32,000 nt of DNA from an archaeon. Lineage in GTDB: Archaea > Iainarchaeota > Iainarchaeia > Iainarchaeales > JANQMZ01. A program made the translations under genes and the position numbers. Below, in pieces: positions 1 through 32,000 of this stretch (position 1 is its first letter; every line of letters begins with the position of its first letter). Where the stretch lies: the NCBI GenBank assembly GCA_028279805.1, contig JANQMZ010000007.1, forward strand, positions 780,001 through 812,000, in the 5' to 3' direction. The notes below the pieces were generated by a model that saw nothing but the letters and a program-made list of their open reading frames with translations, was not told where the DNA came from and did not search any database.

Positions 1-785
1 TAAATTTAATGACTTTAAAAAACAAAAAAATAAAACCGGTAACCTGTAAAGAAGCTGCTGACAAAAAAATTGTTTCAGGAAAACTCATAGCTTATTATCT
101 GGCTTTGGTTCAAAAATTTTATGAAAAATTGGGAATTCCGTTAAAAAAAATGCGTTTCCGTGAACTTGATGATAATGATAAAGCGTTTTATTCAATTGAA
201 ACTTGGGATTTTGAAATTGAAACAGATTTGGGCTGGATTGAATTAATTGCCAATAACTACCGGGCAGATTATGATTTAAAAGCCCATTCAAAAGGCTCTA
301 AACAGGATTTGAGCATTAAAGAGGATGGTGAAAAATTTGTTCCCCATGTTTGGGAAATTTCTGCAGGAATTGACAGAACTTTTTATGTTGTTTTGGATAA
401 TGCTTTTAAAAAAGAAAAAAGAGGAAAAGAGGAAAGAATTTTTTTGAATCTGCCGATTTCTATTGCCCCTTATCTGGCAGGAGTATTCCCTTTAGTCAAA
501 AAAGACGGATTGCTTGAAAAATCAAAACAATTATTCCGGGAACTGGAAAAACATGGATTTGAACTGATTTTTGATGAAAAAGGTTCAATTGGAAGGCGTT
601 ATGCCAGAATTGATGAAATAGGTGTTCCTTTTGCAATAACTTTTGATTATGATTCTGTGAAAAATAATACTGTAACACTGCGTGAAAGAAATTCTTTAGA
701 ACAAAAACTTGTTAAAATTGAACAGTTATCCCAAACTTTGTGGAAATTGTCAAACGGAATTTTAACTTTCAACGAATTAAAATAG
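1..785 (+). CDS. glyS: Glycyl-tRNA synthetase, archaeal/eukaryotic type, C-terminal part (5' end upstream of window)
   Basis: The frame is open from the window edge (codon phase of nt 3) to TAG at 783-785. It has the class II motif-3-like 'PHVWEISAGIDRTFYVV' and a class IIa anticodon-binding domain pattern 'IAPYLAGVFPL...GSIGRRYARIDEIGVPFAITFDYDS'. Confidence 0.85.
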   Translation, partial: NLMTLKNKKIKPVTCKEAADKKIVSGKLIAYYLALVQKFYEKLGIPLKKMRFRELDDNDKAFYSIETWDFEIETDLGWIELIANNYRADYDLKAHSKGSKQDLSIKEDGEKFVPHVWEISAGIDRTFYVVLDNAFKKEKRGKEERIFLNLPISIAPYLAGVFPLVKKDGLLEKSKQLFRELEKHGFELIFDEKGSIGRRYARIDEIGVPFAITFDYDSVKNNTVTLRERNSLEQKLVKIEQLSQTLWKLSNGILTFNELK

Positions 786-848
786 TCCCATTGCGTAGGG
801 ACAGTCCGCGTGCCACTTTCAGTGGCACTTGCTCGCTAACGCTCGCAG
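785..848 (+). ncRNA. Candidate structured RNA element / glyS 3' element (GC-rich island with two hairpins)
   Basis: Hand count gives 39 G+C in 64 nt, against an AT-rich background. Hairpins: GTCCC(785-789)/GGGAC(798-802) and a perfect 7-bp GTGCCAC(810-816)/GTGGCAC(822-828) with a 5-nt loop. GCTCGC is directly repeated at 831-836 and 841-846. Strand and function are unknown. Confidence 0.25.
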
Positions 849-877
849 TTTATGCTTGATTCTGTTCGTAATACTTA

Positions 878-949
878 GCCCCGGTGGCTTAATGGCAGAG
901 CAATTGCTTCGTAAGCAATGGGTTGTGAGTTCAAATCTCATCCGGGGCT
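878..949 (+). tRNA. tRNA-Thr (anticodon CGU)
   Basis: Hand-folded cloverleaf. Acceptor GCCCCGG(878-884)/CCGGGGC(942-948). D stem GCTT/GAGC. Anticodon stem ATTGC/GCAAT with loop TTCGTAA (CGT at 910-912). T arm GTGAG-TTCAAAT-CTCAT. No encoded CCA. A TATA-like TTTATG at 849-854 sits about 27 nt upstream. Confidence 0.9.
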
Positions 950-1000
950 TTAAAACAAAAACAATTTAATTCTGTTTCACAACAATTATTATGTGATAAA

Positions 1001-1495
1001 ATGAAATTATTGCTTTTATCGGATTCCAAAACTCCTGTTAAAATTTTTCCAAAAGTAAAGGAAATTGTTTCTGAAAAAATTTCAAATCTTGAAATTGAAA
1101 TAGCTTATGTTCCTTTTATGGTTGATTTTCCTCAAAAAGTTTTGGAAGCTGAAAAAGATTTTGATTATATTTTTGTTTTTTCGTTATATGATGAGGAAAC
1201 CCCTGAAATTAAAACTGTGATGGAAAAACTGATTGAAGTGGAAATTAAAACAGGCAAAAAAATTATGAAAATTTTGAGGGAGACAGATTTTGAAGGAACA
1301 AATAAAAAAGAGTTAAAATCTTTGTCAAAAAAGTTGACAAAAAAATGGAGTTTTTTTATTATTGAATACATTGCTCCTGAAAAAACAGCTAAAAAAGCTG
1401 AATTTGAAGAAGATCCTGATGAATTTGCAGATGATGAAAAAGTATTTGGCGCGGATGATGATATGTTTGCCTCAAATGACTCAGAATACCGTTAA
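1001..1495 (+). CDS. Hypothetical protein, small alpha/beta domain with acidic C-terminal tail (weak lumazine/riboflavin-synthase-like pattern)
   Basis: 164-aa ORF. 'IEIAYVPFMVDFPQKVLEAEKDFDYIFVFS' loosely recalls the 'VPGxFDxP...KKLLE..D.DAVV' core of the lumazine synthase fold. The tail is 'EFEEDPDEFADDEKVFGADDDMFASNDSEYR'. The fold assignment is speculative. Confidence 0.6.
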   Translation: MKLLLLSDSKTPVKIFPKVKEIVSEKISNLEIEIAYVPFMVDFPQKVLEAEKDFDYIFVFSLYDEETPEIKTVMEKLIEVEIKTGKKIMKILRETDFEGTNKKELKSLSKKLTKKWSFFIIEYIAPEKTAKKAEFEEDPDEFADDEKVFGADDDMFASNDSEYR

Positions 1496-2538
1496 TTTTT
1501 TTTATTTTTAAGTTTTTTTTCCAGTTTTTTTGCTTCTTCGCTTTTTTCAACAGCCAAATCCCTGAAATGCTTTAAGTTTTTTTCATTTTCATTTAACCTT
1601 TTTTTCAATACTTGTATTTTTGTTTCAAGTTTTTCTTCAGCTTCCTGTTTTGCTTTAATTTTTTTTTCTTCCAGTGACAACAGTTCTTTGCTGTAATGGT
1701 TTCTCATTTTAATTGTTTCATTTTCAGCTTCCAGCAGAGTTTTTCTTGCAACATCTCTTTCATTTTTTAACAATGTTATTAATTCACTTGCTTTTTTATA
1801 ATAATTTGAATAGTTTTGTTCCAAAATGCTTATTTTCATTTTTAACTGAATAAAACTTTTCTGCAAAACGTCCAAACTTTTTTCATAATTGTGAACAAAG
1901 GAATTTAACTGGGTTTTTTGTTTTTCAAGTTTTAAATCGGTTTCATGCATTTCTTGTTCCAATTCAGCTGCATTTTCTTCCCTTTGAAAACCCCAGAATG
2001 TTTTTTTTCTGATATCCTGGTATTTTTTTCTCAAATCCTGTAATTCCTGTTCTTTTGAATCAAGCAAGTCCATTACATTTTTTGCAACGGTTTGCTTTTC
2101 AATGGGATTCATGTTTTGTTTTTTTTCAAAAATATTAACTCGTTCAAAATAAAATCTTGCATCCAAAACCGTGTTTAAAAGTTTTTGCTGCAAGCTTGCA
2201 AACAATTCCCCTTCATTTTCATCAAATTCTTCGTTTGTCACACTTGTTTTGTTTTTTTCAAGTTCAATGTTTTTTTCAAACACTTTTATTGTATCCAGAA
2301 CAGTGCCAAGAATTTCTTTGGGATTCGGAAAATCTGACAACGATTTTTTTTCATAATTTTCTTTTAATTCTTCCAAAAAAATTTGTAATTCTTCCAATTC
2401 TTTTAACGCATTTTTTAATTCTTTTACAATTATTTCAGAATTTGTTTCATGCCAGTTAAAAGATTCTGCTTTTTCCTGCAGTGAATCAAGTGTTTTTTCA
2501 GCTGTTTCCCATAAAACTTCCAAAGCCATAATATTCAT
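1492..2538 (-). CDS. Hypothetical long coiled-coil protein (K/E-rich)
   Basis: 348-aa ORF with heptad-like E/K/L-rich sequence throughout and no recognisable catalytic motif. Its stop codon shares TTAA (1492-1495) with the convergent gene. Confidence 0.65.
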   Translation of the reverse strand: MNIMALEVLWETAEKTLDSLQEKAESFNWHETNSEIIVKELKNALKELEELQIFLEELKENYEKKSLSDFPNPKEILGTVLDTIKVFEKNIELEKNKTSVTNEEFDENEGELFASLQQKLLNTVLDARFYFERVNIFEKKQNMNPIEKQTVAKNVMDLLDSKEQELQDLRKKYQDIRKKTFWGFQREENAAELEQEMHETDLKLEKQKTQLNSFVHNYEKSLDVLQKSFIQLKMKISILEQNYSNYYKKASELITLLKNERDVARKTLLEAENETIKMRNHYSKELLSLEEKKIKAKQEAEEKLETKIQVLKKRLNENEKNLKHFRDLAVEKSEEAKKLEKKLKNKKN

Positions 2539-2608
2539 TTATGATTGCTCTGTTAAGTTTTATATACTTTAACATTATAATGAATGGCAACAGCAGGGGG
2601 CTTTTTTA

Positions 2609-3601
2609 ATGGAATTGTTTGAAGATAAAGGTTTTCGTGTAAAAGGAACAAATCTGTTAATAGACCCTTCAACAACAAAGCATTCCGGGGCAATTTTAAC
2701 CCATGCTCATTCAGATCATGTTAATTTCAATGAAAAATCAAAAATAACAGCGTCACAGGAAACTCTTGACCTGATTAATGTTTCCTATAAGCCTGTGAAA
2801 AAATCAAATCCTTTAAAATTTTCAAAAAAAACAAATTTTGACAATGCAAAAATTTCTTTGCATAACGCCGGACACATTTTGGGTTCTTCACAGGTTTTAA
2901 TTGAAGGTGAAAAAACATTAGCTTTCACATCCGATTTTAAAACACAGGATTCTTTAATTTTAAAAAAAGCAGAACAATTAAACTCAGATATTCTGGCAAT
3001 AGAATCCACTTTTGGTTTACCTTCCTTTAATTTTCCTCATAGGGAAAAAATTTATGAGGACATGGTTTCATGGACAAAACAGCAGCTTGCATTAAAGCGT
3101 TTTATTGTTTTAAGCGGTTATTCTTTAGGCAAAGCACAGGAATTAACAAAATTTTGCAATGATTTTTTGGGAATTAGCCCGGTTGTTCATGAAAAAATTT
3201 TTGAAAACAACAAAGTTTACGAAAAACACGGCGTAAAATTAGGCACTTATTACAAGCTTAACCATAACCTGAACGATTCAAATATTTTGATTATGCCTCC
3301 GTCTTTGGCAAAACCAACATTGTTTTATGCCCTGGAACAATCTCTTGGAAAAAAAGTTTCAAGTGCTTTGGCAACAGGCTGGTTTTATCGCCGAGGACAC
3401 GACACAGTTTTTCCTTTATCCGATCATTCAGATTTTAATTCTTCCCTGGATTATATTAAAAATGCGGAACCAAAACTTGTTTTAACAATGCATGGTTTTG
3501 CTGATGAATTTGCCAGATATATTGAAAGGCGTTTAAAAATTCCCGCAAGAGCCTTAAACGGTTCTTCCAAAAAACAAAAAGCATTAATTGAATTTGCTTA
3601 A
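2609..3601 (+). CDS. Metallo-beta-lactamase-fold hydrolase, beta-CASP-like (RNA/DNA-processing nuclease family)
   Basis: Has the 'LTHAHSDH' HxHxDH zinc motif, 'HNAGHILGS', and C-terminal 'PLSDHSDF' and 'VLTMHG' motifs in the order expected for short beta-CASP nucleases. An SD-like AGGGGG lies 8 nt upstream of the ATG. Confidence 0.75.
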   Translation: MELFEDKGFRVKGTNLLIDPSTTKHSGAILTHAHSDHVNFNEKSKITASQETLDLINVSYKPVKKSNPLKFSKKTNFDNAKISLHNAGHILGSSQVLIEGEKTLAFTSDFKTQDSLILKKAEQLNSDILAIESTFGLPSFNFPHREKIYEDMVSWTKQQLALKRFIVLSGYSLGKAQELTKFCNDFLGISPVVHEKIFENNKVYEKHGVKLGTYYKLNHNLNDSNILIMPPSLAKPTLFYALEQSLGKKVSSALATGWFYRRGHDTVFPLSDHSDFNSSLDYIKNAEPKLVLTMHGFADEFARYIERRLKIPARALNGSSKKQKALIEFA

Positions 3602-4230
3602 CGCCTTCTAAACCTTTCAAAAATCCACAGCAAACTTTTTGGTCTTGGTTTTTTTGGTCTTCCAGGAACTCTTCTGGCTTTATGCAGTTGCCTTAATCTT
3701 TCAGCTCCTTTTAATGAAATTTCATAATATTCCTGAAGCGAATAAGTTTTGCCAGGATCAATTCCAAGCCTTTTTAACTGTCTTTCTCTAAGTACGCCAA
3801 TATGTTCCTTGTTTTTACTGTGCATTATTTTATAATCCTGAAATTCTTTTCTTTCCAGCAGCATTTCTAAAACTGTTAAATGAACCGTTGTTCCAAGCCC
3901 GACACCCATTAAATCTTCTAATTTTGCCGCTGAATAAATATCCCACTTTGACCCGAACGGATAAAAGTCTTTCCATTCAAGTGTTTTGATTTGGCTGTGA
4001 TTTTCTAAAATTATGTCCCCAATTCTTATTGTTCCGGTAATTGTTTCCCTCGCATTTCTTGGCCTTAAACCTTCCCTTATCAGTTCACCGGGTTTTTCTG
4101 TTTCAATAAAACCATCTGTTTTTCTTTTATGCAATCTTCTTCCGATTAAAACATCAAAATAAACTCTGCCCAAATCTTCTCTTATTGAAGAATCTCTTAC
4201 AATTAAACCCCATTGAAATCTTTCAAGCAT
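3598..4230 (-). CDS. Hypothetical Arg-rich protein with C-terminal AT-hook-like basic tail
   Basis: 210-aa ORF. By hand count 26 Arg against 18 Lys, which is atypical for this Lys-rich window. The C-terminus is 'ARRVPGRPKKPRPK...ERFRRR' (GRP core). 'MGVGLGTTVHLTVLEMLLE' is faintly GNAT-motif-A-like (weak). A TATA-like box lies about 26 nt upstream of the ATG. Confidence 0.6.
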   Translation of the reverse strand: MLERFQWGLIVRDSSIREDLGRVYFDVLIGRRLHKRKTDGFIETEKPGELIREGLRPRNARETITGTIRIGDIILENHSQIKTLEWKDFYPFGSKWDIYSAAKLEDLMGVGLGTTVHLTVLEMLLERKEFQDYKIMHSKNKEHIGVLRERQLKRLGIDPGKTYSLQEYYEISLKGAERLRQLHKARRVPGRPKKPRPKSLLWIFERFRRR

Positions 4231-4251
4231 AATAACATTCCTGTTTTTAAG

Positions 4252-4260
4252 TTATAAAAA
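4252..4260 (-). promoter_or_regulatory. TATA-like box (TTTTTATAA on minus strand) for the 3598-4230 gene, consistent with a leaderless transcript
   Basis: Centred about 26 nt upstream of the ATG at 4230. Archaeal TATA boxes are centred near -26/-27 from the TSS. AT-rich background makes chance matches common. Confidence 0.3.
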
Positions 4261-4299
4261 CTTATTCAATAAAAATGCAGGATTCAAACACTCAAAACC

Positions 4300-4307
4300 T
4301 TTAAATA
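4300..4307 (+). promoter_or_regulatory. TATA-like box (TTTAAATA) for the 4331-4660 gene, consistent with a leaderless transcript
   Basis: Centred about 27 nt upstream of the ATG at 4331. Same caveat as the divergent partner. Confidence 0.3.
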
Positions 4308-4330
4308 TGATAAATTGTTATTTTTGTTTT

Positions 4331-4660
4331 ATGAGAGAATCAAGGTATGGTGCGGCAAGATTTCAGGGAGGAAGAAAACAGGGTTTTATGGGTGTAACTC
4401 CAAAAGCCGCCGGTTCTGTAAGAGCCAAAAGGCTTAGAGTTATTTTCGAAGTAAGTGAGGAAACCAAAATTCCCCTTCCAAAACTGAGGCAAAGATATAA
4501 TACTTTATCAAAACTTGGTTTTGACCCGGCCAGACAACCGGTTTCATTGCTTTTTCCTGATGATTTTATTGCAAGATTAAAAAAAGCATCGGAAGCAAGG
4601 CGTAAAAAAATGTTTGACAACATGGTTGCCCATTTAACACAGAAACCTAGGAACGCCTAA
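4331..4660 (+). CDS. Hypothetical small basic (Arg-rich) protein
   Basis: The ORF track starts at 4307. I prefer the ATG at 4331 (MRESRYG...) because 4307 lies inside the TATA-like box. By hand count 14 Arg and 11 Lys in 109 aa. It shares an 'LxKLG[IF]DP...SL...RL...ARR' motif with the divergent 210-aa protein. Confidence 0.5.
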   Translation: MRESRYGAARFQGGRKQGFMGVTPKAAGSVRAKRLRVIFEVSEETKIPLPKLRQRYNTLSKLGFDPARQPVSLLFPDDFIARLKKASEARRKKMFDNMVAHLTQKPRNA

Positions 4661-4726
4661 ATATTCAAAAATTGCTTTTTTTTTGTTTTAGGTTAAGATT
4701 TTAATTGTTTTTTGTCTTTTTTTGAC

Positions 4727-6034
4727 ATGGAAAGAATTCATTCAGGCAGAATTCCCGGTTTAAAAGGCCAAAAAATTTTGGTTTCAGGCTGGATTCATGA
4801 CATCAGGGATTTTGGCAACTTAAAATTTTTAATTTTAAAAGACAAAGAAGGAACAATGCAAATAACAATTCCTGCAAAAAAAGCATCAAAAGAAGTTACA
4901 AGCATTGCAAGCCAGTTAACAAAAGAGTCAGTCATATCTGTTTTAGGAAATGTAAAAGAATCTGACAAAGCAAGACAAGGTTTTGAAATAATTCCTGAAA
5001 AAATTGAATTATTGTCAAAATCTGAAACACCTGTTCCAATTGACATGAGTAAAAAAATTGAATCTGATTTGTCAACAAGATTGGATTACAGGTTTCTGGA
5101 TGTAAGGAATGAAAAAAGCATTGCATTATTTAAAATTCGTTCAAAAATGTTGAATCTTATTACAAACTTTTTTGATTCAAACAATTTTGTTGCAATTAAC
5201 ACTCCCAAAATAACATCTTCAGGAGTTGAATCAGGTTCAGAATTATTCAAAGTTGACTATTTTGGAAAAAACGCTTTTTTGGCTCAAAGCCCGCAAATTT
5301 ACAAGCAAATGTTTGTTGCGGCTGGATTTGAAAAAGTTTATGAAATCGGTTCAGTTTTTCGCGCAGAAAAATCTAACACTTCAAGGCATGTGACAGAATT
5401 TATCGGAATTGATTTTGAACAGGGCTTTATTAAAGATGAACATGATGCAATGGATACAGCAGAACAGTTAATGGTTTACTTGGTTGAGGGCATTGAAAAA
5501 GAATTAAAAGATGAATTAAAATTATGGGAAAGAAAACCTGTTAAAATGAAAAAATTTCCAAGAATCAGTTTTGAAAAAGCGGTTGAATTGCTGGCTGATG
5601 AAGGCAAAAAAATTCCAAAAAATGAAGATTTTGACCCTGAAGCTGAAAAACTTTTAAGCAAAATTATTCTGGAAAAACAAAAATCAGAATTTGTTTTCAT
5701 TTACAATTATCCTTACGTTAAAAGGCCTTTTTATCACATGAAACCTGAAAAAGATTCTCATGGCACCAAATCTTTTGATTTGCTGTGGAACGGCCTTGAA
5801 ATTGGCACAGGAGCCCAAAGAGAACATCGTTATGACATTTTAAAAAAACAGGCAAAAGAAAAAGGCATTAATCTTGATGAAATGCAGGATTATGCCAAAA
5901 TTTTTCAATATGGCTGCCCTCCTCACGGGGGAATGGGTTTGGGTCTGGACAGGTTTGTTGAAGCTTTTTTAAAACTTGACAACATCAGAGAAGCAATTTT
6001 GTTGCCAAGAGACCCTGAGAGGCTGACTCCATGA
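4727..6034 (+). CDS. aspS: Aspartyl-tRNA synthetase (archaeal type, class IIb)
   Basis: N-terminal OB fold 'VSGWIHDIRDFGNLKFLILKD'. 'QSPQIYKQMFVAAGFEKVYEIGSVFRAEKSNTSRHVTEFIGIDFE' (motif 2). 'GGMGLGLDRFV' (motif 3). I prefer the ATG at 4727 to the in-frame TTG at 4712 used by the ORF track. Confidence 0.9.
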   Translation: MERIHSGRIPGLKGQKILVSGWIHDIRDFGNLKFLILKDKEGTMQITIPAKKASKEVTSIASQLTKESVISVLGNVKESDKARQGFEIIPEKIELLSKSETPVPIDMSKKIESDLSTRLDYRFLDVRNEKSIALFKIRSKMLNLITNFFDSNNFVAINTPKITSSGVESGSELFKVDYFGKNAFLAQSPQIYKQMFVAAGFEKVYEIGSVFRAEKSNTSRHVTEFIGIDFEQGFIKDEHDAMDTAEQLMVYLVEGIEKELKDELKLWERKPVKMKKFPRISFEKAVELLADEGKKIPKNEDFDPEAEKLLSKIILEKQKSEFVFIYNYPYVKRPFYHMKPEKDSHGTKSFDLLWNGLEIGTGAQREHRYDILKKQAKEKGINLDEMQDYAKIFQYGCPPHGGMGLGLDRFVEAFLKLDNIREAILLPRDPERLTP

Positions 6035-7347
6035 AAGAATTAAATTATTTGGAAAAAGACATTTCAAAAATTTCACAAATATTAAAAAAAGGCAAAGGCT
6101 CATTTAAAACAAGAGGCTGGTTTAAAAGAAAAAGAGAATTAAAAAACAAGATTTTTTTTATTTTATTTGATGAAACAAGTGAATTGCAATGTGTGGTTGA
6201 CAGGGATAAAGCTTTGAAAGATTTAATTAAGGATGCTGAAAAAGTTACAATTCAGTCAAGTGTTGAACTGGAAGGCCAATTAAAAAAAGATGAGCGTGCC
6301 CCTGACGGATTTGAATTGCAGATTAAAAAAATGCACATTGTTGGTTTGGCTCAAGATTTTCCAATCGGGAAAGATTTATCAACAGAATTTTTAATGGACG
6401 TTCGCCATTTATGGTTAAGAAGTGCAAAAATGCGTGACGCTTTAAAAGTCAGGGCAACTGTTTTTGATTCTTTCAGAAAATTTATGGAAAAAGAAAATGT
6501 TGTTGAAACACAGGGAGCAATGTTTGTATCCGGTTCTGTGGAAGGGGGTTCAACATTGTTTGAGGTTCCATATTTTGGAAAAAAAGCTTTTCTGACACAG
6601 TCAAGCCAGTTTTATTTGGAAGTGTTAATGCATTCTCTTGGAAAAGTTTATACGATTGCTCCGTCTTTTCGTGCTGAAAAATCCAAAACAAGGCGCCATT
6701 TAACAGAATTCTGGCATGCAGAAGTTGAACTGCCCTGGGCGCATTTGGAAGACATTATTGATTTTGAGGAAAGAATGATTAAATTTATGGTTAAAACCGT
6801 TGTTGAAAAAAATTCAAAAGAATTAAAGGCTTTAGGCAGAAACACTGAAGATTTAATGCCAACAATTGAACAAAAATTTCACAGAAAAAAATACAAAGAT
6901 GTAGTAAAAGATGCTATGAAAAAATTTTCATACTTAAAACACGGTTCCGATTTGGGTGAAAAAGAGGAAAGGGAGATAACCAAAAGCCTGAAAAAACCCC
7001 TTATTATTACCCATTATCCTGATTCTTTGAAGCCTTTTTATCATCGACGCAACCCTGATAATCCGAAAGAAATTTTATGCAATGACATTCTGGCACCTGA
7101 AGGTTTTGGTGAGATTATCGGTTCTGGTGAAAGGGTGTGGAATGAAAAAAAACTGGTTGAACAAATTAAAAAAGACAAATTAAACCCGGAAGACTATCAA
7201 TGGTATGTTGATTTGAGAAAATTTGGCTCCGTGCCAAGAGCCGGCTTTGGAATGGGTCTGGACCGGTTTACTGCATGGATTGTTAACGCGGAACACATCA
7301 GGGATGTAATTCCTTTGCCCAGAACCATGAACAGAATTGCTCCATGA
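6031..7347 (+). CDS. asnS: Asparaginyl-tRNA synthetase (class IIb)
   Basis: 'TQSSQFYLEVLMHSLGKVYTIAPSFRAEKSKTRRHLTEFWHAEVE' and 'AGFGMGLDRFTAWI' are AsnRS-type. A full N-terminal OB domain is present. The start overlaps the aspS stop (ATGA, 6031-6034). Confidence 0.88.
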   Translation: MKELNYLEKDISKISQILKKGKGSFKTRGWFKRKRELKNKIFFILFDETSELQCVVDRDKALKDLIKDAEKVTIQSSVELEGQLKKDERAPDGFELQIKKMHIVGLAQDFPIGKDLSTEFLMDVRHLWLRSAKMRDALKVRATVFDSFRKFMEKENVVETQGAMFVSGSVEGGSTLFEVPYFGKKAFLTQSSQFYLEVLMHSLGKVYTIAPSFRAEKSKTRRHLTEFWHAEVELPWAHLEDIIDFEERMIKFMVKTVVEKNSKELKALGRNTEDLMPTIEQKFHRKKYKDVVKDAMKKFSYLKHGSDLGEKEEREITKSLKKPLIITHYPDSLKPFYHRRNPDNPKEILCNDILAPEGFGEIIGSGERVWNEKKLVEQIKKDKLNPEDYQWYVDLRKFGSVPRAGFGMGLDRFTAWIVNAEHIRDVIPLPRTMNRIAP

Positions 7348-8126
7348 TGCTTATGAGAGAACTTGAACTTGCAAAAAAAGCAGCTTTGGTTGGCGGCAAA
7401 GAAGCATTAAAATATTTTGGCAAAATAAAAAAAGTTTCTCAAAAAACTTCTTTTGGAGATTTTGCAACAAAAGCGGATATTGCAGCTGAAAAAAAAATTT
7501 TATCAATTATAAAAAAACGTTTTCCCGAACACGATATTGTTGCCGAAGAATCGGGCTTGCAAAAATCAGAATCAGATTTTACATGGTTTGTTGACCCGAT
7601 TGATGGAACCACAAACTTTTTTCATAAAAATCCTTTTTTTTGCTGTTCTGTTGCTTTGAGGAAAAAAAACAAATTTGTTGTTGGGGCAGTCTATGATCCT
7701 ATAAGAAAAGAATTATTTCACGCTGCAAAAGGCAAAGGCGCTTTTTTAAACGGAAAACGCATAAAAGTTTCAAATGCTTCAAAATTAAACCAATGCCTTG
7801 GAGCAACAGGTTTTGCTTATGACCGAAAAAATTTAATGAAAAAAAATTTAAAACTTGTTCAAAAAATTTTGCCGCAAATTCATGGCATAAGAAGGGACGG
7901 GGCTGCTGCCCTTGATTTGTGTTATGTTGCTTCAGGGCGCTTTGATTTATACTGGGAGTTCGGATTAAAACCATGGGATTTGGCTGCAGGAATAGGAATA
8001 ATAGAGGAAGCCGGAGGCAAAGTAACGGATGAAAAAGGCAAACCTGTTAAAAATTTAAAAAAATGGGTTGTTGCTTCAAATTCAAAAGTGCATTCAAAAC
8101 TAATTAAAGAACTTGGATTCAAATAA
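7344..8126 (+). CDS. suhB: Inositol monophosphatase family protein (archaeal IMPase/FBPase-type)
   Basis: Motifs 'VAEESG', 'WFVDPIDGTTNF' and 'WDLAAG'. The start overlaps the asnS stop (ATGA, 7344-7347). Confidence 0.85.
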   Translation: MMLMRELELAKKAALVGGKEALKYFGKIKKVSQKTSFGDFATKADIAAEKKILSIIKKRFPEHDIVAEESGLQKSESDFTWFVDPIDGTTNFFHKNPFFCCSVALRKKNKFVVGAVYDPIRKELFHAAKGKGAFLNGKRIKVSNASKLNQCLGATGFAYDRKNLMKKNLKLVQKILPQIHGIRRDGAAALDLCYVASGRFDLYWEFGLKPWDLAAGIGIIEEAGGKVTDEKGKPVKNLKKWVVASNSKVHSKLIKELGFK

Positions 8127-8133
8127 TTTTTTT

Positions 8134-8532
8134 ATGAAAATAATTAAAATAAAAACAACTAAAAAAAATGAACTGGTTGACATTACTTCAAAAGTTGAGG
8201 AAATTATTTCAAAATCAAGCCTGGGCAAAGGGTTTTGTATTTTATACTGCCCTCACACTACAGCAGGAATAATAATAAATGAAGGAGCAGATCCAAGCGT
8301 AAAAGAAGATATTTTAAACAAATTATCAGAATTGGTGCCTGAATCACCTGATTATAAGCATGCTGAAGGCAATTCAGATTCGCATATTAAGTCTTCACTG
8401 GTTGGGATAAGCAAAATTATTCCCTTTGAATCCGGAAAATTGTCACTTGGCACATGGCAGAGCATCTTTTTTGCAGAATTTGACGGTCCCCGTAACAGAA
8501 CTCTTGAAACAGGCTTAATTAAGCAAATTTAA
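8134..8532 (+). CDS. YjbQ/UPF0047 family protein (secondary thiamine-phosphate synthase-like)
   Basis: 'LYCPHTTAGIIINEGADPSVKEDI...HAEGNSDSHIKSSLVG...LGTWQSIFFAEFDGPR' matches the YjbQ family pattern. I prefer the ATG at 8134 to the TTG at 8113, which would overlap suhB. Confidence 0.8.
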   Translation: MKIIKIKTTKKNELVDITSKVEEIISKSSLGKGFCILYCPHTTAGIIINEGADPSVKEDILNKLSELVPESPDYKHAEGNSDSHIKSSLVGISKIIPFESGKLSLGTWQSIFFAEFDGPRNRTLETGLIKQI

Positions 8533-8535
8533 TCC

Positions 8536-8557
8536 ATTTTTTATTGTACTAATTATT
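8536..8557 (+). repeat. 22-bp perfect direct repeat, copy 1 (ATTTTTTATTGTACTAATTATT)
   Basis: Identical to 8671-8692 by direct reading. Lies immediately after the yjbQ-like stop codon. Confidence 0.95.
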
Positions 8558-8577
8558 TGATTTTGTACCAAAAATGC

Positions 8578-8587
8578 TTTATAAATA
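8578..8587 (+). promoter_or_regulatory. TATA-like box TTTATAAATA between the two 22-bp repeats
   Basis: Strong match to the archaeal TTTAWA consensus. It predicts a TSS near 8609, upstream of the 8629-8663 hairpin. Confidence 0.3.
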
Positions 8588-8608
8588 AAAAACAGCATAT
8601 ATTTTCAT

Positions 8609-8680
8609 ATAGTGTTCATTATCCCCCTGAAAGGCTTTGTTTCACCTCATTCTAAGGCCTTTCCCTTTTTATTTTTTATT
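8609..8680 (+). ncRNA. Candidate small RNA or structured 5' leader (hairpin plus T-run)
   Basis: About 11-bp stem 8629-8639/8653-8663 (core GAAAGGC/GCCTTTC) with a 13-nt loop TTTCACCTCATTC. The run TTTTTATTTTTT (8666-8677) follows. Boundaries are inferred from the TATA box and the T-run only. Confidence 0.2.
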
Positions 8681-8692
8681 GTACTAATTATT
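8671..8692 (+). repeat. 22-bp perfect direct repeat, copy 2
   Basis: Identical to 8536-8557. It ends 16 nt before the GTG at 8708. Confidence 0.95.
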
Positions 8693-8707
8693 GTTCGGTG
8701 ATTGTCC

Positions 8708-9016
8708 GTGGTATCATATGTTTGGGATTTTTTAAGACCTTTTACAACAGTTGCGCATGAATTTGCTTTGCCTATAAAGTTTTTGATTTTATTGCTTTCA
8801 CTGGCATTGCTTTTTATTTCCTTTCTGGCTTACAGAAAAGCTAAAAGCCGGAAATTTTTGTTTATTGCTTTGGCTTTTGCTTTTTTTGCAATTAAATGGA
8901 CTCTTAAAATTGTTGACATTTTTTTAAGCCCCGGTCTTTTTTTAGCTGATGCTACTGAAAATATTTTTGAATTGTTGATTTTTGTTTCATTGTTTTTAGC
9001 ATTGTTTAAAAAATAG
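8708..9016 (+). CDS. Small integral membrane protein (about 3 TM helices), hypothetical
   Basis: Hydrophobic segments 'FLILLLSLALLFISFLAY', 'FLFIALAFAFFAIKW' and 'IFELLIFVSLFLALF'. There is no in-frame ATG. The GTG at 8708 has SD-like GGTGA (8697-8701) 6 nt upstream. The TTG at 8702 (ORF track) is an alternative. Confidence 0.6.
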   Translation: MVSYVWDFLRPFTTVAHEFALPIKFLILLLSLALLFISFLAYRKAKSRKFLFIALAFAFFAIKWTLKIVDIFLSPGLFLADATENIFELLIFVSLFLALFKK

Positions 9017-9026
9017 GTGCTTTTTT

Positions 9027-9560
9027 GTGTTTGATGACCGTGAAAAAGTGTTAAAGCTTGAAGTCAGAAAAAAAATAATGAAAGAAATAGCAAAAAGCCC
9101 GGGCATTCATTTTAGAGAGCTTCAACGCAGAACAAAGCTTGCTGTTGGTTCATTGCAGTATCATTTGGATGTTTTGCAAAAAGTTCATTTAATTAAAACG
9201 GTTAAAAAAGGAAAATTTGTCAGATTTTTTCCTGTAATAGGGGAACAAACAGAGGAAGAAAAAGAAACTTTGTCTTTTTTAAGAGATGATAGTGTTAGAA
9301 AAATTGTTTTGTTGTTATTGTCAAAAGAACAGGTGAACAATAAACAGATTTCTGATTTTTTGGCTTTAAGCCCTTCAACTGTTTCTTTTCATTTGCAAAA
9401 ACTTGAAGAAGGGGGTCTGATTGTAAAGCACAGGCAGGGAAGACAGACTTTTTTTTCCTTAATTGAACCTGAAAAAGCCAGAGAACTGTTAATTGGTTAT
9501 AAGAAAAGTTTTCTGGATGACATGGTTGACTCTTTTGTTGAGGTTTGGCAGGAAGTTTAA
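9027..9560 (+). CDS. Transcriptional regulator with two tandem winged-helix (ArsR-like) domains
   Basis: Two repeats of the wHTH pattern: 'GIHFRELQRRTKLAVGSLQYHLDVLQKVHLI' and 'NKQISDFLALSPSTVSFHLQKLEEGGLIVKHRQGRQTFF'. GTG start with AGGTG 7 nt upstream. Confidence 0.75.
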   Translation: MFDDREKVLKLEVRKKIMKEIAKSPGIHFRELQRRTKLAVGSLQYHLDVLQKVHLIKTVKKGKFVRFFPVIGEQTEEEKETLSFLRDDSVRKIVLLLLSKEQVNNKQISDFLALSPSTVSFHLQKLEEGGLIVKHRQGRQTFFSLIEPEKARELLIGYKKSFLDDMVDSFVEVWQEV

Positions 9561-9928
9561 AAGAAAATCAGTCCTGCAAAAAACCCGGCCACGCCGACAA
9601 GCACATCCATTATTTTATCCTGTAATTCTTCTTCAAAATGATGGTCTGATTTTTGTGCCAGTTGTACTTCAATAAATTCCCATGCAATTATTATAAACAG
9701 TGCCAAAAAAATTTGTTTTGTAAAAAAACTTAGGGCAAATCCTCCCAAAAAATGCGGAATATTGTCAAACCACCAGTATTTTTTATACCAGTGTTGTTTT
9801 TTTCCAACAAGCGACACTAACAGGAATAATAAAAATATTAATATTATTCCGATATTAACCTGAATAAAAGAAAGCACGGCAAAAGCTATTGCCAACTGAA
9901 CAATTATTCCCAAAGTGCTTCCAGTCAT
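9557..9928 (-). CDS. Hypothetical integral membrane protein
   Basis: 123-aa ORF with 3-4 hydrophobic helices. Its stop shares TTAA (9557-9560) with the convergent regulator gene. Confidence 0.55.
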   Translation of the reverse strand: MTGSTLGIIVQLAIAFAVLSFIQVNIGIILIFLLFLLVSLVGKKQHWYKKYWWFDNIPHFLGGFALSFFTKQIFLALFIIIAWEFIEVQLAQKSDHHFEEELQDKIMDVLVGVAGFFAGLIFF

Positions 9929-9962
9929 GTTAAAATTGGATTAAAATTGTTTAAAAAAAGAG

Positions 9963-10036
9963 TGGGGAGGGCAAGATTTGAACTTGCGACCTCTCGATTA
10001 TCAGTCGAGTGCTCCACCAAACTAAGCTACCCCCCC
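9963..10036 (-). tRNA. tRNA-Ile (anticodon GAU)
   Basis: Hand-folded on the minus strand. Acceptor GGGGGGG/CCTCCCC (one G-U pair). D stem GCTT/GAGC. Anticodon stem CTCGA/TCGAG with loop CTGATAA (GAT). T arm GCAAG-TTCAAAT-CTTGC. Discriminator A. No encoded CCA. Confidence 0.9.
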
Positions 10037-10087
10037 ATTCAACCATGGTTTATTATTTAGTCTAAAACAGGTTTTTAAAGCTTAATT

Positions 10088-10861
10088 TTATGTTCTTAAT
10101 TTGTATCCTTTTCTGAATAAATGTAAATTGATTGAAAATGAAGCAACTGAAAGCAACAGAATCATTATAATGCCGATTAAAATATTTCCTTCATTTAAGC
10201 CGATCATGCTGTACCTTATTCCGTTTACAATGTGAAAAAACGGATTCCACCATGTGATTGTTTGCAGAATGGGGGGCAAAAATTTTATTGAATGGAATAC
10301 TCCGCCTAAAAATGTCAAAGGTGTTATCAAAAAAATTGTAAAAATTTCCACATGCTCAAACTCTGATGCCCACAACCCGACTGTTAATCCAAGTGATGCA
10401 AAAACAAAACTTGTAAGTATTAAAAAAAACAATAACAATGGCAGGTTAAAAATTATAACAGGTTTAAACAAAAGAGAAGTTAAATAAATTAGTATTCCCA
10501 CAAGCAATCCTTTTATTACTCCTCCCAGAGTAAAACCTAAAACAATTTCTTTGTAAGACATTGGTGCTGTTAAAATATCTGAAACATGTCCCACAAATTT
10601 CATTAAAAATAATGAAAAAGCTGAATTTGAATAAGAACTTGTAATCATGTTCAAAGTAATCAAGCCCGGAATAAAAAACAAAATAAAATCAATTCCTTCA
10701 ATTTGCGGAATTCTCGGGCCTATAAAAAAACCAAAAATTATCATGAATAAAGCGGCATTCATTATTGGCGGTACAAATGTCTGAATTTTTATTCTCATAA
10801 ATCTTGCTATTTCTCTTTTTAACAATGTTTTAAACCCTGTCAAATTCTTCACGCACACCAC
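10088..10861 (-). CDS. ABC-2 type transporter permease
   Basis: 257 aa with about 6 TM helices. It lies immediately downstream of, and overlaps, an ABC ATPase gene. The N-terminal 'LLKREIARFMR' is typical of ABC-2 permeases. Confidence 0.75.
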   Translation of the reverse strand: MVCVKNLTGFKTLLKREIARFMRIKIQTFVPPIMNAALFMIIFGFFIGPRIPQIEGIDFILFFIPGLITLNMITSSYSNSAFSLFLMKFVGHVSDILTAPMSYKEIVLGFTLGGVIKGLLVGILIYLTSLLFKPVIIFNLPLLLFFLILTSFVFASLGLTVGLWASEFEHVEIFTIFLITPLTFLGGVFHSIKFLPPILQTITWWNPFFHIVNGIRYSMIGLNEGNILIGIIMILLLSVASFSINLHLFRKGYKLRT

Positions 10862-11774
10862 CCGTTATTTTCAAATAAATGTCTTCCAGTTGGTCTTTTA
10901 CAATTTCAACATGTTTTACTCCTATTTTTTGAGCATTTAAAGCGTTCAAAACTTTTGATAATTCTACATCTGCATTTTTGCAAACAACTTCAAGAACATT
11001 TCCATTTTTTTTAAGTTCACATTTTATTTGTTTTTTTAATTTGTCAGGAATTTTGTCAAGTTTTTGGTTTAAAGTTATTTCAATTTTTTGATTGCTCATG
11101 TTTTGTAAAAGATTTTCAGTTGAATCAACTTTTATCATTTCTCCTTTGTTAATGATTCCGATTGTATTGCAAAGTTTTTCAGCTTCTTCAATGTAATGAG
11201 TTGTTAACAAAATTGTTATTCCTTCATTGTTAATTTTTTTAAAATAATTCCATAGTCTCCGCCTTAATTCAACATCTGTGCCCTCAGTGGGCTCATCCAA
11301 AATAATTAAATCTGGTTCGTGAACTAATGCTTTTGCAATTGTTAAACGCCTTTTCATCCCGCCTGACAATTCTCTGAACCTTGCATTTTCTTTTTCTTTT
11401 AAATCAAAAGCTTTTAGTAATTCTTCTGCTCTGGTTTCAGCATCTTTTTTTCCAATGCCAAAATATCCTGCTTGAAATTCCAGTATTTTTCTGACATTTA
11501 AAAAAGGGTCAAATGCAATATCCTGTCTTGACAATCCGATTAATCCTCTTGTTTTTTGATAATCTTTTATGACATCATATCCAAAAACTTTTATTGAGCC
11601 TGAATCAAAATTATTCAAACCAACAATTGATCTGATTGTTGTTGTTTTTCCGGCACCGTTTGGCCCCAGATAACCAAAAAAATCTCCTTTTTCTATTTCC
11701 AGATTAATGTTTTTTAAAGCCTGCAAACCGTTGTAAGATTTGTTTAATCCTTTAATTGATAAAGCGTTAACCAT
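10830..11774 (-). CDS. ABC transporter ATP-binding protein
   Basis: Walker A 'GPNGAGKTT', Q-loop, signature 'LSGGMKRRL', Walker B 'LIILDEPTEGTD', H-loop 'TTHY'. Substrate is unknown. Confidence 0.9.
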   Translation of the reverse strand: MVNALSIKGLNKSYNGLQALKNINLEIEKGDFFGYLGPNGAGKTTTIRSIVGLNNFDSGSIKVFGYDVIKDYQKTRGLIGLSRQDIAFDPFLNVRKILEFQAGYFGIGKKDAETRAEELLKAFDLKEKENARFRELSGGMKRRLTIAKALVHEPDLIILDEPTEGTDVELRRRLWNYFKKINNEGITILLTTHYIEEAEKLCNTIGIINKGEMIKVDSTENLLQNMSNQKIEITLNQKLDKIPDKLKKQIKCELKKNGNVLEVVCKNADVELSKVLNALNAQKIGVKHVEIVKDQLEDIYLKITGGVREEFDRV

Positions 11775-11831
11775 TAGACAAAAAAGCCATAAAACACTTT
11801 AAAACCTTACCAGCGCATTTTTACTATGTTT

Positions 11832-11904
11832 AGCCCCGTAGTGTAGAGGCCAAGCATTCAGGGCTTTGAACCCTGCGACGGGAGTTCGAATCTCCCCGGG
11901 GCTA
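11832..11904 (+). tRNA. tRNA-Gln (anticodon UUG)
   Basis: Hand-folded. Acceptor AGCCCCG/CGGGGCT (A1-U72). Anticodon stem CAGGG/CCCTG with loop CTTTGAA (TTG). T arm GGGAG-TTCGAAT-CTCCC. Discriminator A. A TATA-like TTTAAAA lies at 11798-11804. Confidence 0.88.
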
Positions 11905-11937
11905 TATTTTTATTAATTTCAAAAGAGTTGTTTTTGC

Positions 11938-12171
11938 ATGGGAATCGGAGACAAAATCAGGAAATTTGTCACAGGGCAGACAAAAGAAGAAGAATTGCAG
12001 GAAAAAAAGCAAAAAGAAGAGCAAATTCAAAAATCAAAAACTGAGCCGCAAAGTGAGGAAGATGTTTGTGCTTTTTGCCAGCAGCCAAATCCTGATAAAA
12101 AATGGGCAGGACAGCTTTGGCATAAAAAGTGTTACAGAAAAATGAGAAACAAGGCAAAATCAATGCTTTAA
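11938..12171 (+). CDS. Small hypothetical protein with K/E-rich N-terminus and C2HC zinc-finger-like motif
   Basis: 77 aa. 'CAFCQQPNPDKKWAGQLWHKKC' gives CxxC...HxxC spacing. Its 3' end overlaps the convergent isomerase gene by 12 nt. Coding status is moderately uncertain. Confidence 0.45.
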   Translation: MGIGDKIRKFVTGQTKEEELQEKKQKEEQIQKSKTEPQSEEDVCAFCQQPNPDKKWAGQLWHKKCYRKMRNKAKSML

Positions 12172-13164
12172 TTTTTTTTTCAGAATTTCAATATTTTTAA
12201 CAGGGCTTGGATTAACTTTGTACAATAATGCCAGATAATAAGAACAATAATCTCCTAAAAGCGAGGCATAAAAAAGTTTTTCCATTAAAGTTTTTCCTTT
12301 GACTTTTATTTCAATCACTTTTGAATGTTTTTTTATAATATTTTTTGCAACATTGATTCTTTTTTTTATTTTAACACTTTCTTTTGCATCCCTGAAAAAA
12401 ACAAATACAAGTTTTCCTGAATTTTTATAACCAACAAGTTCATTATGTGTTAATTCGGGAAAAATGTTCCAGTGTGAAAAAGCTTTTGAGTTTTCAGCCA
12501 GTTGAGTGTGAAATCTTATTAAAACGGATTTGAACAAATATTGCCCGTAAATTATTGGTGTTTTGTTTTTGATTTGCAAAGCAAGATTTTTTCCTTGTTT
12601 TTCAAGTTCTTTGTTGTATTTGTTTAAAAATCTGTAAGTGTTTTCAAGTTCTTTGTTTTTTTTTGTCAAATTCAGTCTTTGCATTATCGCCATCATTGGC
12701 ACAAAACTGAATGCAAGCTGTGTTCTTGGAGGAAAACCGCCTGAAACTTTTAAAACATATTTTGATTTTTTTGCAAGCTTGCCGCCTGAAGTTATTGCTA
12801 TAATGCTTGCTTTTTTCTTTTTAGCCTGTTTAAAGCCTGAAATTGTTTCTTCTGTATTTCCGGAATAGCTTACCGCGAAAAACAAAGTGTTTTTTGTAAC
12901 TGTTGTCGGAATGCTGTAAGACTGGTTTACTTTTACCAGAATTTTGCTGTTCTTATGCATCAAATTTTTTATTATTTCTCCGCCGATGCCTGAACCGCCC
13001 ATTCCCTGAATGCAGACATGGTCAAATTTCTTTTTTTTAAAAGACTGGGGAATTGGCCATTTTTTTCCGAATTCGTAAGCTTCTTTGAATTGCGTCGGAA
13101 ACTGTTTTAATAATTTAATCATGTTTTGTTTGTCAACTTGTTTCATTAGTTTTTGAAAATTCAT
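12160..13164 (-). CDS. Bifunctional phosphoglucose/phosphomannose isomerase family protein (SIS domain)
   Basis: 'IQGMGGSGIGGEI' and 'VSYSGNTEETI' SIS motifs. The length of 334 aa is typical of archaeal PGI/PMI. Confidence 0.75.
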   Translation of the reverse strand: MNFQKLMKQVDKQNMIKLLKQFPTQFKEAYEFGKKWPIPQSFKKKKFDHVCIQGMGGSGIGGEIIKNLMHKNSKILVKVNQSYSIPTTVTKNTLFFAVSYSGNTEETISGFKQAKKKKASIIAITSGGKLAKKSKYVLKVSGGFPPRTQLAFSFVPMMAIMQRLNLTKKNKELENTYRFLNKYNKELEKQGKNLALQIKNKTPIIYGQYLFKSVLIRFHTQLAENSKAFSHWNIFPELTHNELVGYKNSGKLVFVFFRDAKESVKIKKRINVAKNIIKKHSKVIEIKVKGKTLMEKLFYASLLGDYCSYYLALLYKVNPSPVKNIEILKKKLKH

Positions 13165-13168
13165 TTAA

Positions 13169-15031
13169 TCACTTTTTTTCTAATTCTTTTTTTAACAATT
13201 CTGCAATTTGTTTCCCAGAAGCCTTGCCGCGCATTTCTTTCATAACATCACCCATTAAAGCTGATAATGCGTTCATTCCTTTTTCTTTTATTAAACCTGA
13301 ATTTTTTTGAACAACTTTTTTTACAATTGTTTCAATTTCTTCTGAGTTTTTTGCATCATGCCTGATAATGTTTTCCAGTTTTTGTTCAGGCTCTTTAATC
13401 CAGTTTTTCGCAATTTCTTCTGTTACATCTTTTGTTATTATTCCTTTTTTTTGTGCTTCAAATATTTGTTCAATTTTATTGTAATCCAATAACTGTGTTT
13501 CAATATTTTCTCTTTCCAGTTTTTTTAAGCTTTCTAGTACAAAAACCGCAATAGTTGTTGCATTGAATCCTTTTTTGAGCATTGATTCAAAAAAACAGGC
13601 GTGATTGCTTAATTTCATTTCATTTGCAAGTTTTTCACTTAAACCATGTTTTTTGTACAGTTTTTCCCTTTCTTCAACTGTTAAAGGCAAATCTTTTTTC
13701 AATTCCTGTAATTCTTTTTTTTCAATAATTTTATGCCTTAAATCTGTTTCCGGATACATTCTGGCTGCTCCGGGCAAAGGCCTTGAATAGCCTGAATTTC
13801 CCCCTTCCAATGCATTTCTTGTTTCATTTGGCACTCCTTTTAATCCCTGTTCGCATCTTTCAACAACAACATTTATTCCTTTCAATGCTTCTTTTTCAGG
13901 CCCTAAAATTAAAACAAATCCGTCTTTTTGCCCGCATTTTAATTCTTTTTTTAATTCTTCTAATTCTTTTTCACTGATTCCGTATTTTGGCAGTTCATCT
14001 GAATGAATCAATCCTTTTAGTTTTGTTTTTTGTTTAATGTAATCGGCTAATTCTGTTGCAAATCTTTTATCCGGCTGCAATTCTTTTCCGAGCAATCCTG
14101 AAAAATTTTCCAGTTTTAATCCTAAAACAATTCCTTTTTGTTTTAATGCTTTTTGAATTAATTTTGCATTTGTTTTTGTGAAATTTTTGGTTAAATTTTT
14201 TGAAATGTTTTCAATTTTTACAACGCCGCGTTTTTTTAATTCTTTTTTTATTTCAAGCAAACCAGTCTGCCTTTGTACCTCCCTTCTAACATATTCATCC
14301 ATTAACTCCAAATCCTGCACTCCTTTTAATTCAGTTCTTGCACCGTTTTTTATGCTGATATTTACATCCTGCCTTATGCTTCCCAAACCTCTTTTTGCTT
14401 TGCACGTCCTCCTGAACAATTGCCCAATTTTTAATGCACAATTTTTCACTTCTTCAGGCGTGTGCAAAACAGGTTCTGTTGCTAATTCTATTAAAGGAAT
14501 TCCCAGCCTGTCCAGATTGTAAACAATTTTGTTTGGAGTTGTTTCAATTGTTCTTGCGGAATCTTCTTCCAATACAATTGTCTGAATTCCTATTTTTTTT
14601 CCATCTGAATTTATTTCCCCGCCTAATGCAACCAAACCGGTTCTCTGAAACCCGGTTGTATTTGAACCGTCTATAACTGTTTTTCTCATTATAATTAATT
14701 CATCTAAAATTTTTGAATTGCACATTAATGCAATTTTTAAAATTGTTTTCAAAGCTTCTTTGTCAACAGGGCTCGGAGGCTCTTCATCCGCTTCAACCAA
14801 TCCTGCCGAATCATAATTTCCCAAATACTTGTATTCTAAATTTTTTTCAAAAGCTTCCAATGCAGCTTTATCCATTTCACCTGTTTCTGAAGCTGTCGGC
14901 CTTAATTTTCTGGTAAAAGAATAATGAGTTTTATCGCTTAAAATGCTGGGATACCTTGAAAACAGTTTCCCGGTTTCAAGCTGCTGATGGCATTCTAATC
15001 CTGCTTTTAAGCCCAATTCTTTGTAATTCAT
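13169..15031 (-). CDS. gatE: Glutamyl-tRNA(Gln) amidotransferase subunit E
   Basis: N-terminal 'GLKAGLECHQQLETGKLFS' and 620-aa length with a GatB/E core, an inserted domain and a C-terminal YqeY-like tail ('MGDVMKEMRGKASGKQIAELLKK'). gatD is not in this window. Confidence 0.88.
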   Translation of the reverse strand: MNYKELGLKAGLECHQQLETGKLFSRYPSILSDKTHYSFTRKLRPTASETGEMDKAALEAFEKNLEYKYLGNYDSAGLVEADEEPPSPVDKEALKTILKIALMCNSKILDELIIMRKTVIDGSNTTGFQRTGLVALGGEINSDGKKIGIQTIVLEEDSARTIETTPNKIVYNLDRLGIPLIELATEPVLHTPEEVKNCALKIGQLFRRTCKAKRGLGSIRQDVNISIKNGARTELKGVQDLELMDEYVRREVQRQTGLLEIKKELKKRGVVKIENISKNLTKNFTKTNAKLIQKALKQKGIVLGLKLENFSGLLGKELQPDKRFATELADYIKQKTKLKGLIHSDELPKYGISEKELEELKKELKCGQKDGFVLILGPEKEALKGINVVVERCEQGLKGVPNETRNALEGGNSGYSRPLPGAARMYPETDLRHKIIEKKELQELKKDLPLTVEEREKLYKKHGLSEKLANEMKLSNHACFFESMLKKGFNATTIAVFVLESLKKLERENIETQLLDYNKIEQIFEAQKKGIITKDVTEEIAKNWIKEPEQKLENIIRHDAKNSEEIETIVKKVVQKNSGLIKEKGMNALSALMGDVMKEMRGKASGKQIAELLKKELEKK

Positions 15032-15143
15032 GTTTTCTCTTTTAAAGTAATCCTCAATCTTTTTAATAAAATGTCTTTCCCGGGCTATTGTTTTAAAATT
15101 TGTTCAGAATACTAATGTTTTTGCTGAGAGGAGTTGGTTGGGT

Positions 15144-17318
15144 ATGCCAAAAAAATTTATCCTGATAGCCATGGCTATTATGGTATTAAGTTCACCGGTT
15201 TTTGCAGATTCCTGGTGGAATTCCGAATACAAAAACAGGACACCTTTAACTCTTGACCTTAACAAAAACAAATATTTTGGAATAGGTGACACGCTTGATT
15301 TAAATTTTTTAGATTTTAATTCAATGACAATTGCATGCAACGATTTGAATGATTTAAGAATTGTTGACCATGACAACAAAGAACTTGAAAGAATAATTTT
15401 GGGAAACAAAAACAGCAAAAACGGAAACATTTTTGCAACAGTTAAAACCGGTTTTGGTTCTGGAAAACACGTCTGGCATTTATATTCAAACAATCCCAGT
15501 TGTTCAAATCCTCCTAAAAAAATTAATTCTGTTATTAAAAATCGTTCTTTTGAACCAGCCTCTAATTTTAACTGGAGCGGAAAAACAGGACATTCCTGTG
15601 ACGGCGAATCATGCGGAGAACAACCACCCCAATATGATAATTCTTCATCTTCATCCTCTGAATATTTTTCACATGAAAAACATTCATGGAAACTTTACAC
15701 ATATGTTTACAGTGAAAGTTCAAATTCTGACCCTCATTCAAATGCCTGGGTTTTTCAAAAAAATGTTGATTTAAATAATGTTAACGGAATAAGAACCGAT
15801 TATAATTCAAGCAGCCGGGGAAAAAATGCTCAGATTCAAAACCAGTTTCTTTTAAAAATTTCAGGAGAGCCGGTGCATGAAATTTTTTCATATCCCGGGA
15901 AACAGCAGGGTGAAAAAAATGCTTTTGACAAATATTTGTTTCAGAACAAGTTAAATTTAACAGATGTGAATTACTGGTCTGAAGCTTATATTAATTGTTG
16001 TAGCTCTTCACCCGGCGAATCCGAGTTAACAGTTTTCGTTGACAACATTATAACTTTTTCTTCAGTTAAGCACAGCCTCGGAATAGAAGAAAGTCAGGGA
16101 AATTCTCCTGATGTAAATTTTTTAAAACCGGACATAAATGCAGTTATTAACAGAATTGACTCAAATAACCATATTATTGCATTTTCTTATTCTGATTTGG
16201 ATGAATCACAGCAAATGTTTGCACAACTCGGATGGCATTATTCGGACGGAAACAGCTTTGATAACATCATTATATCTGACTTAAATCTGAACAATTCACA
16301 GAATTGTAACGATTTTGATTTTAATACAGCCACAACCCAAAACTGTTTTTTTGACTGGAATTCTTATCCTCAGAAAACAACCCAAATTTTTATTGATTTA
16401 AAAGTTTTTGACTTGTTTGATTCAAACTATGTTTTTTCAGGGCCTTTTTTCACTGACTTTAATTCTCCAACTTTACAAATTTTTTCCCCGGATGAAAATG
16501 AGACAATTGAAACTGAAAACGTTCTGGTTCAGTTTGATGCAAATGATTCCTGTGGCCTGCAAAAATTTTTAATAAAACTTAACGATAAAGAATGGATTGA
16601 CAAAGGATTGGAAAAACAGCATTTGTTTGAAAATGTTGAAAACGGAAAACATGTTGTTATAGTTCAATCTTTTGATTTGTGTTCAAATGATTCAAATAAA
16701 AGTGTTAATTTTTTTGTACAGGTTCCCGAACCTGAACCCCAACCTCAAAATCCTCCTTCCCCGCCTTCATCCGGAGGCGGTGGTGCCGGTGGGGGCGGTG
16801 GTGGCGGAGGCGGCGGCCTTTTCCAAAAACCGAATTTTTTAATAAAAAATACAAACCAAAAAGAAATTGATGTTAATTTTTTGCTAAAAGATAATCAGAA
16901 TGAATTGAAAGAATGTGTTTTCTTTTTTGAATTTGTTCCAGAATTTGTTTCTTTTTCAGACGCATTTTTTGAATTTGAACAAAAACCTTTAACTTTTTCA
17001 GTTTCAAATAATTCAGTTAAATTTGATAAAAGTTTTTGCAATATTGTTGAAACAGGGGAACATGTTGTCATATTTTCATCAAATGAAAATGAATGGATTG
17101 TTACTTTTTTAAACGGCAAAGTGTTTGATGCCCGTGAAAAAAACAGTTTTGAATTTGTTAAAAATGATTCCGGTTTAACGGGTTTTTTTGTTTTGCCTGA
17201 TCTGAATCAGATTGCCTGGCCCGTTCCTCTTGCTTTTATTTTGTTTTTGCTGGCTGTCTTTGTTTTTTTTAAAAAGCTTAAAAAAACGCCTGTGAAAAAA
17301 ACTGAAAATCCTTTTTAA
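15144..17318 (+). CDS. Secreted, C-terminally membrane-anchored surface protein (DUF2341-like N-terminus, Pro/Gly linker)
   Basis: Signal peptide 'MPKKFILIAMAIMVLSSPVFA|D'. 'SWWNSEYKNRTPLTL' resembles the start of DUF2341 domains. Many Cys residues and N-x-S/T sequons. Linker 'PEPEPQPQNPPSPPSSGGGGAGGGGGGGGGG'. C-terminal TM 'WPVPLAFILFLLAVFVFF' followed by KKLKK. The ATG at 15144 follows SD-like GAGAGGAG. The TTG at 15138 is the ORF-track start. Confidence 0.75.
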   Translation: MPKKFILIAMAIMVLSSPVFADSWWNSEYKNRTPLTLDLNKNKYFGIGDTLDLNFLDFNSMTIACNDLNDLRIVDHDNKELERIILGNKNSKNGNIFATVKTGFGSGKHVWHLYSNNPSCSNPPKKINSVIKNRSFEPASNFNWSGKTGHSCDGESCGEQPPQYDNSSSSSSEYFSHEKHSWKLYTYVYSESSNSDPHSNAWVFQKNVDLNNVNGIRTDYNSSSRGKNAQIQNQFLLKISGEPVHEIFSYPGKQQGEKNAFDKYLFQNKLNLTDVNYWSEAYINCCSSSPGESELTVFVDNIITFSSVKHSLGIEESQGNSPDVNFLKPDINAVINRIDSNNHIIAFSYSDLDESQQMFAQLGWHYSDGNSFDNIIISDLNLNNSQNCNDFDFNTATTQNCFFDWNSYPQKTTQIFIDLKVFDLFDSNYVFSGPFFTDFNSPTLQIFSPDENETIETENVLVQFDANDSCGLQKFLIKLNDKEWIDKGLEKQHLFENVENGKHVVIVQSFDLCSNDSNKSVNFFVQVPEPEPQPQNPPSPPSSGGGGAGGGGGGGGGGLFQKPNFLIKNTNQKEIDVNFLLKDNQNELKECVFFFEFVPEFVSFSDAFFEFEQKPLTFSVSNNSVKFDKSFCNIVETGEHVVIFSSNENEWIVTFLNGKVFDAREKNSFEFVKNDSGLTGFFVLPDLNQIAWPVPLAFILFLLAVFVFFKKLKKTPVKKTENPF
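16725..16817 (+). repeat. Low-complexity GC-rich coding tract (Pro-rich then 15-codon Gly/Ala run)
   Basis: CCN/GAA repeats are followed by gga ggc ggt ggt gcc ggt ggg ggc ggt ggt ggc gga ggc ggc ggc (16773-16817). This is the most GC-rich stretch in the window. Confidence 0.9.
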
Positions 17319-17410
17319 ACTTTTTTTGAGTTATTAAAGCTTTTAGGGGTTGTTTTTTAAAAGTTTTCAAGGAAATTTAGTTATATTGTCTTTATTTAGG
17401 GGGAAAAACT

Positions 17411-18589
17411 GTGCAAGGTTTTGTTAAAAAAGCTCTTTCAAAAGCTGCTGAGATTGAAAAAAGGCCGAAGTCAAAGCCAAAAAGAATTATTGAAGCGGCT
17501 AAAAAAGCGGCAAAAAAATCATCCAAAAAGCCCAAAAAAGCTAATTTAAGCAATCAGGAACTTGACAATGTTTTAAAAACTTCAAAAGCTAAAATCAGGG
17601 TTATCGGAATTGGCGGCGGGGGCTGTAATACAATTCAAAGAATGACTGAGGTTGGAATACTTGGCTCTGAAACTTTTGCTGTTAATACTGATGCACAGGA
17701 TTTGCTTCAGACAAATTCTGATAAAAAAATTTTAATAGGCAGGGAAATAACAAAAGGCTTGGGTTCAGGGTCTGACCCTTCTGTCGGAGAAGCTTCAGCT
17801 AAGGAAAGCCATAAAGAACTGAACAAATTGTTAAAAGATTCTGATTTGCTGTTTATTACATGCGGTTTAGGCGGAGGAACAGGAACAGGTGCTTCACCGG
17901 CTATCGCTGAAATCGGAAAAAACAACAAATGTTTAACTGTGGCTGTAGTAACATTGCCTTTTACTGTTGAAGGAAAAAAAAGAATGGAAAATGCTTTGGA
18001 AGGCTTGTCAAGATTGAAAGAATTTGCAGACACTGTTATTGTAATTCCCAATGACAAAATTTTGGAAATAGCACCAGACCTGCCTGTTAATGCTGCATTT
18101 AAAGTTGCAGATGAAGTTTTGACAAATGCTGTTAAAGGAATCGTTGAACTTGTCACAAGACCTGGTTTGATTAATCTGGATTTTGCAGATTTAAGAACAA
18201 TTTTAAAAAGAGGTGGCGCGGCAATGATTGGATTAGGTGAAAGTGCATCCGGGGATACGTCAGAGGTAAGAGCACTTGAAGCTGTGGAAAACGCTTTAAC
18301 TTCACCGTTATTGGATGTTGATGTTTCAGATGCCAAAAGAGCATTGATTAATGTGATTGGTGGAAATGAAATGACTTTGCGTGAAGCTGAAATGATTGTT
18401 GAAACAGTTGCTTCAAGAATTCATGGCGACGCTCATATAATCTGGGGTGCAATGGTTAACGAGGACATGCCTAAAAGCAATATTCAGGCAATGGTTGTTG
18501 TAGCCGGAGGCAAATTTCCTTACCTGGATAATCTTGAAGGAATTGCTGAAGGAAAAGGAATTGATTTGGGCATAGAATTCGCGGACTGA
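17411..18589 (+). CDS. ftsZ: Cell division GTPase FtsZ
   Basis: 'IRVIGIGGGGCNTIQRM', 'NTDAQDL' and the tubulin signature 'GLGGGTGTGASPAIAE'. GTG start preceded by AGGGGG. Lys-rich N-terminal extension. Confidence 0.95.
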   Translation: MQGFVKKALSKAAEIEKRPKSKPKRIIEAAKKAAKKSSKKPKKANLSNQELDNVLKTSKAKIRVIGIGGGGCNTIQRMTEVGILGSETFAVNTDAQDLLQTNSDKKILIGREITKGLGSGSDPSVGEASAKESHKELNKLLKDSDLLFITCGLGGGTGTGASPAIAEIGKNNKCLTVAVVTLPFTVEGKKRMENALEGLSRLKEFADTVIVIPNDKILEIAPDLPVNAAFKVADEVLTNAVKGIVELVTRPGLINLDFADLRTILKRGGAAMIGLGESASGDTSEVRALEAVENALTSPLLDVDVSDAKRALINVIGGNEMTLREAEMIVETVASRIHGDAHIIWGAMVNEDMPKSNIQAMVVVAGGKFPYLDNLEGIAEGKGIDLGIEFAD

Positions 18590-18594
18590 TTTAA

Positions 18595-18780
18595 GTGAAT
18601 CCTTTAAAAGCATTGGGAGAATTCTGGGAATCAGCCAAACGGGTTTTAATTGTTTCAAAAAAACCTGACGGAAAAGAATATACTACTTTGTTAAAAATAA
18701 CGGGTTTGGGGATACTTTTAATAGGTTTTATTGGTTATGTGATTTATTTAATTTTCACTATCACGGGCCTGGGAACTTAA
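18595..18780 (+). CDS. secE: Protein translocase subunit SecE (Sec61 gamma)
   Basis: 61 aa. 'FWESAKRVLIVSKKPDGKEY' followed by a single TM helix. Conserved position between ftsZ and spt5. GTG start 5 nt after the ftsZ stop. Confidence 0.85.
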   Translation: MNPLKALGEFWESAKRVLIVSKKPDGKEYTTLLKITGLGILLIGFIGYVIYLIFTITGLGT

Positions 18781-18854
18781 AGCTTTAATTTAAAAGGTTT
18801 TCATTTGCCAATATTAATGCCTTTTTTTTATTATTTTTTTAAGGTTTTTTTAAA

Positions 18855-19295
18855 ATGATTTTTACTGTTAGAACCACGGTAGGACAGGAATCCTTAGTTG
18901 TAGACATACTTAAAAGAAAACTTGCAAAAGAAGAATTAAACATTTACGCTCTGGGAGTCATTCCCGGATTGAAAGGTTATATTTTAATTGAAGCTGACAA
19001 TGAAGTAACAGTTCAAAGAGGCATAACTGACACTCCTCATATTAAAGGCAGGGGAATTGTCGGCGGGGAAATAAAACTTGAAGAATTGTCATCATTATTA
19101 GAATCAAAACCTTTAATGAAAAGCATTAAGGAAGGGGACATGGTTCAAATAATTGCCGGCCCGTTTAACAAAGAAAAGGCCCGTGTGAAAAGAATTAATC
19201 CGACAAAAGAAGATGTTACTCTGGAATTATTGGAAGCTGCTGTTAAAATTCCTATTACAATTAAAGCAGAACACATAAGGGTTATAAGAGATTAA
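18855..19295 (+). CDS. spt5: Transcription elongation factor Spt5 (archaeal NusG)
   Basis: NGN domain 'IFTVRTTVGQE...KGYILIEA' and KOW motif 'GDMVQIIAGPFNKEKARVKRI'. Conserved position upstream of rpl11. Confidence 0.9.
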   Translation: MIFTVRTTVGQESLVVDILKRKLAKEELNIYALGVIPGLKGYILIEADNEVTVQRGITDTPHIKGRGIVGGEIKLEELSSLLESKPLMKSIKEGDMVQIIAGPFNKEKARVKRINPTKEDVTLELLEAAVKIPITIKAEHIRVIRD

Positions 19296-19309
19296 AAAAA
19301 GGTGAAAAA

Positions 19310-19783
19310 ATGTCAAAAGTTAGTGTAATGATTGAGGGAGGAAAAGCAACAGCTGCTGCTCCGCTTGGCCCGGCTTTAGGTCCTTTAGGTGTTGATGTTG
19401 GGGCAATTGTTGACAAAATTAATGAAAAAACTGCAACTTTTAACGGAATGAAAGTTCCGGTTGAAATAGAGGTTAATTCTGATAAAACTTTTGAAGTTAG
19501 TGTGGGCACACCTCCAATGAGTGCTTTGATTAAAAAAGAATTAAATCTGCAAAAAGCAGCGGGAAACCCGAAAACAGAAAAAGCCGGAAACATATCCTTA
19601 GAACAGGTTAAAAATATTGCAAAATCAAAACAGGACAGTTTGTCTTCCTATAAATTAAAATCTTCAGTTAAAGAAGTTGTGGGAACCTGTGACAGCATGG
19701 GAATTTATGTTGAAGGAAAAAAAGCATCAGAATTCATTAAAGATATTGAATCAGGGCAATACGATTCACAGCTTCAGGAATAA
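19310..19783 (+). CDS. rpl11: 50S ribosomal protein L11
   Basis: 'GGKATAAAPLGPALGPLGVDVGAIVDKINEKT' is the canonical L11 N-terminal domain. SD AGGTGA lies upstream. Confidence 0.95.
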   Translation: MSKVSVMIEGGKATAAAPLGPALGPLGVDVGAIVDKINEKTATFNGMKVPVEIEVNSDKTFEVSVGTPPMSALIKKELNLQKAAGNPKTEKAGNISLEQVKNIAKSKQDSLSSYKLKSSVKEVVGTCDSMGIYVEGKKASEFIKDIESGQYDSQLQE

Positions 19784-19849
19784 AGCTATTTAAACCTTTT
19801 CACACAATTTTAATGTTATAGCCTAATTTTAGGCCGTTTTCACTGCTTC

Positions 19850-20521
19850 ATGCAGGAGGTTTTCAAGTTGAATGAAAAAGAAATTCTGACAGCTTTAGAG
19901 CAAATGGAAAAAAATTCAAAAAAAAGAAAATTTGAACAAACAATAGAATTAACCATAAATTTTAAGGATATGGATCCAAAAAAAGCTGACAATCAAATTG
20001 ATGTAAAAGTTAATTTTCCGCATTCAACAGGAAGAGGCTCAGGAAAAGCTTTGCTTTTTGCAAAAACAAAAGAATTTGCAGACAAAGTAAAAGAATTATT
20101 TGCAACAATTATAATGGAAGACAAAATTTCAGAATTAAAAAAAACAGATATTGCAAAAATTTTAGAACATGATGTTTTGCTGGCGGAAGGGTCTGCAATG
20201 CTAACAGTCGGAAAACATTTAGGGCAGGATTTAGCTCCCAAAGGAAAAATGCCAAAACCAATAACTCCGCAACAGGCTGATGAAATTAAAAATATTGTAT
20301 CAAGCGCCAAATCTTCAGTAAGAATTACAAACAAAAAAGGAAAAGGCATTCCTTTGGTTCAGGTTGTTGTAGGAAAAGAATCATTTAAAGAAAAAGATTT
20401 GGCTGAAAACATTCTGACTGCGGTTAAGGCAGTGGAAAATGTTTTGCCTAAAAAAAAGCAGAACATTAAATCAATCTTTGTTAAAAAAACAATGGGACAG
20501 GCAATAAGGGTGAGCATATGA
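19850..20521 (+). CDS. rpl1: 50S ribosomal protein L1
   Basis: 'KKRKFEQTIELTINFKDMDPKK...QIDVKVNFPHSTGR' is the L1 pattern. An alternative in-frame TTG at 19868 lies 8 nt after GGAGGT (19854-19859) and would give MNEKEIL... Confidence 0.92.
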   Translation: MQEVFKLNEKEILTALEQMEKNSKKRKFEQTIELTINFKDMDPKKADNQIDVKVNFPHSTGRGSGKALLFAKTKEFADKVKELFATIIMEDKISELKKTDIAKILEHDVLLAEGSAMLTVGKHLGQDLAPKGKMPKPITPQQADEIKNIVSSAKSSVRITNKKGKGIPLVQVVVGKESFKEKDLAENILTAVKAVENVLPKKKQNIKSIFVKKTMGQAIRVSI

Positions 20522-21606
20522 AACAGCACACATTGCAATGGAAAAAAACAGAATTAGAATCAATAAAAGAATCATTACAACAATATCCTGTTATTGGAAT
20601 TGTAGATTTAACAATGTTGCCGGCTCAATTGTTTGCAGATGTCAGAAAAAAACTTTACCCTGAATCAAAAATTAAGGTCACAAAAACAAGAATTTTAAAA
20701 AGAGCTTTGGATGATGCAAATATTGATTTTAAAGGCCTGAATGAACTGGTTGAAGGGCCGGTCGGAATCATTTTAACATCCAAAAATCCTTTTGAATTAT
20801 ATTCTTTTATTAAAAAAAACAGAACCAATGCACCGGCAAAACCGGGCATAGAAGCGCCAAATGATATTATTGTTCCCGCCGGAGACACTGGTTTGCCTCC
20901 TGGACCCGCTTTAAGCACTTTAAAGGCTGCCGGACTGGAAACAAAAGTTCAGGGGCCTACAATTGAAGTTGCTGCAGATAAAATTGTTACAAAGCAAGGT
21001 GAAATAGTTTCACAGGAAGTTGCAACTGTTTTGTCAACTTTAAATATTAAACCTTTAAAAGTCGGGTTAAAAATTTTAGGCGTGTTTGAAAAAGGCACAA
21101 TTTTCAAGCCTGAAGTTCTGGATATTGACACTGAACAAATGTTTAATGATTTTGTTTCAGCTCATTCAAAAGCATTCAATTTGGCTTTCAGTATTGGTTA
21201 TACAACAAAAGAAAACATTGAATTGTTTTTGCAAAAAGCATTCAACGATTCAAAAACACTGGCATTGGAAGCAAATGTTTTAACAAAAGAAACAACTCCT
21301 CAATTGCTGGCAAAAGCTTCAATGCAGGCAAAAGCATTACAATCAGCTTTGCCTGAACCAACAGAAACAAAATCTGATGAACAAAAAGAAGAAACTGGTG
21401 CAAAAGAGGAAAAAGAAGAAGAACCGGAACAAAAAGAAACAACGGAAGAAAAAGAACAAAGTGAAGAATCAAAAGAACAGGAACAGCCAAAAGAACCGGA
21501 AGAAAAATCTGAAGAAGCAAACGAAGAGAAAACAAAGGAAGAACCAACACAAGAAACTGAAAAAGAAAAACCAAGTGAAACAAAAGAAGAGGAGAAAAAA
21601 GAATAA
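20518..21606 (+). CDS. rpl10: 50S ribosomal stalk protein L10 / P0 with extended K/E-rich C-terminal tail
   Basis: P0 core ('VIGIVDLTMLPAQLFADVRKKL', 'GDTGLPPGPALSTLKAAGL'). The start overlaps the rpl1 stop (ATGA). The 84-aa tail (nt 21352-21603) ends '...ETKEEEKKE'. Confidence 0.9.
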   Translation: MKQHTLQWKKTELESIKESLQQYPVIGIVDLTMLPAQLFADVRKKLYPESKIKVTKTRILKRALDDANIDFKGLNELVEGPVGIILTSKNPFELYSFIKKNRTNAPAKPGIEAPNDIIVPAGDTGLPPGPALSTLKAAGLETKVQGPTIEVAADKIVTKQGEIVSQEVATVLSTLNIKPLKVGLKILGVFEKGTIFKPEVLDIDTEQMFNDFVSAHSKAFNLAFSIGYTTKENIELFLQKAFNDSKTLALEANVLTKETTPQLLAKASMQAKALQSALPEPTETKSDEQKEETGAKEEKEEEPEQKETTEEKEQSEESKEQEQPKEPEEKSEEANEEKTKEEPTQETEKEKPSETKEEEKKE

Positions 21607-21630
21607 TTTTTATTTTTAAGAGGTGAAAAT

Positions 21631-21948
21631 ATGGAATATATCTATTCTGCAATGTTGTTGCATTCTGCTGGAAAAGAAGTTTCAGAAGAATCAGTAACAT
21701 CTGTTCTGAAATCAGCCGGAATTAAAGCTGATGATGGCAGAGTCAAAGCATTAGTTGCATCTTTAAAAGATGTTAACATTGATGAAGCCATTGAAAAAGC
21801 TGCTGTTGCTCCAGCTGCTGCTCCTGCTGCCGCTGCACCTGCTGCGGATGCACAAGGAGGAGAAGAAAAAGCTGAAGAAAAAAAACAGGAAGACAGTGGT
21901 AAATCAGAAGAAGAAGCTGCAGAAGGATTAGGCGCCTTATTCGGCTAA
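21631..21948 (+). CDS. rpl12: 50S ribosomal stalk protein L12 / P1
   Basis: '[22 protein letters not shown]' N-terminal dimerisation domain, an Ala/Pro hinge, and the conserved C-terminus '[13 protein letters not shown]'. SD GAGGTGA lies upstream. Confidence 0.95.
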
Positions 21949-21954
21949 TAATCC

Positions 21955-21970
21955 TTTTTTTTTTATTTTT
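21955..21970 (+). terminator. Oligo-T tract (T10-A-T5), likely archaeal terminator of the ribosomal protein operon
   Basis: Begins 7 nt after the rpl12 stop. Archaeal termination commonly uses T-runs. Confidence 0.4.
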
Positions 21971-21985
21971 AGCCATTTCGGCTTT

Positions 21986-23224
21986 TTAGGTTAATAAAAG
22001 CCTTAAGTAAAACAATGGTGAGAAAAACTGTTGTTTTGCATCTTCGTTGGCCAGCATGCCTGAAATAATTTTTGCCACTTCCTGTTTGGCTGCTGCTTTT
22101 TTTACAATAAAATTTAACAAAGTATAATTCCTGCCAATTATCTGCAAACGCCTGCTTGTTTTTAATTCCCCTGTTAATAATTGTCTTAATTCTTTTTCAT
22201 ATTGTGATAAAAAGTTTGCAGAAAGATCATTTGTTTTAATTGCCTGTTTTGCATATTTTGCCGCCAGTCTTCCTGAAAACATTGCATTGCCAACACCCTC
22301 CCCGGTAAAAGGGTCAATTAGTGAAGCTGCATCTCCGATTAACATGTAACCCGGGCCGTGGCATTTTCTTATTTTTGAACCCAATGGCAAATTCCAGCCT
22401 TTTACTTCGTCCAATTGCTTTGCATTTTTGAATCTTTTTTTAAACAATGGATTGTTTTCAATTGCATCAAACATTGCTTCTTTCAGGTTGACATTTTTTT
22501 TTCTCATTTCACTTGCAAGCATTCCCGCTCCGACATTTGCTTTGCCGTCTTCAATTGGAAAAATCCAGAAATAACCTGGCATTGTTTCATCAATAAAATG
22601 CAATTCAATGTTATCAGTTAAATCTTCAATATTATCATAATAGACTCTTATTGCCGCAACCAAATGTTCCGGATCACGGTCCACTAACCCTAATTTATTT
22701 GCAACAATTGAATTTGCTCCGTCTGCTCCAATAACAATTTTTGAATAAAATTCCTGTTCTTTTCCCTGCTTGTTAATTCCTTTCACGCCAATTATTTGTT
22801 CCCCGTTTTTTAACAAATCTGTTACTATAAAATTTTCAATGCATTTATCAACAACTTTTTTTGCATTTTGAAACCAAATATTATCAGCAACTTCTCTGCG
22901 TGCAACATATCCATGGGTTCTTGCAGGGCTGTCAGCCATATTGAAAGGAATTGTCACTTCTGTTCCGTCCGGTGAAGAAAAAATGACTCCTTCAATTTTT
23001 TCATGTTCTTTTTTTTCCAAATCTTTATCCCAGCCTAATTCCCTGATAACACTCATGCTTTTTCCGCTGATTGCATCACCGCAGATTTTGTCTCTGGGAA
23101 ACCGGCTTTTTTCAAGCAATAAAACGCTTAAACCGTGTTTTTTCATTAAACCGGAACAGGTTGATCCTCCCGGTCCTCCGCCAACCACAATAACATCAAA
23201 TTCTTCTTTTGCCATTTTTTTCAC
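21986..23224 (-). CDS. Geranylgeranyl reductase family flavoprotein (likely digeranylgeranylglycerophospholipid reductase)
   Basis: FAD fingerprint 'FDVIVVGGGPGGSTCSG', 'KICGD', 'VIGADGANS' and 'LIGDAASLIDPFTGEGV'. Confidence 0.85.
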   Translation of the reverse strand: MKKMAKEEFDVIVVGGGPGGSTCSGLMKKHGLSVLLLEKSRFPRDKICGDAISGKSMSVIRELGWDKDLEKKEHEKIEGVIFSSPDGTEVTIPFNMADSPARTHGYVARREVADNIWFQNAKKVVDKCIENFIVTDLLKNGEQIIGVKGINKQGKEQEFYSKIVIGADGANSIVANKLGLVDRDPEHLVAAIRVYYDNIEDLTDNIELHFIDETMPGYFWIFPIEDGKANVGAGMLASEMRKKNVNLKEAMFDAIENNPLFKKRFKNAKQLDEVKGWNLPLGSKIRKCHGPGYMLIGDAASLIDPFTGEGVGNAMFSGRLAAKYAKQAIKTNDLSANFLSQYEKELRQLLTGELKTSRRLQIIGRNYTLLNFIVKKAAAKQEVAKIISGMLANEDAKQQFFSPLFYLRLLLT

Positions 23225-23288
23225 CTAAAAAGTAGTTGTTTTCATACTTAAATCTTATTCCAAATTTTGTGAGGCAAAAGCATTAAAA

Positions 23289-25409
23289 ATGAAACTTTTA
23301 CATTTTTATTGCATGAAAAAACGGTTTTTTATTTTAAATTTTTTTTTCTTATTTTTAATTTTAAATGCTTTTACAGTTTATGCAGTTGTTGAATATTCTT
23401 CAATGCCCATTTTTGCGGTAACTGATACTGATGAAGCATTGAGAGCTGACTTGGATTTGAATCTTATTCCGGGAGGAACCGCTGATTCTTTTTTTTCCTC
23501 CAAATCAGTGAATGTCGGAACATCTACTCAAACAACCGGAAGAATTGCTGTTGCTTTGGCTGAAAATTATTCAGATGATTCTAAAAAATATGATTATAAG
23601 TTTAATATTAAAACACAGGCAGTTGAAGTGGACGGCCCGAGTGCGGGAGCAGCAATGGCTTTGCTTGTAATTTCTTCTCTGCAGGATAAAAGCTTACCGG
23701 GCAATGTTGCGGTAACCGGAACAATTACTCCTGACGGAATTGTGGGCCCTGTTGGCGGTGTTTTTTTTAAAGTGCAGGAATCTTCAAAGCACGGAATTGA
23801 TTTGTTTATGATTCCACGCGGGGAAGGAATTCAAACTGTTAAGCTTGACGGAAAAATTCAAACAGTTGATTTGATTCAGCATGCTTTTGACGAATGGAAT
23901 TTAAAAGTTGTTGAAGTGAGAACAATTGATGATGTTTTAAAACTTGCTTTTGAAAATGTTGAAAAAATTGATATAACCGAACAGTCCTCTGAAAGAGAAC
24001 CCATTTTTAAGCCCAAAGAAATTCAGATTAACGGAAAATTAAATGTAATGAAAGATGTTTTTTTTGAAATTTTAGAAAAATCCGAACAATCCCTTGAAGA
24101 ATCAAAACAGGCTTTAAATCAAACAACGATCGATGACCATTATGCTTTGTCTATTTTGCTGGAATATCAAAGATTTGCTGAAAGAAATTATGAGGAATCT
24201 TCTTTGTTGTTTGACCAGAATTATCTTTATTCTTCAGCAAACACAGCATATCTTTCACTTGTATATTCTTCTCTTGTTAAGGATATTGCCCAAAACCCTG
24301 TATTGCTTGAATTAGATTCTGATTTTTTTAACCAAAAATTAACCGATTTGTCTGATAAAATAGATGAGTTTGAGAACAGTTTTTCTGAGAGGCTTCCGGT
24401 GGATTTGCTTGAATGGAACATTTCCTCAAAACAGAGGCTTTTATGGGCTAAAAATTTTGTTCAAAATCTTTTAACAGTCAAAACAGTTGTTCTTGATAAT
24501 AATGAAAGGCAGAAAATAAATATTGCAGTTTCGAATGTTGAATCTTTTCATTTTGCAAAAGAATGGCTTAATGTTTCAAAACAATTTTATGAAATTTCAA
24601 AAAAGTCAAATTCTTTTGCGGTTCAGGGAGAAGAATTTTCGGATTTTGCAGATGTTTTAATTAGTGAAGCTGAAAATGCTGTAAGTTCTGTTGATATTGA
24701 AGAATCTGAGGATGTTACAAGAAGACTTAACAGTTCAAGGATTGCCAGGGAAAAAGGATGGAATGTTTCATCTGCGACTGATGCTTTTTCAGCAATTGCT
24801 TTAAACAATTCAAGAATTCGTTCACAGAATCAATCTTTGGAGCAGCTTGTAACTTTTTTGGAAGAAAAAATCACAGACCTTGAGCAAAGAATGTCTGAAT
24901 CAGGAAGAGATTTTTTATGGCCGCAGCTTTATCTGGATCATGCTAAATATTTTCTGGAAGCGTCTGCTTTTTATGAAAGCGAAGGGCTTAACACTTCTGC
25001 AATTGACAGGGCAAAATCTGGTTTAAGTTTGGTTTTTTTGGCGGAAGGAGTTTTTGAGGTAACAGATGAAGCTTATAATTTTTATGAAAATGTTCCTGTG
25101 CAAAATTTATCAATTCCTCCGGTAGAAGATGACACAATTTTTATTTTTTTAATTATAATTGCAGGAACACTTGTTTTTGGCATTATTTTAAAATTGTTAC
25201 ATTCAAAACAGGATAAAAAAATTGAAAATATTTCAAGCCTTATAAGAAAAAGAGAACTTTTGCATAAAAAAGAATTAAAAATTAAAAAACAGGAAAGGCT
25301 TATTGAAAGAAAAATAAGAAAAGCGAAAGACAAACCTAAACCAAAAAAATTTGCTTTTAAGCCTAAAAAGGCTAAAAAAGGCAAAAAAGAAGATTATGAT
25401 ATGTATTAA
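23289..25409 (+). CDS. Membrane-anchored Lon-like (S16) serine protease without AAA+ module, plus large helical domain
   Basis: N-terminal hydrophobic helix 'FFILNFFFLFLILNAFTVYA'. S16 domain 'VEVDGPSAGAAMALLV...VTGTITPDGIVGPVGGVFFKVQES'. C-terminal TM 'IFIFLIIIAGTLVFGIILKLL' followed by a Lys-rich tail. No Walker motifs were seen. An alternative start is at M9 (23313). Confidence 0.75.
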   Translation: MKLLHFYCMKKRFFILNFFFLFLILNAFTVYAVVEYSSMPIFAVTDTDEALRADLDLNLIPGGTADSFFSSKSVNVGTSTQTTGRIAVALAENYSDDSKKYDYKFNIKTQAVEVDGPSAGAAMALLVISSLQDKSLPGNVAVTGTITPDGIVGPVGGVFFKVQESSKHGIDLFMIPRGEGIQTVKLDGKIQTVDLIQHAFDEWNLKVVEVRTIDDVLKLAFENVEKIDITEQSSEREPIFKPKEIQINGKLNVMKDVFFEILEKSEQSLEESKQALNQTTIDDHYALSILLEYQRFAERNYEESSLLFDQNYLYSSANTAYLSLVYSSLVKDIAQNPVLLELDSDFFNQKLTDLSDKIDEFENSFSERLPVDLLEWNISSKQRLLWAKNFVQNLLTVKTVVLDNNERQKINIAVSNVESFHFAKEWLNVSKQFYEISKKSNSFAVQGEEFSDFADVLISEAENAVSSVDIEESEDVTRRLNSSRIAREKGWNVSSATDAFSAIALNNSRIRSQNQSLEQLVTFLEEKITDLEQRMSESGRDFLWPQLYLDHAKYFLEASAFYESEGLNTSAIDRAKSGLSLVFLAEGVFEVTDEAYNFYENVPVQNLSIPPVEDDTIFIFLIIIAGTLVFGIILKLLHSKQDKKIENISSLIRKRELLHKKELKIKKQERLIERKIRKAKDKPKPKKFAFKPKKAKKGKKEDYDMY

Positions 25410-28372
25410 GCTGCAATTTTTTCTTTTAACTTTAATCCTATAACACTTGATTTTTGCTTGTTTAATGCAACTCCGATTATTTCATCTGCCTGTTTTATCA
25501 GTGTGTCATTGTGGGTTATTGCAATAAACTGTGATTCTTTGTTTATTTCTTTTACTATTCTGGCCATTTTAACCGAATTAACTTTATCCAAAGCTGCATC
25601 TGCTTCATCAAAAACATAAAAAGGTGCTGGATCATAAAGCTGTATTGCAAACAAAAAAGCCAGAGCTGTCAATGTTCTTTCTCCACCGGACATGCTGTCA
25701 ATGTTAAGCATTTTTTCTCCCACATGCCTTGCTTCTATAACAAGTCCGGATTCAAGCGGGTTATCTTTATCTGTTAAAGAAAGAGAACCCTCTCCCTCAA
25801 AAAAATTGTAAAACATTTTTTTGAAATGATTATTTATTTTGTTAAAACATTCCATGAACACACTTGTTCTTTTAAATTCAATTTGTTCCATTAAGTCAAG
25901 AACAGAATCTTTTTCATTTTGCAGTATTTCAACTTTGTGTTTTATTTCTTCAAGTTCTTTTTTTTGTTCCTGAAATGAATCTAAGGCTTTCATGTTAATT
26001 GTTCCGAGTTTTTCAATTTGTTTATCCAGTCTTCCAAGTTCTTGTTTTAATTCTGGTAAATTCATGTTATGTAAAACGCTTACGTTTTCAAATTCTTTAA
26101 ATTCTTCTTCCAAATCTGTAAGCCTTATTTCATTTTTTCCTTTTTCCAGTTCAAGCCTTGATTCTTCTTTTTCAAATGTTTTTATTTTTCTTTCATTGTC
26201 TTCCAGTTTTTTTTCAATTTTTTCAATTTTTAAAACAATTTTTGCTTTTTGCTCTTCTCTTTGCTTGCTTTGCTTTTCTGCTATTTTTTCCTCTTTTTCC
26301 AGATCTTTTAATTCTGATTCTATTTGCAGTATTTTTTTCTCGTTTTCCTGCATTTTTTGCTCATTTTCTTGGGTTTCTGTTTTAAGGTTTTTTATTTCTT
26401 CGCTTGTTTTTTCTTTTTCAACAGGAATCTGGACTGAAATTTTATTCTCATATGCTTTTTGTTCAGATTCCAGTAGTGTTTTTCTGGTTTCCAGTTCTGA
26501 TAATTTTTCTGACGCCTCCTTTAATTCTGTAAAATCAAATCCTTTTCTGGCATTTTCCATTTTTTCCATTGCAGATGAAGATTTTTGTTTTAATTGTTCA
26601 AGTGTTTCTTTCAATTCTGTTATTTTGTCAACATTTTCATCCGGTTTTTTTATTTTGTTTTTTAATTCGTTTATCCGGGCTTCCAGTTCTGTTTTTCTTT
26701 CCTTTAGTATTTCCAATTCTTCAACTTCTTTGTCAAGTTCTTTTTTTTCTTCCAACAGGTTTTTTAATTCTTCAAGTTTTTTTTTGTGCTCATGTTTTTC
26801 ATTAAAATGTTTTTTTCCCAAGTGTGCTAATTGTTTTTTGTTTGAATGTTTTAATTCAATTATTGCTGTTTTTGTATGACTGTTTAACTCTTTTTCACAT
26901 GTGGGGCATTTTGAAATATCTTCTTCTAAAATTTTTATTGTTTCCTGTAATGCTTCTATTTTTCCTGTAATTGTTTTTTCTTTTTCCAGGGCTTTGTCAA
27001 TTTTTGTTTCAGTTTCTTCAATAATTTGTTTTATATCAGGATTTTTTGAATTAATATTTTTTAACATTTCTTCTTTTGACAATTTTGAACCTATTTTTTC
27101 CACTATTTTTTCAATTTCTTTTTCTTTTTCATTTATTTCTTTTCTTGTAAACATGTTTTCGTTTTTAATTGATTCTATTGACAGTTCTTTTTGATTCAGT
27201 TCTTCCCTTAATATGTCCATTTGGCCTGAAATTCGTGAAAATTCTTCATTTGCTGTTTCAAAAAAATCCCTTCTTTTGTCTGCTTTTTCCTTCAATTCGT
27301 TTCTTTTCTGTTTTAAGCTTTTTACCTGGTTTTCAACATCATTTAATTCTGTTTTTGAATCTTTTATTTTTTGTTCTGTTTCCGTTTTTTCTTTTTCAAA
27401 ATTTTTTAACATTTGATTTAATTCTTCTGTTTTTTCTTTGTTTGAATAAACCTGTTTTTCTGCGGTTGAAATTTTTTCTTCATAAAGTTTTTTGAATCCT
27501 TTTTTCTTTTCTTTTTCTGATAAAATTTCAGAATAAGTTTTTTTTCCCTGTTCTAACAATTCCTGTGTTATTTTTTCAGATTTTTCCCTGTTTTCTTCAA
27601 TTTCTTTTTTTAATTCTTCTTTTTTTCCCTCGCTTTGTTCTTTGTCTTTGGCTGTGTTTTCAATTTTTTTGTTTATTTCATCAACGCTTTGTTGTATTTC
27701 TTTTTTTTCGAGTGATAAAATTGTTGCTTTTACTTTTTCCTCTTTTTTTAACAATTCCTGGTGTTGTTTTGCTGCGTTCATTTCCTCTTCCAGTTGTGAC
27801 AGGTAAACCTCTCTTTCATTCATTACAATTGTAATATCTTTTATTTTCTGGCTGACTTTTTCAAGTTCTTTCTGGGCTTCCTGTTTTTTTCCGTCAAATT
27901 CTGCCAGGCCTGCTATTTCGTCAATTATTTCCCGTCTTTCCACTGGAGATTGTGAAATAATTCTTGTAACATCTCCTTGTGCTACAATATTGTATCCGTC
28001 GTTTTTGATTTTTAATTCTGATAAGAGTGAACGTATTTCGTTTAATGTTTTTTTTTCACCGTTTAATCTGAAAAAACTTTTTCCTTTTTTGTCAATTGTT
28101 CTGCTGATATTCCATGAGTTTTTTTCATTTTTTATTTCAAGTTCAACTTTTGCATAGTTTTCAGAGCCTATGCTGTTAATCAAATCCTTTAATTTTGAGG
28201 CTCTGATAAGCTTTAAAGACGTGTTTCCAAGCACGAACAATAATGCGTCTAAAATGTTGCTTTTGCCCGAACCGTTGGGGCCTGCAATCACAGTAAATTC
28301 ATTGCTTATCGGTATTTCCGCTTTTTGAAATGATTTAAAGTTTTTTAATTTTAAATTTTTTAATTTAATCAT
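25406..28372 (-). CDS. smc: SMC-family chromosome-organisation ATPase with central CxxC zinc-hook motif in place of a hinge
   Basis: N-head: 'GPNGSGKSNILDALLFVLG', 'LIRASKLKDLI', 'DGYNIVAQGDVTRII' and 'ERREIIDEIAGLAEFD'. C-head: 'MSGGERTLTALAFLFAIQLYDPAPFYVFDEADAALD' and 'ESQFIAITHND'. Residues ~165-800 are coiled coil. 'KCPTCEKEL' sits at residues 488-496 of 988. Confidence 0.85.
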   Translation of the reverse strand: MIKLKNLKLKNFKSFQKAEIPISNEFTVIAGPNGSGKSNILDALLFVLGNTSLKLIRASKLKDLINSIGSENYAKVELEIKNEKNSWNISRTIDKKGKSFFRLNGEKKTLNEIRSLLSELKIKNDGYNIVAQGDVTRIISQSPVERREIIDEIAGLAEFDGKKQEAQKELEKVSQKIKDITIVMNEREVYLSQLEEEMNAAKQHQELLKKEEKVKATILSLEKKEIQQSVDEINKKIENTAKDKEQSEGKKEELKKEIEENREKSEKITQELLEQGKKTYSEILSEKEKKKGFKKLYEEKISTAEKQVYSNKEKTEELNQMLKNFEKEKTETEQKIKDSKTELNDVENQVKSLKQKRNELKEKADKRRDFFETANEEFSRISGQMDILREELNQKELSIESIKNENMFTRKEINEKEKEIEKIVEKIGSKLSKEEMLKNINSKNPDIKQIIEETETKIDKALEKEKTITGKIEALQETIKILEEDISKCPTCEKELNSHTKTAIIELKHSNKKQLAHLGKKHFNEKHEHKKKLEELKNLLEEKKELDKEVEELEILKERKTELEARINELKNKIKKPDENVDKITELKETLEQLKQKSSSAMEKMENARKGFDFTELKEASEKLSELETRKTLLESEQKAYENKISVQIPVEKEKTSEEIKNLKTETQENEQKMQENEKKILQIESELKDLEKEEKIAEKQSKQREEQKAKIVLKIEKIEKKLEDNERKIKTFEKEESRLELEKGKNEIRLTDLEEEFKEFENVSVLHNMNLPELKQELGRLDKQIEKLGTINMKALDSFQEQKKELEEIKHKVEILQNEKDSVLDLMEQIEFKRTSVFMECFNKINNHFKKMFYNFFEGEGSLSLTDKDNPLESGLVIEARHVGEKMLNIDSMSGGERTLTALAFLFAIQLYDPAPFYVFDEADAALDKVNSVKMARIVKEINKESQFIAITHNDTLIKQADEIIGVALNKQKSSVIGLKLKEKIAA

Positions 28373-28394
28373 TCTCTTTCCCCGTTACCGGTTG

Positions 28395-29183
28395 TTAAAT
28401 GTTTTTGTTTAATTTTTTTTTAAAATAATAAATGGCAACAGCAAGTGAATTAAAAGCATAAATGTATGCACTTGTTAGGGCAATTATTCCCAGCACAATC
28501 AAATCATCTGCAAACAAGTCTATTAGAATTGTCTGAATTTCTGAAAAAATTGTATTAGCAATTCCTATTAAAATTATGAAAACCAAAACTTTCAGAACAT
28601 TTTGTGCAACAAATTCCCAGCTTTCCCTTAACCCCTGTTTTATTGTTAAATTGTTTGCAACAACGGCAGGAATTGTAAAAATTATTCCTATTATTGCATA
28701 CAAATAAAGAACAAACAAAAGAATTGAAATTATTCCTGCCAATACCGGAATTGTTTCAAAAATAATTCCGGAAAACCATAACAATGCAGACAAAACAAAA
28801 AATAATACCATTAAAAAAACAGCGTATGTGAATGATTTTCTTATATTCTGAAAAGCAAAACTTCTTGCTTCTCTAAAATTTTGATTGTTTTCAACAGCTT
28901 TTGAATAAAAGAAAAACAAAAGTGTCTGAAGCGAAAGCATTAACAATCCCAGGACAATTCCGCTTAGCATTTCAAAAGGATAAAGCAGGAAAAGTTTTGG
29001 AACAGTTTCAACAAAAGTTGGTCCTGTAAGCCCCGGTTCTGCTGCAAGAGTTAAAAACAGGTCAATCACAGGAAATCCTATTAAAACAAATGCAACAAAT
29101 TGTATTAAAAAAATTCCCAGTGAAAAAAGCCATGCTTTTGGATTTAAAGCTGTTTTGAGTGAGCTTGCTATTGTTCCGATCAT
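28395..29183 (-). CDS. Hypothetical polytopic membrane protein (about 6-7 TM helices)
   Basis: 262-aa hydrophobic ORF, 22 nt upstream of the smc-like start on the same strand. Confidence 0.6.
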   Translation of the reverse strand: MIGTIASSLKTALNPKAWLFSLGIFLIQFVAFVLIGFPVIDLFLTLAAEPGLTGPTFVETVPKLFLLYPFEMLSGIVLGLLMLSLQTLLFFFYSKAVENNQNFREARSFAFQNIRKSFTYAVFLMVLFFVLSALLWFSGIIFETIPVLAGIISILLFVLYLYAIIGIIFTIPAVVANNLTIKQGLRESWEFVAQNVLKVLVFIILIGIANTIFSEIQTILIDLFADDLIVLGIIALTSAYIYAFNSLAVAIYYFKKKLNKNI

Positions 29184-29232
29184 TTTCTCCCCTTTTTTGC
29201 AATATTATCTTTTTCCGTTTTTTTAACTCTTT

Positions 29233-30192
29233 CTATTCTTTTATCTCTATTTCGTCAATTTGGCCGTCTGAATCCAGATCCAGTCCTTCAACAGCTTTTG
29301 CTTTTATTTCATTGTCAAACAAATTGCCTTTTGCAATATCCTCAAGTTTTTTAATGAAAGCAAGAACAGCTGCTTTTGTTCCCGCATTTCTTTTTCCCGC
29401 CAAAAACAAAATGCTTTTTTTGGGAAAATTGGGATGAGCAATTTTTTCAATTACTCCGACTGAATCTTCAATGTATTCTTTTTCAGAAATTTTGCTTTTG
29501 ATAATCCATTGACCTTGTTCAAGTTCAAAATAAATGGGCAAATGTTCCATTATTTCATTACTCATCCTGTTTGTAATCGGTCCGCCTATTATAATCAGGT
29601 TATTATTTTCTTTTTCAATTCCTTTAATCATTGTGTCAAGAAAAACAATGGGATGTTTTAATTGTCCGGAAAGAGAGCCCAAAGCGCATGCGAGTTCAAC
29701 AGCCAAATGTGAATCTCTTGCTCTTGCCTTGTTTTCTCCGTGAGCATCAGGCGACCCTACAATTATTTTTGCATTAAATTTTCCGTTTGAAATAAACGGT
29801 TTTAAAAAATCTGAAATTCCCGAACTTAATTCTTTTGTTTCTCCGACAAAAACACTTTCACTTTGTTCTTCGAGTTGTTCCATGCTTGGCACTAACGTTA
29901 TGGATTTTTCTTTTGCTTTATAATATTTTGCAAAAGCTCCGCCTTTTTCTTCCGTTCTTATTAATTCAATCAGGCCTGCTTTTTTTAATTTGTTAATATA
30001 ATAATAGGCTTCCTGTCCTGACAATTTTAACTTTTTTGCAACATGCGACGGATAAGATTCTTTTTTTGACAGTTCTTTGAAAATGTTCCATGCCTTTTCA
30101 TTAAGCAAAGGTTTTACCGGTTTAATATTTTCAAAAACTTTTGTCCTGCTTTTAATTGTTTTATTGTTTTTTGTTATTTCAATTGTTTCCAT
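29233..30192 (-). CDS. Winged-helix (ArsR/TrmB-like) N-terminal domain protein with uncharacterised alpha/beta C-terminal domain
   Basis: wHTH 'YPSHVAKKLKLSGQEAYYYINKLKKAGLIELIRTEEKGGAFAKYY'. The C-terminal domain has 'NLIIIGGPITN' and 'ILFLAGKRNAGTKAAV'. I prefer the ATG at 30192 (METIEIT...). The GTG at 30201 is the ORF-track start. Confidence 0.6.
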   Translation of the reverse strand: METIEITKNNKTIKSRTKVFENIKPVKPLLNEKAWNIFKELSKKESYPSHVAKKLKLSGQEAYYYINKLKKAGLIELIRTEEKGGAFAKYYKAKEKSITLVPSMEQLEEQSESVFVGETKELSSGISDFLKPFISNGKFNAKIIVGSPDAHGENKARARDSHLAVELACALGSLSGQLKHPIVFLDTMIKGIEKENNNLIIIGGPITNRMSNEIMEHLPIYFELEQGQWIIKSKISEKEYIEDSVGVIEKIAHPNFPKKSILFLAGKRNAGTKAAVLAFIKKLEDIAKGNLFDNEIKAKAVEGLDLDSDGQIDEIEIKE

Positions 30193-30356
30193 AAAAAACA
30201 CTAATTATTAATATATTCAAACTACTATTAATAAATTATTATAAGTAATACTAATTTTTTTAAATATTTTGCCTTACTTTGCTTAGTACTATTTACGCAA
30301 TTTAAATGGTTTTTAAATACTTAAACTGAGCATTTATTTGATTTTTTGGTGAAAAA

Positions 30357-32000
30357 ATGTGCGGAATTACCGGTTACAAGGGTTCAAAACAGGCATCTGA
30401 AATTGTTTTTCAAGGATTAAAAAAACTTGAATACCGTGGTTATGATTCATGGGGGCTGGCTGCCAAAAACAATGATTCAATTTTAGTTCAAAAACAGGCA
30501 GGCAAAATTTCAGAAGCTGTTGTAAAAAAATTTCCTGAAAATCATCTCGCCATTGCACATACGCGGTGGGCAACCCATGGCAGCGTTTCAGAAAAAAATG
30601 CCCATCCTCATTTTTCACAGAACAAAAAAATTGCTCTTGTTCATAACGGAATTGTTGAAAACTTTCAGGAATTAAAAAAATTTTTAACAGAAAAAGGATT
30701 CTCTTTCAAATCCGATACTGACACTGAAATTATTCCAAACCTGGTTGAATATTTTTTGTCAAAAAACAAAAATTTTAAAAACGCGGTAATAAGTGCGTTG
30801 CAAAAAATTGAAGGTTCTTTTGCAGTTGTTGCAGTTAACTCAGATTCAAATGAATTAATCGGTGCGAAAAACGGTTCGCCTTTAATTGTAGGCTTAAAAG
30901 ATGAAGAATTTTTTATAGCTTCAGACGTTCCGGCTTTTCTTGATTTTACAAAAAAAATTGTTTTTTTGAATGACAACGAACTTGTTTCAATTAATTCTCA
31001 GCCTGAATTTTTTAATATTGAAAACGGAAAAAAAATTTTAAAAAAAACTGAAACAATTTCCTGGTCTTTGGAGCAGGCAAAAAAAGGTTCTTTTTCCACT
31101 TTTATGTTAAAAGAAATCAATGAGCATCCTCAGGCTATAAGACAGGCTGCAGAGCAGGACCCGGTTAAAATGAAAAAAGTTGCAAATCTGTTAAAAAATT
31201 CGGATAAAATTTTTTTAACAGGCTGCGGTTCATCTTATCATGCCTGCCTTTCCGGGCAGGATTGGTTTTCAAAACTTGCCCGAAAACACGTAAATGTTGT
31301 GTTAAGCTCTGAATTTAAAAATTTTCAGAATTTTGTTAACAGCAAAACAGTTGTTGTGGCTGTATCCCAAAGCGGTGAAACAGCTGATGTGCTGGATGCT
31401 GTTAAAAGAGCTAGATTAAAAAATGCAAAAATTGTTTCAATTGTAAATGTTCAGGGTTCAACGTTAACAAGGTTAAGCGATGAAACAATAATGCTTAACT
31501 CAGGCCCGGAAATTTGTGTTCTGTCAACAAAAACTTATTCAGCTCAGCTAACCGTTTTAATGCTTTTGGCTTCTTTTTTGGGACAAAAACAGGATGAAAT
31601 AAAAAAACTTATTCAGAAAACTGTTTCATTTATTCCCGACCTGGTTAAGGATTTTAATACGAAAGCGGAACAACTTGCTCAAAAAATTGCATCTCAAAAA
31701 AACATTTTTGTTATCGGCAGAAACACGATGTTTGCCTCTGCACTTGAAGCCGCTTTAAAAATAAAGGAAGTGAGTTATATTCATGCAGAGGGATTTGCCG
31801 GAGGAGAATTAAAACACGGAACAATTGCTTTAATTGAAAAAAATGTTCCTGCTTTTATTTTATCAACAAACAATTCAAGAAAAGAAATTTTAAGCAATGC
31901 AATGGAAATAAAATCAAGAGGCGGAATGATTATAGGCTTGGATTCCGAGGAAAATGATTTGTTTGATTTTTTCTTTAAAGTTCCCGATGTTAATTTTGCC
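30357..32000 (+). CDS. glmS: Glutamine--fructose-6-phosphate aminotransferase (3' end beyond window)
   Basis: Not in the ORF track because there is no stop in the window. My translation from the ATG at 30357 gives 'MCGITGYKG...LEYRGYDSWG...HTRWATHG...HPH' (Ntn glutaminase with Cys2). Two SIS domains follow ('GCGSSYHA', 'SQSGETADV', 'EGFAGGELKHG'). The frame is open to nt 32000. SD GGTGA lies at 30347-30351. Confidence 0.92.
   Translation, partial: MCGITGYKGSKQASEIVFQGLKKLEYRGYDSWGLAAKNNDSILVQKQAGKISEAVVKKFPENHLAIAHTRWATHGSVSEKNAHPHFSQNKKIALVHNGIVENFQELKKFLTEKGFSFKSDTDTEIIPNLVEYFLSKNKNFKNAVISALQKIEGSFAVVAVNSDSNELIGAKNGSPLIVGLKDEEFFIASDVPAFLDFTKKIVFLNDNELVSINSQPEFFNIENGKKILKKTETISWSLEQAKKGSFSTFMLKEINEHPQAIRQAAEQDPVKMKKVANLLKNSDKIFLTGCGSSYHACLSGQDWFSKLARKHVNVVLSSEFKNFQNFVNSKTVVVAVSQSGETADVLDAVKRARLKNAKIVSIVNVQGSTLTRLSDETIMLNSGPEICVLSTKTYSAQLTVLMLLASFLGQKQDEIKKLIQKTVSFIPDLVKDFNTKAEQLAQKIASQKNIFVIGRNTMFASALEAALKIKEVSYIHAEGFAGGELKHGTIALIEKNVPAFILSTNNSRKEILSNAMEIKSRGGMIIGLDSEENDLFDFFFKVPDVNFA

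Follow-up and report, generated by a model that had tools for sequence, protein, structure and literature searches.

The window analysed here, the whole stretch of 32,000 nt, carries on its minus strand an intact open reading frame (25406..28372, 988 aa) for an SMC protein that lacks a hinge and has a CPTC zinc-hook motif in mid-chain. The protein is the natural counterpart of a hinge-to-hook exchange that had previously been described only in engineered proteins. We consider it probable that it works as a condensin-type SMC homodimer with the hook in place of the hinge and one zinc ion bridging the two chains. Each chain would fold back at residues 483-497, so that a ~47-nm antiparallel arm separates the SMC ATPase head from the CPTC knuckle. 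Two such chains would be joined at the apex by one Zn2+ held by four cysteines, two per chain, and this bridge would stand in for constitutive hinge dimerisation. The ATP-driven head engagement cycle would be of the SMC type and, together with the Zn-bridged dimer, would make a condensin-type chromosome organiser, acting through loop extrusion or DNA entrapment, the most likely cellular role.

Layout of the protein and absence of a hinge

The gene, its domains and its upstream neighbour are laid out as follows.

25406..28372, minus strand: smc gene for a hinge-less SMC with mid-chain CPTC, 988 aa (SMC_N in Pfam, TIGR02169 at 550 bits, PDB Smc heads at 5e-91)
25406-25408, minus strand: stop codon of smc
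27881..28372, minus strand: N-terminal half of the ATPase head, residues 1-164 (beta-rich head fold, pLDDT ~90 in AlphaFold)
28256-28282, minus strand: Walker A GPNGSGKSN, residues 31-39, within the N-terminal head half
Within 27881..28372, minus strand: Q-loop Q132 of the N-terminal head half (invariant column)
26927..27880, minus strand: N-terminal coiled-coil arm, residues 165-482, ~318 aa (conserved neck 165-225, mean conservation 0.61 compared to 0.39 in the distal part; break 217-236, the joint)
26858..26926, minus strand: hook core, residues 483-505 (column counts and core-profile match to the P. furiosus Rad50 hook)
26897..26908, minus strand: CPTC with C489 and C492, the presumed Zn ligands of one chain (codons, conservation)
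25883..26857, minus strand: C-terminal coiled-coil arm, residues 506-830 (break 747-771, the joint; conserved neck 772-830)
25409..25882, minus strand: C-terminal half of the ATPase head, residues 831-988 (invariant motif columns, TIGR02168 alignment)
25679-25690, minus strand: signature SGGE, residues 895-898, within the C-terminal head half
25586-25621, minus strand: Walker B/D-loop [12 protein letters not shown], residues 918-929, within the C-terminal head half
Within 25409..25882, minus strand: H-loop H954 of the C-terminal head half (invariant column)
28395..29183, minus strand: upstream neighbour, a 262-aa polytopic membrane protein with a weak PF10110 match (conserved, possibly co-transcribed)

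The split ABC-ATPase head is complete, with Walker A, Q-loop, signature, Walker B, D-loop and H-loop all present. In a 90-sequence alignment, G31, N33, G36, K37, N39 and Q132 of the N-terminal half and S895, G896, G897, E898, D922, E923, D929 and H954 of the C-terminal half are invariant. An earlier note on this DNA had quoted several peptide strings, every one of which is present in the translation, and had placed the codons tgc ccc aca tgt near the midpoint of the chain; these encode C489-P-T-C492 at 26908-26897. Its description of residues 165-800 as a K/E/L-rich coiled coil is borne out by a K+E+L content of 51%; this stretch contains 11 Gly. In the AlphaFold model, DSSP assigns helices 157-216, 237-443 and 447-482 to the N-terminal arm and 498-550, 553-572, 578-610, 615-746 and 772-788 to the C-terminal arm. 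The 988 residues include three Cys (489, 492 and 842). With Cys at 0.3%, a CxxC would be expected by chance ~0.01 times per chain, and ~2e-4 times within ±10 residues of the midpoint.

A Pfam scan of the 988-aa protein returned SMC_N and P-loop families only; SMC_hinge (PF06470) was missing even with the threshold relaxed to E<=1. That model does recognise hinges, at 95-110 bits, in the relatives L003, L004, L008, L019 and P0275. The positions that correspond to the hinge in TIGR02169 and TIGR02168 are left empty in the profile alignment, no globular middle domain appears in the full-length AlphaFold model, and PF06470 matches none of the 120 closest relatives. Pfam, profile alignment and structure prediction thus agree with the earlier claim that the hinge is missing. 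Most likely, a hinge of ~190 residues was replaced in place by a short Rad50-type hook.

Kleisin genes and the nature of the complex

The earlier note had also remarked that no scpA/scpB-like gene is adjacent. Using ScpA and ScpB HMMs built from the scpA/scpB genes that adjoin canonical archaeal smc, we found neither gene in the window nor within 10 kb of the hook-SMC gene in eight family loci. Two ScpA queries against the database retrieved Thermococcus, haloarchaeal and Micrarchaeota ScpAs only, none of them on contigs matching hook-SMC contigs. These results would fit a kleisin-less, Zn-bridged tether or compartment organiser like Rad50 or coalescin (ClsN), with SMC heads and no kleisin-closed ring. 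The same can be said of two features of gene order: scpA lies directly downstream of canonical smc in many archaea (loci L009, L010, L021, L023 and L025), and the conserved gene upstream of the hook-SMC gene encodes a family-specific membrane protein instead. However, scpAB also lie apart from smc in the Micrarchaeota relatives, and non-adjacency therefore says little. In Smc-ScpAB, kleisin N-domains bind the coiled-coil necks (PDB 3zgx). The necks of the hook-SMC are conserved at a mean of 0.61-0.62, compared to 0.34-0.39 for the distal arms, and the extreme C-terminal strands (S975-L980) are near-invariant in the 90-sequence alignment; both observations argue against a kleisin-less organiser. 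We regard it as conceivable, though unlikely, and continue to favour the condensin-type homodimer. Given these searches, a condensin-like holocomplex is no more than a possibility.

Two kleisin candidates were considered and rejected. The ORF at 9027-9560 gave a weak match to a two-sequence ScpB HMM (E 0.068) and is identified by Pfam as a double-wHTH regulator (HTH_24, HVO_0163_N). A conserved wHTH/helical protein of 273-291 aa near the locus in three relatives, examined as a divergent kleisin, reached a probability of 0.1% against ScpA in hhalign and is missing from the window.

The putative zinc-hook apex

Residues 425-560 were modelled as a helical hairpin (pLDDT 94.4, pTM 0.79) with a loop at 484-497 and CPTC at its tip, as expected from the proposal in the earlier note that the coiled coil folds back at this motif. 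The full-length AlphaFold model (pLDDT 79.9) gives helix 447-482, loop 483-497 and helix 498-550. The two cysteines that had been singled out are invariant in 90/90 aligned relatives at 33-43% identity, P490 is retained in 89 of the 90, and the motif is present in 100 of the 120 closest relatives. Column counts define the hook core as L482-x-K-x-x-[SA]-x-C-P-[VTI]-C-[DE]-x-x-L-x-x-x-K-K-x-x-[LI].

The resemblance to the Rad50 hook that had been read from this motif is borne out by a family profile of the apex. The family apex profile matches the P. furiosus Rad50 hook (6zff/1l8d) at E=4e-12, with the next PDB match at 0.013, and the 28-column core profile, used by itself, reaches 27.6 bits (E 2e-5) on the same hook. 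Rad50_zn_hook (PF04423) passes its cut-off in two relatives, with 25.9 bits for P0087 and 30.7 bits for P0285, but gives no match at E<=1 on the 988-aa protein itself.

We considered whether the CPxC, rather than bridging two chains through zinc, could have arisen convergently as a redox motif or to stabilise the turn at the tip, with any dimerisation occurring via the arms and heads only. Such a motif could account for the narrow extent of the similarity: likeness to Rad50 beyond the hook core was sought and rejected, since it is limited to ~28 residues, on either side of which the scores drop below the background set by canonical SMC arms. It could likewise account for the persistence of cysteine-free orthologues at the same locus and for the Foldseek search of the apex model, in which 1l8d leads a list of generic helical hairpins with a weak E-value (0.03). 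Against it, the two Cys of one chain cannot complete a tetrahedral site alone, and there is no other conserved Cys or His nearby. Moreover, the hook-core flanks (L482, K484, L496, K500/K501 and [LI]504) equal, residue by residue, those of the hook in P. furiosus Rad50 ([28 protein letters not shown]), and the profile E-value is ten orders of magnitude better than that of any other PDB coiled coil. We judge a non-zinc motif improbable and infer zinc binding and homodimerisation at the apex. The profile scores indicate that the apex is Rad50-like over a core of ~28 residues only and that the flanking coiled coil is not. Because the similarity is confined to this core, the hook may conceivably have arisen by convergence rather than by acquisition from rad50.

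SMC identity of the heads and arms

The assignment of both head halves to SMC rather than Rad50, made in the earlier note from motifs, is supported. TIGR02169 (SMC_prok_A) scores 550 bits on the protein, versus 133 for the highest-scoring Rad50 model and 130 for ASRP. Since the hinge positions have no counterpart, the score does not reach the equivalog cut-off of 729. SMC_N reaches 135.9 bits in Pfam against a cut-off of 40. The N half is collinear with TIGR02169 positions 2-496, and residues 506-972 of the C half align to TIGR02168 positions 693-1170. Among PDB structures, Pyrococcus Smc heads match at 5e-91 and Rad50 heads at ~3e-16, and 5xei, an Smc head with coiled coil and joint, covers residues 716-984. 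The AlphaFold helices span 157-482 and 498-857, with paired breaks at 217-236 and 747-771 that correspond to the SMC joint, and the best Foldseek matches are condensin Smc4, the Pyrococcus Smc head with joint, and Smc5/6. Taken with the placement of the heads inside archaeal SMC in the tree described below, these comparisons indicate that heads and coiled-coil arms alike are SMC, and that the protein is of SMC ancestry.

Two other assignments fare poorly on the same scores. Zinc hooks occur in ASRPs (PMC9389158), and an SMC-related paralogue (ASRP/ClsN/Sph or arcadin-4) or a defence ATPase (Lamassu LmuB, Wadjet JetC or MADS) would be in line with hits to NF045487 (130 bits), arcadin-4 (61), PADLOC mad3 (178) and LmuB (72). 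All of these lie far below the 550 bits of SMC_prok_A, however, and JetC reaches 41 bits. ASRP membership was rejected: the 130 bits compare with a cut-off of 300 and come from the C-terminal head only, and the protein has 988 aa rather than ~600. The neighbourhood is a housekeeping one, without defence genes (only weak Csa3/CARF wHTH matches were seen, on an HTH-S-layer-C protein), and positional orthology with hinge-bearing SMCs speaks against a paralogue. We therefore hold an assignment to these families to be very improbable. Still less credible is a Rad50/SbcC orthologue whose heads merely look SMC-like. The mid-chain CPxC, a length of ~990 aa within the Rad50 range and weak hits to Rad50 NCBIfam models (70-133 bits) could be cited for it. 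Yet the Rad50 cut-offs are 700-1087, and a Rad50/SbcC head was rejected outright with the best model at 133 bits against a cut-off of 1087. Besides the PDB comparison given above, the SMC joint aligned to 5xei tells against Rad50, as does the identity of the nearest relatives, which are hinge-bearing SMCs at the same locus. A search for Mre11-like genes, covering the 32-kb window and ±10 kb around the gene in relatives, found none. The condensin-type SMC with a hook apex thus remains our preferred reading.

Relatives, locus and phylogeny

The same build is found in >100 relatives from small DPANN archaea (Iainarchaeota/"Diapherotrites"), and comes in arm-length classes of about 990, 806 and 775 aa; an exhaustive search found ~45 clusters at 50% identity. 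The earlier note had raised the possibility of an assembly chimera, and the genome is metagenome-derived; however, the identical 988-aa protein was recovered twice independently, from an NCBI contig of 853 kb and a Logan contig of 73 kb, the architecture recurs in the relatives at 33-43% identity, the frame is intact and the catalytic motifs are all invariant, so that a chimera is excluded and an artefact or recent hinge deletion in a pseudogene, for which nothing specific speaks, can be dismissed as having next to no likelihood.

Neighbour-joining head trees were built from 363-375 head columns of SMC sequences without a Rad50 outgroup; the outgroups were canonical SMCs, which made up most of the matches listed in a profile search of contigs with the full-length family alignment. 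The hook family is monophyletic (100/100 bootstraps) and nested in archaeal SMC, with Micrarchaeota hinge-SMCs as its sister group (98/100 bootstraps). One hinge-bearing relative, P0275, joins the hook-SMC clade (60/60 bootstraps), and its heads are 54-60% identical to hook-SMC heads. Among orthologues, ~15% have neither a hinge nor the cysteines and have lost ~60-70 apex residues. Three apex states (hinge, hook and neither) occur at one conserved locus, and the cysteine-less orthologues indicate that apex bridging is not indispensable in this lineage.

The conserved gene order is membrane protein / SMC / Lon_C protease / L12-L10-L1-L11-NusG-SecE-FtsZ, and the neighbourhood is of housekeeping character (ribosomal proteins, FtsZ, NusG, SecE, aaRS and GatE). 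P0275 sits in the same L44e/SMC/Lon_C locus, and the sister hinge-SMC P0278 adjoins the same ribosomal-protein/FtsZ cluster. On the strength of the head trees and this gene order, the gene appears to be the resident smc gene, the positional orthologue of hinge-bearing SMCs. The membrane protein has ~6 hydrophobic segments; its gene lies directly upstream of smc on the same strand, 5-61 nt away, in all family loci examined, and is missing from the P0275 locus. It is possibly co-transcribed with smc. A promoter/terminator scan, of a kind not suited to archaea, found no more sites than in shuffled sequence.

Comparison with known systems

The protein shares its ABC-ATPase head, neck, joint and ~320-aa antiparallel arms with Pyrococcus Smc (PDB 5xei/4i99) and B. 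subtilis Smc. By sequence, fold and phylogeny the nearest known system is the prokaryotic Smc of Smc-ScpAB, with hinge-bearing relatives in the same chromosomal neighbourhood; it differs in having the hinge (PF06470) where the present protein has a CPxC hook, and the latter, at 550 bits on TIGR02169, stays under the curated cut-off of 729 and has no adjacent scpA. With the P. furiosus Rad50 hook (1l8d, 6zff; PF04423) it shares the CP[VTI]C tip and the flank pattern L-K-K...C-P-V-C-x-x-x-L...L-L, whereas its heads, neck, joint and arms are SMC and it lacks an Mre11 neighbour.

The closest match in design is engineered. Burmann et al. (2017; PMC5344682) replaced the hinge of B. subtilis Smc with the P. 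furiosus Rad50 hook and found that the product, Smc(Zh), supports growth and arm alignment, and Tatebe et al. (2020; PMC6969161) showed that in fission yeast the MukB hinge and the Rad50 hook can substitute for each other. Engineered Smc(Zh), with the reciprocal Rad50-MukB-hinge chimera as its counterpart, represents the same build, SMC heads and arms with a Rad50 hook, and the junction falls at the same place, about residue 480-490 of the N-terminal arm. These are laboratory constructs, whereas the present protein is natural, is found clade-wide and comes in several arm-length classes.

Two natural groups invite comparison. The ASRPs (coalescin ClsN, Sph1/2) described by Yoshinaga et al. (2022; PMC9389158) are archaeal and hinge-less and have a mid-chain zinc hook, but they are a separate family of ~600 aa; the hook-SMC, which has 550 bits on SMC and 130 on the ASRP model, whose cut-off is 300, is nested among hinge-bearing SMCs. 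Sussfeld et al. (2025; PMC12153180) reported a "hinge-less" SMC cluster from marine Actinobacteria, explicitly without CXXC. Its members likewise have true SMC heads and arms without a hinge. They are bacterial, in contrast to the archaeal proteins described here with their invariant CPxC, and only the cysteine-less ~15% of orthologues resemble them. The full-text literature searched, whose coverage of subscription journals is thin, contained no report of a naturally occurring zinc-hook SMC.

Biological meaning

What the SMC hinge does beyond joining two chains is debated; DNA binding, a DNA entry gate and hinge-to-head hand-over in loop extrusion have been considered. The present finding indicates that, throughout an archaeal clade, the resident smc underwent the same hinge-to-hook change as the B. 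subtilis chimera and that strong selection has maintained it; it can therefore be argued that the hinge is essential above all for dimerising the two chains constitutively. Close orthologues with hinge, hook or neither, together with the three arm-length classes, provide a natural comparison set, and hinge-specific functions and the tuning of arm length thus become testable with natural proteins.

Proteins of the family are labelled "AAA family ATPase" or "hypothetical protein" in databases. With such labels and a score below the curated SMC cut-off, automated annotation leaves the SMC of these genomes unnamed.

More speculatively, the arm apex could be an exchangeable module within one smc lineage (P0275 has a hinge there, most members have a hook and ~15% have a bare hairpin), in cells that have this protein as their sole SMC and lack ScpAB. 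We put this forward as a tentative and rather doubtful extension. If hook-SMC and the cysteine-less forms are the sole SMC, without ScpAB, in these ultra-small cells, then the hinge, a covalent-like apex bridge and the kleisin would all be dispensable in vivo.

The 988-aa protein has SMC heads and arms and lacks a hinge

25406-28372, minus strand, gene for the 988-aa protein, which we call hook-SMC together with its hinge-less relatives carrying a mid-chain CPxC

The open reading frame is intact, and its translation contains all the peptides quoted in the earlier note, which had proposed SMC heads joined by a Rad50-style CxxC zinc hook instead of a hinge domain. The C489-P-T-C492 motif is encoded by tgc-ccc-aca-tgt at 26908-26897 (minus strand), and K, E, and L make up 51% of residues 165-800, the stretch described as rich in them. 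Only three of the 988 residues are cysteines (positions 489, 492, and 842); by our arithmetic, a CxxC within 10 residues of the midpoint would be expected by chance about 2e-4 times. Pfam matched SMC_N at 135.9 bits, along with generic P-loop families, and gave no match to SMC_hinge. The best NCBIfam model, SMC_prok_A (TIGR02169), scored 550 bits, short of its curated cut-off of 729 because ~195 hinge positions, the only SMC-profile positions without a counterpart, went unmatched; residues 4-499 are collinear with positions 2-496 of TIGR02169, and residues 506-972 align to positions 693-1170 of TIGR02168. Among non-SMC models, the best Rad50 model reached 133 bits, ASRP 130, and arcadin-4 61. 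The best matches among solved structures were Pyrococcus Smc head, coiled-coil, and joint constructs (5xei, 5e-91; 5xns; 4i99), compared with about 3e-16 for Rad50 heads. On both measures, the heads are SMC rather than Rad50, as had been claimed.

In an AlphaFold2 model of the full-length protein, built from a 90-sequence family alignment (pLDDT 79.9), the head has two lobes and the long helices are interrupted at 217-236 and 747-771, paired breaks that match the SMC joint. In the middle of the chain, helix 447-482 is followed by a 15-residue loop (483-497) and helix 498-550, and the model contains no globular domain there. The absence of a hinge thus holds in the Pfam search, in the unmatched profile positions, and in the predicted fold. 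Foldseek neighbors of the full model were condensin Smc4 (6yvu_B), the Pyrococcus Smc head with joint, and Smc5/6; Rad50 ranked 17th.

The likeness to the Rad50 hook lies in a short core

The resemblance to a Rad50 hook was upheld, within a short core. An apex profile built from 35 family sequences (residues 425-560) retrieved from the PDB the Pyrococcus furiosus Rad50 hook entries 6zff and 1l8d with E-values of 4e-12 and 5e-12, the next sequence standing at 0.013; the family consensus aieeLkKeiakCPvCeseLekekKekLl was paired with 28 residues of that hook. However, Pfam Rad50_zn_hook did not match the window protein itself, and the likeness was confined to the core. When the profile was split, the 28-column core alone scored 27.6 bits (E 2e-5) and the N and C flanks -3.8 and 4.8 bits, less than canonical SMC arm segments reach on these flanks (up to 28 bits). 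We therefore conclude from these profiles that the hinge has probably been replaced by a short hook module set on SMC arms. The module may have been copied from a rad50 gene or may have arisen by convergence.

Modeled separately, residues 425-560 form a helical hairpin (pLDDT 94.4, pTM 0.79) with CPTC in the tip loop, which places the motif at the predicted fold-back point of the coiled coil, as anticipated. The best Foldseek match in the PDB was the P. furiosus Rad50 zinc hook 1l8d (chain B: TM 0.74 on target, rmsd 4.1, 104 columns), and the human Rad50 hook 5gox came fourth. The E-values ranged over 0.03-0.17, a weak result of the kind to be expected with helical hairpins.

The hook is conserved across a family with variable apices

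The gene is not an assembly artifact: an 853-kb NCBI contig and an independent 73-kb Logan assembly both encode the identical protein, which belongs to a conserved family. Over the full length, its 120 closest database clusters share 33-43% identity with it; most are 985-1004 aa long, and they come from DPANN archaea labeled Diapherotrites or Iainarchaeum ("ainarchaeum"), with single entries labeled Micrarchaeota or Pacearchaeota. Of these 120, 100 have C-P-[VTI]-C at mid-chain; precomputed annotation gave Rad50_zn_hook in 10 and SMC_hinge in none. Across the 90-sequence alignment, C489 and C492 are invariant, P490 is found in 89 of 90, and the hook flanks L482, K484, [SA]487, [DE]493, L496, K500, K501, and [LI]504 are conserved. 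On average, conservation is highest in the heads (0.74), followed by the necks (0.61-0.62), the hook core (0.52), and the distal arms (0.34-0.39). When 1.84 billion representatives were searched exhaustively with phmmer, about 45 clusters at 50% identity scored at or above 460 bits, all hinge-less except P0275; scores then stepped to canonical SMCs at no more than 423 bits, whose match broke into two parts at the hinge.

Length varies only in the distal arms, the heads and proximal arms being constant. Short-arm orthologues of 772-810 aa (P0087, P0090-P0092, P0099, P0102, P0109, P0115, and P0274) keep the hook, but each of their arms is shorter by about 90 residues, a difference that lies wholly in the distal half. 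Another group, about 15% of orthologues and 921-949 aa long, lacks ~60-70 apex residues including both cysteines; having neither hinge nor CxxC, its members are left with a plain helical hairpin at the apex (P0057, P0068, P0072, P0080, P0093, P0094, P0100, P0116, P0270, P0272, and P0277). They lie in the same conserved neighborhood as the hook-SMCs, as at L086:10001-12787, and occupy at least three places in the head tree, where internal branching is weak.

Separate hinge-bearing mini-SMCs of about 800-870 aa occur among more distant matches (P0292, P0296, P0317, P0328, and P0329). Inteins interrupt some orthologues (P0079, P0064, P0103, P0107, P0263, and P0359); that of P0079 is a 192-aa mini-intein in Walker A after GPNASGK (C...HN|S), and the larger ones contain LAGLIDADG homing-endonuclease domains.

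The hook probably arose in the resident smc gene

28395-29183, minus strand, 262-aa membrane protein with about six hydrophobic segments, weak PF10110, DUF7847-like
23289-25409, plus strand, 706-aa Lon_C protein, convergent with smc and overlapping its end by 4 nt
L088:5188-8226, P0275, 1012-aa SMC with shorter arms and a hinge (PF06470, 96 bits) at residues 434-548

In neighbor-joining trees of 363-375 concatenated head columns, the family was monophyletic (100/100) and lay within archaeal SMC, with the hinge-bearing SMCs of Micrarchaeota as its sister group (98/100). This mirrors a Micrarchaeum/Iainarchaeum grouping found, mostly with weak support, in some ribosomal-protein trees (PMC7203096). 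In the Micrarchaeota relatives, the hinge (PF06470, 95-110 bits) starts at residue 488-501, as far from the head as C489 is.

All family members examined share a gene order: a ~260-300-aa membrane protein immediately upstream of smc and in its orientation (gap of 22 nt in the window and 5-61 nt in every family locus examined), and downstream the convergent Lon_C-domain membrane protease followed by L12-L10-L1-L11-NusG-SecE-FtsZ. The membrane protein is not found beside the hinge-bearing relatives; the Lon_C protein is kept in all family loci and also beside P0275. The heads of P0275, which comes from one 11.5-kb Logan contig, are 54-60% identical to hook-SMC heads, equal to the similarity among family members; its locus has the same L44e/SMC/Lon_C arrangement, and it fell within the hook clade in 60/60 neighbor-joining bootstraps, a value that refers to clade membership only. 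P0278, a 1171-aa hinge-SMC of the nearest outgroup, adjoins the same L12-L10-L1-L11-NusG-SecE-FtsZ cluster. We regard these two loci as decisive in indicating, from gene order and sequence, that the hook-SMC gene is the resident smc gene, and replacement of hinge by hook inside that gene is the simplest reading.

Further groupings in the head tree concern L007, L014-L016, L020, L027, and L035. The L007 SMC, on a contig labeled as a Methanothrix sp. MAG, groups with Micrarchaeota SMCs and may be mis-binned; cyanobacterial and Melainabacteria SMCs, several of which have scpA as the next gene downstream, fall with archaeal SMCs and not with those of other bacteria.

Neighboring genes and the kleisin partner

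L082:7393-8214, L083:7674-8507, and L086:8222-9097, all minus strand, conserved 273-291-aa protein 1-2 kb upstream of smc
L001:1716-4295, L082:1-2145, L083:4252-7614, and L085:1108-4023, DUF87/HerA-like ATPase, 859-1120 aa
15138-17318, plus strand, 726-aa ORF adjoining ftsZ, no Pfam match
4712-6034 and 6031-7347, plus strand, two class-II aminoacyl-tRNA synthetase paralogues (Asp/Asn/Lys type; 440 and 438 aa; 4-nt overlap)
13169-15031, minus strand, GatE

The earlier statement that no scpA or scpB is adjacent extends to eight family loci, none of which has either gene within 10 kb of smc; in the Micrarchaeota relatives, scpAB likewise lies away from smc. On a 777-kb contig (L087:10001-11195), scpA and scpB are paired beside L11-NusG, away from smc, so that scpA-smc non-adjacency is normal in that part of the DPANN tree; this ScpA groups with Micrarchaeota-labeled ScpAs. 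The sequences of the conserved necks and C-terminal strands of hook-SMC are compatible with kleisin binding.

The 273-291-aa protein of three relatives, whose N-terminal region resembles a winged helix and whose middle is helical, matches no Pfam family, and the window contains no such ORF; as a ScpA-like candidate it was rejected (no similarity, hhalign probability 0.1%). Several family loci have kept the DUF87/HerA-like ATPase 5-8 kb upstream of smc; in the source genome, this ATPase lies just past the window's right end. The 706-aa Lon_C protein begins with a signal/TM sequence, continues with a Lon_C (S16) protease domain and an extended helical region, and closes with a C-terminal TM segment and a lysine-rich tail. 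In the independent assembly, the counterpart of the 726-aa ORF is called at 724 aa in the same place.

Proposed mechanism and relation to known systems

Strong purifying selection maintains the architecture shown here: SMC head, neck, and joint, and a ~47-nm arm tipped by a CPxC knuckle of the Rad50 type. In the established mechanism of Rad50 (Hopfner et al. 2002, as summarized elsewhere), two cysteines from each of two chains surround one Zn2+. By analogy, zinc would bridge two hook-SMC chains at the apex, giving a homodimer in which the bridge would take the place of hinge-mediated dimerization, and the SMC ATPase cycle would power a chromosome-organizing activity. Such a homodimer is mechanistically credible because comparable exchanges work: Bacillus subtilis Smc with its hinge swapped for the P. 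furiosus Rad50 hook gives near-normal arm alignment and growth (PMC5344682), and in fission yeast the MukB hinge can stand in for the Rad50 hook (PMC6969161).

The 988-aa protein is neither an ASRP, scoring 130 bits where the cut-off is 300, nor, since its neighborhood is housekeeping and PADLOC scores are weaker, a defense ATPase. With Rad50 it shares the hook but not the head, and no Mre11-like gene lies in the window or within 10 kb of the relatives' smc genes. It descends from prokaryotic Smc and is predicted to work like it, but lacks the hinge. Rad50 and ASRP have been named as the SMC-related families with a zinc hook motif (PMC9389158), and for the hinge-less SMCs of marine Actinobacteria reported in 2025 the CXXC is stated to be absent (PMC12153180). 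In the full-text literature searched, which covers few subscription-journal papers, a natural SMC bearing a zinc hook is nowhere described.

The observation is confirmed, and its interpretation as an SMC with a Rad50-type hook for a hinge is supported. A natural SMC/Rad50-hook chimera is kept in a DPANN clade whose orthologues include hinge, hook, and bare-hairpin forms. The mechanistic lesson of the swap was partly foreshadowed by the chimera experiments; that an engineered Smc/Rad50-hook chimera is realized in nature, with three apex states at one locus, will surprise the specialist.
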